From the NCBI GenBank assembly GCA_963666365.2, contig CAXXNF010000002.1, forward strand, positions 128,001 to 192,000: a DNA stretch of 64,000 nucleotides, in the 5' to 3' direction. The DNA comes from Syntrophales bacterium. GTDB taxonomy: Bacteria > Desulfobacterota > Syntrophia > Syntrophales > UBA2210. Made by a program: the position numbers and the translations under genes. Positions 1-64,000 of this stretch are shown here, in pieces (within the stretch, counting starts at the first letter, position 1; each line of letters begins with the position of its first letter). The notes under the pieces are model-generated. The model searched no databases and was not told the origin of the DNA. It saw only the letters and a list, made by a program, of their open reading frames with translations.

Positions 1-1476
1 ACACTGCTTGGCATGGATGTAGGGCTGGCGCTTATCCCCGTTGGTCTTCCCTCTGTATTCATAAAGGCGGACGCCGGCCCGGAGCAGCGGGCGGTAATAA
101 TTGAGCGATATGAAGTGGCCCAGGGAAAAGACCACCTCTCTGCCCGTTTCATAGGAATTGGTTAACAGGCGCACATCAACGCCGCGGGCCGCCGCATCGG
201 CAAGTGCCTTCTCAAGCCGTGGCGGCAGGGCGAGATACTGCGAGGTCAGGTAGATGCTGTTTCGCGCCGCGTTCATTGCCTTGCAGAGCATATCAAGTGT
301 GGAATAGCGGCCTTCCCACGGTTTCGAATGGACCAGTTGTGCGGTGATGCGGTGCTTGCCGGTGGAAGGCATATTCTGCGGGGGTAGCGGTTCGATGGCG
401 CCGCCGAATTCTTTCCAGTTTTTTTCAAAGGCCTCTTTTATATCCCCGACAATCGGACCTTCAAGATAGACATCAGTATCGATCCACCACATGAAATAGC
501 GATCGCTGATGTTCCTTCCCCCCGCGATGGCCCAGGCATCATCGACGATGAGCATTTTTTCATGGGGAGCAAAGTCGACGGTCAAGTCTTTTCCCTTCTC
601 CTTTATCCAGCCTGCAAATGCCGGAGTCTGAGGCAGCGAGTCAAGGATGCGGTAGTTCCGGCGCATTTTGTCCAGCCAGAATTGAGAAGTATCATTGCTC
701 TGATCGGGGAACCCGATTTCACCAACGACAATCACGTGAATTCCCTGCTTGCGAAGATCCCGGACGGCAAAGGGCGCTACTGCGATCTGTGAATAGCGTG
801 TAACAAGCAGATTCACCTCAATGCCTTGTCGCGCTTTGTCTTTCAAAATTCCGATAAGTTCTTTACATTTTTCCGAATTTTCCAGGTAGTATGTTTGAAG
901 ATTAATCCGCCGCTGTGCCCGGGACACCACTTTTTTCCACATCCGGAAAGCTTCAGGGCCGTCATGCAGAATTTCTATATTATTTCTCTTTCTCGGAGGA
1001 GGGCTTCCGTCGAGGGTGCTGGTGTGCTGTAAATCCTTGCAGGAATCGGCCGGTCGGGGAATAGGTCGTTTCATAATTTCGATCTCGCCGAAGGCATGAG
1101 TCATTCCCTTTTTTGTGTATTTCAGGGCAACCGTCACGGGATATCTGCCGGGCGCCAGGCCCGGCAGCACTTCGAAGGTGCCGCAGTAACGGAGTTGGCC
1201 CTCTTTGTTCCGGTAAGTAGTGCCGGTGCAGGCCATTATGACATTGCCGTATACGACGGTTACTTCCTCGATCCGGCCGTATTCGGGAATTGCCGCAACG
1301 TCGAGACACATCCGAGGGAAAAAATCCCTATTGATGCTGTGTGGATAGAAGGAAAGATCCCTCTGCACGTTGATGTTTGTGAACGGCGAATCGGCCGGGT
1401 GAGCCGCATTAATGTGAGGTATCCACAGAATCAGGGCCACCAGGATGGATAGGATGATTCGATGAGGTGTTTCCAT
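1..1476 (-). CDS. Phospholipase D / cardiolipin synthase-family protein with predicted signal peptide (3' end runs off the window)
   Basis: Absent from the ORF track, so translated by hand from ATG 1476: METPHRIILSILVALILWIPHINAA...PHEKMLIVDDAWAIAGGRNISDRYF (HxKxxxxD plus GGxN motif). A second motif begins YIHAKQC at the window edge. Confidence 0.85.
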   Translation of the reverse strand, partial: METPHRIILSILVALILWIPHINAAHPADSPFTNINVQRDLSFYPHSINRDFFPRMCLDVAAIPEYGRIEEVTVVYGNVIMACTGTTYRNKEGQLRYCGTFEVLPGLAPGRYPVTVALKYTKKGMTHAFGEIEIMKRPIPRPADSCKDLQHTSTLDGSPPPRKRNNIEILHDGPEAFRMWKKVVSRAQRRINLQTYYLENSEKCKELIGILKDKARQGIEVNLLVTRYSQIAVAPFAVRDLRKQGIHVIVVGEIGFPDQSNDTSQFWLDKMRRNYRILDSLPQTPAFAGWIKEKGKDLTVDFAPHEKMLIVDDAWAIAGGRNISDRYFMWWIDTDVYLEGPIVGDIKEAFEKNWKEFGGAIEPLPPQNMPSTGKHRITAQLVHSKPWEGRYSTLDMLCKAMNAARNSIYLTSQYLALPPRLEKALADAAARGVDVRLLTNSYETGREVVFSLGHFISLNYYRPLLRAGVRLYEYRGKTNGDKRQPYIHAKQC

Positions 1477-1503
1477 AGTGGAGTAACCGCGCGCCAAAAA
1501 ACT

Positions 1504-2328
1504 CTACCCGCCGCCTGGTAAAAGAGTCTGCCAGCAGTGCCGCTCCAGAAACGACCCCTGCACGTCGCCCTCCATGTCTTCGTAAAGGGCAAGAGGAACG
1601 GAGAAGGTCATAAGGTTGGAGTTTTTTAATTGCCTGTTGATGTATACACGGGCTGAAAGATCGGTCAGCCCCACCACTGCACGGGGATGTTCGGATGTCG
1701 CTTCTTGATAGGGATAGATTCCGATGGTCTGACAGCCTGCCGCATAGGGAATGGTGACATTCTCATTGCCGTCCCGTCCGTAATTGGCCAGCACCACCAG
1801 GGCAGAGAGCTGATCGGGGTTGACAAAGAATATGATAGTCTGCGGCTTTTCCCGGGAGATGTCGACACGATCGAGGGGTTTGAAGACTACATAGTGTTTC
1901 GGAATTTCGACAATGGGCAGTGAATCGATAAAATGCCGGACCTTTTCCGGCGTTTTGATGTACCGTTCTCCGAAAAGAAAGTTGTCAAATGATTCTGACT
2001 GCATGAAGGGCCTCACAGAGTCTGCGAGTTCGCGGCCTCCTTCTCTTTCGGTGTTGCCCACGGAGAGAAAATAGCAGAATCCCTGTATGCCGCCGGGAAA
2101 GTTGCGGTACTGATTGCCGAAACCCAAACCGACGCCGCCACCGAAGCAACCGAAGGTATCTTTGTCGCAACATGCGGTGTTTCCCTTTGCGGCATGGGCC
2201 ACAAGCGACATGACACAGCCCCATCTCCCCTTTTTGAACTGCAGGGCGCCTTCCGGTTTTTCGTCGGACCAGAGGAGGGCTACAGGATGATGTGTGAGGT
2301 CGAGAGCCTTGGCGATTGCACTTTCCAT
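1504..2328 (-). CDS. DUF169-family protein
   Basis: 274 aa. Cys-containing motifs WGCV, FGCFGG and AGCQ, plus NPDQLSALV, resemble DUF169 proteins. Confidence 0.7.
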   Translation of the reverse strand: MESAIAKALDLTHHPVALLWSDEKPEGALQFKKGRWGCVMSLVAHAAKGNTACCDKDTFGCFGGGVGLGFGNQYRNFPGGIQGFCYFLSVGNTEREGGRELADSVRPFMQSESFDNFLFGERYIKTPEKVRHFIDSLPIVEIPKHYVVFKPLDRVDISREKPQTIIFFVNPDQLSALVVLANYGRDGNENVTIPYAAGCQTIGIYPYQEATSEHPRAVVGLTDLSARVYINRQLKNSNLMTFSVPLALYEDMEGDVQGSFLERHCWQTLLPGGG

Positions 2329-2342
2329 ATGACCGGTCTCCG

Positions 2343-2390
2343 TAAAAAGTTGAAAAATCTAAAGGTAAAAAAGTTTACAGGTCGAAAAAA
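2343..2390. repeat. Degenerate A-rich 8-mer tandem array in the DUF169 leader
   Basis: taaaaagt tgaaaaat ctaaaggt aaaaaagt ttacaggt cgaaaaaa. Confidence 0.45.
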
Positions 2391-2447
2391 ATCCAGAGCC
2401 CCTTCGTTTTTTTTCAGTGTTGGGTGCGTTGCCTGAAGGTGAGTCTT

Positions 2448-2476
2448 ATTATAGTCGGAAAATTTTTCTCTTGCAA
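2448..2476 (-). promoter_or_regulatory. Sigma-70-type promoter for the DUF169 gene
   Basis: Minus strand reads TTGCAA-N17-TATAAT. Confidence 0.7.
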
Positions 2477-2494
2477 CCGCAAGAAGTCGATTCC

Positions 2495-3649
2495 TTATCT
2501 TACCCCAGAGCGGATCTGCAGCAGGCAGGAGATGACAACTGCCACAATGCAGGCGGCGAGCACGGCCTTGAGGTCGTCATTGATATAGAATATCGAGAGA
2601 ATCAGAGGTGAGAGCGCATACCCGGTAAACTTGACGGAGTTATAAAGAGAGGTAACGGAATTGCGCCGCGGAGGCGACAATTCCACGGCCATGGTGTTGA
2701 GCGAGGTCCAGGCCGTCGCCGTACCGGTTCCGTAGAGAAGAAAGAGCAGCGCGTAGGTGAAATATTCGAAGTGCATCCATACCATCATGAGGAATGAGAC
2801 GAGCACGATCGCCATACCGCATAAAAATATGGTTCTTCTTCCGAATCGGTCGCCGAGGTACCCCGCCAGCGGCGATACGATGAGGCCGGAAATCCCGGTC
2901 ATGGAAAGGAGAAAGCCCACTCTGTCGGAAGAGAGCCCCTGCATCGTTTTCATGTAATCGGCGGTAAAGGTCATCACCCCGATAAAGGCGATAAAGAGGG
3001 CGAAGGCGGCAAAACTCAGAGAACGGACCCCCGGGTAAAAGAAAGCCTGCCTGATGAGGGGAAATATATATGAAATGGAGTGACCGCTGTCCCTTGTTGT
3101 CTCCATGCCTGTGGACCAGATCCAGAAGAGAAAGGCGGTGATAACCGCTAAAAATGCCAGCAGGAAAAGAAACGCCTGCCACCCGAAATATACCTCGATC
3201 ACGCCGGAGATGAAAGGTCCCATGGTCATCCCGGCGGTATAGGCGAGACCGAGCCCTCCCATAGCCTTGCCGAGATGCCGCGTCGGCACCAGATCGCCGA
3301 TAAGCGCCATAATGATGGGGGTCAGAAAGGCGGCGCCCATTCCCTGGATCACGCGAAAGATCACAAAGGCTTCAAAGTTCCAGGCCAGACCCGACAGCGT
3401 GGCCCCGAGGGCATAGATGGCGAATCCAAGAAAAAGGGTTTTGCGCACATCCCAGATCTGGGCGATAGAGCCCGAAACCACCTGGATCAGAATGTAGGGG
3501 ATCATGTAGATGGTGATCGACAGGGCCGCCGTCGAAAAGGGAATGTTCCAGGTGTGCGCCAGGACCGGGATGAGCGTTATTATGCCGTGCCCCCCGATGG
3601 GCCCGACAATGGCGCCGATATATAAAGGTATGAGACGTTTTATAAGCAA
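2495..3649 (-). CDS. MFS transporter
   Basis: About 12 hydrophobic segments, motif A (GYLGDRFGRR) and FRVIQGMG. Start trimmed from 3841 to TTG at about 3649 because a promoter lies at 3692-3720. Confidence 0.85.
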   Translation of the reverse strand: MLIKRLIPLYIGAIVGPIGGHGIITLIPVLAHTWNIPFSTAALSITIYMIPYILIQVVSGSIAQIWDVRKTLFLGFAIYALGATLSGLAWNFEAFVIFRVIQGMGAAFLTPIIMALIGDLVPTRHLGKAMGGLGLAYTAGMTMGPFISGVIEVYFGWQAFLFLLAFLAVITAFLFWIWSTGMETTRDSGHSISYIFPLIRQAFFYPGVRSLSFAAFALFIAFIGVMTFTADYMKTMQGLSSDRVGFLLSMTGISGLIVSPLAGYLGDRFGRRTIFLCGMAIVLVSFLMMVWMHFEYFTYALLFLLYGTGTATAWTSLNTMAVELSPPRRNSVTSLYNSVKFTGYALSPLILSIFYINDDLKAVLAACIVAVVISCLLQIRSGVR

Positions 3650-3691
3650 TCGACCGGTCCGAAGTCCCCGTGCAAAAATGGTGTGCTCTTC

Positions 3692-3720
3692 TTCATAAAG
3701 AAACGGAGAAGGCGCGTCAA
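3692..3720 (-). promoter_or_regulatory. Sigma-70-type promoter for the MFS gene
   Basis: Minus strand reads TTGACG-N17-TATGAA. Confidence 0.45.
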
Positions 3721-3834
3721 TAGAAATTTTATACAAGGCAAGGAGTAGTGCAAATGTGATGGGCGCAAAGGGCATTGTGGGGAAATGAACAGTACGAAAT
3801 GATCGGATACGCAACAAAATATTGCAAATTGTTC

Positions 3835-3863
3835 TTGCCAAATAAGCGGCAAGGGACTATTAG
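3835..3863 (+). promoter_or_regulatory. Possible sigma-70 promoter for pdxST
   Basis: TTGCCA-N17-TATTAG about 40 bp upstream of the ATG. Confidence 0.4.
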
Positions 3864-3901
3864 TATTCACTTATAATTTTATCCAAAGATAGGGGAGTTA
3901 G

Positions 3902-4786
3902 ATGGAAAAATTTGGAACACTGCCTTTAAAAAGAGGATTGGCCGAGATGTTGAAAGGCGGAGTCATTATGGATGTGACCACTCCGGAACAGGCCAAAATT
4001 GCTGAAGATGCCGGTGCCGTATCGGTAATGGCGCTTGAACGCGTTCCCGCCGACATACGAGCCCAGGGGGGCGTGGCGCGGATGACCGATCCCGAGATAA
4101 TTCAAAAAATCATGGATACGGTATCGATTCCGGTAATGGCGAAGGTGAGAATTGGACACTTCGTCGAGGCGCAGATACTAGAATCGCTTGGCATCGATTA
4201 TATCGATGAAAGCGAGGTGCTTACCCCTGCCGATGAGAAATTTCATATCGACAAGTGGAAATTCAAGATTCCCTTTGTCTGCGGCGCTACCGATCTTGGC
4301 GAAGCGCTGCGGAGGATAGGCGAGGGCGCCGCCATGATACGCACAAAGGGCGAAGCCGGAACGGGCAACGTGGTCGAGGCGGTGCGCCACATGCGCACCA
4401 TAAATGACGAAGTTGCCAGGATAGCCTCGCTGCCCGAGGCCGAACTGATGACGGCGGCGAAAAATCTGGGAGCGCCTTACGAACTGGTCTGCCTTGTTGC
4501 GAGAGAAAAGAAATTGCCCGTTGTTAATTTTTCTGCAGGAGGCATTGCCACCCCGGCGGATGCGGCAATGATGATGCAGCTCGGCGCCGATGGCGTGTTT
4601 GTGGGGTCGGGAATATTCAAGTCCAAGAGCCCGGCAAAAAGGGCGGAGGCCATTGTGCAGGCCGTTACCCATTTCAATAACCCGGAGATTCTGGCGAAGG
4701 TCTCCCGTTCCCTTGGTGAAGCCATGCCCGGTCTTGAGATATCTTCGATAGACAAGGATAATCTCCTTCAATTCAGAGGCAACTAA
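3902..4786 (+). CDS. pdxS: Pyridoxal 5'-phosphate synthase, lyase subunit
   Basis: [40 protein letters not shown]. Confidence 0.98.
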
Positions 4787-4793
4787 GACCGAC

Positions 4794-5432
4794 ATGTCTA
4801 TGAAGATCGGAGTGCTGGCGCTGCAGGGCGCCTTTCGCGAGCATATAGGCATGCTTAACCAATGCGGGGTCGAAGCGGAGGAAGTGCGACTTCCTTCGCA
4901 ACTGGACGATCTTTCAGGTCTTATCATGCCGGGAGGAGAAAGCACCACCATGGTGAAGCTTCTCAGGCGCTACGGTTTCGAAGCGGCCCTTGAGCGCTTT
5001 GCATTGATGGGGCGGCCAGTCTTCGGCACCTGCGCCGGCGCCATTCTTCTTGCCGCCGGACAGGACGGACGCAGGAAAGATCTGCTTCCCCGTATCGACA
5101 TCAATATTACAAGAAATGCCTATGGTCGCCAGATCGAAAGCAGGGAAGCAGAGGTGAAACTTGCCTTTTCCCCCGAGCGTCCCTTTCGCGCCATATTCAT
5201 AAGAGCTCCTATCGTCACCGCCACAGGACCGTCCGTGGAAGCGCTCTCCTTTTACAGGGACCGGGTGGTTCTTGCCCGCGAGGGGGCCATGCTTGTTGCC
5301 ACCTTTCACCCCGAACTTACAGAGGATGACCGGATTCACCAGTATTTTATCGCGATGGTGCAGGACGCGCAGGCAGCGGATTCTGTGGCGCCTTTCCTGC
5401 CGGAGCAGCAACAGGCCGCCTTCGTCAAATAA
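4794..5432 (+). CDS. pdxT: Pyridoxal 5'-phosphate synthase, glutaminase subunit
   Basis: GVLALQGAF, PGGESTT, GTCAG, RNAYGRQ, FHPELT; follows pdxS. Confidence 0.97.
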   Translation: MSMKIGVLALQGAFREHIGMLNQCGVEAEEVRLPSQLDDLSGLIMPGGESTTMVKLLRRYGFEAALERFALMGRPVFGTCAGAILLAAGQDGRRKDLLPRIDINITRNAYGRQIESREAEVKLAFSPERPFRAIFIRAPIVTATGPSVEALSFYRDRVVLAREGAMLVATFHPELTEDDRIHQYFIAMVQDAQAADSVAPFLPEQQQAAFVK

Positions 5433-5522
5433 TTGGCTTTCACGTCAAAACAATGTGCAGGAACTGTCTTTTCCCCATGCAGGAAATGGTGAGCCCTGCG
5501 TCTCAGACCCAATCACGCCCAC

Positions 5523-5539
5523 ATGGTACAATAATTGCT
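5523..5539 (+). promoter_or_regulatory. Sigma-54 (-24/-12) promoter of the SPOR/TPR-flgS-flgR unit
   Basis: TGGTACAATAATTGCT has exact GG-N10-GC spacing and lies about 30 bp before ATG 5571. Confidence 0.7.
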
Positions 5540-5570
5540 TTATTGCAGGGTAAACCTTTGGGCGGATGGC

Positions 5571-8300
5571 ATGACCTGTTTTCGCGAGAACAAAAGTGCG
5601 GCAAGGCTTCCAAAAAACCTGCTGTGGTGCGTCTTGATGCTGGGCATTTCGCTCTGGTCTGTCGAAGCGGCCTATCCCCTGCATCCCCCGGCGCCGTCCT
5701 ATGGAATTCACGTCGCCTCTTTTAAAAATGCCGATCTTGCCGACAGGAAGATGCGTGCACTGCGCGATGATGGCTATCCCGCCTTTTCAAAATCCCTTAT
5801 GATACCACAAAAGGGGCTGTGGACGAGGGTATTTGTGGGTCCCTATGCGCGCCGGGATGATGCGGAGAAAGAGGCGTTGACCCTGCAAAAAAAAGGTGCA
5901 GTTGACAGCTACTTCATCCGAAAGGTGGAAGGCGCAGCTGAAAAGTCGACAGAGGGCGTCAAAAATAAGGCGGATGCAACAGGAACGCAGCTGAGTGCAG
6001 CGGGACAGGATGCGGCAGAAAGAGGGGCATCTCCGGTACAAAAAACTGTTGCAGAGGCATTGGAGGATATCCGAAGCAGTCTTCAGCGCAGGGGCCATCC
6101 ATTGGATGCAGGTGAACAGAAGGCGGCGGGGGTGCATGAGGAAGGGGAAAGAGGTGAAACTCACTTTGATATAGCGATTGCCTTCACAAAAGAAACGGAT
6201 AAGGACGATGAGCTGCCGGCTGAAGCGACAGAACCAGTCGAAGATGCGCCTCCCCTTGCGGAAGAGAGGGAAGGGAAACGGCTGAAGAGTTCGAACAGCA
6301 GTCCTGCGCATCAATCGGAGGGCGCGCAAAGCATGGAACGCTGCAGTTTTGCGGAGGCACTGCGTGATTTCGACCGGGGCGAGTACAGAGAGGCCCTAGT
6401 CAAGTTCGGCGAAGCGGCCAAGGAGGACGTGCTTTCCGACGCGGAAAGGGAAATCGTGGAACGACGGAGTGCCGATTGTCACTTTTTCCTCGGAATGGCG
6501 GGTGACCAGCGTGAGCTGCCTGTCGCTGCGGAAAAGTATGCGATGATCCTCCGGCAGTATCCCCATGCACGGCAAGAGAATGATGAAGCCCTGTTCAGAA
6601 AGGCCCAGGCCTATAATCGCATGAAGCTGCACTATGAAGCATTGAGGGAGTTGAAAAAGCTGGTTGAAGGATGTGGGGAATCGGAACTCCTCTCCGATGC
6701 GCTCTACCTGATGGGAGAAACCTATTTTTCATTGGATAAATTCATGCCTGCCGCCCGACAATTCAAAGAATATACGACGCGATACCCAAAGGGCAGGCAT
6801 GTGATCTCGGCCTTTTTTTCCACAGGAGAATGTTACTCACGATCAGGACGGCATCTACAGGCCGATGAATGGTTCAACAGGGCCTTAACCGCATGGCCCT
6901 CGCTTGAGGACATTCCCCAGCACAATCTGATGGTGCTGGGGGCGCATTACTTCAGAAGCGGTCGATATGATCGCTCCTTCGATGTGTATATGGCCTGCCT
7001 GAATCTGTACCCGGACAATGAACGGGGCAAAGAGGCGCTTTTGATGGCCGGTCGGGTCCTCACAGAGAAGAAGCGCCCGGAGATGGCGGTGAAGCTGTTT
7101 GATCAGGTGCTGCTCCGATATCCCGGAAGCGAAGAAGCATGGAAAAGCATCGAGTATATGGCGGATATAGGCGTCAAGTATCCCGGCATATCAATGCCGT
7201 CTTATATTTTCGACGGAATGGAATACTATCTCGATCCCTTTGCCGCCTACGAGAAGATTATGGAAGAACATGCGGATAAAGAACGCAGGGAAGCACTCAA
7301 TTATAAAAGGGGAATCGCCTATTTCAGCGGCGCCCGATATCAGGATGCCTTTGACACATTTCATTTGCTTCTGAAAAAATCACCCTGGAGTGCCTACAAA
7401 AAAGCCGCTGAGGAAAAATTGGTGCACTGCGCCCTCAGTCTGATTGATTCCTATTATGAACAAGAAGACCATCTGGCTGTTTCGGATATCTACCTGAAGT
7501 CAAGACGATACGGCGTCGTCGACCACATGGGCTACGACCGTCTTCTCAACACTGCCGACAGCCTGCGGCATGCCGGCCTTACCGATCGGAGTCGTCACCT
7601 TCTGGAGGAACTGAGTCGTAGACACCCGGAGGGATTTCGGCACAGAAAGGTCCGTATGGCTCTTGCAGAGATTGATTTCAGCGAGGGCGCCTGCGATAAG
7701 GCAAAAGAACGGATTCTGCCTGTTTTTGAGGGGGCGTCCGATTTTTCGGGTGCGGGCACGTTCGAGGCGAAAGAATTGCTGGGCCGCATTTTTTTGCAAC
7801 AAGGAAAATTCCGGGAAGCCGCCCGATGCTATGCGGATATTGTGGGTTCCGGCGGTACTCGTGAAAATGATATGGTGTGCCGTAAGCGGTTTGCCGATGC
7901 GCTTATGGGCATGAATCTTTTCGAATCGGCGATTGCGCATTATAATCGCGCCATCGAGATTGCCGAAAAGAGTAGCGGAGAGTCGGCCTCAGAGCTGATT
8001 GCCGAATCCTGCGAAAGAATTGCCCGGTCTTATTATGAAACAGGGGAGTTTGCCAAGAGCGCGCGCATGTACAAAAAATTCCTGGCCCGTGCATCCGGCG
8101 TCAATGATGTGCGTAGCCTGTGGGCCCTTTATAGGATGGGGATGGGGCATGCAAAACTCTCCGATTCCCTTGTGACGGAACAGATCTTTGCCTCCCTGAG
8201 AGAGAAAGGGAAGGATCCCTTCTGGGAACAGGTGGCTGACTTCACTGAGCATTTTGAAAAGTGGCGCGCTCAGTACGGCGACTATGTCAGGTTGGAATAA
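5571..8300 (+). CDS. Exported SPOR-domain plus multi-TPR protein (putative flagellar motor scaffold/accessory)
   Basis: Signal-like segment ending VEA, SPOR motif (YGIHVASFKN...WTRVFVGPY...DAE), charged linker, then many TPR-like repeats. The track's TTG 5535 overlaps the sigma-54 promoter, so the start was moved to ATG 5571. Confidence 0.8.
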   Translation: MTCFRENKSAARLPKNLLWCVLMLGISLWSVEAAYPLHPPAPSYGIHVASFKNADLADRKMRALRDDGYPAFSKSLMIPQKGLWTRVFVGPYARRDDAEKEALTLQKKGAVDSYFIRKVEGAAEKSTEGVKNKADATGTQLSAAGQDAAERGASPVQKTVAEALEDIRSSLQRRGHPLDAGEQKAAGVHEEGERGETHFDIAIAFTKETDKDDELPAEATEPVEDAPPLAEEREGKRLKSSNSSPAHQSEGAQSMERCSFAEALRDFDRGEYREALVKFGEAAKEDVLSDAEREIVERRSADCHFFLGMAGDQRELPVAAEKYAMILRQYPHARQENDEALFRKAQAYNRMKLHYEALRELKKLVEGCGESELLSDALYLMGETYFSLDKFMPAARQFKEYTTRYPKGRHVISAFFSTGECYSRSGRHLQADEWFNRALTAWPSLEDIPQHNLMVLGAHYFRSGRYDRSFDVYMACLNLYPDNERGKEALLMAGRVLTEKKRPEMAVKLFDQVLLRYPGSEEAWKSIEYMADIGVKYPGISMPSYIFDGMEYYLDPFAAYEKIMEEHADKERREALNYKRGIAYFSGARYQDAFDTFHLLLKKSPWSAYKKAAEEKLVHCALSLIDSYYEQEDHLAVSDIYLKSRRYGVVDHMGYDRLLNTADSLRHAGLTDRSRHLLEELSRRHPEGFRHRKVRMALAEIDFSEGACDKAKERILPVFEGASDFSGAGTFEAKELLGRIFLQQGKFREAARCYADIVGSGGTRENDMVCRKRFADALMGMNLFESAIAHYNRAIEIAEKSSGESASELIAESCERIARSYYETGEFAKSARMYKKFLARASGVNDVRSLWALYRMGMGHAKLSDSLVTEQIFASLREKGKDPFWEQVADFTEHFEKWRAQYGDYVRLE

Positions 8301-8323
8301 ATGGTGTGGGGATGGAGGAGTGA

Positions 8324-9586
8324 ATGCACGAACATACTGTCGGTGAATCCCAGCTTTTAAAAGAGTCATTTGAAGAATTTACCCGTGCAACGGCACGACT
8401 TCAGGATGCGTACACCAGTCTTGAGACGAAGTTTCAACAGATTAATCTCGAGCTTGAGAGAAAAAATCTGGAGTTGAAAAAGGCCCTTGCCGAGAAGGAG
8501 CGTTTAGGCAATTACCTTACCAATATTCTGGAGAGCCTCAACAGCGGGGTGGTCGTGACCGATGAGACCGGGCATATCACCATCATGAATGAAAGCGCTG
8601 AAAAGCTGTCCCCCGTGCTTCGGAACGAAGAACGTCATGACTGGCGAGGGGCTCTTTTCGGTGATTATTTTCCCTATTTGCAGGATCGTCACATAGATGA
8701 AGGGGGCGCCATACCCCCTGAAACGCGCTGCAGGGTGCAGGGGCGCGTAGTGGAACTGTATACAAATCCTATGATTGCAACGCATCGGGAAAACCGGGGC
8801 ACAATATTTGTGCTTCGCGATATCACCCGAGTGGAAAAATTGGAAGAAATGGCCAAACGATCGGAAAAATTTGCAGCAATGGAAGAGCTTGCCGCCAATA
8901 TTGCCCATGAGATCCGGAACCCCCTGGGCAGTATAGAGCTTTTTGCCTCGCTCCTGATGAAGGAACCTGAAAGCAGCCGAAGCAGGGACAGGGCCTATGA
9001 AATCATCAAATCAGTGAAGAACGTAAACAACAGAATCTCGAACCTCCTCCTTTTTACAAAACGGCCTCAACCTGTCTTTCGGCGCCTGCGGCTCCATGAA
9101 CTCATCGACGATGTGGTAACCTTTGCAAAGCCTATCATTGAAAACGAGGAAATACGGCTCACCGTTCGTTACGATAAATCCGATCCTGACGTTGAGGGGG
9201 ATGGGGAGATGTTGAAGCAGGTGTTCCTCAATCTGATACTGAATGCACTGCAGGCGATGCCCGAGGGGGGGGAGTTTGCCATAGAGACAAGAGTGAGCGT
9301 AAGTGAAGGACGGGCATGGCAGAATGGGGCGAGCGACGTGGAAATCCTCTTCGATGATAGAGGCGCCGGTATTCCTTCAGATCATATGCCAAAAATATTT
9401 GATCCTTTTTTTACCACAAAAGATGGGGGATCAGGTCTCGGTCTCGCTATCGTTCATAATATAATAGACATGCACGGTGGTGCGGTTGTGGCCGATCATA
9501 ACGAATGGGGCGGGACCCTGATGAACATCACTCTGCCCGTTGTTTCCCGGGGCAGGGAATCGGGAACGTCTTCCCGAGGTGAATAG
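8324..9586 (+). CDS. Cytoplasmic PAS sensor histidine kinase, FlgS/FleS/FlrB-like
   Basis: Coiled coil, PAS region, AHEIRNPL H-box, NLILNA N-box, DRGAGI, FDPFFTTK and GSGLGL; no TM segment. Confidence 0.9.
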   Translation: MHEHTVGESQLLKESFEEFTRATARLQDAYTSLETKFQQINLELERKNLELKKALAEKERLGNYLTNILESLNSGVVVTDETGHITIMNESAEKLSPVLRNEERHDWRGALFGDYFPYLQDRHIDEGGAIPPETRCRVQGRVVELYTNPMIATHRENRGTIFVLRDITRVEKLEEMAKRSEKFAAMEELAANIAHEIRNPLGSIELFASLLMKEPESSRSRDRAYEIIKSVKNVNNRISNLLLFTKRPQPVFRRLRLHELIDDVVTFAKPIIENEEIRLTVRYDKSDPDVEGDGEMLKQVFLNLILNALQAMPEGGEFAIETRVSVSEGRAWQNGASDVEILFDDRGAGIPSDHMPKIFDPFFTTKDGGSGLGLAIVHNIIDMHGGAVVADHNEWGGTLMNITLPVVSRGRESGTSSRGE

Positions 9587-9617
9587 AAGAAAAGTCGGAA
9601 AGCGGCGTTGGTGAATT

Positions 9618-11042
9618 ATGAAGATGGACACAATTCTTATTGTAGACGATGAACCTTCCATGAGAGCGGCCCTTGCGGAATCGCTTGAAATCTGCGGTTA
9701 TAAAGTCGAAACGGCCCAGGATGGAGAGGATGCCCTCGAAAAATTCCGGACCAGGACCTACGGAGTTGTCATAACCGATATGAGAATGCCCCGGGTCAGC
9801 GGGATGGAAGTGCTGCGAGGGATAAAAAAGCTGTCACCCTCCACTCCCGTGATTGTCATCACCGCCTACGGTACAGTCAATACCGCCGTTGAGGCGATGC
9901 GAGCCGGCGCCTTTGATTTTATTATGAAACCCTTCTCACTGGAACACTTGGAAGAAGCGGTAAAGAGGGTCGCAGCCCGCGACGGCTCAGTGCCTCTCAG
10001 TGCAAAAGAAGAGCCGGAGAAGCATTTTACCACAGAAAAAAAGATTATTACGCAAGACAGGAGGGTGAAAACCATCCTGTCGATGATGAAAAATATCGCC
10101 GGAAGCAAGTCGAGTGTCCTCATTCAGGGGAAGAGCGGGACAGGCAAGGAATTGCTCGCCCGCTACATTCACCTTCAGGGGGAGCGGGCGGAAATGCCCT
10201 TTGTTGCAGTAAACTGTGCGGCCATACCGGGCAACCTGCTGGAGAGCGAGATGTTCGGGTACGAAAAGGGCGCCTTCACCGGGGCGGCGCAAAGAAAGCC
10301 GGGCAAGTTTGAACTGGCCCACGGAGGGACGCTGCTTCTCGATGAAATCAGCGAGATGGATCTGCAGCTCCAGGCCAAGCTGCTGCGAGTCATCCAGGAA
10401 TCGGAGGTAGACAGACTTGGAGGGAAGGAGCCCGTTCCTGTCGACGTACGGATTATTGCCACCACCAACACGGATATCAAACAGTGCGTTGCCGATAAAA
10501 AATTCAGGGATGATCTTTATTATCGTATCAACGTCATTCCCGTTACCATTCCTTCGCTTAAGGAGCGACCGGGTGACATTCCGCTTCTTGTCGATTTTTT
10601 TCTTAATAAATACAGCAGACTAAATGGCATTAACCCCCCCGATGTTTCCGATGAGGCACTCCGTTTCCTAGAACGGTATGAATGGCCCGGTAATGTGCGT
10701 GAACTGGAAAATGTGATGGAGCGTTCCGTTCTCATAAGCTGCGGTGAAACAATTATGCCGGAACATCTCTACCTCGAATGTGCCTTGGGTGATGACGGTC
10801 GGTCTGAAGTGAGCGCCGAAGGGCATGGTGAGCCCGAGATAAAAAATGGTGCGGAAGGAGCAATAAGTGCGTCGCCGGGAATGACGCTGCACGACATGGA
10901 GCGGGAGATGATTTTTGAAACCCTCAAAAAGGCGAAAGGAAACAAAACCAAGGCCTCCATGATCCTGGGAATAAGTGTGCGCACCATGAGAAACAAGTTA
11001 AACGAGTACAAGAACGAGGGACTTCCCGTTGATGATCTGTGA
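9618..11042 (+). CDS. Sigma-54-dependent response regulator, FlgR/FleR/FlrC-like
   Basis: Receiver domain (VDDE, TDMRMP), GKSGTGKE, GAFTGA, WPGNVREL and a Fis-type HTH. Confidence 0.93.
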   Translation: MKMDTILIVDDEPSMRAALAESLEICGYKVETAQDGEDALEKFRTRTYGVVITDMRMPRVSGMEVLRGIKKLSPSTPVIVITAYGTVNTAVEAMRAGAFDFIMKPFSLEHLEEAVKRVAARDGSVPLSAKEEPEKHFTTEKKIITQDRRVKTILSMMKNIAGSKSSVLIQGKSGTGKELLARYIHLQGERAEMPFVAVNCAAIPGNLLESEMFGYEKGAFTGAAQRKPGKFELAHGGTLLLDEISEMDLQLQAKLLRVIQESEVDRLGGKEPVPVDVRIIATTNTDIKQCVADKKFRDDLYYRINVIPVTIPSLKERPGDIPLLVDFFLNKYSRLNGINPPDVSDEALRFLERYEWPGNVRELENVMERSVLISCGETIMPEHLYLECALGDDGRSEVSAEGHGEPEIKNGAEGAISASPGMTLHDMEREMIFETLKKAKGNKTKASMILGISVRTMRNKLNEYKNEGLPVDDL

Positions 11043-11075
11043 GGGAAGTGGCGCTCAGCGAAAATTTCTGTATTT

Positions 11076-11092
11076 TTGGTATGAGAATTGCT
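11076..11092 (+). promoter_or_regulatory. Sigma-54 promoter of the flgB operon
   Basis: TTGGTATGAGAATTGCT (GG-N10-GC). Confidence 0.8.
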
Positions 11093-11117
11093 TTTAAAAT
11101 ATGCCAGGAGGTATCCC

Positions 11118-11471
11118 ATGGATGCACTGTTCAGCAAAACGATGGAAACGCTTTCACTGATGCTTGAGTATCATTCGGAGCGACATAAAGCCATTTCCTC
11201 GAACATCGTGAACATAGATACTTCCGGGTACCGACCCGCCGATGTGACTTTTGACAAGGAACTGGTCCTGCAAATGGCTGCGCAAAAGGGCCGTCGCGGT
11301 GCAAGCGGTACGGAAGATGGTGTATTCACGATTACCGAAGAGGAGGGTAAGGTCGATATTGATAAGGAAATGGGTAAATTGGCCGAGAACCACCTTATGT
11401 ATAATCTGAGTGCCGAGTTGCTTGCACGTAAATTCAGGGGTCTGAAGGACGTAGTGAAAGGGGTGAAGTAA
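11118..11471 (+). CDS. flgB: Flagellar basal-body rod protein FlgB
   Basis: SNIVNIDTSGY, VDIDKEM..LAEN; AGGAGG ribosome-binding site before ATG 11118. Confidence 0.93.
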   Translation: MDALFSKTMETLSLMLEYHSERHKAISSNIVNIDTSGYRPADVTFDKELVLQMAAQKGRRGASGTEDGVFTITEEEGKVDIDKEMGKLAENHLMYNLSAELLARKFRGLKDVVKGVK

Positions 11472-11472
11472 A

Positions 11473-11898
11473 ATGGACTTTTCCAATGCCTTTAAGATAT
11501 GTGCTTCGGGATTTCAGGCACAGAGAAAAAAAATTGACGTTATTGTCAATAACCTTGCCAATATTACCACCACGAGAACGCCTGAAGGGGGACCCTATAA
11601 GCGTCAGGTCGTGGTATTTGCCTCTGAACCTATTACCGATACATTCGGCGATATCCTGAATGAGTCGCTGCAGCGTGTCACCGTTGACAAGGTGGTGCGG
11701 GAAGAAAACAGTGTCAAGGTGGTGTTTGATCCCTCCCACCCCGATGCAGATGATAAGGGATTTGTTGCCATGCCCGATATCAATTCGATCACTGAGATGT
11801 CGGATATGATCATGGCAAACCGCGCCTATGAAGCTTGTGTGACCGCCTTTGACGCGACAAAAAATATGGTGCTTAAGACAATGGAAATGGGACGTTAG
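11473..11898 (+). CDS. flgC: Flagellar basal-body rod protein FlgC
   Basis: NNLANITTTR..GGPYKR, DPSHPDAD, EMSDMIMANRAYEA. Confidence 0.96.
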   Translation: MDFSNAFKICASGFQAQRKKIDVIVNNLANITTTRTPEGGPYKRQVVVFASEPITDTFGDILNESLQRVTVDKVVREENSVKVVFDPSHPDADDKGFVAMPDINSITEMSDMIMANRAYEACVTAFDATKNMVLKTMEMGR

Positions 11899-11910
11899 GA
11901 GGATAAAACG

Positions 11911-12216
11911 ATGTCTGACCTCGTAATAGGCAAAACTGCGGGAATGCCCGGTATAAAGGAAGCCGGGTCAGCAAATGAAAAAAAGGGCATTGAAAATTCG
12001 GGATTTGCAGATCTGCTCCAGCATAAAATACAGCAAATCAACACCCTTCAGGTAGAGGCTGATCAGGCAATTTCCAATGTGGTGCTTGAGGAGTCGGGAA
12101 GTGTGCATGAGGCGGTCATCGCGCTGGAAAAGGCCAGCATCTCCTTTTCAACGATGATGGAAGTACGGAACAAGATCGTCGAGGCATACCAGGAAATCAT
12201 GCGGATGCAGGTATGA
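11911..12216 (+). CDS. fliE: Hook-basal body protein FliE
   Basis: C-terminal EVRNKIVEAYQEIMRMQV. Confidence 0.96.
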   Translation: MSDLVIGKTAGMPGIKEAGSANEKKGIENSGFADLLQHKIQQINTLQVEADQAISNVVLEESGSVHEAVIALEKASISFSTMMEVRNKIVEAYQEIMRMQV

Positions 12217-12236
12217 TGAGAAGGGGGGCATAGGAA

Positions 12237-13811
12237 ATGGATTCTCTGTATCGCTCCATCCTTGCTGCGGTGCGCGGTTTCAATGCCCTTGCTCCGGCAC
12301 GGCGAATTGCACTCTGTTTCTTTGTAATACTTACCATGGGGTGTATGGCCTTCTTCGTCTACCTGATGAATCAGACCGAGTACAGTGTGCTTTTTTCCGA
12401 TCTTGTCGGTGATGATGCAAGTAAAATAGTGCTCAGACTTCAGGAAAAGAAAATACCCTATAAAGTATCCTCCTCAGGAACCACCATTATGGTTCCCACA
12501 GAGAAGGCGCCTGAACTCCGCATTGAAATGGCTGCCTCCGGGTTGACGCAGGGGGGAGGCGTAGGGTTCGAAATATTCGACAAGAAAAGTTTCGGTGCCA
12601 CCGAATTTGTGCAGAAGCTCAATTATCAGCGAGCCCTTCAGGGAGAACTGTCGAGAACCATCAGCAGTCTTGAAGAGATCACTGCCAGCAGGGTGCATAT
12701 CGCGATACCCGAACGGTCCCTCTTCGCAGAGGAGAAAAACGAACCGACCGTTTCCGTTGTCGTCAAGCTAAAGCCGGGAAGAACTCTGCAACCCGCTCAA
12801 GTGGAGGGGATCGTCAATCTGGTAGCCGCAAGTGTGGAGAATCTCTCCTCGGGTAATGTTATGGTGGTTGACGGCAGTGGAAAGATTCTCTCTCAACCAC
12901 AGGAGGAATCTGCCGTTGCCAGAATGAGCAACTCACAGATCGAATATCAGCGGAACATTGAAAAGGGGCTTGCTGGTAGAGTGCAGTCGATGCTTGAAAG
13001 GGTTGTGGGACGGGGAAAGGTGGTGGCCACCGTCGCCGCACGGCTGGACTTTCGAGAGACGGAAAAAACGGAAGAGCTCTTCGGCGCCGATGAACCGGCC
13101 CTCAGAAGCGTGCACAGGAAAACGGAGAGGGCCGGCATAGGTCCTGCAGAAGGCGAAAGCTCTGTGACGCGCACGGAACAGCGGCAGGGAGAGCGGGGAA
13201 GAACGAATCGAGAAAAATCCGATGAAATCCTGAATTACGAATTAAATCGTGTGGTAAGTAAAACCATAAAACCCGTGGGCGCCCTAGAGAAGCTTTCCGT
13301 GGCGGTGCTTGTGGATGGTCTGTATAAAAAGAATGACAAGGGGATTGAAGAATATCAGCCGAGAACGAAAAAAGAAATAGAACTTCTGGACGATCTTGTA
13401 AAAAAGGCGGTCGGCTTCGATGCGAAGCGGGGTGACCAAGTGGTGATTACAAACGTGGCGTTTCGACGTGCCGATATGGAAGAAACATTGGCGGACAACG
13501 GGTCTTTGCTGGACAAAGTCGCCCCCCTTATGTCTCTCGTCAAGGCGCCCCTGCTCTTTCTTTCGATGGCGCTGGTGCTCTTTTTTGTCCTTAGGCCCGT
13601 ACTGAAGTTGCTGCTGTCAAGGGGACACGAAGTGGATAACAGAAGGGAACAGATTATGGCGGCTGCCGGTGCGGAATTGGATGCACCCCTCCCCACCCTC
13701 AAGCTGGATGCCGCCACCTCCGAAGAGATGCCCGAGATTACTGTTGTCAGAAGCATGGCCAGCCAGGATGCCAGAACATTTTCGGAGCTGTTGAAGAATT
13801 GGCTGAACTGA
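12237..13811 (+). CDS. fliF: MS-ring protein FliF
   Basis: Two TM segments, GFEIFD, NYQRALQGELSRTI, RVHIAIP, GFDAKRGD. Confidence 0.96.
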   Translation: MDSLYRSILAAVRGFNALAPARRIALCFFVILTMGCMAFFVYLMNQTEYSVLFSDLVGDDASKIVLRLQEKKIPYKVSSSGTTIMVPTEKAPELRIEMAASGLTQGGGVGFEIFDKKSFGATEFVQKLNYQRALQGELSRTISSLEEITASRVHIAIPERSLFAEEKNEPTVSVVVKLKPGRTLQPAQVEGIVNLVAASVENLSSGNVMVVDGSGKILSQPQEESAVARMSNSQIEYQRNIEKGLAGRVQSMLERVVGRGKVVATVAARLDFRETEKTEELFGADEPALRSVHRKTERAGIGPAEGESSVTRTEQRQGERGRTNREKSDEILNYELNRVVSKTIKPVGALEKLSVAVLVDGLYKKNDKGIEEYQPRTKKEIELLDDLVKKAVGFDAKRGDQVVITNVAFRRADMEETLADNGSLLDKVAPLMSLVKAPLLFLSMALVLFFVLRPVLKLLLSRGHEVDNRREQIMAAAGAELDAPLPTLKLDAATSEEMPEITVVRSMASQDARTFSELLKNWLN

Positions 13812-13861
13812 GAACGGAGCAGGCGAATTGTGGATAATCACGCGTTAAGAATTAGGATGTA

Positions 13862-14872
13862 TTGAGTATGACCAACCAGGAAAAGGCCGCGATTATTGTA
13901 CTGTCACTTGAAGAAAGTCATGCCGTTGAGGTGTTGAAAAATTTGAGCTCCGATGAGGTGAAGCGCCTCGGGGCTTCTATGAGCCGTCTTCACAATGTGT
14001 CTCATGAGGAGGTAGAGGCAGCCGCTCGCGAATTCAGAACACTGGCGAAAGACAAGGGCAAAGGATTTCTTACCGTTCAGAATGATCAGATACAAAAAAT
14101 CATCATTAAGGCCCTGGGAGAGGAAAAGGCAAAAAAAGTACTTGATATTATAGAGGAAGAAACCTTCAGGCCCTATGCAAATCCGGTGATAGAAAAACTG
14201 AGAACCATGGATGCGAAGCTGCTGATGGATTTTACTAAGATGGAACACCCTCAGACGATTGCCCTGATCCTCGCCCATCTCAAACCGGAACAGGCATCGG
14301 AAATTCTGAGCGGTTACCCCGTGGAGAAACAGGCGGATATACTGCGGCGGATTGCCACATTGAAAAGTGTGCCGCAGGAATTTGTGGAAGAGATGACGAA
14401 AGCGCTGGAGTCGGAAATTATCGTGGGCGCCGCCGGCGAGGAACATTTCGGCGGCATTACCATGTCTGCGGAAATTCTCAATCGCATGGGGCGATCTTAC
14501 GAGGGGACGATCCTCGAGTTCATGGAAGAGAAGAATCCCGAGCTTACCATGGAAATACGCCATCATATGTTCTCCTTTGACGATGTATTTAAACTCGACG
14601 ACAAGAGTATCCGGGAAATTCTCCAGGAGGTAAGCTCGGAAGATCTGGCACGATCACTCAAGGTGGCCGATTCCGAACTCCGCGAAAAAATATTTTCCAA
14701 TATGTCGAAACGGGCGGCCGAAATGCTTATGGAAGACCTGGAAGTGATGCCGCCCACAAGGGTTTCAGAGGTTGAGCGAAGCCAGAGAAATATCATCGAT
14801 ACTGCGCGAAGGTTGGAGGCAGAGGGCAGAATCACGATTCTCAGGAGTAAGGACGAAGATGAGTTCGTCTAG
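13862..14872 (+). CDS. fliG: Motor switch protein FliG
   Basis: EKAAII, EHPQTIALIL, MFSFDD, NMSKRAA. Confidence 0.96.
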   Translation: MSMTNQEKAAIIVLSLEESHAVEVLKNLSSDEVKRLGASMSRLHNVSHEEVEAAAREFRTLAKDKGKGFLTVQNDQIQKIIIKALGEEKAKKVLDIIEEETFRPYANPVIEKLRTMDAKLLMDFTKMEHPQTIALILAHLKPEQASEILSGYPVEKQADILRRIATLKSVPQEFVEEMTKALESEIIVGAAGEEHFGGITMSAEILNRMGRSYEGTILEFMEEKNPELTMEIRHHMFSFDDVFKLDDKSIREILQEVSSEDLARSLKVADSELREKIFSNMSKRAAEMLMEDLEVMPPTRVSEVERSQRNIIDTARRLEAEGRITILRSKDEDEFV

Positions 14873-15554
14873 AAAGATAATCAAGGCCGGCGCCATCAAT
14901 GTTGTCCCTCTGGGAGAACGAGGACCCGTTTCCTTCATCAGGACCGATTATCGGCAGAATAACAGTCGACTGCGTACGAACCGGGAAAGCGCTCAGCAAT
15001 CCGTTGAGGAGCAGGCGGTTGCAAGGGAAGAAGCGGACCGGCAACGTAGTGAAGATGCCTTCAAAAAAGGACTCAATGAGGGGATGAAGCGGGGGAGCGA
15101 AGAGGCGAAGAAGGCCCTGGCGCCGGCGCTGGCGACTCTCGAAAAGGCGGCCCTAAAGATATCGGAGCTGAAAGATTCGCTCTGGAGGCAGTCTGAAGAA
15201 AGCATGGTCGATCTTGCCTTTACCATAGCGGAAAAGATTATCCGCAGGGAAGTGAGTTTTGACAGGACGATTGTGAGAGAGCTTCTGGAGGAAATACTGT
15301 CCGATTTTAAAAATAGCGAAGATGTGTTGGTACGCTTAAATCCCATGGATTATAAGGCGCTTAAGTCGGAGATTCCCGATTGCCTCGGGGACAATACCCA
15401 GAGAGTGAACCTGAGAATTGAAGAAGACCGCCGCATTGAACCGGGTGGCGCCGTCATTGAGACACCATCGCTGGTCATCGACGGGAGAATCGAGGAACAA
15501 CTTTTGTCGCTTCGAGACTCGATCGCTCTTTATTGCGGGCGTGGAGACCGATGA
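14859..15554 (+). CDS. fliH: Flagellar export protein FliH
   Basis: GxxxG repeats, VRLNPMD, GGAVIET..IDG; lies between fliG and fliI. Start at ATG 14859. Confidence 0.9.
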   Translation: MSSSRKIIKAGAINVVPLGERGPVSFIRTDYRQNNSRLRTNRESAQQSVEEQAVAREEADRQRSEDAFKKGLNEGMKRGSEEAKKALAPALATLEKAALKISELKDSLWRQSEESMVDLAFTIAEKIIRREVSFDRTIVRELLEEILSDFKNSEDVLVRLNPMDYKALKSEIPDCLGDNTQRVNLRIEEDRRIEPGGAVIETPSLVIDGRIEEQLLSLRDSIALYCGRGDR

Positions 15555-16864
15555 GCATCGATTTAACGAAATATCATCGCATATTCGATGAGGTGGAAAC
15601 TCCCCGCTCCTATGGAAAGATCTGTGATGTGAAAGGGCTTCTGGTGGAGGGGTATGACCCGGGGACGACAATGGGGGAAATCTGCCGTATTTTCGGGGGA
15701 GAAGGCAGCGAACCCATGGACGGAGAGGTGGTGGGATTTCGCCAGGGGAAGGTTCTGATGATGCCGGTGGATCACCTCTACGGCATTGCCCCGGGCTGTA
15801 AATTTCTGCCACTGGGCAAATCGGCCGACGTTCCCGTGTGCAAGGGACTCCTGGGGAGGGTTATCGATGGCCTCGGCCATCCCATCGACGATAAAGGACC
15901 TATCCCCTTCGACAGTCGATACCCCATCTACGCCGACTCCATCAATCCCCTTCGGAGAGGGCGCATTCAGGCGCCCATGGATCTGGGGATACGGGCGATC
16001 AACGGGTTGCTTTCCTGTGGCAAGGGCCAGCGAATGGGTATATTTTCCGGATCAGGCGTGGGAAAGAGCTTTCTTCTGGGGATGATGGCGCGCAATACCG
16101 AGGCGGATGTAAACGTAATAGGGCTCATCGGGGAGAGAGGAAGGGAAGTAAGAGAATTTATTGAGAAAAACCTCGAGGAGGAGGGTCTGGCAAAATCGGT
16201 GATTGTGGTGGCGACTTCTGATACCCCCCCCCTCATACGGATGCGGGCTGCCTATGCGGCGACATCCATAGCGGAATACTTCAGGGATCAGGGCTTCGAC
16301 GTGCTTATGATGATCGATTCCCTTACACGGTTTGCAATGGCACAGCGGGAGGTCGGACTTTCTCTCGGCGAACCTCCCACCACAAAAGGATACACACCGT
16401 CAGTCTTCAGTCTTCTTCCGAAACTGCTCGAGAGAACGGGAAACCTGGAGGGGGGAGGGAGTATTACCGGACTTTACACGGTATTGGTTGAAGGTGATGA
16501 TTTCAATGAACCGATCGCCGATGCCGCACGGTCCATACTGGATGGTCATATTGTACTGTCGAGAGAGCTTGCGGCGCAAAATCACTATCCGGCGATTGAT
16601 GTTCTGGAGAGTATCAGCCGAGTCATGACAGATATAGTCGATGGAGAACACCGGAAGAAGGCAAGCGAAGTCATGGATATTCTGGCTACCTACCGCAAGG
16701 TGGAGGATCTGATCAACATCGGCGCCTATGTAAAGGGAAGCAACGACCGAATAGATCACGCCATTGCCACGATTGACAGAATTCACATATTTTTAAAGCA
16801 GGACATGCATGAAAAGGTGAGTTTTCAGGAAACAAAGGACTATCTGCTGTCACTGTTTCGTTGA
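15551..16864 (+). CDS. fliI: Flagellar export ATPase FliI
   Basis: GSGVGKS, IGERGREV, DSLTRFAMAQRE, ILDGHIVL. Confidence 0.97.
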   Translation: MSIDLTKYHRIFDEVETPRSYGKICDVKGLLVEGYDPGTTMGEICRIFGGEGSEPMDGEVVGFRQGKVLMMPVDHLYGIAPGCKFLPLGKSADVPVCKGLLGRVIDGLGHPIDDKGPIPFDSRYPIYADSINPLRRGRIQAPMDLGIRAINGLLSCGKGQRMGIFSGSGVGKSFLLGMMARNTEADVNVIGLIGERGREVREFIEKNLEEEGLAKSVIVVATSDTPPLIRMRAAYAATSIAEYFRDQGFDVLMMIDSLTRFAMAQREVGLSLGEPPTTKGYTPSVFSLLPKLLERTGNLEGGGSITGLYTVLVEGDDFNEPIADAARSILDGHIVLSRELAAQNHYPAIDVLESISRVMTDIVDGEHRKKASEVMDILATYRKVEDLINIGAYVKGSNDRIDHAIATIDRIHIFLKQDMHEKVSFQETKDYLLSLFR

Positions 16865-16879
16865 GAGATTGGTAGGGAA

Positions 16880-17338
16880 ATGTTTCGATTTTCATTGCAG
16901 GCACTCTTGGATTACCGCGCACATGTTGAGGAAGAAATGCTGCTCGAACTTGCCGAGACTAAAAGAAATCTTGCCCGTGAAAGAGATCGTCTCACCTGTC
17001 TTCAAAATGAAGAGCAGCGTGCGATTTTCGACCTGGAGGTCAGAGAGCCGAAGCACGCCTCTGTTGTCTGCGCCCAGCTTACCCATGTGACGTTGCTTCA
17101 CGACAGGATCAAGGCACAGCAACAGGCGATCAATGCGGGGATTGAGGGGGTTGTCGAATGTCAGAGGAAGGTGCTTGAGGCCGTAAAACAAAAGAAGATG
17201 CTTGAAATACTGAAAGAGAGGCAGCTCAGAAAATATGAGGGAGAACTTGAGCGGCGAAGCGGCAAAGAGATGGATGAACTGAGTATAATGAAGACACAAA
17301 AGGTTGAAGATCATGAAAAAATTGATCCTGCTATGTGA
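16880..17338 (+). CDS. fliJ: Flagellar export protein FliJ
   Basis: [10 protein letters not shown], coiled coil, KEMDE near the C-terminus; follows fliI. Confidence 0.88.
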
Positions 17339-17918
17339 GATTTTCGTTGTTGCGGCACTGATTGTAAAGATTATAACCTTTGGGAGTCTTGTCGGTAAGA
17401 TGGACAGCGACGAAGGATATTACGAGGTGAAAGATGCAGTGGCGGGGGCGTTGGAGACGAATCAGAGGCGCCCCTATCTGAAGGATGCCGTGGCAGACCC
17501 GCTTGCAAAGGAAAGAGAACTTCTGACACTTCTCATTAAGAAACGGATGGAGCTTACCGAACGGGAAGGGCTGATTGCGGAGGAAGAGAAAAAACTGACT
17601 TCTCTGAAAGTCGAGATCATTGCGCACATTGAAGCACTCACTGTAATGAAAGAGGAAATTACCACTCTGATTAAATCAGCACAGATGGTTGATGATAAAC
17701 AATACCGAGATCTTGCGAAGGTATATGAAGCCACTCCCCCCGATCAGGCCGGAGCGATGCTCACGCGGCTCGACAAGAAGACGGCAGCGGCAATCATTAT
17801 GCGAATGAAAAGTAAAAGCGCCGGTCAGGTATGGGGTCATATCGATCCTGCCACGGCAGCGGAAATTACAAAAGAGATCACAAGATTCTCTCCACCATCC
17901 GATGAAATAACTCAATAA
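17313..17918 (+). CDS. MotE/FlbB/YlxF-like membrane-anchored coiled-coil protein (MgtE_N-like C-terminal domain)
   Basis: N-terminal TM, coiled coil, LAKVYEA.PP.QA..ML...AAAII.RMK.K.AG; lies between fliJ and fliK. Confidence 0.75.
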
Positions 17919-17981
17919 CACTTCCTCTTCCCTGAAGCCTTGCGAAAAGGGGTGGAGGAATGACCCTGTCGCGTTACAACA

Positions 17982-18025
17982 GGCACTTTTTTCACGTACA
18001 CATCTTAAAGAGGCAATATTTGCCT
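17982..18025. promoter_or_regulatory. Candidate enhancer (UAS) for a sigma-54 activator
   Basis: Palindrome AGGCAA-tat-TTGCCT (18011-18025) with a weaker copy GGCACTTTTTTCA 30 bp upstream, about 100 bp before the predicted start site. Confidence 0.5.
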
Positions 18026-18096
18026 TTTTGAGATGTATTTTTTGGTGGACCAGTTGTAATCATCCGATAATATTAGAGATAAAATTTGTTTTCAGC

Positions 18097-18113
18097 CTGG
18101 CACGGCTTTTGCC
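18097..18113 (+). promoter_or_regulatory. Sigma-54 promoter of fliK-flgD-flgE
   Basis: CTGGCACGGCTTTTGC matches the TGGCAC-N5-TTGC consensus. Confidence 0.9.
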
Positions 18114-18151
18114 TTAACTGATGGAGACTCTTACAGAAAGGTAGCAAAGGC

Positions 18152-21100
18152 GTGACGTTCCCATTGTTTTCTCACAGTTTGACTCAGGACGCGACAGTGA
18201 TGAAGAACCCGAAACCGGGAAATGCTCCTGCTGCTTTGACAGCGCTGTCTTTTGCCTGTGACGGGGGACTGGGAGAGGATTTCCATGATATACTGAAGGA
18301 ACAATGCGCCACTATCCGGAAGGGGATGCCGGGCGATTCCCGATGGCGAGAATGCCGGGAAGTCACCGTGCCCCGAGATGCTGACGGCACACATTGCCTG
18401 CCGGGGATGAAATCACCGTTACGGAACGAACAATTGCCCATCCCCGATTCGGAAAAGATCGGCGTCCTGCCGTCAAAAGCTCATCCTAATGAGCCGTTAA
18501 ACAGGATGGACAGGGGCATGGTGCTCAATGCGGTGCGTGCGGCACTTCATGCCACCCGGCCGGTAAAAAATACCGCAGCGTCTTTTTCAGAGGATAGACC
18601 CTTCGCTCTGCTGCGTACGTTGATGAGGGGGAGCGGCGATGACGAAAGCGCCGCCGGCGCCCTGGCGGATAGAACGGGAAGTGCGCAGCCCTCAGTTTCT
18701 GCGTCTGCCGTCGAGACCGCTGCGCCGGATAGGACCCCTGGCGCCGATCATGATCGGGCCGAGGCGGTGATGGGCGCTCTGCTCACCGGTCTTCCGGGGA
18801 ACTGCCTCCTGTCAGGCAGGCTGGCGGCGGCCACGGAGATCGTCAGTGACGCGGGAGGCACGCCTCCCCCGAGCTTAGCCCTGGGGGATAGAATGGGAAG
18901 TGCGCAGTCCTCTGCTTCTGTACCTGTCGTCGAGACCGCTGCGCCGGATAGGGCCGTTGGCAACAGTAAAGGTCAGGCCGAGGCGGCGATAGGCGCTCTG
19001 CTCACCGGCCTTCTGGGGAACTACCTCCTGTCGGGCAGGGCGGCGGCAACGGAGACCGTCAGTGACGGGGGAGGCGCGCCTCCCCCGAGCCTTGCGCTGG
19101 CGGATAGAACAGGAAGTGCGCAGCCCTCAGTTTCTGCGCCTTCCGTCGAGACCTCTGCGCCGGATAGGGCCGTTGGCAACAGTAAAGGTCAGGCCGAGAT
19201 GGCGATAGGCGCTCTACTCACCGGCCTTCCGAGGAACTACCTCCTGTCGGTCGGGGCGGCGGCAACGGAGACCGTCAGTGACGGGGGAGGCGCGCCTCCC
19301 CCGAGCCTTGCGCTGGCGGATAGAACGGGAAGTGCGCAGCCCTCAGTTTCTGCGCCTTCCGTTGAGACCTCTGCGCCGGATAGGGCCGTTGGCAACAGTA
19401 AAGGTCAGGCCGAGATGGCGATAGGCGCTCTGCTCACCGGCCTTCTGGGGAACTACCTCCTGTCGGGCAGGGCGGCGGCAACGGAGACCGTCAGTGACGG
19501 GGAAGGCGCGCCTCCCCCGAGCCTTGCGCTGGCGGATAGAGCGGGAAGTGCGCAGCCCTCAGTTTCTGCGCCTTCCGTTGAGACCTCTGCGCCGGATAGG
19601 GCCGTTGGCAACAGTAAAGGTCAGGCCGAGGCGGCGATAGGCGCTCTGCTCACCGGCCTTCTGGGGAACTACCTCCTGTCGGGCAGGGCGGCGGCAACGG
19701 AGACCGTCAGTGACGGGGGAGGCGCGCCTCCCCCGAGCCTTGCGCTGGCGGATAGAACAGGAAATGCGCAGCCTTTAGTTTCTGCGCCTTCCGTCGAGAC
19801 CTCTGCGCCGGATAGGGCCGTTGGCAACAGTAAAGGTCAGGCCGAGGCGGCGAGAGGCGCTCTGCTTACCGGTCTTGGCGTCATGGCGCCTGTTTCGAAA
19901 GAATTGCCCTTAGAACTCTCTCGAATACTGGAGATTGTTGGACGTACTCTGTCTCCTGAAGCTGTGTCTGCTGACCCGCAAGGGGCCGTTTCAGGGGCAA
20001 TGAAAGAAGCAGTTTTTCACTACTTCAAGGGGCAAGGGGCCGGTTTCGGTAATAATCAGGCGGCAATGCAATTCGGCGGCGGGACAATGCAGGAATCAGT
20101 ATATGCTCCGGCGATGGGAAACATCATGAAAGAAGGACCTTTTACGAAACCGGGAACAACGAACCCGGGCGGTAAGGTCTTTCTCGGTGCAGACAGCGGA
20201 GTGAGTGTGCAGGATGAAAGGAAAGGCATGCTGCAGGCTGTCGTTGATGAAGCGTCGCGCAGGCAGGAAAGGGATGGTGCGATGCCGAAGGAGGGAAGCA
20301 CCCGCCTGCGTTCAACTGGTGTGCCCGCAGCCGGTTCAAATGAGAATGAACAGATACTGACGCGTTACCGCAATGAACAGACGTCACCGGCCGGGAGCGA
20401 TCCCGGGAGGCTGTCCTTGGGTGCGTCCTGGGAAAGGACGAGAGTCTACAGAGTGTCCTCGGACGCCTTGCCAGGGCAACAGGCTGAAGCAACCGAATCC
20501 GTGCGGATGAAGGGCGTCCCGGGATATGGCGCGATCGTTTCAAAGGAGAAGGGTGTTGCGATGCATGCCCGTCAAGACGTGAAAAAGAAGAGCCCGGGCA
20601 AGGGAGGTCTGAGCGATACACCGCAGTCTCCCCCTACATTCATTTCCGGAGAGGTGGGCAAAGAGGCGCATAAAACAGATCGAAATGGGCAATCATTGCT
20701 GCGCGATGTGAGGAAGTTCCGGCTCATCGATCGCAATGCCTCTGAAAGGCCTGCACAAGGCAATTCACCCGACGTGGAAAAGGAAGCGCTGCGGCAGCAG
20801 CCGGAAAGCGGGAGGCAGGTTTTACCTTCCCTTTCAGGGGGAGAAGAACCGGCCGGCATGAAACGCTTCGATGTTGAGTTGCAGGAGCGTGCTCTGTCTC
20901 AGAAAGAGGCAGTGTCGACCAATCAGTCACAGCCCACAGTCCGTCATGCCCAGGCAGTTGACTCCTTCCCCGGTACAGAAATGAGGGCGCCCGCTGACGA
21001 CAGACCCGTAAAAACGGAAATGCTGGTTGAACGGGTGCTTGCCGCTGTGTCAAATCCGGCCAAAGGAGGAGTGAATCGAGTAAAAATCGCGCTCAATCCC

Positions 21101-21463
21101 CCCAATATGGGGACTATGGACATGGAGGTCATCGTACGCGATAAAATGGTGCGTGTGGTATTTCGGGTCGAGGGTACAGAGGTGAGCCGATTTCTCAATG
21201 CCAATGTTGAACAGTTGAGAAATTCGCTTGCCGGTCAGGGATTGACGGTCGACTCGATACTCGTCAGCGGACAGGGAGAACAGGCGAGCGGTGAACGGTA
21301 CGGATCCGCCCAGGGCGGACAATTCTTTCAGCATGAAGGCAACAGAAGCGGCAATCATGCCGGTGAAAAATATGGCGGTTCCATGACGGCGCAAAAGGAT
21401 AACCCGCCTGAAGCGAAAAACGCCACAGACCATCTCCACGGAATGGTGAGTCTCTTCGTGTGA
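18152..21463 (+). CDS. fliK: Very long hook-length control protein FliK with internal tandem repeats
   Basis: C-terminal T3S4 domain (KIALNPPNMGTMDMEV...LRNSLAGQGLTVDSILV); immediately upstream of flgD-flgE. Start is GTG 18152 or ATG 18200. Confidence 0.9.
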   Translation: MTFPLFSHSLTQDATVMKNPKPGNAPAALTALSFACDGGLGEDFHDILKEQCATIRKGMPGDSRWRECREVTVPRDADGTHCLPGMKSPLRNEQLPIPDSEKIGVLPSKAHPNEPLNRMDRGMVLNAVRAALHATRPVKNTAASFSEDRPFALLRTLMRGSGDDESAAGALADRTGSAQPSVSASAVETAAPDRTPGADHDRAEAVMGALLTGLPGNCLLSGRLAAATEIVSDAGGTPPPSLALGDRMGSAQSSASVPVVETAAPDRAVGNSKGQAEAAIGALLTGLLGNYLLSGRAAATETVSDGGGAPPPSLALADRTGSAQPSVSAPSVETSAPDRAVGNSKGQAEMAIGALLTGLPRNYLLSVGAAATETVSDGGGAPPPSLALADRTGSAQPSVSAPSVETSAPDRAVGNSKGQAEMAIGALLTGLLGNYLLSGRAAATETVSDGEGAPPPSLALADRAGSAQPSVSAPSVETSAPDRAVGNSKGQAEAAIGALLTGLLGNYLLSGRAAATETVSDGGGAPPPSLALADRTGNAQPLVSAPSVETSAPDRAVGNSKGQAEAARGALLTGLGVMAPVSKELPLELSRILEIVGRTLSPEAVSADPQGAVSGAMKEAVFHYFKGQGAGFGNNQAAMQFGGGTMQESVYAPAMGNIMKEGPFTKPGTTNPGGKVFLGADSGVSVQDERKGMLQAVVDEASRRQERDGAMPKEGSTRLRSTGVPAAGSNENEQILTRYRNEQTSPAGSDPGRLSLGASWERTRVYRVSSDALPGQQAEATESVRMKGVPGYGAIVSKEKGVAMHARQDVKKKSPGKGGLSDTPQSPPTFISGEVGKEAHKTDRNGQSLLRDVRKFRLIDRNASERPAQGNSPDVEKEALRQQPESGRQVLPSLSGGEEPAGMKRFDVELQERALSQKEAVSTNQSQPTVRHAQAVDSFPGTEMRAPADDRPVKTEMLVERVLAAVSNPAKGGVNRVKIALNPPNMGTMDMEVIVRDKMVRVVFRVEGTEVSRFLNANVEQLRNSLAGQGLTVDSILVSGQGEQASGERYGSAQGGQFFQHEGNRSGNHAGEKYGGSMTAQKDNPPEAKNATDHLHGMVSLFV
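18659..19876 (+). repeat. In-frame tandem repeat with a 216-bp (72-aa) unit, 5 full copies plus 1 partial
   Basis: Units start at 18659 (219 bp), 18878, 19094, 19310, 19526 and 19742 (partial). Typical unit: ALADRTGSAQPSVSAPSVETSAPDRAVGNSKGQAExAIGALLTGLLGNYLLSGRAAATETVSDGGGAPPPSL. Confidence 0.97.
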
Positions 21464-21482
21464 GAGGAAAAAATGAGAGGTA

Positions 21483-22127
21483 ATGTCTATGTCAACGATT
21501 AGTGCGGTCAATCCAACAAATGCGACTGTCGGGACGAGTGCGACTCAATCTTCCACCATGGGCAAGGATGAGTTCCTCCGACTGCTGATCACACAGCTCA
21601 AGAATCAGGACCCTCTCAATCCGATGGATGGTGCGGAATTCACGGCACAGCTTGCCCAATTTTCAAGTCTGGAACAACTGTACAACCTTAACGATCAATT
21701 TAAAACCTTTGGTTCATCACAACTGACAATGAACAATATGAAGTCGGTTGACCTGATCGGCAGGGAGATAACCACGGAGGGTAAGGGACTCGTGGTGGAT
21801 GGCGATAGCACGCACATCTCCTACACTCTCGATGAAACCGTGAAAAGCGGGACCATCGAAATTTATAATTCCGACGGTAAAGTTGCGGCCACACTCGATA
21901 TCGGCAGTCAGGATGCGGGAGAACACTCTGTAGAATGGGACTGCAGTGCCATAGAAAGGGGAAATTACTCCTTTGAAGTGGCGGCACAGGGGTCGGACGG
22001 TAAAAATGTTTCGTACACCCCTCATATGCAGGGGATTGTGACGGGCGTGATCTTCAAGGAAGATGGGGTGTACCTCGCGGTAGGCGATGAAGAAATCGCT
22101 GCAAAGGACGTCACATCGGTCCAATGA
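21483..22127 (+). CDS. flgD: Hook cap protein FlgD
   Basis: FLRLLITQLKNQDPLNPMD..FTAQLAQFS.LEQ. Confidence 0.97.
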   Translation: MSMSTISAVNPTNATVGTSATQSSTMGKDEFLRLLITQLKNQDPLNPMDGAEFTAQLAQFSSLEQLYNLNDQFKTFGSSQLTMNNMKSVDLIGREITTEGKGLVVDGDSTHISYTLDETVKSGTIEIYNSDGKVAATLDIGSQDAGEHSVEWDCSAIERGNYSFEVAAQGSDGKNVSYTPHMQGIVTGVIFKEDGVYLAVGDEEIAAKDVTSVQ

Positions 22128-22171
22128 ATAAATGTGAAAATAACACTATATAGCGTAAGGAGGAAACACAG

Positions 22172-23710
22172 ATGGCCAGTTCATTGTATGCAGGAATTTC
22201 GGGGCTTAATGCAAGCGCGAAGCAGTTGGATGTGATCGGTAATAATATTGCCAACGTCAACACGGTAGGATTCAGGGCAGGCAAAATTCAATTTGCCGAC
22301 ATTCTCAGCCAGAGCATGTCCGGAGGGTCATCCAATGCCATGCAGATCGGGCGCGGAGTTGCCGTATCGGATATTGCAACACAATTCTCTTCCGGATCCG
22401 TGGAAACCACATCCAATGCCACGGACCTTTCCATTGACGGCGAGGGCTTTTTCATGGTGAATGATCCCAATGGAGGCACCTACTATACCAGGGCTGGCGC
22501 CTTTCATCTCGACAGTGGCGGAAATCTCGTTGATGTGAACGGTTACACCGTGCAGGGGTATAACCTGTTAAGCGCTAATCCAAATACCATTACCGATATA
22601 TCCCTCAAGGATGTGCAATCGAATCCGGAGGTGACCACTACCGTGTCGGTCGGCGCCAATCTCAATTCCCAGACGGATGCGGGACGCATTTTTAACGCGG
22701 CACAGACCGTGTATGATTCGCTGGGTCAGGTTCATACGCTGAAGATGGAATTTCAGAAAACGGAAGCAAATGGATGCTGGAGCGTTCAGGCCTATCTGGA
22801 TAATAACGAAGTGAATGCCATGGATTATAGCGGACTGGCCTTTGATGAAAATGGGACGCTCGAGAGTGTGTACGGCGCAACGGCCACTGAGACATTAACC
22901 ACCGTCGCCGGTACCGCCACCGTTGCTGTTGATAGAGAAGGGCAGATCTACCGGGACGGCGCCGTGACCCTCACGCGCGGGGCAGCGGCCGGGGTTTGGA
23001 CGATCGCCAGTGCCGAATATGAAAATGCGGTGATCGCATCGTCAGGCGCCGATGGCGTCGATGATTTGCTGGCCATCGATCTGGATGGGGCAGGCGGCGC
23101 CGATATCACCGTGAGTCTCGGCGGCACTTGGGCGGCGGCGGACACGGTTGCGCTTGCCCTTGACCAGACGGCAACCGCTCCCGTTGATATTACCATGCAG
23201 GCAGCCGCGCTTTCAAACGGTGCGACCATCGGTCTTTCTGAGAGCGGCGTCAATGAGGTGACCTGGGATCTGGCCGGCGCCGACGCCGAGGCACTCACGG
23301 GATTTGCCAGCACCTCGGTGGTTAAGGCCCTGACGCACGACGGCTATGCATCCGGTGTGCTGCAGAGTATTTCCGTCCAGTCCGACGGTACTATCACAGG
23401 CTTTTTCACCAACGGTCAGACGTCGAGCGTCGGGCAGCTTGTGCTGGCCGATTTTTCGAATCCCTCGGGTCTTCAGCGGATGGGATCGAATCTCTTCGGT
23501 GAGACGCTGTCGTCCGGAGTGGCCATCAAGAACGCGCCGGGTTCGGCCGGCATGGGTGAGCTTACCGCCAACTCGCTTGAACTTTCAAACACGGATTTGG
23601 CCACTGAGTTCGTGAACATGATCACGGCGCAGCGCGCCTATCAGGCAAGTGCAAAGGTGGTGACTACCACCGATACGCTTATGAGCGAACTGATGAATAT
23701 CAAGAGATAA
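22172..23710 (+). CDS. flgE: Hook protein FlgE
   Basis: GNNIANVNTVGF, YTRAGAF, VYDSLG, LELSNTDLATEFVNMITAQRAYQA. Confidence 0.97.
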   Translation: MASSLYAGISGLNASAKQLDVIGNNIANVNTVGFRAGKIQFADILSQSMSGGSSNAMQIGRGVAVSDIATQFSSGSVETTSNATDLSIDGEGFFMVNDPNGGTYYTRAGAFHLDSGGNLVDVNGYTVQGYNLLSANPNTITDISLKDVQSNPEVTTTVSVGANLNSQTDAGRIFNAAQTVYDSLGQVHTLKMEFQKTEANGCWSVQAYLDNNEVNAMDYSGLAFDENGTLESVYGATATETLTTVAGTATVAVDREGQIYRDGAVTLTRGAAAGVWTIASAEYENAVIASSGADGVDDLLAIDLDGAGGADITVSLGGTWAAADTVALALDQTATAPVDITMQAAALSNGATIGLSESGVNEVTWDLAGADAEALTGFASTSVVKALTHDGYASGVLQSISVQSDGTITGFFTNGQTSSVGQLVLADFSNPSGLQRMGSNLFGETLSSGVAIKNAPGSAGMGELTANSLELSNTDLATEFVNMITAQRAYQASAKVVTTTDTLMSELMNIKR

Positions 23711-24043
23711 GCGAAAAAGGCAGGAAGAGGTATGGATGTCAAAAAAGTGGAAAGGGTGTGAGAGAGGCGCCAGCGAGAATGGACTTCTCATATTCATCAC
23801 GGCTTTCCAAGAGACACCGGTTTTTGGCGGGGGGGGAGCGACTCTGTCGCTCCTGCTGTCAAATTAATGACGACTTGTCAAAAAGACATTTCACCGTCAG
23901 GTGTGCTGGGGAAATCCCCCTGCTCAGGACGGCCTTAGGACGAACTTTCTTAACCCTTCAATAAATACATCATTCGCGTTGTTTTCACCGGCTTTTCTGC
24001 ATTCGTCCGGCATTGCAATGTCCCTCTGGCCCAGTGTTTGGGT

Positions 24044-24060
24044 TTGGTACGGTATTTGCT
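24044..24060 (+). promoter_or_regulatory. Sigma-54 promoter of the motA operon
   Basis: TTGGTACGGTATTTGCT (GG-N10-GC), about 35 bp before ATG 24096. Confidence 0.85.
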
Positions 24061-24095
24061 CATTCTTTCCCAAAATCGACGACGGATGCGTAGAA

Positions 24096-24857
24096 ATGGA
24101 TCTTGCCACTATTGCGGGTATTTTAAGCGGTTTCGGACTTGTCATAGTTGCCATGAGTATGGGGGGAGGACTCTCGTGGTTTATTAATATTCCTTCGGCA
24201 CTTATCGTGATGGGCGGGACGTTGGGGGCGGTCCTTATCAACTACCCCATAACGGATATGCTGGGCGTCATGAAAGTGGCGAAGCAGGTGTTCTTTCAAA
24301 AGGAAATAAGTGCAAACTGGGCGATAGAAACGCTCATCGACATGTCAAAAACCGCCCGGCGTGAAGGAATACTGGCACTGGAAAAGAGGGTCGATGAGAT
24401 AAAAGATCCCTTCTTTTCCAAGGGAATCGGTCTGATGATTGACGGCATCGAACCGGGAACACTCTCGAAGATTCTGCATACCGAGCTGGAGTTTATCGAG
24501 GAGCGGCACCGGCTGGGCGCCGAAATATTTACCACCATGGGAAACTTCGCCCCCGCCATGGGGATGATGGGCACGCTGATCGGCCTGGTCAAGATGCTTA
24601 TGCAGATGGATGATCCCAGTTCAATCGGACCGGCCATGGCCGTGGCACTGATCACCACCTTCTATGGCGTTATCCTCGCCAACATGGTGTTCCTGCCCAT
24701 TGCGGGAAAATTAAAAACACGGAGCGCGCAGGAGCTTCTGGTAAAGCAGATGATGATCAATGGGATTCTCTCGGTTCAGTCGGGAGACAATCCCCGTGTG
24801 TTGGAGCAGAAGCTGCACTCTTTCATCTCTCCGGGGAAACGGAAGTCGGTCCTGTAA
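24096..24857 (+). CDS. motA: Stator A subunit (MotA/PomA-type)
   Basis: MDLATIAG, ARREGILALE, APAMGMMGTLIGL, GPAMAVALITTFYG. The start is ATG 24096, not 23901. Confidence 0.95.
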   Translation: MDLATIAGILSGFGLVIVAMSMGGGLSWFINIPSALIVMGGTLGAVLINYPITDMLGVMKVAKQVFFQKEISANWAIETLIDMSKTARREGILALEKRVDEIKDPFFSKGIGLMIDGIEPGTLSKILHTELEFIEERHRLGAEIFTTMGNFAPAMGMMGTLIGLVKMLMQMDDPSSIGPAMAVALITTFYGVILANMVFLPIAGKLKTRSAQELLVKQMMINGILSVQSGDNPRVLEQKLHSFISPGKRKSVL

Positions 24858-24859
24858 CC

Positions 24860-25642
24860 ATGGAGCAAGAGCAGATCAGAAGACGAAAAGGCGCCCCTTC
24901 AGGGGCTACATGGGAGACGATATATTGTTCCCTTGCACTCATTCTGGTCGCGTTTTTTGCCATGCTCGTATCCTATTCGAGCATAGATGAGGGAAAGACG
25001 ACGAATTTTAAGCGTGGATTCGGCGGTGATCAGCCCAAAGGGATAGAGGGTCTTATGTCCTACGGTACGGGTGGGTTCAAGACGGATAAGGGGAAAGGCA
25101 GCGCGATTCTTAAGCCTTCAAAGGATATTATCAAAGATGAACATTCGAAGGCGATGCTTACGCTCAAGATGTTGAAAAAATATCTGCGCGATACGGGGCT
25201 GGATAATGTCATTCGAGTGGAACAGACACAGGGCGGCTTTAAGGCCGTGTTTGAAGACGATGTGCTCTTCCCCTCGGGCGTGGCGGAGATTTCCCCGGCG
25301 CTCTACCCTGTGCTGGATCGATTGACTCAGGTTGCCAGGGAGAGCGTCTTCGATGTGTGGATCGAGGGTCATACGGATACGATTCCGATAGCAACGCCGC
25401 GCTTTCCCTCGAACTGGGAATTGTCCACCGACAGGGCCGTCAGCGTTCTCCGGTATTTTATGGAGCGGGGCGGTGTGCCGGCGAAGCGGCTTTTCGCTGT
25501 GGGATTCGGGCAGTATCGGCCGGTGGCGTCGAATGATACTGCCGAGGGGCGAGGGAAAAATCGCCGTGTCGAATGTCGATTCGAAAAGGCGGTTGCTCAC
25601 GATTCGGGAGAAAAAGGGGGGACCGATGGGAAGACGCCGTAG
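24860..25642 (+). CDS. motB: MotB-like stator B subunit lacking the conserved TM aspartate
   Basis: Single TM WETIYCSLALILVAFF plus OmpA-like domain (EGHTD, SNWELSTDRA, KNRRVE). Confidence 0.85.
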   Translation: MEQEQIRRRKGAPSGATWETIYCSLALILVAFFAMLVSYSSIDEGKTTNFKRGFGGDQPKGIEGLMSYGTGGFKTDKGKGSAILKPSKDIIKDEHSKAMLTLKMLKKYLRDTGLDNVIRVEQTQGGFKAVFEDDVLFPSGVAEISPALYPVLDRLTQVARESVFDVWIEGHTDTIPIATPRFPSNWELSTDRAVSVLRYFMERGGVPAKRLFAVGFGQYRPVASNDTAEGRGKNRRVECRFEKAVAHDSGEKGGTDGKTP

Positions 25643-26306
25643 TGAAGAGGCGGATCAGGGCGGTAAGTGGCTGACCACTTTCAACGATCTGGTAACACTT
25701 CTGCTCACCTTTTTTGTGCTTACCCTGTCGCTTTCGAAACTGGATACGGCAAAGGTGAAGGAGATGTCGCGCTCTGTGAACTCTGCAATGGGAAGGCTCG
25801 AGGAAGGAACGAAGGTCGGCATACAGGTGTTTGAACCGTTTGTCCATCCGATCCGACACTACGGTTTGCCCCTGGAAAAAAAGAAAAAAGTCCTGGCAAA
25901 GAAGATTGCAGAACAGGGAACCATGGATGCGGAGGTACTCGAGAAAGGCGTCAGAGTTACAATGGATGAAAAAGTGCTGTTCGCCACGGGTGAAGCGGAA
26001 ATTCAATCACGGTTTTTCGATGATTTGCGTGTGCTTTGCCTGGAGTTTCGTGAGGTGGAAGGGGAGATTTGCGTGGAGGGGCATACTGATGATGTTCCTA
26101 TCAATACCGCTCGATTTCCTTCCAACTGGGAGCTTTCATCTGCCCGAGCGGCCAGCGTGGTCAGATTCATGGTGGAGCAGGGCATTGCGCCGGAGCGGCT
26201 GTCCGTTGCGGGCTATGGTGATTTCCGTCCACGTCGCGAGGGCGGTGAACGCGCCGACAGGGCCGCAAACAGACGAGTTGAAATCGTGGTGAAGGTAAAG
26301 GAATGA
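25626..26306 (+). CDS. motB: Stator B subunit with the canonical Asp
   Basis: WLTTFNDLVTLLLTFFVL, EGHTDD, SNWELSSARA, NRRVEI; start at ATG 25626. Confidence 0.93.
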   Translation: MGRRRSEEADQGGKWLTTFNDLVTLLLTFFVLTLSLSKLDTAKVKEMSRSVNSAMGRLEEGTKVGIQVFEPFVHPIRHYGLPLEKKKKVLAKKIAEQGTMDAEVLEKGVRVTMDEKVLFATGEAEIQSRFFDDLRVLCLEFREVEGEICVEGHTDDVPINTARFPSNWELSSARAASVVRFMVEQGIAPERLSVAGYGDFRPRREGGERADRAANRRVEIVVKVKE

Positions 26307-26318
26307 CAAGGAGGTACG

Positions 26319-26810
26319 ATGGCTGCGGAAGAAAAAAAAGAAAGTAATGAAGCTTCGGAGAAAAAGGGAAAATCCGGTTTTGGCATCAAAGTGATCATTG
26401 GCGCCCTTGTACTTATTCTGGCTGCCGGAGGTGCATTTTTCGGATGGAAAATGTACACAAGCCGAATGGTTGCACTCGAGAAAAAACAGGAAGAGCCGGC
26501 CGTCAAAATCGGGACGCTTTGGTCGCTCGGCCCCATGATTGTCAATCTTCTCGATAATGAAGGCGAGAGATACCTGAAGGTGAACATTGAGATAGAGCTG
26601 TCAAGTCCCGAATGTGCAGCGGAACTCGACCTTCTGAGACCGAAGATCATGGACGGCATTCTGGACCTCCTTTCTTCGAAATCATACAAGGAGATTGTAG
26701 GGTTCGAGGGGAAACAGCATCTGAGAGATGAAATTTCGATGCGCATAAACAATTATCTCAGCAAAGGGCGCATTGTGCATGTGTATTTTACCGAGTTTGT
26801 CGTGCAGTAG
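26319..26810 (+). CDS. fliL: Flagellar basal body-associated protein FliL
   Basis: N-terminal TM, IVNL, EGKQHLRDEI, VYFTEFVVQ. Confidence 0.95.
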   Translation: MAAEEKKESNEASEKKGKSGFGIKVIIGALVLILAAGGAFFGWKMYTSRMVALEKKQEEPAVKIGTLWSLGPMIVNLLDNEGERYLKVNIEIELSSPECAAELDLLRPKIMDGILDLLSSKSYKEIVGFEGKQHLRDEISMRINNYLSKGRIVHVYFTEFVVQ

Positions 26811-26861
26811 CATGCGACATAATTTCCTGTATCGGTAATTAAGAAAGAAAGTAGCAAGCCC

Positions 26862-27857
26862 ATGTCTCAAATATTGTCACAAAACGAAGTTGACGCACTT
26901 CTTCGGGGCATTTCGGAAGGCGAAGTCGAGGCGACGCAGCAGGGAGCGGCGCTCCAAGCGTCGGAGCCTGCCGGTGTCGTTGCCTACGACTTGACGAGTC
27001 ATAAAAAGATCGTCAGGGAACGAATGCCTTCCCTCGAAATCACCAATGAAAAATTCGGCCGACTTTTCAGAACAACCCTGTCGTCGATGCTCAGAAGGGT
27101 GGTCGGCGTAAGTTCCGGGCGGATAGACATGATCAAGTATGAGGAATTTTTGCGATCGCTCCCCTTTCCCACGAGCATGCATATTTTTAAAATGGAGCCG
27201 CTGAAGGGGAATATGGTGTTTATTGTGGAGTCGCAATTTATCTTCACGCTGGTTGATCTCCTTTTCGGGGGCACAGGGCGTGAGATATTCAAGCTGGAGG
27301 GACGAGACTTTACTTCCATAGAAAACAATATCGTGAAAAGGGTCGTGCTCAGTGCGCTGGCTGATCTCGAAGAGGCATGGCGCACTATAATCGACGTCAA
27401 AATATCCTACAAGCGCGCCGAAGCAAATCCCCAATTCGCCCAGATTGTCGGCCCTGCCGATGTGGTGATGGTAATTCCTTTCGATTTGGAAATGGAGTTT
27501 GCCTCGGGCAGAGTGACCGTCTGCATACCCTATTCCACACTGGAACCGATAAAGGACAAGCTTCAAGGAGGCTATCAGAGCGACAAGCTCGAATCGGACA
27601 GAGAATGGACGCAACGAATGAAGGAGGAACTGAGTCTTGCCGAGCTGGGACTGTCCGTCGAGCTGGGTGCCACGGAATTACCCGGGCGGGATATTTTGAA
27701 TCTGCGAATAGGGGACGTAATTCTCTTTGACCGGCATTGTAACGACGACCTCGACATCTTCGTGGAAGGACAATTGAAATTCAAGGGGCAACCGGGCGTG
27801 TTCAAAGGGAATCAATCCGTTCTGGTCGCGCAGGTGGTGACGGACGGCAAGGAATAA
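26862..27857 (+). CDS. fliM: Motor switch protein FliM
   Basis: CheY-binding peptide ILSQNEVDALL, LLFGGTG, E.NPQF. Confidence 0.96.
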   Translation: MSQILSQNEVDALLRGISEGEVEATQQGAALQASEPAGVVAYDLTSHKKIVRERMPSLEITNEKFGRLFRTTLSSMLRRVVGVSSGRIDMIKYEEFLRSLPFPTSMHIFKMEPLKGNMVFIVESQFIFTLVDLLFGGTGREIFKLEGRDFTSIENNIVKRVVLSALADLEEAWRTIIDVKISYKRAEANPQFAQIVGPADVVMVIPFDLEMEFASGRVTVCIPYSTLEPIKDKLQGGYQSDKLESDREWTQRMKEELSLAELGLSVELGATELPGRDILNLRIGDVILFDRHCNDDLDIFVEGQLKFKGQPGVFKGNQSVLVAQVVTDGKE

Positions 27858-27869
27858 CATGAGGGAGGA

Positions 27870-28268
27870 ATGGATTCAATGAAGAACGATGAGGATATCG
27901 GATGGGGAGATGCAATGAATGAACAGAATGCATCCACATCTCTGTCAAAAAGGGATGTGCAGAGCGTCACCTTTGATGAAATCGAAAAACAGACGGCGCC
28001 GCAGGGCGGGCTCAATCTTGATTTTATACTTGAAATACCGCTGAAAGTGTCCGCCGAACTGGGACGCTCCAAAATGCTGGTGGGCGACCTCCTGCAATTG
28101 GGACAGGGTTCCGTCATTGAACTGGACAAAATGGCCGGTGAGCCGATGGATATTTATGTCAACAGTCGGCTGATCGCCAGGGGCGAGGTAATTGTGGCGA
28201 ATGAAAAATTCGGTGTTCGGTTGACCGATGTGATATCGCCGGCCGAACGAATCAATAATCTGAAATAG
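27870..28268 (+). CDS. fliN: Motor switch protein FliN
   Basis: ILEIPLKVSAELG, GSVIELDK, ARGEV, FGVR. Confidence 0.96.
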   Translation: MDSMKNDEDIGWGDAMNEQNASTSLSKRDVQSVTFDEIEKQTAPQGGLNLDFILEIPLKVSAELGRSKMLVGDLLQLGQGSVIELDKMAGEPMDIYVNSRLIARGEVIVANEKFGVRLTDVISPAERINNLK

Positions 28269-28291
28269 AAGATGAAGAGACTATAGCCGAT

Positions 28292-28699
28292 ATGAATTCC
28301 CCCGATCTTATGCCGGCCCTTTTAAAGATGTTTTCTGCCCTTTCACTGGTAGTGGGCATTGCCTTCATTACACTCTGGGCCTTTCGCAAACTGATGAACG
28401 GGAAGGTCTGTTCCCGGAGAGATGCAAAGGCCATAGAAATTGTTTCGTCAAAATATCTGGGGAGCAAGCACAGCATCGTGCTTGTCGATGTGGTGGGACA
28501 TATCCTTGTGGTGGGGATCTCTCCGAACGGTATGTCGACGCTTGCGCAACTCGATGACGAGGATTCCCGTGATCAGCTGGCAGGTATGGACGGACAAAGG
28601 GGCGAGGGCATTCCCTTTACTGCATGCCTGTCCCACCTGACATCGCGATTTTACTCCGCCGGTGAGTCCGATGAAAGACAACGTGATTCCCATGCATAA
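28292..28699 (+). CDS. fliO: Flagellar biosynthesis protein FliO
   Basis: N-terminal TM then LGSKHSIVLVDV...LVVG; lies between fliN and fliP. Confidence 0.88.
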   Translation: MNSPDLMPALLKMFSALSLVVGIAFITLWAFRKLMNGKVCSRRDAKAIEIVSSKYLGSKHSIVLVDVVGHILVVGISPNGMSTLAQLDDEDSRDQLAGMDGQRGEGIPFTACLSHLTSRFYSAGESDERQRDSHA

Positions 28700-29462
28700 A
28701 AGGAGCATTCTTTACATTCTTGTTGCGGTGAGCCTCTGCGCCATGGCGTGCTTGCCGGTGAATGCCGTCGGTGCCCAGGGATTCCCAATTCCTTCGATAG
28801 AACTGTCATTCGGCGATTCAGGTGATGATCCGAACCGGATATCGGTGGCGCTGCAGCTCCTTTTTGTTTTTACGGTGCTTTCGCTGGCGCCGGCCATACT
28901 CGTCATGGTCACGTCCTTTACGCGCATCGTGGTGGTGCTGTCTCTTCTGCGTCATGCCCTGGGGACTCAGCAGATCCCCGCAAACCAGATTGTGATCGGC
29001 CTGTCCCTCTTTCTGACCTTTTTTATCATGATGCCTGTGTGGAACAACGTATACGAGGGGGGGATTCAGCCCTATGTCAATGAGGAGATGGAGGCGGCCG
29101 ATGCTCTTGCTGCCGCAACAGAACCGCTTAAACAGTTTATGATGACTCATACCCGGGAGAAGGACCTGGCGCTGTTCCTGAGAATTTCAAAGACCGAAAA
29201 ACCGGAATCCCCCGAAGGTATGGGTCTTGCCGTATTGGTTCCTGCCTTTGTCATCAGCGAGCTGAAGACGGCCTTTCAGATCGGATTCATGATATACATG
29301 CCCTTTCTGATACTGGACATGGTAGTGGCAAGCGTGCTTCTCTCCATGGGCATGCTGATGCTGCCCCCGATTATGGTCAGTCTTCCCTTCAAGCTTTTGC
29401 TTTTCGTACTGGTCGACGGCTGGTATCTGATTGTCGGGTCGCTGGTGGAGAGTTTTAAGTAG
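28692..29462 (+). CDS. fliP: Export gate protein FliP
   Basis: TSFTRI, PAFVISELKTAFQIGF, SLPFKLLLFVLVDGW. Confidence 0.97.
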   Translation: MHKRSILYILVAVSLCAMACLPVNAVGAQGFPIPSIELSFGDSGDDPNRISVALQLLFVFTVLSLAPAILVMVTSFTRIVVVLSLLRHALGTQQIPANQIVIGLSLFLTFFIMMPVWNNVYEGGIQPYVNEEMEAADALAAATEPLKQFMMTHTREKDLALFLRISKTEKPESPEGMGLAVLVPAFVISELKTAFQIGFMIYMPFLILDMVVASVLLSMGMLMLPPIMVSLPFKLLLFVLVDGWYLIVGSLVESFK

Positions 29463-29515
29463 GGGAAGTGGGAAAAGTAAGAAAAGTAGGAAGAGTAGGA
29501 ACGGTAAGAAAAGTC
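29462..29515 (+). repeat. Purine-rich degenerate 9-mer array between fliP and fliQ
   Basis: ggggaagtg ggaaaagta agaaaagta ggaagagta ggaacggta agaaaagtc. Confidence 0.8.
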
Positions 29516-29532
29516 TTCGCGGAGGTGCAGAT

Positions 29533-29799
29533 ATGACCGATCTGGTGATCGGAATGGCCAAAGAGGCGATAGAGGTAACGCTGCTGCTGTCGGCGCCGAT
29601 GCTTCTGGTGGGTCTCGCCATCGGCCTTATTGTGAGCATCTTTCAGGCGGTCACGCAGGTGCAGGAAATGACGCTTACCTTTGTGCCGAAAATCGTAGGG
29701 GTCATGGTGGCCCTGATCGTGGCCCTTCCATGGATGATAAATCTGATGATTTCCTATGTAGAAAATCTTTTTTCATCCATACCTAATTATATTCGCTGA
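29533..29799 (+). CDS. fliQ: Export gate protein FliQ
   Basis: SIFQAVTQVQEMTLTFVPKI; GGAGG before ATG 29533. Confidence 0.96.
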   Translation: MTDLVIGMAKEAIEVTLLLSAPMLLVGLAIGLIVSIFQAVTQVQEMTLTFVPKIVGVMVALIVALPWMINLMISYVENLFSSIPNYIR

Positions 29800-29831
29800 C
29801 GCGCGACGGACCGTCGTCGAAAGTTCAATTA

Positions 29832-30602
29832 ATGGACATGCCCGCTATTGCCATAGAGGAAGTTCATACCTTTATTCTTGCCTTCATAAGGGTATGCGGC
29901 ATTATCATTGCCATTCCCGTTTTCGGCAACAGAACCGTTCCGCTTCGCGTGAAGGGGGGATTGGCGATCGTGGTCACGCTTCTTGTGACGCCCTTCGTGC
30001 CGGAAAGGCCCCTGCCCACTGAAATGCTTTCGCTTATCCTTGCCATGGCAGGGGAGGTATGCATCGGACTTATCATAGGACTTGTGGTGCGGTTTGTCTT
30101 TGAGGCGATACAACTTGCCGGCCAGCTTATAGGATTTCAAATGGGGTTTGCCATCGTGAATGTCGTTGATCCCATATCGAGCGCCCAGGTTTCCATCATA
30201 GCCCAGTTTGTGTATCTGATTGCAGTTTTGGTCTTTTTTGCCGTAAACGGGCATCATCTGTTTTTATATGCAATTGCTGAGAGTTTTCGAATCATTCCCA
30301 CTCTTGATTTTCATATGTCCGGCGCCCTTGCGAACGCGGTTGTGACCTATTCCAAAGAAATTTTTGTCATCGCCATTAAAATAGGTGCGCCGGTTATGGC
30401 CATGCTGGTGCTTACCAGTGTGGGGCTTGGGATGGTTGCCCGTACTGTTCCCCAGATAAACATATTTATCGTTGGATTTCCTTTAAAGATAGGGATCGGT
30501 CTTGTCGGCCTCGGATTGACCCTCCCTCTCATCGTTCGCATAATAAGTTATGCCTTTTCCGACTTAGACGGCACGCTGAGAGGCCTGATGAAATTGATGT
30601 AG
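29832..30602 (+). CDS. fliR: Export gate protein FliR
   Basis: AGQLIGFQMGF, NGHH, ARTVPQINIFIVGFPLK. Confidence 0.96.
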   Translation: MDMPAIAIEEVHTFILAFIRVCGIIIAIPVFGNRTVPLRVKGGLAIVVTLLVTPFVPERPLPTEMLSLILAMAGEVCIGLIIGLVVRFVFEAIQLAGQLIGFQMGFAIVNVVDPISSAQVSIIAQFVYLIAVLVFFAVNGHHLFLYAIAESFRIIPTLDFHMSGALANAVVTYSKEIFVIAIKIGAPVMAMLVLTSVGLGMVARTVPQINIFIVGFPLKIGIGLVGLGLTLPLIVRIISYAFSDLDGTLRGLMKLM

Positions 30603-30646
30603 GAAGAGCAAGAAAAGGCGGAAGAGTAAGAAAAGCGGGAAAGGAC
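30602..30646 (+). repeat. Purine-rich degenerate 9-mer array between fliR and flhB
   Basis: ggaagagca agaaaaggc ggaagagta agaaaagcg ggaaaggac. Confidence 0.75.
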
Positions 30647-30758
30647 AGGGAGGGCAGAAGAGAGACCGATGGGATGTGTGAGCGTGGTTAGGCATCCTGC
30701 GTTCTCGTTGTTTCATTTTTTGACATGAGCGTCAGTTAACCGTCAAAGGTGTTGCCCC

Positions 30759-31850
30759 ATGGCAGAAGAAAAGTCAGCTCAAGAAAAAACCGAAAAGCCG
30801 TCGCAACGACGGCGCGACGAGGCGCGTAAAAAAGGACAGGTCGCCAAGAGTCAGGAAGTGACCTCAGTATCGATACTTTTTGCATCGCTGGGCCTTTTTT
30901 ATTTTGCGTCCATTTTTATGGTGGAAAAACTGAGTCAGCTTATGCGCTGGGGTTTCGCAGAGTCAGGCCGCTATACGCCCCTTACCGCCGAAAGTTTGAC
31001 ATCCCTTTTCGTGGCACTCGCAGTGAAGGTCGCCCTGTGTCTCTTCCCTCTCCTTTTAACCGTAGTGGTGACGGCAATTACTACCAACCTGATGCAAGTA
31101 GGGTTTATGCTTTCGTTCGAGTCCATTGCGCCGAAACTCTCCAAGATCAATCCCATCAACGGTCTGCAACGACTCTTTTCCATGAAGTCGCTGGTCGAGC
31201 TGGTAAAGAGCATCCTCAAGATCTGCATTGTAGGAGCAATCGCCTATCTCACCATAAAAGGCGAAACAGGAGGCCTGATCATCCTTGGCGATCAAAGCGT
31301 CGGCGACATACTTTCCTATACCGGTTCGGTGGCACATAAAATCATTTTCAGAACATGTCTGGCCCTTATACTACTTGCCATTCTGGATTACGCCTTTCAG
31401 CGGTGGGAATATGAGAAAAACCTGCGCATGTCGAAGCAGGAAGTCAAGGACGAAATGAAGCACACCGAGGGCGATCCCTTTGTGAAGGCGCAGATCAGGC
31501 GTATTCAGCGTGAAACAGCGCGACGAAGGATGATTGCCAATGTGGCGAAGGCAGATGTGGTGATCACCAACCCTACACATATTGCCGTTGCCCTGGCATA
31601 TGAAAGGGCAACGATGGTTGCACCCCGGGTGATCGCTAAGGGAAAAGGATTTATTGCGGAGAAAATAAAGGAAATTGCAAGGGAAAATAAAGTTCCGGTG
31701 GTTGAAAACAAGATTCTGGCACAACTATTGAATAAGACCGTTGACGTGAACGAAAATGTTCCGGAAGAATTGTACAGGGCCGTAGCTGAAGTGCTGGCCT
31801 ATGTATATAAACTGGGTGGAAGGAGATCATCGGAGTGGGGCAACGGGTAA
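30759..31850 (+). CDS. flhB: Export switch protein FlhB
   Basis: EKTEKP, MSKQEVKDE, EGDP and the autocleavage motif NPTH. Confidence 0.97.
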   Translation: MAEEKSAQEKTEKPSQRRRDEARKKGQVAKSQEVTSVSILFASLGLFYFASIFMVEKLSQLMRWGFAESGRYTPLTAESLTSLFVALAVKVALCLFPLLLTVVVTAITTNLMQVGFMLSFESIAPKLSKINPINGLQRLFSMKSLVELVKSILKICIVGAIAYLTIKGETGGLIILGDQSVGDILSYTGSVAHKIIFRTCLALILLAILDYAFQRWEYEKNLRMSKQEVKDEMKHTEGDPFVKAQIRRIQRETARRRMIANVAKADVVITNPTHIAVALAYERATMVAPRVIAKGKGFIAEKIKEIARENKVPVVENKILAQLLNKTVDVNENVPEELYRAVAEVLAYVYKLGGRRSSEWGNG

Positions 31851-33928
31851 TATCGACAGGCATCAAGAGTTCGTCCATTGCCGATTGGTTCAAGAGCAGC
31901 AGTACCATGATGGGCATGGCCATTGTCGGCATCCTGCTAGTCATGATGATCCCCCTGCCCGCATTTTTTCTGGACATACTGCTCTCCTTTAACGTGACCT
32001 TTACGCTTCTCATTCTCCTGGTGGCGATCTATGCGCTCAGGCCGCTTGATTTCTCAGTATTCCCGTCGATTCTTCTTGTGGCGACACTCTTTCGGCTTTC
32101 CCTTAATGTCGCCTCTACGCGACTCATCCTTCTCAACGGGAACGAGGGGGCTGCGGCAGCCGGTCAGGTAATCAAGGCATTCGGTACCTTTGTGGTAGGT
32201 GGTAACTTTGTGGTCGGTTTGATCGTCTTCCTCGTGCTGGTGCTCATCAATTTTATTGTGATTACCAAGGGTGCGACCCGAATCGCTGAAGTGGCGGCGC
32301 GATTCACGCTGGATGCAATGCCGGGAAAACAGATGAGTATCGATGCCGACCTGAATGCGGGTCTCATCAATGATTCAGAGGCGCGACGAAGGCGCCGCAC
32401 CATCGAAGAGGAAGCGGATTTTTACGGCGCCATGGACGGCGCCAGTAAGTTTGTCAGGGGTGATGCCGTGGCGGGCATTATCATTACTATTATTAATATC
32501 GTAGGGGGGCTTGTCGTCGGTGTCATGCAGAAGGGGATGCCTGTAGGAGATGCCGCCCAGACCTATACGCTGCTTACCGTCGGCGATGGTCTGGTGACGC
32601 AGATTCCCGCACTCATCGTCTCCACCGCTGCCGGCATGCTGGTCACGCGATCGGCGACCTCCTCCGATCTTGGGAAAGAAGTGACGACCCAGCTTTTTTT
32701 CAAACCTAAGGCCATTGCTACTGCATCGGTGATTCTTTTTATATTCGGCATGATTCCCGGTATGCCGACGCTGGCCTTTGTGACGATCTCTCTTGTCATG
32801 GGCGGCGTGGCCTACATGGTGTCAAAAGCACCGGTTGAAGAAGGGGATAATGAACCCAAACCTGTTGCCGAGACCCCGTCGGAATCCATCGAAGCGCTTC
32901 TCCCTCTGGATGTGCTTGAACTTGATGTGGGATACAGCCTGATACCAATGGTGGATGCAGCCCAGGAAGGGGAATTGCTGCAGCGAATAAAGGCATTCAG
33001 GCGACAGCTTGCCTTGGAGCTGGGATTTGTGATGCCGGCAATTCATATACGGGACAATCTTCAACTCAAGCCCAATGAGTATATCCTCAAGCTGAAAGGT
33101 GCGGAAATTGCGAAAGGTGAATTGATGATGGGGCATTTCCTTGCGATTGCCCCCGATGAAAAACTCAAGATCAAGGGTGTGGAAACAAAGGAACCTGCCT
33201 TTGGTCTCCCTGCAGTCTGGGTGAACGAAAAAGAAAGAGAAACTTTGCAATCCCGGGGAATCGTGGTTGTCGATGCTGCCACAGTAATTACTACCCATAT
33301 TACGGAGATCGTGAAGACCCATGCCGCGGAGCTGGTAGGGCGACAGGGGGTGCAGTCGCTTATTGACAATCTCGCCAATGATTATCCGGGACTTATACAG
33401 GACCTGGTGCCGAATGTGGTGCCCCTAGGTACGCTTCACAAGGTGGTGCAGCGTCTTCTGAAAGAACGGGTTTCAATTCGCGACATGATCACGATTGTGG
33501 AGACGCTGGCCGACTATGTACCGGTGACCAAAAATGTCGATCTGCTCAGTGGCTATGTCAGGCAGGCCCTCGCACGAACTATTACGAATCAATATCGGGA
33601 CGACAGGGGCGATATTACCGTGGTGATGGTTGCCCCCGAGGTGGAGGATGCCATACACCAGTCCGTGCAGCATACAGAATATGAGTCATATGTGGCGGCC
33701 GAACCTGTGCTTCTTCAGGCAGTGGCTAAAAATCTTCAGGAGTACATAAAGGTCTTCACTGATCGGGGATTGCAGCCGGTTATTCTCTGTTCTCCCCGGG
33801 TGCGGGGGGCTCTCTGGAAAATGATGGAGAAATTTTTTCCTTCTGTGGCCATTTTATCGCATGGAGAAATAACCCATGACGTCAATATCAAATCGCTGGG
33901 CATGGTGAGGTTGCAGGATGCAGGTTAA
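31835..33928 (+). CDS. flhA: Export protein FlhA
   Basis: RIAEVAARFTLDAMPGKQMSIDADL, FYGAMDGASKFVRGDA. Confidence 0.98.
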   Translation: MGQRVISTGIKSSSIADWFKSSSTMMGMAIVGILLVMMIPLPAFFLDILLSFNVTFTLLILLVAIYALRPLDFSVFPSILLVATLFRLSLNVASTRLILLNGNEGAAAAGQVIKAFGTFVVGGNFVVGLIVFLVLVLINFIVITKGATRIAEVAARFTLDAMPGKQMSIDADLNAGLINDSEARRRRRTIEEEADFYGAMDGASKFVRGDAVAGIIITIINIVGGLVVGVMQKGMPVGDAAQTYTLLTVGDGLVTQIPALIVSTAAGMLVTRSATSSDLGKEVTTQLFFKPKAIATASVILFIFGMIPGMPTLAFVTISLVMGGVAYMVSKAPVEEGDNEPKPVAETPSESIEALLPLDVLELDVGYSLIPMVDAAQEGELLQRIKAFRRQLALELGFVMPAIHIRDNLQLKPNEYILKLKGAEIAKGELMMGHFLAIAPDEKLKIKGVETKEPAFGLPAVWVNEKERETLQSRGIVVVDAATVITTHITEIVKTHAAELVGRQGVQSLIDNLANDYPGLIQDLVPNVVPLGTLHKVVQRLLKERVSIRDMITIVETLADYVPVTKNVDLLSGYVRQALARTITNQYRDDRGDITVVMVAPEVEDAIHQSVQHTEYESYVAAEPVLLQAVAKNLQEYIKVFTDRGLQPVILCSPRVRGALWKMMEKFFPSVAILSHGEITHDVNIKSLGMVRLQDAG

Positions 33929-35063
33929 AAGATACGAAGTGACGGGCATCAACGAGGCGATGGAAAAGATAAAGCGGGACCTGGGTCCTGATGCAATCAT
34001 ACTTTCTTCCAGACGCATAAAGGGTGAGGGAAGAGAGAAAATGGAGGTGGTTGCCGCCATCGACACAACCGAGAAAAAGGAAGACCGCTCGGGAAAGGAT
34101 GTAACTGCGTGGCCGCCGCAGGCCGCCCTGAAGGATCAGGACGATTCACCGCCCCTTGTTGTTGAACCTGATGCCGCGCGTTTAAAACGCATGGAGAGCG
34201 ATCTGAAGGCGCTGAGACAGAATTTTGTGCGCCTCTTCGACCATTTTGGCATAGAGGTGTCTTCGGCGTACTGCGGCCCCCTTGCCTCGATATATGAGGG
34301 GATGCTGATGCGCGGGCTTTCAAAGGAATGCGCCCTTAAACTGCTGAACACACTGAAAGAAAGCCTGCCCCAGGGATCGTATATCGATGATCGGGGCATG
34401 TGGAGATCATTGCAGCATTTCATGGCACAGTCAATGGCGCCCTTTTTTACCCCCGAGGCAAAGGGAAGGAAGATGCGGGCATTTGTGGGACCAACGGGCG
34501 AAGGGAAAACTACCACACTGGCCAAACTTGCCGCACGCGCTCTGTACGGAGAAAAGAAAAAGGTGGGCATTATCACGATGGATACCTATCGAATCGGCGC
34601 CGTGGCACAGCTTGAAATCTATGCCGATATTATGAATGTTCCCCTGGAGACCGTCACAGATAGAAAGGAACTGCGACGGGCAATGAAACGACTTGCCGAC
34701 AAGGATGTGGTCCTTATCGACACGCCGGGAAGAAGCAGGAAAGATACGGAGCACCTTGTGAAAATGCGCGAATTGTTGACCGGCGATTTCCCTGTGGACA
34801 TTACCCTTGTCATCAGCGCGACCGCAAGCTCCGAAACAATGGCCCGTGCCGCCGATCGTTTCGACATTACCGGCTATGACCGCATCATTTTTACAAAGCT
34901 TGATGATGCGAGCGGCTGCGGCAGGATCTACAATGTAGTCGATCGGCTGAGAAAACCGGTGTCGCATGTTGCCGATGGGCAAAGAGTTCCTCAGGATATC
35001 GAAGAGATGGATCCTCGCAAGCTTGCGAGGCTGATTGTGGAAGAAAGGATGCCGGTGCATTGA
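33918..35063 (+). CDS. flhF: SRP-family GTPase FlhF
   Basis: LGPDAIILS, GPTGEGKTTT.AKLAA, DTYRIGA, DTPG, TKLD, GQRVP.DI. Confidence 0.95.
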   Translation: MQVKRYEVTGINEAMEKIKRDLGPDAIILSSRRIKGEGREKMEVVAAIDTTEKKEDRSGKDVTAWPPQAALKDQDDSPPLVVEPDAARLKRMESDLKALRQNFVRLFDHFGIEVSSAYCGPLASIYEGMLMRGLSKECALKLLNTLKESLPQGSYIDDRGMWRSLQHFMAQSMAPFFTPEAKGRKMRAFVGPTGEGKTTTLAKLAARALYGEKKKVGIITMDTYRIGAVAQLEIYADIMNVPLETVTDRKELRRAMKRLADKDVVLIDTPGRSRKDTEHLVKMRELLTGDFPVDITLVISATASSETMARAADRFDITGYDRIIFTKLDDASGCGRIYNVVDRLRKPVSHVADGQRVPQDIEEMDPRKLARLIVEERMPVH

Positions 35064-35131
35064 GCGGCATGGAAGTATGTGCCCGAAAAGGAATGAGGGC
35101 CTTGAACAGGATCAAACGATTGAGGTGACAG

Positions 35132-36034
35132 GTGGATCAGGCGGGAGTGCTGCGAAGAATGGGTAAAGCCGGAAATGAAGGGTATCTAGAGGAGGTCCCG
35201 GTGAGAAAAGGCCGAAGAATCAATGCCGACATCAAGGTTCTTGCCGTTACCAGCGGCAAGGGCGGTGTCGGTAAAACGAATATTGCGGCGAACATGGCCT
35301 ACCTGCTTTCAACAATGGGCAAGCGGGTTCTCCTGCTGGATGCAGATGCGGGACTGGCAAACATTGATGTGCTTCTTGGAATTTCTCCGCACTATAACCT
35401 TTCCCACCTTTTATGCGGAGAAAAGCCCCTTTCGGAGGTAATAGTGCGTGGGCCGGGGGGGATAATGATCATACCAGCGGCCTCAGGCATGCAGGAGATG
35501 ACGGAGCTGTCGGCAGGCCAGAAACTGACGCTTCTTGAGGAACTCGACAACTTCGATGAAAAACTCGATGTGATGATAATCGACACGGCAGCGGGGATTA
35601 CGGGAAACGTGATGTATTTCAATATGGCGGCCAAAGATATCGTTGTGGTCGTTTCTCCCGATCCCACTTCTCTTACCGATTCGTACGCCCTTATCAAAGT
35701 GTTGAGCCGGGGATACGCCACCCATCACTTTATGATTGTCGCCAATATGGTGAAGGATGCCGGCGAGGGATTTGAAGTGTATAAACGTTTGAGCAGTGCC
35801 ACCGGTCACTTTCTCAATGTGTCTGTCGATTATCTGGGGTATGTGGTAAGGGATCGTGCGGTGACGGAATCGATCAGACAGCAGAGCCTCTTCACGGAGA
35901 TATTTCCTTCGTCGCGGGCAAGCAGGCTTCTGGCTGCCATTGCCCGGGGTGTGTGCAATCAGGAGTTCGAGAGAAAAGACGACAATGGCATGATTAAATT
36001 TTTTGGGGACGCAGTCATTGGCCGGAATGATTGA
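35132..36034 (+). CDS. flhG: MinD-like ATPase FlhG/FleN
   Basis: MDQA..LR activator helix, SGKGGVGKT, DAD.GLAN. Confidence 0.95.
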   Translation: MDQAGVLRRMGKAGNEGYLEEVPVRKGRRINADIKVLAVTSGKGGVGKTNIAANMAYLLSTMGKRVLLLDADAGLANIDVLLGISPHYNLSHLLCGEKPLSEVIVRGPGGIMIIPAASGMQEMTELSAGQKLTLLEELDNFDEKLDVMIIDTAAGITGNVMYFNMAAKDIVVVVSPDPTSLTDSYALIKVLSRGYATHHFMIVANMVKDAGEGFEVYKRLSSATGHFLNVSVDYLGYVVRDRAVTESIRQQSLFTEIFPSSRASRLLAAIARGVCNQEFERKDDNGMIKFFGDAVIGRND

Positions 36035-36758
36035 CAGGAAAAAAAGGGATGCGCTGATCGTCAAGTATGCGCCGCTGGTGAAGCACATCGTGGATCGCTT
36101 TGCGATGAAATTGCCGCGCCATGTGGAAAAGGAAGATTTGATCAGCGTAGGAACGATCGGACTCATTTCCGCAATCGAACGGTATGACGAATCGCGGAAC
36201 GTCCGTTTCGAAACCTTTGCTCAGTTCAGGATCAGGGGCGCCATCCTGGATGAATTGAGGGCGCGGGACACCGTATCACGATCATCGCGCAGTAAGGATT
36301 CCAAACTCGAGCAGGCCTACGCCATCCTTCAGGGGGAATTGGGCAGAGCGCCGACCGACGAAGAGGTCGCCCGGCTTATGGGGCTTTCAATGGAAGAGTA
36401 TTTCAAGCTTCTCGATGACGCCCAGGGTGTCTCGATCCTGAGTCATGATGATCTGCCACCCGATTATTGTGAAAAATACGGTAATTCCGAAGTGATGGAG
36501 AAAATTGAACAGGACAATCCCCTGTCCGCAATTGTGGGGAAGGAATTACGCAGCACGTTGAAGGCGGCCATAGAAAATCTCCCCGAAAAAGAGAGCCTGG
36601 TGCTGGCGCTTTACTATTATGAAGATTTGACGCTGAAGGAAATCGGGGTGACCCTCGGCTTGACGGAATCCCGTATCTGTCAGATTCACTCCCGGGCGAT
36701 CCTGAAATTGCGCAGCCTGCTGAAAACAAAGGGTGCTCAAGAGGCTGCTATGGCCTGA
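36027..36758 (+). CDS. fliA: Sigma-28 factor FliA
   Basis: RIRGAILDELR, LYYYEDLTLKEIG..LGLTESRICQIH. Confidence 0.97.
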   Translation: MIDRKKRDALIVKYAPLVKHIVDRFAMKLPRHVEKEDLISVGTIGLISAIERYDESRNVRFETFAQFRIRGAILDELRARDTVSRSSRSKDSKLEQAYAILQGELGRAPTDEEVARLMGLSMEEYFKLLDDAQGVSILSHDDLPPDYCEKYGNSEVMEKIEQDNPLSAIVGKELRSTLKAAIENLPEKESLVLALYYYEDLTLKEIGVTLGLTESRICQIHSRAILKLRSLLKTKGAQEAAMA

Positions 36759-36768
36759 GGATGACGAT

Positions 36769-37320
36769 ATGAAGAATGTGCGCTGCAGCGCCATAAAAAT
36801 GAAAAAGAACAGATTGAAGGGCGCGGAGATGTCGGCACTTGTAAGAATTTCGCTTCTTCTGCTCGTCACCGCGAGTTTCAGTTTCATGTCGGGAGGCATT
36901 CTTGGGCCGGGTGTTGGCGCGGCGCAGGCGAAGGAGTGGGGGCTTTTTGCGAAGGAGATAGTGAAGTTCTTCCGGAATGGCGATGACAGGGAGCACAGAG
37001 GTGAGAACAATAGGCCTTCCGATCAGGAATTACAGAAATATGAAGGATTTATGGTGCATGTTGCCGGGGAAAGAGCCGTGAAAAGGATAGTGCTCCTGGA
37101 TATTGCACTTGAAATTGAAATGGGTGAGGCACAGAGGGCGAACCACCAGCGTGAAATTCGAAAAATAATATATCGGACATCGAAGGAAATGCTTTCAGGG
37201 CGGGCACGATTTCCCCATGTGCAGAAAGGGTTGAAACAGGAAATTGAACGCCGTGTCAATCGGTGGATGAGACGCCCCTGTGTGAAGGGTGTCTATATCA
37301 CGCGTTTTATGGTGCTCTGA
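36769..37320 (+). CDS. Divergent FliL-like protein
   Basis: N-terminal hydrophobic segment. The C-terminal part (FMVHV...IRKII...LKQEIERRVN...VKGVYITRFMVL) parallels the FliL at 26319. Start uncertain (36769, 36799 or 36829). Confidence 0.65.
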   Translation: MKNVRCSAIKMKKNRLKGAEMSALVRISLLLLVTASFSFMSGGILGPGVGAAQAKEWGLFAKEIVKFFRNGDDREHRGENNRPSDQELQKYEGFMVHVAGERAVKRIVLLDIALEIEMGEAQRANHQREIRKIIYRTSKEMLSGRARFPHVQKGLKQEIERRVNRWMRRPCVKGVYITRFMVL

Positions 37321-37363
37321 GAGCACTGCGGTCTGGGTCCGCACATTATAAGAGGTGCATTTC

Positions 37364-37672
37364 ATGCAAAAAAAATGTTTCATTGGTATCGTATGTGGTA
37401 GTATCATTTTTTCAGTTTCGTCCCTTGCGCTTACGGTCGAAGAGGTTCTTAAATTGAAAGAGGCCGGTGTAGACAATGAAACAATAGGCATTATGATGAA
37501 GCAGGAGTCCCCGCGAGGAGTAGAGGAGGTCGAGGACGGCGCAGGGAATATTTCGATTCGCTATTCCAATGACGGGCTGGGGGGAGAAGACGGCGCCGGT
37601 CCCGCGGAACGGGAGCGGGTGGACAAGGCCTGGGAGATGTTGAGAAACATCGTAATTGACGGCAGAAAATAA
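37364..37672 (+). CDS. Small exported hypothetical protein
   Basis: GAGGTG ribosome-binding site, signal peptide ending SLA, then LTVEEVLKLKEAGVDNETI. Confidence 0.7.
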   Translation: MQKKCFIGIVCGSIIFSVSSLALTVEEVLKLKEAGVDNETIGIMMKQESPRGVEEVEDGAGNISIRYSNDGLGGEDGAGPAERERVDKAWEMLRNIVIDGRK

Positions 37673-37738
37673 GACGTGTGTGAGAGCCAATACTAAGGTG
37701 TGTTTTGTCTAAAAAGCAGAGAAGAAGGGGAGATCAGC

Positions 37739-38512
37739 ATGGAAAGGGAGAAAATCTACACGGATCTTGCGCGGCAGTTCGAAGGCACGTTCATTGAAGA
37801 GCTTATTCCCGGAATACTTCACAACTTTGCGAATCCTCTCAACGGGATTATGGGTCGTTCGAAACTGTTGCAGAAGCGCGCTCAGGATGTGTTTCCGTTA
37901 CTGATCGACCGGAACGTCGACAGGGAACTGATTGAAGAGGCATACGGCAAGATTTTGCGGGATATAGATCTGATCTCGCAGGAATCTGACAGACTCTACG
38001 ATTTATTCAATGATGTGGCGGCGAAGGTTCACCGGTTGCATAATAATAACAGCCAGTTGATCAATATATCAGAACTGGTAGAATCAGAGATCGCGTTTTT
38101 CGACTTCTATCTTGATTTTAAACACAAAGTGGAAAAAAATCTGGCGCTGAACCGGGATATCCCCTTGCTGGAGGGAGCGCCTTCGGACTACTCGATGGCG
38201 ATGTCAACAATCATTCGGCATGCCATGGAATCCATGGATGCCTGTGAGGTGCGCCGGCTTTCCATTTCTACGGATTGTGATCCGGATTATGTATATGTGA
38301 CATTTCAAGATACGGGGAATCATCACAATGCGGCGGCAATTGCTGATTTCTGTCGCCACGCGGATTTTGATTCGCCCGGTGGGGTAAATTTGAACGGAAG
38401 CCGCAATCTTATCGGTGCAATGGCGCTTTTGAAAAAATATGATGCCCGTTTTACCGTTGAGGATGACGAGGGACACTTTCGATTCTCCGTAATAATCCCT
38501 TATAAGAGATAG
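37739..38512 (+). CDS. Sensorless degenerate histidine-kinase-like protein (pseudokinase or phosphotransferase)
   Basis: H-box-like GILHNFANPLNGI is present, while the N, G1, F and G2 boxes are degenerate. Confidence 0.7.
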   Translation: MEREKIYTDLARQFEGTFIEELIPGILHNFANPLNGIMGRSKLLQKRAQDVFPLLIDRNVDRELIEEAYGKILRDIDLISQESDRLYDLFNDVAAKVHRLHNNNSQLINISELVESEIAFFDFYLDFKHKVEKNLALNRDIPLLEGAPSDYSMAMSTIIRHAMESMDACEVRRLSISTDCDPDYVYVTFQDTGNHHNAAAIADFCRHADFDSPGGVNLNGSRNLIGAMALLKKYDARFTVEDDEGHFRFSVIIPYKR

Positions 38513-38517
38513 CAACT

Positions 38518-38835
38518 ATGGTAAAATCCATCGGGTTACAGCAGGGTTTGCTTCAGACGAACTCCATTGAACGGATTCAACAGGTGCAGCAGCAGCATCC
38601 GGACACACAGCAGCGATATTTCGAAATAGAGATGGAGCGGGAAAAGAAGCGCGCCAAAGAAAAAGTTGAAACTATGGAGAAAACGGAACGAATGCGCATC
38701 AAGGAGGAAGATCGAAGACAGGATGAACGCAGATCTCCCTTCAAAGCGTCCGATCCAAAAGGCGAGACTTCCGGAGAACCGGAAGAAACGGAGGCAACCC
38801 TTGACACCGGTGGCACCATAGACGTGAAGGTATGA
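38518..38835 (+). CDS. Small Gln-rich, charged hypothetical protein with a C-terminal GGTIDVKV motif
   Basis: 105 aa, tightly packed in the operon. Confidence 0.75.
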   Translation: MVKSIGLQQGLLQTNSIERIQQVQQQHPDTQQRYFEIEMEREKKRAKEKVETMEKTERMRIKEEDRRQDERRSPFKASDPKGETSGEPEETEATLDTGGTIDVKV

Positions 38836-38836
38836 A

Positions 38837-39307
38837 ATGGATCTCCGAATTATACTTGCGCTGCATGTGTGCATCGATATCGCCCTCTGCGCCGTAATAC
38901 TGATGCTTCTGAGGAAAGTGGCGATATTGACGAGGGATGGAGGGAGGGAAGGTGATGCTCCCGTCTGGCAGGACACCGCTTCTATCTCGAAAAAGGCCAC
39001 TCCTCTGAGTTTTGTAGAAACACTGGATAGTACCCTTACGGACAGCCATCCTGAGAAAAAAGACGGTGTTCCCGCCGAAAAGATGCCAAGAGTCCGTAAA
39101 GGAAAAGGGTGGTTGAAACGAATAATGAATTTTTTCCCCGGCAGGGATGCGTCACAAGATTCCATGTCGTCAGAGCGGTATCGGGCAGCGGTCAATCTCG
39201 CATCACAGGGGGTGTCCCTGGAACGCATCGCTGCAGAACTGGGACTCACTGAGGGAGAAATATCCCTTGTGCTTGATCTTGACCGCACCAGGAATGAGAG
39301 TCGCTGA
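38837..39307 (+). CDS. Membrane-anchored DUF2802/DUF6115-like protein (FipA/SwrB-like)
   Basis: N-terminal TM plus C-terminal YRAAVNLASQGVSLERIAAELGLTEGEISLVL. Confidence 0.65.
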   Translation: MDLRIILALHVCIDIALCAVILMLLRKVAILTRDGGREGDAPVWQDTASISKKATPLSFVETLDSTLTDSHPEKKDGVPAEKMPRVRKGKGWLKRIMNFFPGRDASQDSMSSERYRAAVNLASQGVSLERIAAELGLTEGEISLVLDLDRTRNESR

Positions 39308-40470
39308 TGCCCATGATTCCGGCGTCACTAATCACTTCAGTTAATTCGCGTCTTGCAATTAATCCGGGAAATTCGGCTTCCTCAATGAAGGGGCTGCCCC
39401 CTCTTGCCGTTGGAGAGGTGGTGCCTGCGCTTATTATGGAAAGCCGGGGCGGACAACAGGCGGTACTGCTGGTGAAGGGAAGTCTTGTGACGGCCCAGTC
39501 CGATCTGCCTCTCAAGAGGGGAGAGCGTCGAATGCTCGTGGTCGAAAAGCTGACCCCTCAGGTAGTGTTTAAAGTGCTTTCCGGAAACGGCTTATCCACC
39601 TCTCATGTAAATGATGCGCTTCGGCATGTACGCATGCATCCACAGTCCATTTTTCAAATGTTCTCTGAGGCCCATGCGCTCTTACGGGAGGGAGAACTTT
39701 CGGTATTGACGGATCTTCTGGGAAAGAGCGATACGGAAAAGCTGATTTCCCTGATACGATCTCTGGTGTATTCAGGAAACAGCCGGGGTGAACCGTATTT
39801 TTTAAAAGACTATCTTGAAAGAATTGGATTTCTTATGGAGCATGAACTTGCAGGCGCCGCAGCGAAACGGTTCGGCAAGGCCTGGAAAGCGCAGGGTGCG
39901 GCGGAAAACCTGAAGGTCCTTCTGATGAGCATGGGAGATAAGTTGCGTACGGCTGAGGCCGGACAAAGTCGAGTATCCCTGGGGAGGATCGGTAGATTTA
40001 TCAACGATTTTCTAAAAGCTATTGAAACGCACCAGGTACTGAACAGTGTGCTCCAAGAGTGTGAAAGGACCTACGTCTTCCAGGTGCCTCTCCACTGTGC
40101 CGCGCAGATAAGAATGGCTGAGATTTGTATCACCCTTCGTGATGAATCCGGGGAGGGGCATGATGAGGAAACGGTTGTAACCAGGGTCCAGGTGTTTCTT
40201 GATCTGGATTCACTGGGTCCCCTTCTGGTGAAAACGAACATAGTCGCAGTGACTCGCAGTCTGGAGTGCCGCATTATCTGCGACAGTGACGAGGCATCGC
40301 AGTATATCGCCCCGTTTCTCCATGAATTGCACGAAGGGCTGACGAGCACCACCGGCTGTCGTGTCAAGGAACTGACATGCAGCGTCGGCGATGTCGGCAC
40401 GGAGAGGCGCAATGCAGTGGAAGACTACATGAACTCCTTGAAAATGGAAGTTGTCGATGTGGTGGTATAA
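39307..40470 (+). CDS. Second FliK-like (YlqG-type) protein
   Basis: C-terminal region VFLDLDSLGPLLV...LHELHEGL resembles the FliK T3S4 domain; directly upstream of a free FlhB-C gene. Confidence 0.6.
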   Translation: MPMIPASLITSVNSRLAINPGNSASSMKGLPPLAVGEVVPALIMESRGGQQAVLLVKGSLVTAQSDLPLKRGERRMLVVEKLTPQVVFKVLSGNGLSTSHVNDALRHVRMHPQSIFQMFSEAHALLREGELSVLTDLLGKSDTEKLISLIRSLVYSGNSRGEPYFLKDYLERIGFLMEHELAGAAAKRFGKAWKAQGAAENLKVLLMSMGDKLRTAEAGQSRVSLGRIGRFINDFLKAIETHQVLNSVLQECERTYVFQVPLHCAAQIRMAEICITLRDESGEGHDEETVVTRVQVFLDLDSLGPLLVKTNIVAVTRSLECRIICDSDEASQYIAPFLHELHEGLTSTTGCRVKELTCSVGDVGTERRNAVEDYMNSLKMEVVDVVV

Positions 40471-40482
40471 GGAGCTGCGACA

Positions 40483-40779
40483 ATGGCTGTGAAAAAAGAT
40501 CCCGATATATCTGTTGCTGCAGCAGTAGAGTACCACGGTGCCCGGGACCAGGCGCCGCGGCTTACCGCGAAAGGGCGGGGTGCAATCGCCGAAAAAATTA
40601 TCGAACTGGCACAGAAACACAAGGTGCCTATTCGAAAGGACCCGTCCCTGGTGGAAATCCTCAGCAGGCTCGATATTGGTGAAGAAATCCCGCCGGAATT
40701 GTATCGAGCCGTGGCGGAAATCTTTGCCTTCCTTTACAAAATGAACGAGAAACACAGAGATCTGGGCCGCCATTCCTGA
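40483..40779 (+). CDS. Free-standing FlhB C-terminal-domain protein (FlhX/YlqH-like)
   Basis: AVEY...APRLTAKGRGAIAEKIIELA...IPPELYRAVAEI matches the post-NPTH part of the FlhB at 30759. Confidence 0.9.
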   Translation: MAVKKDPDISVAAAVEYHGARDQAPRLTAKGRGAIAEKIIELAQKHKVPIRKDPSLVEILSRLDIGEEIPPELYRAVAEIFAFLYKMNEKHRDLGRHS

Positions 40780-40781
40780 GG

Positions 40782-40811
40782 CGGCAATTTTTTCCCGGGA
40801 CAAATTTGCCG
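40782..40811. promoter_or_regulatory. 30-bp imperfect palindrome (candidate activator site or hairpin)
   Basis: CGGCAATTTTTTCCC|GGGACAAATTTGCCG. Confidence 0.45.
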
Positions 40812-41045
40812 ATAGGGGCCTTCGTCATTAATTCGGCAGGGGATAAAGAATCAAATGATGAATAGGAGCGACGACTTCATGAGATCCTTGTGGGAGCGGC
40901 AGTCGATTCTTGGCGCGCCTGGGATGCGCTCCATAGCTCCAAACTATTAAAAATATTGTCTATTATAGATTGTGCGTGACGTCCGAACCGTCAGATTATC
41001 GAAGGCGCTTTTATCTTTTTAAGGGAAATGAATGCGGTGCATATT

Positions 41046-41062
41046 CTGGCACACCGCTTGCT
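41046..41062 (+). promoter_or_regulatory. Sigma-54 promoter of the flgF operon
   Basis: CTGGCACACCGCTTGCT matches the consensus. Confidence 0.9.
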
Positions 41063-41090
41063 TGCCGTGTAACTGAAAGAAAAAGGGGTA

Positions 41091-41795
41091 ATGTATATGA
41101 TAGAGAGTATGGGATCCATTACTACTGAGTGTATCAGGCAGATTGAGCAGCTTGACTGCGCCATGCACAATATTGCCAATGTGGATACCACCGGATTCAA
41201 GGCTGCAATGATGTTTTTTATGAAAGACGGCGCGACACAGTCCGGAGAGGCAACGCCCCTCATTGTCAGCGATTTCTCACAGGGAATAATTCAGCGAACA
41301 GGAAATACTCTCGATATGGCGATTCAGGGGGAAGGTTTTTTCGTGGTGGAAACGGAAGACGGCTTCGGTTACACGAGGGATGGCAGGTTCCTTTTGAACA
41401 ATGACGGAGAACTGGTTACCCAGGGTGGACGTTTTGTGATGGGCAAGTCGGGTAAAATCGCCATTACCGGCAGCGACATGCAAATCAGTGAAAAAGGGGT
41501 CATCATGGTTGACGACGTTGAGGTCGATACGATCAGAGTAGCCACGTTCGAACGGCCGTCTAAGCTGGTGCGGGGTGAGGGAGGTCTCTTTACCGATCCC
41601 GATGAGACTGCCGGTCCTCAGGATGCCGAAGATGCGGCTGTTGTCTCAGGGAGCCTGGAGCTTTCAAATGTGCGTCCCATACAGGAGATGGTGAAGCTGA
41701 TCGATATTCACCGCACCTTCGAGTCTTATCAGAAAATGATGCAGACACTGCAGGAACAGGACAAACTCTCGACAACAAGCATCGGGAAAGTATAA
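41091..41795 (+). CDS. flgF: Rod protein FlgF
   Basis: NIANVDTTGFK, YTRDGRF, LELSNV; precedes flgG. Confidence 0.9.
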   Translation: MYMIESMGSITTECIRQIEQLDCAMHNIANVDTTGFKAAMMFFMKDGATQSGEATPLIVSDFSQGIIQRTGNTLDMAIQGEGFFVVETEDGFGYTRDGRFLLNNDGELVTQGGRFVMGKSGKIAITGSDMQISEKGVIMVDDVEVDTIRVATFERPSKLVRGEGGLFTDPDETAGPQDAEDAAVVSGSLELSNVRPIQEMVKLIDIHRTFESYQKMMQTLQEQDKLSTTSIGKV

Positions 41796-41833
41796 AAATA
41801 ACAGTTTGTTAAGGTACGCCGAGGAGAATATTC

Positions 41834-42616
41834 ATGATACGTGCACTGTGGACAGCCGCCACCGGAATGGAGGCGCAGCAGATAAGTCAGGATGTGATTG
41901 CAAATAATCTGGCCAATATTAATACGGTGGGATTCAAAAAGGCCCGGGCCGATTTTCAGGATCTCATGTATCAGGTCTATTCGAAGGCGGGGGCGGAAAC
42001 GACTTCGGGAAGCCAGTTGCCGGTGGGAATTGAGATCGGCATGGGGGTCAAGCCCATCGCAGTGCAGAAGATGTTCACCCAAGGTGATTACCAGCAGACA
42101 GACAGCGACTTCGACTTGGCAATAGAGGGAGACGGCTTTTTCCAGATCGATCAGATTGGCCGAACGCTGTATACCCGCAATGGAAGCTTTAAGGTCAACA
42201 GCGAAGGGTATTTATGTAATTCCGAGGGGTTTCGTCTTATTCCCGAAGTGGCGGTTCCTCCCGAGACGGCTCATTTCAATGTAGACAGCGGGGGTACATG
42301 GACGGCTGTTGACGAAACCGGTTCTCAACTTGCCACCGGAAGAATAGAACTGGCAAAATTCCTCAATCCCGCTGGTTTGAGCAGCCTTGGGCGAGGGTTG
42401 TTTGATGTCACCGAGGGGTCCGGTGAAGCGATCACCGGATATGCCGGTGAAAGCGGCATGGGGACCGTTTCCCAGCATTTTCTTGAAATGGCCAATGTTA
42501 ATGTGGTGGATGAGATGGTGAAGATGATCGTGGGGCAGCGTGCCTACGAGACGAATTCAAAGGCGATTCAAACGGCCGATTCCATGCTCCAGATGATCAA
42601 CAATTTAAAGAGGTAG
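41834..42616 (+). CDS. flgG: Distal rod protein FlgG
   Basis: MIRALWTAATGM.AQQ, FQDLMYQ, QRAYE.NSKAIQTAD. Confidence 0.96.
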   Translation: MIRALWTAATGMEAQQISQDVIANNLANINTVGFKKARADFQDLMYQVYSKAGAETTSGSQLPVGIEIGMGVKPIAVQKMFTQGDYQQTDSDFDLAIEGDGFFQIDQIGRTLYTRNGSFKVNSEGYLCNSEGFRLIPEVAVPPETAHFNVDSGGTWTAVDETGSQLATGRIELAKFLNPAGLSSLGRGLFDVTEGSGEAITGYAGESGMGTVSQHFLEMANVNVVDEMVKMIVGQRAYETNSKAIQTADSMLQMINNLKR

Positions 42617-42623
42617 TGAGGCG

Positions 42624-43352
42624 ATGAAAGGGGTAAATCGATATTTTCGGACGATGTGTGCACTAGCGGCATGTCTCTCTGTGTTCATTTTAGCTTCAGC
42701 AGATGCCTCTGATGTAAAAATGCACAGTGCCGCCATTGAGAAAATAATCATCGACTATATCGAAGAGCACATGCCCTGGCCCCGAGGTTCCCTGCGCATT
42801 GAATTCATGTCGCGGATACCCGATATTGTGCTGGAGGGCGACGAAATTACCTGCCGGGTTGAGAGTGGCAGGAATGAGGACTATATCGGCTATGCCTCAT
42901 TTGGCGTCAGATTTTATAATGGCGGCTATTTTCTCAAGGAACAGCCTGTGCGGGTACGTATAGAGGTGTTGAGAAATTTTGTCGTGGCCGGCAGATATCT
43001 CAACAGCGGAACCACGCTCGGTCCCGGTGACATCACCATTGTATCCAAGTGGGTTGATCGGTCGCCTCGCGATGTGCACACCAATCCCGACGAAGTGCTG
43101 GGCAAGGTGCTGAGAACAAGTGTTCGAAAAAACTGCGATATTAAAGACAGCATGCTCCGAAATCCCATGCTGGTGAAAACCGGCGATCTGGTGCGGATCG
43201 TGCTTATGAAAGGTGCATTGCATATGGCAACGATCGGTATATCGGAACAGAACGGCGCCATAGGAGATATCGTCAAGGTAAAAAATGCTTCATCCAACAA
43301 AAGCGTCTATGCCCGTGTGGTGGACGAATCGGTAGTAAGGGTAGATTTTTGA
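42624..43352 (+). CDS. flgA: P-ring chaperone FlgA
   Basis: Signal peptide, SAF-like region, G.IGD.VKVKN.SS.K. Confidence 0.92.
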   Translation: MKGVNRYFRTMCALAACLSVFILASADASDVKMHSAAIEKIIIDYIEEHMPWPRGSLRIEFMSRIPDIVLEGDEITCRVESGRNEDYIGYASFGVRFYNGGYFLKEQPVRVRIEVLRNFVVAGRYLNSGTTLGPGDITIVSKWVDRSPRDVHTNPDEVLGKVLRTSVRKNCDIKDSMLRNPMLVKTGDLVRIVLMKGALHMATIGISEQNGAIGDIVKVKNASSNKSVYARVVDESVVRVDF

Positions 43353-44035
43353 TGAAGAAGCAAATAGTTTCGATAACGGCGGTTATGATCTTCGCCCTTT
43401 CGCTTTCGGGATGTGTCACCACCGGTGAACCGATGAAAGCGCACACCGAGCCGATGCGGGTGCATGTGCCGGCGCCGGCACCGCGGCCGACAGGCACCAT
43501 ATGGCCGGGGGAGCAGAGACAGAATCTCCTTTTTGTGGACAGTAAGGCAAAATTTGCCGGTGATATAATTACCGTGGTCATCAACGAAACTTCCAGTGGT
43601 GAGAACAGCGCCGATACGAAGACTTCGAAAAATACGAGTCATACGGCGGGGTTGTCCGGCATGACCCAGGCCTTTCCGGACAAACGGTTCCTTGCGAAGT
43701 ACGAACTGGGAGGATCGTCGACCAGCCTGTTGTCCGGAGCAGGAAACACCAGCAGAGACGGAAAGTTAAGTGCCGTCGTCACCGCCAGGGTTACGGAAGT
43801 GCTTGCGAACGGGAATCTTGTTATTGAAGGGAAGCGATTTTTGATGGTGAATGAAGAGGAACAGTATATCGTCATATCGGGTGTGGTCAGGCCCGACGAT
43901 GTATCCGACGATAATATCGTATCATCCCAGCATATAGCCGATGCCAGAATCGTGTATACGGGACAGGGCGTTATCAACGACAAGATGCGCCCCGGGTGGA
44001 TGACCCGTGTTCTCGATTGGGTATGGCCTTTTTAG
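43349..44035 (+). CDS. flgH: L-ring lipoprotein FlgH
   Basis: Lipobox LSGC, GDIITV, VL.NGNL.IEG, SGVVRP.D, IADARI. Confidence 0.96.
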   Translation: MMKKQIVSITAVMIFALSLSGCVTTGEPMKAHTEPMRVHVPAPAPRPTGTIWPGEQRQNLLFVDSKAKFAGDIITVVINETSSGENSADTKTSKNTSHTAGLSGMTQAFPDKRFLAKYELGGSSTSLLSGAGNTSRDGKLSAVVTARVTEVLANGNLVIEGKRFLMVNEEEQYIVISGVVRPDDVSDDNIVSSQHIADARIVYTGQGVINDKMRPGWMTRVLDWVWPF

Positions 44036-44048
44036 AAGGAAGCACCAT

Positions 44049-45212
44049 ATGAAACAGCATCATCTGGCAAGAACTGCGGCTGCGCTAATGATAGTGTTTT
44101 TTCTTTCTTCTCATTCATGGGCGGCCCGGATCAAAGATATTGCCAGCATCGGCGGGGTAAGGAACAACCAGCTTATAGGGTACGGTCTGGTGGTGGGGCT
44201 TGACGGAAGCGGCGACAGCATTAAAAACGGCTTTACCGATCAGACCCTTTCCAATCTTTTAAGCAGGCAGGGGCTCTCCATGAGGGACAAAACACTGAAG
44301 TCGGATAATATTGCCTCGGTGATGGTCACTGCACTGTTACCGCCGTTTGTCAAGATCGGCGCTGCCATTGACGTGATGGTGTCGTCGATCGGTGATGCCG
44401 GCAGCCTTCTGGGGGGAACGTTGCTCATGACTCCCCTGAGAGGCGCCGATGGAAAGATCTACGCGGTGGCGCAGGGTCCGGTGACGGTGGGAGGATTTTC
44501 AGCGGGCGGCGCAAGCGGAAAGGTGAGCAAGAATCATACAACTGTCGGTTCGGTACCGAACGGTGGTCTGGTGGAGCGGGAACTCGCCTATGCTTTTGAT
44601 GAGTCAAGAAACTTTATGATCAACCTTCACCGTCCCGATTTTACCACATGCACCCGGCTTGCAGATACGCTCAATCAGAAAATGAGCGGCATCGAGGCGC
44701 GTATCGCCGATTCTGGAACCGTTGCGGTACGGACCAAGGATACCTTTGAAGGCAATATGGTTGCGCTCGTGTCTGCAATTGAACGTCTGGAAATTCCCGT
44801 CGATTCCGTGGCAAGGGTGGTGCTCAATGAAAAAACGGGTACTGTGGTGATCGGTGAAAGGGTCCGCATTTCAACAATCGCCATCGCCCATGGCAACCTG
44901 AGTATTCAGATCAAGGAACAGCAACAGGTATCACAACCGCTTCCCTTTGCTCCCGGCGGGCAGGCGGGCGCCGGACCCACTCAGGTCGGCGGCGCGACGA
45001 TTGCATCGGGCGGAAACACGGTGGTGACAAGTGACACCTCTGTCAATATCATGGAAGAGAAAAAGAAGCTGATGGTTGTTCCCGAAGGGGTTACCATTCA
45101 GGATGTCGTGAGTGCGCTGAATGCCATCGGTGTTTCACCGAGGGATTTGATCATCATACTTCAGGCAATTAAAGCAGCAGGAGCGCTTCAAGCTGATCTG
45201 GTCATCATGTAA
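44049..45212 (+). CDS. flgI: P-ring protein FlgI
   Basis: ARIKDIA..GVR.NQLIGYGLVVGL.G.GD; start at ATG 44049. Confidence 0.97.
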   Translation: MKQHHLARTAAALMIVFFLSSHSWAARIKDIASIGGVRNNQLIGYGLVVGLDGSGDSIKNGFTDQTLSNLLSRQGLSMRDKTLKSDNIASVMVTALLPPFVKIGAAIDVMVSSIGDAGSLLGGTLLMTPLRGADGKIYAVAQGPVTVGGFSAGGASGKVSKNHTTVGSVPNGGLVERELAYAFDESRNFMINLHRPDFTTCTRLADTLNQKMSGIEARIADSGTVAVRTKDTFEGNMVALVSAIERLEIPVDSVARVVLNEKTGTVVIGERVRISTIAIAHGNLSIQIKEQQQVSQPLPFAPGGQAGAGPTQVGGATIASGGNTVVTSDTSVNIMEEKKKLMVVPEGVTIQDVVSALNAIGVSPRDLIIILQAIKAAGALQADLVIM

Positions 45213-45228
45213 GGGGAGGAGAAATAAG

Positions 45229-45558
45229 ATGAATCCTGTGTCTCTGAACAGTCTGGAATTACAGAGAGGCGCCAGGGCCGCCACAAAAAAAGCCGATGGA
45301 AAGGGCGATGCCCATTTGAAAAAAATCTGCGCCGACTTTGAATCCATATTTATCTACCAGCTGTTGGAAACGATGAGAAAAACTATTCCGGAAGGGGGAT
45401 ATTTGTCGAATCAGGACTCATCCTGGAAAGATACCTGCATGGTGCTTTTCGACCAGAAGGTTGCGGAGGCCCTGGCTTCCAGGGGAACGGGCCTGGGACT
45501 GCAGAAAATTATTTATGATCAGGTAAGAAAAGACGAAAAAGTTGACGATGCGGGGTAA
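45229..45558 (+). CDS. flgJ: Short FlgJ (rod-binding domain only)
   Basis: FESIF...L..MRKT and GLGL; no muramidase domain. Confidence 0.88.
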   Translation: MNPVSLNSLELQRGARAATKKADGKGDAHLKKICADFESIFIYQLLETMRKTIPEGGYLSNQDSSWKDTCMVLFDQKVAEALASRGTGLGLQKIIYDQVRKDEKVDDAG

Positions 45559-45582
45559 AGTTTTATTGATAATTGCCGATAA
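45556..45582 (+). promoter_or_regulatory. Sigma-28 promoter of flgM
   Basis: TAAA-N15-GCCGATAA is an exact consensus match; the -35 element overlaps the flgJ stop codon. Confidence 0.92.
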
Positions 45583-45615
45583 GGTAGTAAACTACCGTTT
45601 AGGAGACCATGACCT

Positions 45616-45921
45616 ATGAAGGTATCGGAGACCAGGAACCAGGCCAGCGAATTGATTCAGCAGTACAAGATACACGAAAAAGCTGCCTCCGGTCACGAAA
45701 AGCGGGTATCCGGAAAAGCCGCTCACGAGGAGAGGGTAAGCCTTTCGGAAAAGGCGAGGGATATCAATCAGGCAAAGGCGGTCATTGCAGAGCTGCCCGA
45801 GGTGCGGGAAGAGAAGGTGATGGAACTGAAACACCGGATCGAAGAAGGAACGTACCGGGTGGACGGGGGAAAAGTGGCCGATAAAATGATTGAAGAATCC
45901 CTGCTGGATATTTTTGCATAG
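45616..45921 (+). CDS. flgM: Anti-sigma-28 factor FlgM
   Basis: VSLS, REEKV.ELK..I..GTY.VD..KVADKM. Confidence 0.93.
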   Translation: MKVSETRNQASELIQQYKIHEKAASGHEKRVSGKAAHEERVSLSEKARDINQAKAVIAELPEVREEKVMELKHRIEEGTYRVDGGKVADKMIEESLLDIFA

Positions 45922-46016
45922 CACTTCATTGTATCCTTTCTGCGGTTTTTTACTGTCTTGCGGCAAATGACGCGTGATACCCCTCCGGGGTTTCATGTCG
46001 AAGGGGTGAGTCTGCC

Positions 46017-46565
46017 GTGAATCTCATAGAAGAAACCTGTAATGGTCTGGAAATCAGTGACGAGTTGAAAGGGCTCTATGATGCTCTTGCGAGTGTTCTT
46101 CAGCAGGAAGTCGTGCTCTACCGTGAACTGACCGAGGCTTTTTCACGGGAGCGCGAGGTGCTCATGCACTTTTCCCCCGATGAGCTCTCCGAAAGCAATT
46201 CAAGGAAAGAAACCGCTATCCTGAAGGCAAAAATGCTCAGTGAGGCGAGGACGAAACTCGTGGGAAAAATTTCGAGGTCTATCGGTCTTGCCGAGCGTGA
46301 TTGCGATATGTCTACACTGATTTCCCATGCAGACGCACATCAGCGGCAGGCATTGCGGGAACTCCAGAAAACGCTGAGCAGTCTGTTCAAAGAAATGCAG
46401 GAAATGAATGAGCGGAATAAAATGCTCCTCGATTCATCGATTTTTTATGTGCAACAATCCATCGATTTCATTACCCACCTTATGACTCCCTCCTCGGTCT
46501 ACGGTATGAGCGGTGAATTGAGGGCCGGTGGACCTGTGGGCAGAATCCTCTGCCGGAAAGGGTGA
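46017..46565 (+). CDS. flgN: Export chaperone FlgN
   Basis: Helical protein with N.RN..LL motif; lies between flgM and flgK. Confidence 0.85.
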   Translation: MNLIEETCNGLEISDELKGLYDALASVLQQEVVLYRELTEAFSREREVLMHFSPDELSESNSRKETAILKAKMLSEARTKLVGKISRSIGLAERDCDMSTLISHADAHQRQALRELQKTLSSLFKEMQEMNERNKMLLDSSIFYVQQSIDFITHLMTPSSVYGMSGELRAGGPVGRILCRKG

Positions 46566-46568
46566 GCG

Positions 46569-47987
46569 ATGTCAAGCATCAACGTAATGAACATTGCAAA
46601 AACCAGTCTCCTGACCCATCAGACGGCCATTGATCTCACCGGTGCGAATATCGCCAATGTCAATACGGCCGGGTACACCCAGCAAAGGGCAATGTTAAGC
46701 TCCCTGGCCAGTACCGGCATAGGCGTCACGCAGACCCAGACAGGAGTGCAGATAGACGCCATAGAACGTGTGTACGACCGCTTCCTTGCATCGCAGATTA
46801 CCGGATCAGTGAGTGATCTCGGGTATAGTGAAATGCTGTGGGAAGAGATGGAAAAGGTGGAGATGATATTTAACGAAAGTCTGGATGGAGGAGTCGCCGA
46901 TATGCTCAACCGGTTCTGGGGAAGTTGGGAAGATCTTTCTGCCAATCCTTCCGGCCAGGCAGAGCGGGTTGCGCTTCTGTCGGTATCTGAAAGTCTTGCC
47001 TCGCTTCTTCGCTCTTCCGGGCAGGAATTGGTTGATTTGCAGGGAGACATCAACCTGCAGCTTTCGGACATGGTGATCCAGGCTAATAGTGCGATTGACG
47101 CCATTGCCGATCTCAATATGAAAATAATGGAGGGCATGTCTCAGCAGGGGAATATAAACGATCTGCTAGATAAAAGAACGGAGGCGCTCAATAGACTGGC
47201 CGGCTTTATAAATTTTAATTTTCTTGAGGATGCAAGCGGCGCCGTGAATGTGTACCTTGCAGAGGGCACTCCGCTGGTAACTGATGGGTCGGTATGGCGC
47301 CTTGAAATGCGCGCCGATGGGGAAAACTCATTCTTGTCGAATGTTGCCGTGGAGGGGATGGGAGCGGACGAATGCAGCGGAACGATCACGGGCGGCAACA
47401 TTACAGCCCTGCTTGATATGCGGGATGAAATCATAGGGGGAGATGAGGGCTATCTCACCCGTCTTGATGCCTTTGTTGCCGCGTTTGTGAAAGAAGTGAA
47501 CGCCATCCACAATTCAGGATACGATACCTATAAGAATGCGGGAGAGGACTTTTTTCTTTGTGAAGTTCGGTCTCCGGGGCAGAGCGCCCCATCGCTTCTG
47601 AATATAAGGCTGAGCGATGCCATTGCTTCAGATGTGATGAGAATCGCAGCTTCGAAAACGGTCAACGGCGACGGCGCCAATGCGCTGGCAATGAGCGCCT
47701 TAAAAGATGCCGTTGTTGCAATTGGTGCAGAGGAAGGGAACCTGAACGACCACTATGCGGCGTTTGTGTCGCGTCTGGGTCAGGATGTGGCAGACAGCGA
47801 GCGCACCTATGCGCATCAGGGAAGCCTTATGAAGCAGATGGAAAACAAGCAGCAGGAGATGTCAGGGGTTTCCATAGACGAAGAAATGATGAACCTCATC
47901 AAGTTTCAAATGGGATATCAATCGGCGGCGCGACTCTGTACCGTGGCTGAAGAGATGATAGACACGCTTATGGGGCTGGCGAGATAG
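46569..47987 (+). CDS. flgK: Hook-associated protein FlgK
   Basis: NIANVNTAGY, SGVSIDEEMMNLIKFQ..Y..AAR. Confidence 0.95.
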   Translation: MSSINVMNIAKTSLLTHQTAIDLTGANIANVNTAGYTQQRAMLSSLASTGIGVTQTQTGVQIDAIERVYDRFLASQITGSVSDLGYSEMLWEEMEKVEMIFNESLDGGVADMLNRFWGSWEDLSANPSGQAERVALLSVSESLASLLRSSGQELVDLQGDINLQLSDMVIQANSAIDAIADLNMKIMEGMSQQGNINDLLDKRTEALNRLAGFINFNFLEDASGAVNVYLAEGTPLVTDGSVWRLEMRADGENSFLSNVAVEGMGADECSGTITGGNITALLDMRDEIIGGDEGYLTRLDAFVAAFVKEVNAIHNSGYDTYKNAGEDFFLCEVRSPGQSAPSLLNIRLSDAIASDVMRIAASKTVNGDGANALAMSALKDAVVAIGAEEGNLNDHYAAFVSRLGQDVADSERTYAHQGSLMKQMENKQQEMSGVSIDEEMMNLIKFQMGYQSAARLCTVAEEMIDTLMGLAR

Positions 47988-48027
47988 CCTGTAGGAAAAC
48001 CTTGTACGAAAGGAGGGAGGGCTGAAT

Positions 48028-49242
48028 ATGTCGATGCGGGTTACTGAAATGATGAAATTCAACACGATGACCGCCAGTTTATCGAATCTTCAGAATGAAT
48101 ATACGTCACTTATGGAAAAGATGGCCACACAAAAAGCCATCAATAAACCTTCCGACGATCCTCTGGGCATGAGCCTGATCATGAATTACCGCAGCAGTCA
48201 GGCAGCAGTGGAAAGCTATCAGAGTAACATCGAAAACGCGAATGCCTGGATTACGGTGACTGAATCGACGCTGAATTCCGTGCATGATCTTATCGTACAT
48301 GCACGGGAAATTGCGCTCTCTCAAGCTACCGGGACGGCGACGGCGGAAACGAGAAGTTACAATGCAGAGACGGTTACGCAGCTCATCGAAGAATTGCAGT
48401 CTCTGGCCAACACACAATACGGCGGTTCATATATTTTTTCAGGTACGAAGACAGACAGGCCGCCCTTTATTGCCGAAGGTTCATCGGTGAGCCGCCTTAG
48501 CGAGCCCTATCAGGCGGAAGGGAATAGTTACAACGGCACCCTGGAGGTGTCGGGCAGTTACATAGGCGACGCCAATAAAACCTATGTGGTGAAGGTGGTG
48601 GGAGAGGCATCAACTCCGGGCTATTATGAGTATGAGGTATCGGAGGACGGGGGTAACACATGGCTTTCAGGCGCCTTTGACGATCTGACCGTGGGAACGG
48701 CCGTCAACATAGGGAATGAAGGAGTGCAACTGACCATGACCGGAATCACCGACCCTCCTGAAGCCGACGACATTATCTATGTCGACGCCTTTGCCCCCGG
48801 CTGCTATGAAGGGAATGGCGAGAAACTGACCCTTGCGATAGGAAAGGGTGTTTCTTTTGAATATTCAACGTCCGGGGAAGAGGTGTTTACCGCAGCGGGG
48901 AGGGGGGAGGTTGATCTCTTTGAGACATTGTCGAGTCTGAAAGAAGCGCTGCAAAATAACGAACCTGCTGCAATCGGCGCCGAGTTGGATCGGCTTGAGG
49001 CAGCAACCATTCAGGTTAACAAAAATATTGCCAGATGTGGAACGCAGATGAACAGGCTGGAGATTGCCACTGAAAACCTTTCAAGTCTGGATCTTAAAAT
49101 TACGGAGCTACTCTCCGGTAAAGAGGACGTGGATATTACTGAACTGGTGACCGAGCTTTCCATGAAGGAACTCACGCTTCAGGCGTCCTATCAGATGGCG
49201 GCAAAGATAGGAAGCATCTCGCTGCTCAATTTTCTGAAGTGA
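48028..49242 (+). CDS. flgL: Hook-associated protein FlgL
   Basis: MRVT, KPSDDP, YIFSG, LQASY..SLLNFL. Confidence 0.94.
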
Positions 49243-49249
49243 GCATGCC

Positions 49250-49498
49250 ATGCTGGTACTGACGCGCAAAGGCGGCGAATCGATCAGGATTGGGACTTCC
49301 ATTAAGATATCGGTGCTTGATGTAAAGGGAAGCCAAGTGAAGATCGGAATAGAAGCACCGGAAGATGTGGCTGTCTATAGAGAGGAACTGTTTTCTGTTG
49401 TGGAGGCGGAAAATACCTCAGCCGCATCCTCGGGGATTGCGTCTGAGACAAACCTTAACGCCCTTTGGGATGTCTTGCACAAAGAGGAGGAAATGTAA
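49250..49498 (+). CDS. csrA: Carbon storage regulator CsrA (FliW-type with C-terminal extension)
   Basis: [29 protein letters not shown] tail. Confidence 0.96.
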
Positions 49499-49501
49499 TC
49501 C

Positions 49502-49948
49502 GTGATGGATTCTATGGCACGATATATAGATGGAAAGGAGGGGTCTGAGCCTCGGATAATCCGGATGAGAAGGGGAATTCTCGGGTTTGAAAGACTTGTG
49601 CAGTTCGTCTTTCTCCCGCAGGAAGAAACGGCCCCTTTCCGGCAAATTCGCGCCCCTGAGGATGGAACGACATTCGTGGTAATCGATCCTTTTATAGTCA
49701 AGCCGGACTATCAGCCATTTATTCCGGACAGGGATGTGCGCTTATTGGAAATTGACGATGCAGACGATGTCATCGTGTTGAACATTGTCACCATTCACCG
49801 GACCCCTCTCAACGCCACGATCAACCTCAGAGCGCCACTGGTCGTGAATGCAAAGCGGGGATTGGCCGCACAAGTTGTCCTTGAGGACGATGCATATCCC
49901 CTTCGTTTCCCGCTGGGGGGAAACACTCAAACTACAGTGAAGGCATGA
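49502..49948 (+). CDS. fliW: Flagellar assembly factor FliW
   Basis: GILGFE, FVVIDPF..PDY, TINLRAPLVVN, QVVL; follows csrA. Confidence 0.9.
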   Translation: MMDSMARYIDGKEGSEPRIIRMRRGILGFERLVQFVFLPQEETAPFRQIRAPEDGTTFVVIDPFIVKPDYQPFIPDRDVRLLEIDDADDVIVLNIVTIHRTPLNATINLRAPLVVNAKRGLAAQVVLEDDAYPLRFPLGGNTQTTVKA

Positions 49949-49984
49949 ATGCGGCGGGAGATTCTGTGATGCAGAACAGGACGG

Positions 49985-50344
49985 TTAGATCCGATCGTTG
50001 AAGATGAGGCCCATCAGTTCCTCCATTTTGACATGGAGACGCTGGAGTTCCTCCGCAGGCATTTCTCGAATAACCTCTCCCGTTTCTTTGTCCTTGACGA
50101 CAACGGAAATGCGTTCATTATTGGCCCCATAGGTCGAAAAGGATATTTTGATATTCATGCTGTCCAGGTCTTCCTGGATCATTGAGGTTATTTCTTTTAC
50201 GGTCTCACTGGAGGAAACGCCATGCTCTTCTTTTTCCCTGTATTTTTCGACGGGGTGATTCCCCCCGCCTGAAAGGGAAGTTGGCGAGAAGGACTCTGCA
50301 ATCCCCGCTACCTCGAGAACCCTTTTGTCTGTGATGGATTCCAT
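49985..50344 (-). CDS. flaG: FlaG-family protein
   Basis: V.V.DKETGEVIREMP.EE and C-terminal GLIF; start at ATG 50344. Confidence 0.9.
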   Translation of the reverse strand: MESITDKRVLEVAGIAESFSPTSLSGGGNHPVEKYREKEEHGVSSSETVKEITSMIQEDLDSMNIKISFSTYGANNERISVVVKDKETGEVIREMPAEELQRLHVKMEELMGLIFNDRI

Positions 50345-50496
50345 GGCATGAACAGCCTTTCTCTGTGATATAGGTCCACGCTGCACTCTACAGGACCTTG
50401 TTGATGCCTGCCGCCGGTGCGTCGTTATGTCTGAGTGCGGCCGCGTTAATGCGAATAGTCCTCTCAGGAAGAGTACTTTCGCTCTCTACGATACTT

Positions 50497-50523
50497 ATAT
50501 CGGCCGTTATGACAAATACTTTA
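50497..50523 (-). promoter_or_regulatory. Sigma-28 promoter upstream of flaG
   Basis: Minus strand reads TAAA-N15-GCCGATAT. Confidence 0.88.
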
Positions 50524-50647
50524 ATTATTTTGATCGAAGGGGAAACAGTTCAATATGGTTTTTTGGTTCATTCCATGTCATGTATCCCGTGCACAACAAG
50601 CGCACGCTGCCTTTCAGGCTCAAGAGGGATCTCGCGTAAAAACGATT

Positions 50648-51310
50648 CTAACCCTGCGCCTGTACGGGAACAATGACAATGTTGACCCGTCTGTTCAAGG
50701 CAGCGCTGGAAGAGATAGGCATCGTTTCTCCAAAGCCCACGGCTTGAATTCTCGCTTGGTGCACTCCCCTTTGAACAAGTGCGTTTTTTACCGCTTCCGC
50801 CCTTCGCTCTGAAAGTTTCTGATTATACTCCTCGGAACCCGATGCGTCCGTGTGACCTTCGACTCGAATCGCCGTTTCAGGATACCGGTTAAGTACCCGT
50901 GCCACGCCGTCAAGCTGAGAGAGGGCGCCCGCTTTTATGGCCGCGGAATCGAAGTCAAACATTACGTCGCCCTTGAAGGTGGCCGTTAACACATCGCGTG
51001 TGCGCGCTATGGACATGGCATCCGACTGGGCCGCCACAGTCTGAAGTTGACGCTCCTGCTGATCCATGTAATTGCCGATTTGATGACCGGCGATGCCTCC
51101 TACCACTGCGCCGATGGCCGCACCCCAGAGCGTGCCGGCGGTATTGCGTCCGATTGCCTGGCCAAGACCTGCGCCCGCTGCCGCTCCTATGGCAACACCT
51201 CCTGCAGTTCCCTTTTGCGTTCTTGTTTCCATTGCGGTACATGCCGTGAGGCACAGCAGGGCCGTAAGAGAAACAGCAACGATTCCTTTTCGACGAGTCG
51301 TTGAGTTCAT
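50648..51310 (-). CDS. OmpA-family lipoprotein with glycine zipper (YiaD-like)
   Basis: Lipobox LTAC, Gly-zipper, EGHTD, N.KLSERRA, NRRV; GAAGGAG before ATG 51310. Confidence 0.9.
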   Translation of the reverse strand: MNSTTRRKGIVAVSLTALLCLTACTAMETRTQKGTAGGVAIGAAAGAGLGQAIGRNTAGTLWGAAIGAVVGGIAGHQIGNYMDQQERQLQTVAAQSDAMSIARTRDVLTATFKGDVMFDFDSAAIKAGALSQLDGVARVLNRYPETAIRVEGHTDASGSEEYNQKLSERRAEAVKNALVQRGVHQARIQAVGFGETMPISSSAALNRRVNIVIVPVQAQG

Positions 51311-51386
51311 TGTGGTATATTTCTCCTTCGGACGGTTCAATAGAGCATGTAACTCTTTGCAGGACCGTCACTGTGTGTTACTGCCG

Positions 51387-51415
51387 ATTCTAACCATCCA
51401 TGTGACATAAGTCAA
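51387..51415 (-). promoter_or_regulatory. Sigma-70 promoter of the OmpA lipoprotein gene
   Basis: Minus strand reads TTGACT-N17-TAGAAT. Confidence 0.65.
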
Positions 51416-51451
51416 CAGAAGAGGGAGGTATGCGGGGAGTTGCCCTTCCAG

Positions 51452-51469
51452 TTGTGAGCATATTCACAG
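51452..51469. promoter_or_regulatory. Crp-family or Rex-like operator
   Basis: tTGTGA-gcatat-TCACAg. Confidence 0.6.
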
Positions 51470-51689
51470 AAACTGTTACCGTCGGGCATTGCGAATCCAT
51501 GCGGAAAGGGGGGGCGCTTGTTTTTAAAAGGCAATCTGTGCTATTATAACAGGACATTGTAAATAAATCTTACCATATTCATTATTCCTTCCACAGCGAC
51601 TGCCGGACATGCTGTAGAGAGGGTCCATGTAATCTGATAATTTCAAATCCCGGGTTCAGGGGTTTTCATATTTGTGAAGGAGGATATAT

Positions 51690-52445
51690 ATGTGCAACAA
51701 GGTTGTAGCAGGACTGGCGGTATGGGGAATGATAACCGCGCTGTCGCTCACGGCTCAGGCCCAGACAGGCGCGGAAGCGACGGAAGCGCCGCACTGGAAG
51801 GTGCGGGCTGAACTCTCCTATACCAGCAGTTCAGGCAATACCGACAGTGAAACGCTGGCGGGAAAACTGGGAATCAAGAGGGAGGAGACGCGTAATCGCT
51901 ATTACTTTGATGGCTCTGTGTTCAGGACGGAGAACGACAATGATGAAACCGCAAATAAGTGGATGGTGGAAGGCCGTTACGAAAGGATAATTCATGAACG
52001 CCTGTTCGGTTTTGGTGACGCCTATTATATCAAAGATAAATTTTCGGGATATAAATATCGCTATGGTTTCGGCCCCGGCATAGGATACGATTTTGTAAAC
52101 ACAGACAATCAATCCCTCAAGGGTTTGTTTTCTCTTGTCTATTCGCATGACAGCTATTCAACAGGGTCTGAAAAATCGGATAACTATTGTGCAGGGAAGG
52201 TTGGCATCAAGTATGAGTGGCATATAATGAAAAATCTAACCTTTAAAGAAGATGCCTATTATCATGTCTCTTTTGATGACAGTGACGTATACTTTCTTAA
52301 TTCCGAAACTGCGATTGAGGTGAAGATCAGCGATGCGGTTTCTCTGGGTTTGAGTTACATCATTGCCTACCAGAACGCACCTCCGTCACCGGAGATCGAT
52401 GATACCGACAGGATCTTTTTGACGTCCCTTATTATTGATTTCTAA
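51690..52445 (+). CDS. DUF481 (YdiY-like) outer-membrane beta-barrel protein
   Basis: Signal peptide, SGNT motif, G.GIGY, alternating beta strands and a C-terminal Phe. Confidence 0.8.
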   Translation: MCNKVVAGLAVWGMITALSLTAQAQTGAEATEAPHWKVRAELSYTSSSGNTDSETLAGKLGIKREETRNRYYFDGSVFRTENDNDETANKWMVEGRYERIIHERLFGFGDAYYIKDKFSGYKYRYGFGPGIGYDFVNTDNQSLKGLFSLVYSHDSYSTGSEKSDNYCAGKVGIKYEWHIMKNLTFKEDAYYHVSFDDSDVYFLNSETAIEVKISDAVSLGLSYIIAYQNAPPSPEIDDTDRIFLTSLIIDF

Positions 52446-52449
52446 TAAC

Positions 52450-52483
52450 AGACGGGTGATTCGAATCGGCGAATCACCCGTCT
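52450..52483. terminator. Perfect 14-bp inverted repeat between convergent genes
   Basis: AGACGGGTGATTCG-aatcgg-CGAATCACCCGTCT. Confidence 0.65.
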
Positions 52484-52512
52484 AAATTCCTTCAGGTCGC
52501 AAACGGAGGGTC

Positions 52513-54168
52513 TTATCGTTTTGCCGTCTCTTCGTCTCTGAGCGCTCTACGGAGTACCTTTCCTACGGCCGATTGAGGCAGAGAATCCCTGAATTCCACC
52601 GTTTTGGGTACTTTGTAAGGCGCCATTTTTTCCTTGCAAAAAGCAATGATTTCCCTGTCCGTTGCTGTCTGACCTTCCTTCATCACGATAAAGGCCTTCA
52701 CCGTTTCGCCGCGGTAGGGATCGGGGATTCCTACGGTCACGGCAAACTCGACCTTGGGGTGCTGAAAGAGTACTTCGTCGATTTCGCGGGGATAAATGTT
52801 GAAGCCGCCGGCGATGATCATATCTTTTTTGCGGTCTACCAGGAAAATGTAATCGTCTTCGTCCTGGGTCCCGATATCGCCTGTGTAAAGCCAGCCGTTT
52901 TTGAGCTGCTCCGCCGTTTCTTCCGGGTGGTTCCAGTAGTGTTTCATGACATTTGGACCCTTGATAATGACTTCACCCGGCTCGCCTCGGGGAACATCCT
53001 CGGTCCCGTCCTCGAGATCAACCAGCCGCACATCCACTCCGGGGATGGGAATGCCGATTGCCCCGGTTTTGGTCATACCCATCAGTGGATTTGAGATTCC
53101 TACGGAAGTGGTTTCGCTCATGCCCCATCCCTCACTGTAAAAGGTAGCCGTATTTTTGATTTCTCTTATCAGTTCTACTGCGATGGGACCGCCGCCCGAG
53201 TTAATTGTCTTGATCTTTCTGCCGAATATTGCCGGGTCAAAGGATTGATGATTGATAATTGCTGAGATAATCGTCGGCACCGTCGGGAAGTAGCTGATCT
53301 CCTCGGATCTGCCGATAAAATCCATAAGCTCGTCGATCTGGAAGCGGGGCATGTGGATCTGAGTGGCGCACATCATCATGCTCCAGTTAATGATGCAGAT
53401 ATTTCCGTACACATGATAGAAGGGGAGTAGGGCAAGTACGGTACGGCGCTCCGGCGGAATCAGCGAAGTAGTCGACGACCAGAGAGAGCAGAACATGGTT
53501 GCGTAGATGATATTGCCGTGTGTGAGCACGGCGCCTTTGGGAAGTCCCGTGGTGCCGCCGGTAAATTGAATTACCGCCGGGTCGTCGGGATCGATGGTAA
53601 GGCGCGGCAGCTTTGTGCCTGTACAGTTTTCGAGAAGTGTTGAAAAATGGTGCCATGTGCTTTCAAGGTCCAGACCCGCCTTGGTGTTTTTCCCCCGCTC
53701 AGTGCTGAAATCTTCAAGTTTGGTAACAATCACACGGGGAATATCCACTGCCCTGCAAAGGGCACTGACCGTTTCCCTGGCGGTATCGATGGTGATCAAT
53801 GTGGTAAGTCCCGTATCACGTGCCATTGCCGTCAACTCTTCGACCTTGTAAAGAGGGTTCAGATTAACCACAATGGCGCCAAGCGAAAGAACGGCATAAT
53901 AGGCGATTACGTACTGGGGACATGTGGGAAGATGGATGCCCACCCGGTCTCCCTTCTCTATTCCCAACGCGCCCAGGGCGTTGGCCATTCGCAGCACTGA
54001 CTGACGAAGCTGCCAGAAGGTTGTTTCATGCCCGTCAAGGATCATTGCCGCTTTGTCGGGATAGGCATTTGCCGGAATCTGAAGCAGTTCGCTGACGGGC
54101 AGCCGGGGACATCTGAATGATGTGGGAACATTATATGTGTAGTGACGATGCCAGGATTTTTCTTCCAT
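52513..54168 (-). CDS. Long-chain fatty acid--CoA ligase (FadD-like)
   Basis: FTGGTTGLPKG, EGWGMSET, GWLYTGD, DRKKDMI, GKVLRR. Confidence 0.92.
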   Translation of the reverse strand: MEEKSWHRHYTYNVPTSFRCPRLPVSELLQIPANAYPDKAAMILDGHETTFWQLRQSVLRMANALGALGIEKGDRVGIHLPTCPQYVIAYYAVLSLGAIVVNLNPLYKVEELTAMARDTGLTTLITIDTARETVSALCRAVDIPRVIVTKLEDFSTERGKNTKAGLDLESTWHHFSTLLENCTGTKLPRLTIDPDDPAVIQFTGGTTGLPKGAVLTHGNIIYATMFCSLWSSTTSLIPPERRTVLALLPFYHVYGNICIINWSMMMCATQIHMPRFQIDELMDFIGRSEEISYFPTVPTIISAIINHQSFDPAIFGRKIKTINSGGGPIAVELIREIKNTATFYSEGWGMSETTSVGISNPLMGMTKTGAIGIPIPGVDVRLVDLEDGTEDVPRGEPGEVIIKGPNVMKHYWNHPEETAEQLKNGWLYTGDIGTQDEDDYIFLVDRKKDMIIAGGFNIYPREIDEVLFQHPKVEFAVTVGIPDPYRGETVKAFIVMKEGQTATDREIIAFCKEKMAPYKVPKTVEFRDSLPQSAVGKVLRRALRDEETAKR

Positions 54169-54185
54169 GTGGGACTCCTTTTTTC

Positions 54186-54965
54186 CTATTCTTCTACGGG
54201 GGGACGGCCGATGTCATAGACATACATGCGATTCCAGGTCGGACTTATCAAAATTTCGTTGATGCAGACATGCTTGGGTAACCGGGCCACGAAAAGAATG
54301 GTTTCTCCCAGGTCCTCCGATTTGAGCATCTTGGCCTTGATCTCGGCGCTGAGGGCGTCGGGTCTGCGGTCGATTATCGGTGTCCAGACTTCGCCGGGAC
54401 ATATTGCACAGGCCCTGATTCCGTGAATGCACTCTTCAATGTTGATGCTGGCATTCATTGCCACAACGCCGTGCTTTGCCGCACTGTATGCAGGACCTGT
54501 GACATAGGTGTCGAATCGGCCCGCCCAGGAGGCGACGTTGATGATCAATCCGTCCTGCTGTTTTCTCATGAGAGGAATCACCGCCGACGCACAGTAAAAA
54601 GCGCCGTTCAGATCAATATTGATGACTTCTTCCCACTTACCCGGCGTTACCACGCCCCAGTGTCGTTCCGTCACGTTTGTTCCTGCATTATTGACGAGAA
54701 TGTCAAGCCTGTCGTATCGTTCGTGAATGCGATCGACTGCCGCCTGCACGGCTACGGCGTCGGAAACATCCAAGAGTTCGATAATGGACTCGCCCCCCGA
54801 TTTTTTTATCAGTTCCTCTGTTTCCATGAGAGGTTCCTTGCGACGGCCCGACAGGACAACCCTGGCGCCTTCCTTTGCAAGCGCAACAGCGCCGGCCTGT
54901 CCAATACCGGTGCCCGCTCCGGTTACCCACGCGACTTTATTTTTCAATAATTCCAGCATATACAT
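54186..54965 (-). CDS. SDR-family oxidoreductase
   Basis: TGAGTGIG, NNAG, YSAAK. Confidence 0.93.
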   Translation of the reverse strand: MYMLELLKNKVAWVTGAGTGIGQAGAVALAKEGARVVLSGRRKEPLMETEELIKKSGGESIIELLDVSDAVAVQAAVDRIHERYDRLDILVNNAGTNVTERHWGVVTPGKWEEVINIDLNGAFYCASAVIPLMRKQQDGLIINVASWAGRFDTYVTGPAYSAAKHGVVAMNASINIEECIHGIRACAICPGEVWTPIIDRRPDALSAEIKAKMLKSEDLGETILFVARLPKHVCINEILISPTWNRMYVYDIGRPPVEE

Positions 54966-55099
54966 CCTCCTTTACGTCAATTTAAACAACACTTCTACGT
55001 AGGCGAAAAGATAATGCGTTGTCAAGAAAACAAAGGGACCTGTTCTATAGATTTTGCATCGTCTCTTCCCGCTTTCTGCTGATATCCTTCTTTGTAGTT

Positions 55100-55876
55100 T
55101 TAACGCACCGTGAGGCGCGTGACCTCCTGCAGTACCCGCAATGATTTCGGCTCGTTGCCGAGAATGTGCCGGATCCAGGGGACAAGAAGCATTCGGCTTT
55201 CCCGGAGAGATTGTTCGCTAAACACGAGCCTTCTGATCTTTTCGAGCGCCATTGTCTTTCCCGCAATCAGCGTCATTGCAGTTCCCGGTGAAAGAGTGAC
55301 ACCCTGTGGGGCGCCCGGCCTGCATTCCCTGCATCGAATGCCCCCGTCTTCAAAGATGAAGGAGAGCTCCTTGAGGCGATCGAGCGGTGTTTTGCAGGCA
55401 ATGCACAGTTCCAACGCCGGTTCATAGCCTGAAATACACAGCAGGCGAAGTTCGAAAAGTCTCAGAATCGATTCCGACAGGGGCCCCGATTCCAAAAGGT
55501 CGAGGAAGTTCCGTAAATGAAAAAAAAGTAATCGGTTCTCTGCGCCTTCTACGGAAAAGAGATCGACGAGATCAATAAAATAGGAGGCGTAGAGGGTCTT
55601 TCCCAGGTCTTCTCTTATTTTTGGATAGTGGTTGGTAACGTGGCAGTCCTCGATGAGGCAAAGCCCTTCCGGTTTCCGTCTTGAAAAGAGGATGGACGAG
55701 ACAGAGAAGGGTTCAATAGCGTTTGCAAAGCGTTTTTGGCTTCTCCGGGCGCCTTTGGCGATTCCCTTGAGTTTACCCGCTTCATCGGTCAGAATTGTGA
55801 CGATCCTGTCGGATTCTCCATAATCTCTGAAGTTCAGAATACACCCGGTTGCCTTCTGTGTGCGTTTCGCAATCAT
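55100..55876 (-). CDS. recO: DNA repair protein RecO
   Basis: GESDRIV..LT..GK..IAKGAR, GYEP and a CxxC...CxxC zinc finger. Confidence 0.93.
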   Translation of the reverse strand: MIAKRTQKATGCILNFRDYGESDRIVTILTDEAGKLKGIAKGARRSQKRFANAIEPFSVSSILFSRRKPEGLCLIEDCHVTNHYPKIREDLGKTLYASYFIDLVDLFSVEGAENRLLFFHLRNFLDLLESGPLSESILRLFELRLLCISGYEPALELCIACKTPLDRLKELSFIFEDGGIRCRECRPGAPQGVTLSPGTAMTLIAGKTMALEKIRRLVFSEQSLRESRMLLVPWIRHILGNEPKSLRVLQEVTRLTVR

Positions 55877-57231
55877 ATGATAAGTTTGATAAATAGGGTG
55901 GCAAGACCGAGAAAGGAAAGAAATCCAAAGGCATCAGTAAATGCCGTGATGAAAATATGCGATCCCAACGCAGGATCGAGCCGGAACCATTTGAGCGCCA
56001 GGGGGACCAGGACGCCGATCAGTGTGCCGGCAAATACATTGATGATCATCGCCAGACCCAGCACAATGCCCAATATGGGGATGCCTTTCCAAAAGTAAGC
56101 GATGACGCCGATTACAAGGCCGACGGCGATGCCGTTGGTGATTCCAACCATGATCTGTCGGTAGAGTGCTCTCTTGGCGTTGTCGAACGTGATTTCACCG
56201 AGTGCCATTCCACGTACAATCAGCGTAAGGGTTTGACTTCCCGCATTGCCCCCCAGACCGGCGACAACCGGCATGAATACTGCCAGGGCGACCATTGTGG
56301 TGATGGTATCTTCAAAAAAACCGATAACCAGCACTGACACGAGGGCCGTCAAAAGATTCAGGTAGAGCCAGGGGAGGCGCTTTCTCACCGATTCCAGAGG
56401 GTTGTTGAACACCGTATCATCTTCGTCGAGACCGGCGATTCGGTAGAGGTCTTCCGAGGTTTCTTCTTCCATGACGTCGATGATGTCATCGATGGTAATT
56501 CTTCCTAATAGATGCTCCTCGCGATCGACGACGGGCAGTGAGACGAGATCGTATTTTTCAAACATACGGGCAACCTGTTCCTGATCCAGATCAGGTTCCA
56601 CGCTGGGAATCGATGTATCGATCGCACCGATAATGGGACTGAACCGCTTGGCCGTGATAAGCCGTTGCAACGGAACCACACCAATAAGTTTGTTTTCCTT
56701 GTCGACGATAAAAATATTGTAAATGTTTTCAATTTCGTCTTTTGCATCGACCACCGCCTGAAAGGCATCATTGATCATTGCTTCGGCCTTTACGGAAACC
56801 AGCTCCGATTGCATGATGCCGCCGGCCGTATCATCCTCGTATTTGAGCAGTTCTTTAACCTCGTCCGACTCTTCCGGCTCGATACCTTCAAGGACTGTCT
56901 TTGCCTGATCTTCCGTGAGCTCGGCAATAAAGTCGGCGGCATCGTCAGAATCCATTTCGTCAATGATTTCGGTTAATTGCTTGTCTGAGAGATCTTCAAT
57001 GATCTGTTCGCGGGACAGGTCGCTCAGCTCGAGAATCACGTCGGAGGCCTTGTCCACATCCAGGAGGGAAAAAAGATGTAGTTTTTCCTGATCGTCCAGA
57101 TTATCAATCAGATCGGCGATATCCGCCGGATGCAGCCTGGAGAAAAGATCGATGATGTCAAACTCACGATTGAGGCTGATCAGCTCTTTCAGGTGATTGA
57201 GGTGTTTTATTTCTTCTTCTCGCAGTCTCAT
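55873..57231 (-). CDS. mgtE: Magnesium transporter MgtE
   Basis: HPADIAD, TAGGIM, CBS pair, RLPWL, GGNAGSQ, DPA; start at ATG 57231. Confidence 0.95.
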   Translation of the reverse strand: MRLREEEIKHLNHLKELISLNREFDIIDLFSRLHPADIADLIDNLDDQEKLHLFSLLDVDKASDVILELSDLSREQIIEDLSDKQLTEIIDEMDSDDAADFIAELTEDQAKTVLEGIEPEESDEVKELLKYEDDTAGGIMQSELVSVKAEAMINDAFQAVVDAKDEIENIYNIFIVDKENKLIGVVPLQRLITAKRFSPIIGAIDTSIPSVEPDLDQEQVARMFEKYDLVSLPVVDREEHLLGRITIDDIIDVMEEETSEDLYRIAGLDEDDTVFNNPLESVRKRLPWLYLNLLTALVSVLVIGFFEDTITTMVALAVFMPVVAGLGGNAGSQTLTLIVRGMALGEITFDNAKRALYRQIMVGITNGIAVGLVIGVIAYFWKGIPILGIVLGLAMIINVFAGTLIGVLVPLALKWFRLDPALGSHIFITAFTDAFGFLSFLGLATLFIKLII

Positions 57232-57434
57232 TATGAACACCCCTTGGTCAAGATTAATACATAGAATCACTCTCCGCGCTGATCACGGTGGGAGACACAC
57301 ATAGGCATGTGTAAGTACCACGCTCGATTAAAATTCTCAAGGAGAAGATTCGCCCAGGGTGCGCGACAAAGGGTCACTATCCCCAGATGTGTGCGGTGTG
57401 GCAGTCGCAATATGCGACGAGGTTTTTTAAGGCA

Positions 57435-58730
57435 TCATGAATCGGCGCGATATTTTATCTCTCCTCCGACAATGGTCATAGCGGTCCGTCCTCGAAGTGT
57501 CATTCCATCGAAGGGGCAGTTTCTGCTCTTTGAGCGAAAACGCCTTGTATCGACAGTCCACACCGCTTCGGGATCGATGATTGTCAGATCTGCAGCACAG
57601 CCTTTCCGAAGTGATCCGCCGGGTATTCCCAGTATTCGAGCCGGATTGACGCTCATTTTTTCGACAAGCTGGGTCATGGTAAGCATTTGTTCCTCAACCA
57701 GCTTAAGGGAAAGTCCCAGAGATGTTTCAAGGCCGATGAGCCCTGTCGCGGCATAATCGAATTCCACATCCTTCTCGATGGATGAATGAGGGGCGTGGTC
57801 GCTTGCAATAGCATCGATGGCGCCGTCGGCGAGTCCTTTCTTTATTGCCTCGAGGTCTTGGCGATTTCTCAGCGGCGGGTATACTTTCATATTGGTGGAG
57901 AACGATCGAAGCTCTTCGTCGGTCAGCGTAAAATAATGAGGCGCTGTTTCGGCCGTCACTTGAATGCCGGAAGATTTGGCCCTGCGTATCGCATCGACTG
58001 ATCCCGCGGTGCTCACGTGGGCAATGTGAACGGCGGCGCCGGTGAAGCGGGCGAGAATAATATCCCTGACAATCATGATCTCTTCTGCAATATCGGGAAT
58101 GCCGGAAAGGCCCATCTCTGTGGAGACAAGTCCCTCGTTCATTACTCCCCCCCTTGCAAGCCCCATATCTTCACAGTGTGATATCACCGGCATGCTCAGA
58201 GAATGGGCATATTCAAGGGCGCTTCTCATGAGGCCGCTGTCGGTTACAGGTCTGCCGTCATCAGAGATGCCGACGGCGCCGGCATTTTTTAGATCGGCGA
58301 ACTCCGTCAGAACCTGTCCTTCGAGATTTCTACTCAGGGCGGCAATGGGATATACCCTGGCGTAACCGGCTCGCGCCGCCTCTTTGAGAATGAATTCGGT
58401 AACCGAGCGGTTGTCGTTAACGGGATTGGTATTGGCCATGCAGGCGACGGCAGTGAATCCTCCGGTCACGGCGGCTTCCGCTCCCGATCGGATTGTTTCC
58501 TTGTATTCGAAGCCCGGTTCCCTCAGGTGTGTATGCATATCAATAAGCCCCGGCACAATGAGTTTCCCTGCAAGGCTGTATGCAGCAGAGGTCCCCTTTC
58601 CCTGTATGGCTGAGGGTGGTATATGTCGTTCAATTCGGGATATTATTCCGTTTTCTATGAGGATATCCGCTATATCGTCCATGTGCTGGGAAGGATCGAT
58701 AATTCGTCCTTCCGTCAATAAAAGTCTCAT
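57435..58730 (-). CDS. pyrC: Dihydroorotase
   Basis: [30 protein letters not shown]. Confidence 0.96.
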
Positions 58731-59650
58731 TGTCGTCCTCCTGCCAGAAGGTAGAGAAGCGCCATGCGCACAGCCACCCCGTTTGACACCTGTTCAAGAA
58801 TGGCTGAGCGGGGACTGTCTGCAATTTCCGGTGAAATTTCAATGCCTCTGTTTATCGGTCCCGGATGCATTACCAGGACATCGTCTGCCGCGAGTCTGAT
58901 GTTGTCTTCATTTAAGCAATAGAGGCTTGCATATTCTCGAATGGAGGGAAATATCGTTCTCTGCTGCCGTTCAAATTGCATGCGAAGCATCATGACGACA
59001 TCGGCGCCTTTGATTGCCCGGCGCATTTCGGTTTCCACTTTCACGCCCAGGACGCTGATGCCCCGGGGAATCAGCATGGCGGGACCGCAGACGGTTACCC
59101 GAGCGCCCATTTTTAAGAGGCCGGCTATATTCGAACGAGCAACACGACTGTGGGCAATATCACCGACAAGTGTCACCGAAAGTCCCTTGATGCGCCCCTT
59201 TCTTTCCCTGATGGTAAGCATGTCGAGAAGGGCCTGCGTCGGATGCTCGTGTGCGCCGTCACCGGCGTTTATGATGGATTGTTTCAGAAGACGGGCCAGG
59301 ATGTGGGGTGCGCCTGCACAGGCATGCCGAATCACGATAATGTCCGGATTCATCGATTCGAGAGTTTTGGCCGTGTCTATCAATGTTTCTCCCTTTACTA
59401 CGCTGCTTGTGGAGGTGGAAATATTGATGGCATCGGCACTCAAGCGCTTTGCAGCGATCTCAAAGGATGTCCGTGTCCTGGTGCTCGGCTCGTAAAAAAG
59501 GTTGATGATCGTGTTGCCTCGAAGCGTGGGGACCTTTTTGATGGATCGTGTGGATATTTCTCTGAAAGACGCCGCGGTATCGAGTACGAGCGCAATCTCG
59601 TCGACAGTAAAATCAGTAAGTCCCAGCACATCTTTTCTTGTGAGTTTCAT
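58727..59650 (-). CDS. pyrB: Aspartate carbamoyltransferase catalytic subunit
   Basis: [31 protein letters not shown]. Confidence 0.97.
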
Positions 59651-59667
59651 AATAGCGTATCCTTGAG

Positions 59668-60210
59668 TCAGCTTTCCATGACAAGCACTTCATCACTTTC
59701 GGCTGTTTCCGAAAGATGGACATTGATTTCTTCCCAGAGCGACGAGGGGAGTTTTTCTCCTACATAGTCGGGTCGGATGGGTAATTCTCTATGTCCTCTA
59801 TCGATCAATACGGCAAGACGGATGATCTTGGGTCTTCCAAAGTCCATAAGTGCATCCATTGCCGCCCGTATCGTTCTTCCTGTAAAGATCACATCATCCA
59901 CAAGAATCACCTTCTTGTCGTCGAGGCGGCAGGGAATGTGTGTTTCCCCAAGTTTCGGCTTTCGGTCGGCCATCATGACATCATCACGGTAGAGGGTAAT
60001 ATCCAGGATGCCCAGGGGCACCTCTTGCCCTTCAATCCTGGAAATGCCTTCGGCAATTCGCTTAGCGAGGTATATTCCTCCCGACCTGATGCCTATGAGA
60101 ATAAGATCGGCGATTCCTTTATGGTCTTCAAGAATTTCATATGCGATTCTCATTATGGACCGTTCGATCCCTTCTGCATCCATGACCGTTCTTTTTTTCA
60201 TGTTGCCCAT
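59668..60210 (-). CDS. pyrR: Bifunctional pyr regulator / uracil phosphoribosyltransferase PyrR
   Basis: [37 protein letters not shown]. Confidence 0.97.
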
Positions 60211-60252
60211 GCGCTGTTCCTCTCCTTGGCCGCTGTATCGCGCGCATCCACC

Positions 60253-60351
60253 TCAGGATGCCGACGGGCGTTGCAAAATAATAAAAAAAAGCCTTCCCAC
60301 CAATCGATGAGAAGGCCTTACACACGTATATTCCCCGAGACAGATTTTCAC
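60253..60351 (-). CDS. Putative pyr leader peptide (32 aa)
   Basis: GGGAG-N6-GTG start. The peptide MKICLGEYTCVRPSHRLVGRLFFIILQRPSAS reads through the terminator. Confidence 0.4.
   Translation of the reverse strand: MKICLGEYTCVRPSHRLVGRLFFIILQRPSAS
60283..60317 (-). terminator. Intrinsic terminator/attenuator in the pyrRBC leader
   Basis: GCCTTCTCA-tcgattgg-TGGGAAGGC followed by T8. Confidence 0.85.
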
Positions 60352-60389
60352 TGCTTACTCCCTTTTGTCCGTGAAAAACTAATGCGGAA

Positions 60390-60418
60390 TTTATAGCAGC
60401 GCCGCACTGTCCTGTCAA
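60390..60418 (-). promoter_or_regulatory. Sigma-70 promoter of pyrRBC
   Basis: Minus strand reads TTGACA-N17-TATAAA with an extended TG. Confidence 0.75.
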
Positions 60419-60422
60419 GATT

Positions 60423-61037
60423 TTAGTGAATTATGTCAGCGATCCTGTTCCATCTGACGGAGTGATTGGTTCCGTTCCATGACCAATAGATCATAAATGC
60501 TTTTCCCCGTACATCTTCCAGTTTGACGAATCCCCAAAATCTGCTGTCATAGCTTTGGTCGCGGTTGTCTCCCATAACGAATATATGACCTTCCGGTACC
60601 GTAACGGGACCGAAATTGTCCCGTGGCTGAAGAGAGCGGGGCTGAATCAGCGTATCCTTGTACACACTGTAGGAGTCGTCGCAGAGTTGGCCATTGAGAA
60701 AGACTTTTTTGTCCCTTATTTCTACGGTGTCTCCTCCCAGGGCTATAACCCGTTTAATAAAGTCCTTGCTTCTGTCTACGGGATAGATAAATACCACAAT
60801 GTCGCCGTGCTTCGGTGAACTGACGGGAACCAGTGTTTTTCTGATCAACGGTATTTTGATGCCGTAAATAAATTTATTGACAAGAATGTGATCGCCGATC
60901 AGCAGAGTTTCTTTCATGGATCCTGAAGGAATTTTAAAGGCCTGAACGACAAAGGTGCGGATAAAGAGGGCAATCAGAATCGCAATGATAATTGTCTTGG
61001 TGTATTCTTTTATAACTGCCTTATGACTTTCTTTCAT
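60423..61037 (-). CDS. lepB: Signal peptidase I
   Basis: IPSGSM..TL..GD, FIKRVI, GDNRDQSYDSRFWG. Confidence 0.96.
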   Translation of the reverse strand: MKESHKAVIKEYTKTIIIAILIALFIRTFVVQAFKIPSGSMKETLLIGDHILVNKFIYGIKIPLIRKTLVPVSSPKHGDIVVFIYPVDRSKDFIKRVIALGGDTVEIRDKKVFLNGQLCDDSYSVYKDTLIQPRSLQPRDNFGPVTVPEGHIFVMGDNRDQSYDSRFWGFVKLEDVRGKAFMIYWSWNGTNHSVRWNRIADIIH

Positions 61038-61048
61038 ATAATCAACCT

Positions 61049-61561
61049 TCAGGAATATACACGGGTCACTGCAAGCACTGACATGACGATACCCGTCGCG
61101 CCCTTGAGAAGCACAATGCCGATCCGGCCCGCTCTGATGCCGAAACGCTCTCTGAACAAGGGTTTGAGTTTTTTTCGTTCGGCCTGTTCCACCAAGAGCA
61201 TTCCCCCCAAACTTCCGACAAAAAGTCCTGTCATTGTGCCGAGTCCGAACAAAATGGGAGTAAGCGCTGCCGCACCCAAGACTCCCCCCACAAGCGAAAC
61301 CGCCACCGATGTTTTTGAGGCGGGAACCATTCTGGCGCCTGCGATTCCGCTGAGTACGTCGATTCCCTCAACAGCAAGGGTCATAACGGTCAGGAGCCCG
61401 ATAAGGGGCAGGCCTATTGTTGCAAAATGTGTCACCGCTGCATAGATAATTACATCAATCAGGATTACCAGCGTGCCGGGCAATCCGAATATCACGCAGT
61501 ATACACCGAAGAAGAGAAGCACGATGAACAGGGTTGTCCCTGTTGTCTCCAGGGCCGACAA
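61049..61561 (-). CDS. DUF456-like membrane protein
   Basis: GLPG motif and Gly-rich TM helices. Start trimmed to TTG 61561, which follows AGAGG at the end of secF. Confidence 0.75.
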   Translation of the reverse strand: MSALETTGTTLFIVLLFFGVYCVIFGLPGTLVILIDVIIYAAVTHFATIGLPLIGLLTVMTLAVEGIDVLSGIAGARMVPASKTSVAVSLVGGVLGAAALTPILFGLGTMTGLFVGSLGGMLLVEQAERKKLKPLFRERFGIRAGRIGIVLLKGATGIVMSVLAVTRVYS

Positions 61562-61568
61562 TGACAGG

Positions 61569-62489
61569 CTACCTCTTTTTCTTTGGCTTTGAAGGCCACA
61601 AATGTTCCCATGCCAGCACCGTGGGGCTTGCGATGAATATGGACGAGTAGGTTCCCACGATGATGCCCACCAGAAGAGCGAAGGCAAAGTCATGTATCAC
61701 CGCGCCGCCCAAAAAGAACAGGGCCGCCACCACAAGGAGCGTGGTCAGCGATGTCAGCAGCGTTCTGCTCAAAACCTGGTTGATGCTTTCGTTGACCACC
61801 TCGTCGGTGCTTCGCCTCCTAATGCCCTTTGAATTTTCCCGAATTCTGTCGTACACGACGATCGTATCGTTGAGAGAATACCCTATGATCGTCAGAAGCG
61901 CGGCGATTATGGGAAGCGTAAATTCCTTGTCCAGCAGAGAAAAAATTCCCACGGTAATAATAACATCGTGAATGAGGGCGATAATTGCCCCCAGGGCATA
62001 GCGAAGCTCGAAGCGCCAGGTAATATAGATCAGTATGCCCACGATGGCATAGAGCATTGCCAGCATTCCTTTGTTACGCAGGTCTTTCCCCACCTTGGGT
62101 CCCACTACCTCGACGCGCCTTATTTCAAAATCCCCGGCGCCGTAGTGTGTTGCCAGCACCTTTTGAATATCTGCCGAAAACCCTTTCAATTCTGAACTGG
62201 ATTGCTCCGTTTTGATAAGAAATTCGCTTTCTCCGTGGGCGCCGAATCGTTGTATCACGCTTCCCCCGAGATCGATTTCCTTCAGCGTATCCCTGATTTC
62301 CGAGGCGGTAGTGGGTTTGGCGAATTTGATCTGCACGAGCGTGCCGCCAGCAAAATCTATTCCCAGTTTAGGGCCTCCGTGGAAAACAAGTGATACAACA
62401 CTTATGATGATCATCGCCAGCGATATCGAGAAGGCGATTTTCATTTTACCTACAAAGTTGATGGTGGTTCCAGCCTTGATAAATTCCAT
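61569..62489 (-). CDS. secF: Protein translocase subunit SecF
   Basis: GIDFAGG, VGPKVG, GYSLNDTIVVYDRIRE. Confidence 0.97.
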   Translation of the reverse strand: MEFIKAGTTINFVGKMKIAFSISLAMIIISVVSLVFHGGPKLGIDFAGGTLVQIKFAKPTTASEIRDTLKEIDLGGSVIQRFGAHGESEFLIKTEQSSSELKGFSADIQKVLATHYGAGDFEIRRVEVVGPKVGKDLRNKGMLAMLYAIVGILIYITWRFELRYALGAIIALIHDVIITVGIFSLLDKEFTLPIIAALLTIIGYSLNDTIVVYDRIRENSKGIRRRSTDEVVNESINQVLSRTLLTSLTTLLVVAALFFLGGAVIHDFAFALLVGIIVGTYSSIFIASPTVLAWEHLWPSKPKKKR

Positions 62490-62498
62490 CGCCCGCTC

Positions 62499-64000
62499 CT
62501 ATATCCTGACCAGTTTGATTTTTTTGTGCCAGATGAAGTAGTCGTACACGATCCGCGTGACGAAAATAGCCGTGAACATGCTGCAGACAATACCGACGCA
62601 CAGCGTCACGGCGAAGCCCTTGACCGGACCTGTGCCGAACTGAAAAAGCACGACCGCGGCGATCAGCGTCGTAATGTTCGCATCGATAATGGTGATCAGG
62701 GCCTTCCCGTAGCCCGCCGAGACGGCTGCCCTGGGAGATTTGCCCAGGCGAAGTTCTTCTCTGATTCGCTCAAATATAAGCACATTTGCATCAACGGCCA
62801 TACCAATGGTGAGCACAATGCCTGCAATCCCCGGAAGGGTCAGGGTTGCCCTGAAGGCCGCCAATGCGCCCAGAATCAGGATAATGTTGAGGACAAGCGC
62901 CATGTCGGCAATAAATCCTGAATAATGGTAGTAGATGACCATAAAGATAAGAACAATGATCATGCCTATTATAATCGACCAAAAACCTTTGTTGATGGAA
63001 TCGTGTCCTAAAGACGGTCCCACCGTTCTCTGTTCCAGGATGGTAACGGGCGCCGGAAGGGCGCCAGCCCTCAGGACAATTGCCAGATCGCGGGCTTCGT
63101 TCATGGTGAAACTTCCGGTAATCTGGGCGTCGCCTCCCGATATGCGCTCCTGGATCACCGGCGCCGAATGGACCACGCCGTCAAGGACGATGGCAAGCCG
63201 CTTTTTTACGTTGTCAGCCGTGATTCTGTCGAAATCCCGGGCGCCCTGTGAATCGAACTTGATTGCCACATAGGGTTCATTGAAACGGTTGCCGATGGCC
63301 ACCTTGGCATCTTCAAGGGATTCCCCCGTAAGCAGAGTTTTATCCTTGAGGAGGTAGGGGGTGCGTATCCGTGCGCCTGTGTTCGGGTCGATTTTGGATC
63401 CATGAGCGACCACATCGCCGGGGGGCACATTGCCCTTCAGCGCATCATCGAGACTGTGCTCGTCATCGACGAGCTTGAATTCCAGGAGCGCTGTTTTGCC
63501 GATCAGATTGATAGCCCGCTGAGGGTCCTTTACTCCGGGAAGCTGAACCAGGATTCGCCCTTGGGCCTGGGGGACAATTTCGGGCTCTGAAACTCCGAAC
63601 TGATCCACCCGATTTCTGATCGTTTCGAGACTCTGCTCGAGGGCAAATTTCTTGATCGACGCCACCTGGTCTGCCTGTAATGTAAGATGTACCGTCTCTC
63701 TCCCCTCGGTAATTTTTGACGAACTTTCCGTCAGCGTGGGGAACTCATCGTTCAAAACAGTTCTGAAACGATCGGATGCTTCGCTGTTAGGCAGCTCCAG
63801 TGTAATGGTCGTGCCGTCGATACGATCGAGGTTCTTGAAACGGATGCGTTTCTCCATGAGCGTTTCTTTCAGGCTGTTCGCGATCCGCTCAACAGAACTT
63901 TCCACGGCCTTATCCGTTTGTACCTCCAGTATGAGATGCATTCCACCCTGTAAATCCAGACCGAGATGGATTTTATCGCTGGGAAGATTGTCTTCCCAGA
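62499..64000 (-). CDS. secD: Protein translocase subunit SecD (5' end outside the window)
   Basis: LGLDLQGG lies in frame upstream of the track's Met; RNRVDQFGVSEP, GMAVDANVLIFERIREE. Confidence 0.97.
   Translation of the reverse strand, partial: WEDNLPSDKIHLGLDLQGGMHLILEVQTDKAVESSVERIANSLKETLMEKRIRFKNLDRIDGTTITLELPNSEASDRFRTVLNDEFPTLTESSSKITEGRETVHLTLQADQVASIKKFALEQSLETIRNRVDQFGVSEPEIVPQAQGRILVQLPGVKDPQRAINLIGKTALLEFKLVDDEHSLDDALKGNVPPGDVVAHGSKIDPNTGARIRTPYLLKDKTLLTGESLEDAKVAIGNRFNEPYVAIKFDSQGARDFDRITADNVKKRLAIVLDGVVHSAPVIQERISGGDAQITGSFTMNEARDLAIVLRAGALPAPVTILEQRTVGPSLGHDSINKGFWSIIIGMIIVLIFMVIYYHYSGFIADMALVLNIILILGALAAFRATLTLPGIAGIVLTIGMAVDANVLIFERIREELRLGKSPRAAVSAGYGKALITIIDANITTLIAAVVLFQFGTGPVKGFAVTLCVGIVCSMFTAIFVTRIVYDYFIWHKKIKLVRI

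Follow-up and report, generated by a model that had tools for sequence, protein, structure and literature searches.

The window, a 64,000-nucleotide stretch of a Syntrophales genome, carries on its + strand a flagellar gene cluster that, from Pfam matches and open reading frames, comprises a FliK-like gene, flgD, flgE, motA, two motB genes, fliL, fliM, fliN, fliO, fliP, fliQ and fliR. An earlier note, drawn from the letters of the DNA, had described a stator locus with a single MotA gene and a pair of MotB genes, the first motB beginning 2 bp after motA and overlapping the second, and direct reading of the three open reading frames bears out both the gene content and the spacing. The features considered here are the following:

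24096-24857, + strand: motA, 253 aa, PomA-like stator A subunit (Pfam MotA_ExbB, 105.4 bits), with its TAA stop codon at 24855-24857
24860-25642, + strand: motB1, 260 aa, a full-length MotB paralogue without the ion-binding Asp
24905-24976, + strand: MotB1 membrane helix, residues 16-39 in the AlphaFold2 model, motif W-E/Q-x-I-Y-C-S-L-x-L-I-L-V-A-F-F-A-M-L-V-S-Y-S
24914-24916, + strand: codon GAG of MotB1 Glu19, the residue after the conserved Trp, read directly
24929-24931, + strand: codon TCC of MotB1 Ser24, at the position of the canonical Asp, read directly
25265-25564, + strand: OmpA-like peptidoglycan-binding domain of MotB1, residues 136-235 (Pfam PF00691, 68.3 bits, model positions 1-98 of 98)
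25614-25621, + strand: purine-rich (G-rich) Shine-Dalgarno-like stretch AAGGGGGG, ahead of the motB2 start and within the end of motB1, read directly
25626-26306, + strand: motB2, 226 aa, a canonical MotB with Asp21 (Pfam OmpA, 57 bits; MotB_plug, 53.1 bits)
25686-25688, + strand: codon GAT of MotB2 Asp21, read directly
26319-26810, + strand: fliL, the next operon gene (Pfam FliL, 83.2 bits)

The start of motB1 at 24860 lies two bases past the motA stop, which ends at 24857, and motB1 and motB2 overlap by 17 bases. A simple scan of the + strand of motA-motB1-motB2 found no convincing internal promoter or terminator. Judged by this arrangement, the three genes are a tightly coupled operon inside the flagellar cluster, and motB1 is in all appearance co-transcribed and translationally coupled with the PomA-like motA and the canonical motB2. 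Elsewhere in the cluster, the gene for the FliK-like hook-length protein (18152-21463; 1103 aa, with a Flg_hook domain at 968-1045) contains a repeat array at 18662-19876, made of 5.6 tandem copies of a 216-base (72-residue) unit with 92% match, which would lengthen the presumed ruler region.

MotB1 has much of what is expected of a MotB/PomB subunit. Its gene is placed directly downstream of motA within a flagellar cluster, and its product ends in a C-terminal OmpA-like domain and retains the cytoplasmic basic tail, a plug-like segment and the linker. The full-length match to PF00691 upholds the statement of the earlier note that the rest of the protein, including the peptidoglycan-binding domain, is intact. 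The periplasmic domains of MotB1 and MotB2 share 42% identity. The plug-like segment is in register with that of ordinary MotBs in the alignment, and its match to the MotB_plug model is weak (22.3 bits by hmmscan, with a cut-off of 24, and 25.1 bits in the genome search). The AlphaFold2 model of MotB1 (mean pLDDT 76.4) places helices at residues 16-39 and 48-54, the second a short one, followed by a disordered linker and, at 118-243, an OmpA-like domain predicted with confidence. The nearest solved fold to this last domain is the periplasmic domain of Bacillus subtilis MotS (9ljl; TM-score 0.85 on the target), and the periplasmic domains of PomB and MotB match it as well. The structures closest to MotB1 also include PDB 3khn, the periplasmic domain of the 'putative MotB like protein DVU_2228' of Desulfovibrio vulgaris (sequence E value 2.6e-19; rank 9 by fold).

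The ion-binding Asp is missing. The membrane segments of MotB1 and MotB2 align without gaps in MAFFT, with Ser24 of MotB1 falling on Asp21 of MotB2; alignment and direct reading thus agree with the earlier note on the gap-free correspondence, on the TCC codon for Ser24 and on the Glu that follows the Trp (Glu19, GAG). Since the Asp is a defining feature of the group, its absence sets MotB1 apart from ordinary MotB members, and MotB1 is best described as a variant stator B subunit.

The difference between the two MotBs extends beyond this one residue. At a consensus of at least 60%, ten alignment columns separate the first MotB of such loci (B1) from the second (B2). The membrane helix accounts for six of them (-3, -2, -1, +3, +4 and +7, counted from the Asp position), and the remaining four, all periplasmic, are conservative exchanges (V/I, I/V, L/V and A/P). 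Where canonical MotBs have T, D and T at -3, 0 and +3, B1 has I, then S, A or G, and then L. In MotB1 itself the residues are I21, S24 and L27, which correspond to T21, D24 and S27 of Vibrio PomB. According to the text on this region in PMC10374538, the sodium ion at site 1 is coordinated by PomB T21 and D24, and S27, which lies just above D24, is believed to make the site easier for solvent to reach. Because the changed residues occupy these same three positions, MotB1 would have lost not a single residue but the whole polar stripe on one face of the helix, and the face that lines the ion path is, as read from the alignment, now apolar.

The closest solved chain to MotA is Vibrio PomA (8brd/8bri; 224.8 bits), and MotA T160, T187, T188 and P153 align to PomA T158, T185, T186 and P151 and are invariant in 26 MotAs from loci with the motA-motB-motB arrangement (hereafter triads). 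The three threonines of the PomA selectivity site (T158, T185 and T186; their role is treated in the corresponding passage of PMC10374538) are therefore all present, as T160, T187 and T188, and the stator unit is probably sodium-coupled.

No flagellar stator locus other than this one was found in the genome. A search of the 4.0-Mb assembly gave two MotB_plug matches in total, both at motB1/motB2, and three MotA_ExbB genes, of which the two besides motA each head an ExbB-ExbD-TonB set (loci L003 and L004, on contig 1 of genome G000). The genome accordingly has two Ton systems. With a single stator locus, MotB1 would have to act alongside the organism's only MotA and its only Asp-bearing MotB.

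The Asp-less helix is widespread. A database search with MotB1 returned 3534 proteins at E values of at most 0.001. Among the best 120, which were inspected, the Asp position is occupied by Ser in 110 and by Ala in nine, and by Asp in none of the 119 with a helix, the remaining sequence being cut at its N-terminus; the motif W-E/Q-x-I-Y-C-S-L-x-L-I-L-V-A-x-F-A-M-L-V-S-Y-S is found in the same 119. The labels shown for homologues of MotB1 are confined to 'OmpA family protein', 'chemotaxis protein MotB', 'flagellar motor protein MotB' and 'hypothetical protein'. When 1.84 billion representatives of clusters at 50% identity were searched and the best 150 matches sorted by helix, 83 had Asp, 44 had a good helix match but no Asp (S 31, A 6, G 4, N 1, P 1, T 1) and 23 had no clear helix match. 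Two database proteins, P0131 (473 aa) and P0134 (432 aa), combine in one chain an OmpA-like domain, an Asp-bearing MotB helix and a second OmpA-like domain. They have no helix before the first OmpA-like domain, a topology that would be odd for a real fusion, and they could have arisen by read-through from MotB1 into MotB2 or by the merging of gene calls.

Mean pairwise identities over a clade of 16 genomes are closely similar for the two MotBs: 0.42 over the full length, 0.48 over the OmpA domain and 0.75 over the membrane helix for MotB1, and 0.43, 0.47 and 0.81, respectively, for MotB2 (full-length MotA, 0.68). By this measure B1 and B2 evolve at equal rates, and MotB1 is, to judge from its conservation, kept by selection. 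FliL served as a control in the same genomes; its full-length identity is 0.47, and its single-pass, lipid-exposed membrane helix reaches 0.35. Of the 23 positions of the B1 helix, 20 show one and the same residue in 11 or more of the 16 genomes. Conservation on all faces fits a helix enclosed by a ring of protein, unlike an ordinary membrane anchor.

The gene neighbourhood is conserved as well. MotB1, taken as a score of at least 237 bits against the B1 profile, was found in 11 of 25 genomes of the window's own family, the window's genome included, and in each of the 11 an Asp-bearing MotB2 lies directly behind it; the other 14 genomes gave OmpA-type matches only and no flagellar MotB. Two further triads were found in other families of the same order. 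Another locus of this order (L104, in genome G036) has a more distant MotA (135 bits) and a single MotB-like gene whose Asp-bearing helix is of a different type, and represents a separate stator lineage. Another 400 genomes of the phylum (Thermodesulfobacteriota) were sampled and the 29 best loci inspected, of which 13 have two tandem MotB genes and 16 have one. A profile search of genome contigs with the B1 alignment, one of its two search patterns lying in the OmpA domain, yielded 80 loci, most of them ordinary motA-motB pairs and only four of them triads. At the Asp position, the B1 sequences of 28 triads carry S (15), A (eight), G (three), N (one) or D (one), while D is found in all 28 B2 sequences and in all 68 single MotBs. 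With one further triad, L149, which has D in both MotBs, the tally becomes 29 triads, B1 being without Asp in 27 and B2 having Asp in all 29; because similarity to MotB1 was the basis on which these loci were collected, the triad counts do not describe a random sample, and all the triads come from the one phylum to which the search was confined. B1 was never seen without B2 in the genomes searched. The check that the earlier note had proposed, namely whether the Asp-less segment is conserved across motA-motB-motB neighbourhoods, therefore came out in its favour: the family is large and an Asp-bearing MotB2 always follows. Strain-specific decay, with close orthologues retaining the Asp, which the earlier note had named as fatal to its reading, is excluded by the Ser or Ala found in 119 of the best 120 homologues.

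In a quick maximum-likelihood tree of 123 MotBs, the 28 B1 sequences included fall on one side of a branch with a support of 71, and the B1 subclades mirror those of B2, as fits an old duplication followed by long co-divergence. When L149 is added, B1 requires two changes and the Asp/non-Asp state requires four on the best tree. At least two changes of the Asp state are robust, because L121 (Asp) and L122 (Asn), which belong to the same family, are sisters with 98% support. The MotAs of triads are likewise separated by a branch from those of pairs, with a support of only 44, so that at these values (MotA 44, B1 71) tree support for a single origin of the triad is weak. L121 (genome G306) and L149 (G423) keep the Asp in both MotBs, and L122 (G430), with its Asn, resembles an early step in losing the Asp. 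The loci appear to form a series, from those where both MotBs have the Asp (Aquifex, L121 and L149) through Asn to Ser, Ala or Gly in a remodelled helix.

Of the readings that the earlier note had offered, we consider the most likely, at a probability of roughly 0.45, to be a mixed A5-B1-B2 stator that has a single ion site and in which MotB1 stands beside MotB2. MotB1 would be the second axle subunit, next to MotB2 inside the MotA pentamer; the resulting unit would hold a single ion-binding Asp, contributed by MotB2, and MotB1 would anchor and plug the unit and carry no ion. We infer both the position of MotB1 inside the MotA ring and its pairing with MotB2. The repeated loss of the Asp is easier to explain in such a unit, because a mixed dimer could already have done without the second Asp. 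A duplicate able to work only when paired with itself would, on the contrary, be dead once its Asp was lost and should decay. Instead of decay, the Asp has been lost more than once, strong conservation has followed, and B1 has not been met without B2, and it is for this reason that the mixed unit is favoured. The columns that separate B1 from B2 included no charge-complementary ones that would force a mixed dimer. A complex prediction for four copies of MotA 1-220 with MotB2 8-62 and, as the partner, MotB1 11-70 scored 0.01 against a mark of 0.32, with four of the five ring subunits and no controls; as a poor stand-in for the A5B2 assembly, it speaks neither for binding nor against it.

In current models of 5:2 rotary motors, two Asp sites alternate every 36 degrees. 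The account of the turnstile model in PMC9389320 indicates that a permanently neutral site could lock the unit, so that a one-site unit would need a changed mechanism. That the flagella of these bacteria are driven by a naturally asymmetric 5:1:1 stator, MotA5-MotB1-MotB2, in which a single ion-binding site replaces the alternating pair is, in this full form, a rather doubtful proposition. If it were true, such a stator might need only half the ions for each turn of the MotA ring, which would suit energy-limited syntrophs and sulfate reducers, and the second Asp of current rotary models would not be mechanistically required.

Alternatively, MotB1 may form A5-B1-B1 units of its own, which would serve as a non-conducting brake, idler or placeholder at the rotor while A5-B2-B2 units do the work. 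This is the main rival to the mixed stator and a serious one, even if we consider it somewhat unlikely. Since B1 differs from B2 almost only at the ion-path face, nothing visible would block homodimers, and the all-round conservation of the B1 helix fits these units as well as it fits the mixed dimer. Nor would there be any conflict with published two-site models, which, from what is set out in PMC9389320, do not obviously allow a one-site unit. On the other side, inert units produced from a tightly coupled operon would consume the only MotA and occupy rotor sites, and at least two independent losses of the Asp, with B1 never without B2, are more easily understood through a role as partner, an argument that is not decisive.

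A role for MotB1 outside the MotA ring appears improbable. It would then be a membrane-anchored, peptidoglycan-binding accessory, a stator-positioning scaffold with a role like that of the periplasmic stator-ring proteins, and the intact OmpA-like domain, the weak MotB_plug score and the dispensability of the Asp would all be in keeping with this. The helix itself argues otherwise, with an identity of 0.75 on all faces as compared with 0.35 for the FliL helix, and so do the retention of the MotB-wide pattern W...LL..FF...S.S together with the in-register plug-like segment and the existence of some triads with a fully canonical, Asp-bearing B1 helix (L149).

The earlier note had also raised the possibility that the carboxylate is relocated to Glu19, through which MotB1 would still conduct ions. 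The residue after the Trp is indeed acidic in 96 of 119 close homologues (Glu in 92 and Asp in four), but it is Gln in the other 23, and in the 28 triads the commonest residues there are Q (nine), E (eight) and V (four); in more distant triads it is Q, E or V, among others. As the ion path has also lost its flanking polar residues (now I21 and L27), this reading is disfavoured and we regard it as very improbable. That MotB1 is a decaying duplicate, or Ser24 a sequencing error, can be given next to no credence, as the frame is intact, 119 of the best 120 homologues share Ser or Ala, B1 evolves at the rate of B2 and Asp-less helices recur among the best cluster representatives, and no support for either was found in these data.

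An Asp-less MotB1 beside a canonical MotB2 may be a natural test of whether a motor unit needs two ion sites, and the family is large, accounting for 44 of the best 150 representatives of clusters at 50% identity. Should the mixed unit exist and rotate, a single site would suffice, and its step size, ion cost and torque could be set against those of an ordinary stator unit. If MotB1 forms inert units instead, flagella would have an inbuilt brake or idler such as has not yet been described for them. In the literature searched, from which much subscription literature falls outside, no description of an Asp-less MotB in a stator operon was found, and a term search of a 2025 paper on MotAB evolution (PMC12505986) returned no mention of aspartate or of two MotBs in the text covered.

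The locus resembles those of the canonical MotA5MotB2 and PomA5PomB2 stators (8bri/8brd, 6ysf and 6ysl) in the position of the operon by fliL and fliM, in its PomA-like MotA and in the MotB layout of MotB1, and MotB2 is fully canonical. It differs from them in having two different B genes per A gene and in that MotB1 is without equivalents of PomB T21 and S27. The AglR-AglQ-AglS gliding motor of Myxococcus likewise has one A-type gene and two different B-type genes, and an AglR5-AglQ-AglS unit with a mixed axle is predicted by modelling, as outlined in PMC11761067. This motor is, however, of the TolQR type and not flagellar, and unlike MotB1, AglQ and AglS alike are described as retaining the membrane Asp in the relevant section of PMC9389320, where the choice between mixed and like dimers is stated to be unknown. 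The same operon layout, a single motA with a pair of motB genes, is found in Aquifex aeolicus (motA-motB1-motB2; Takekawa et al. 2015, PMC4525482). According to the portion of that report on the two MotBs, their N-terminal and membrane regions are 97% identical, their periplasmic parts differ and each works in chimeric stators. Near-identical, Asp-bearing membrane segments of this kind are absent here, as the helices of B1 and B2 diverge on the face that lines the ion path. The present locus would thus be the reverse of the Aquifex one as it is described there, with periplasmic domains that are alike and a B1 membrane helix that has parted with its ion path.
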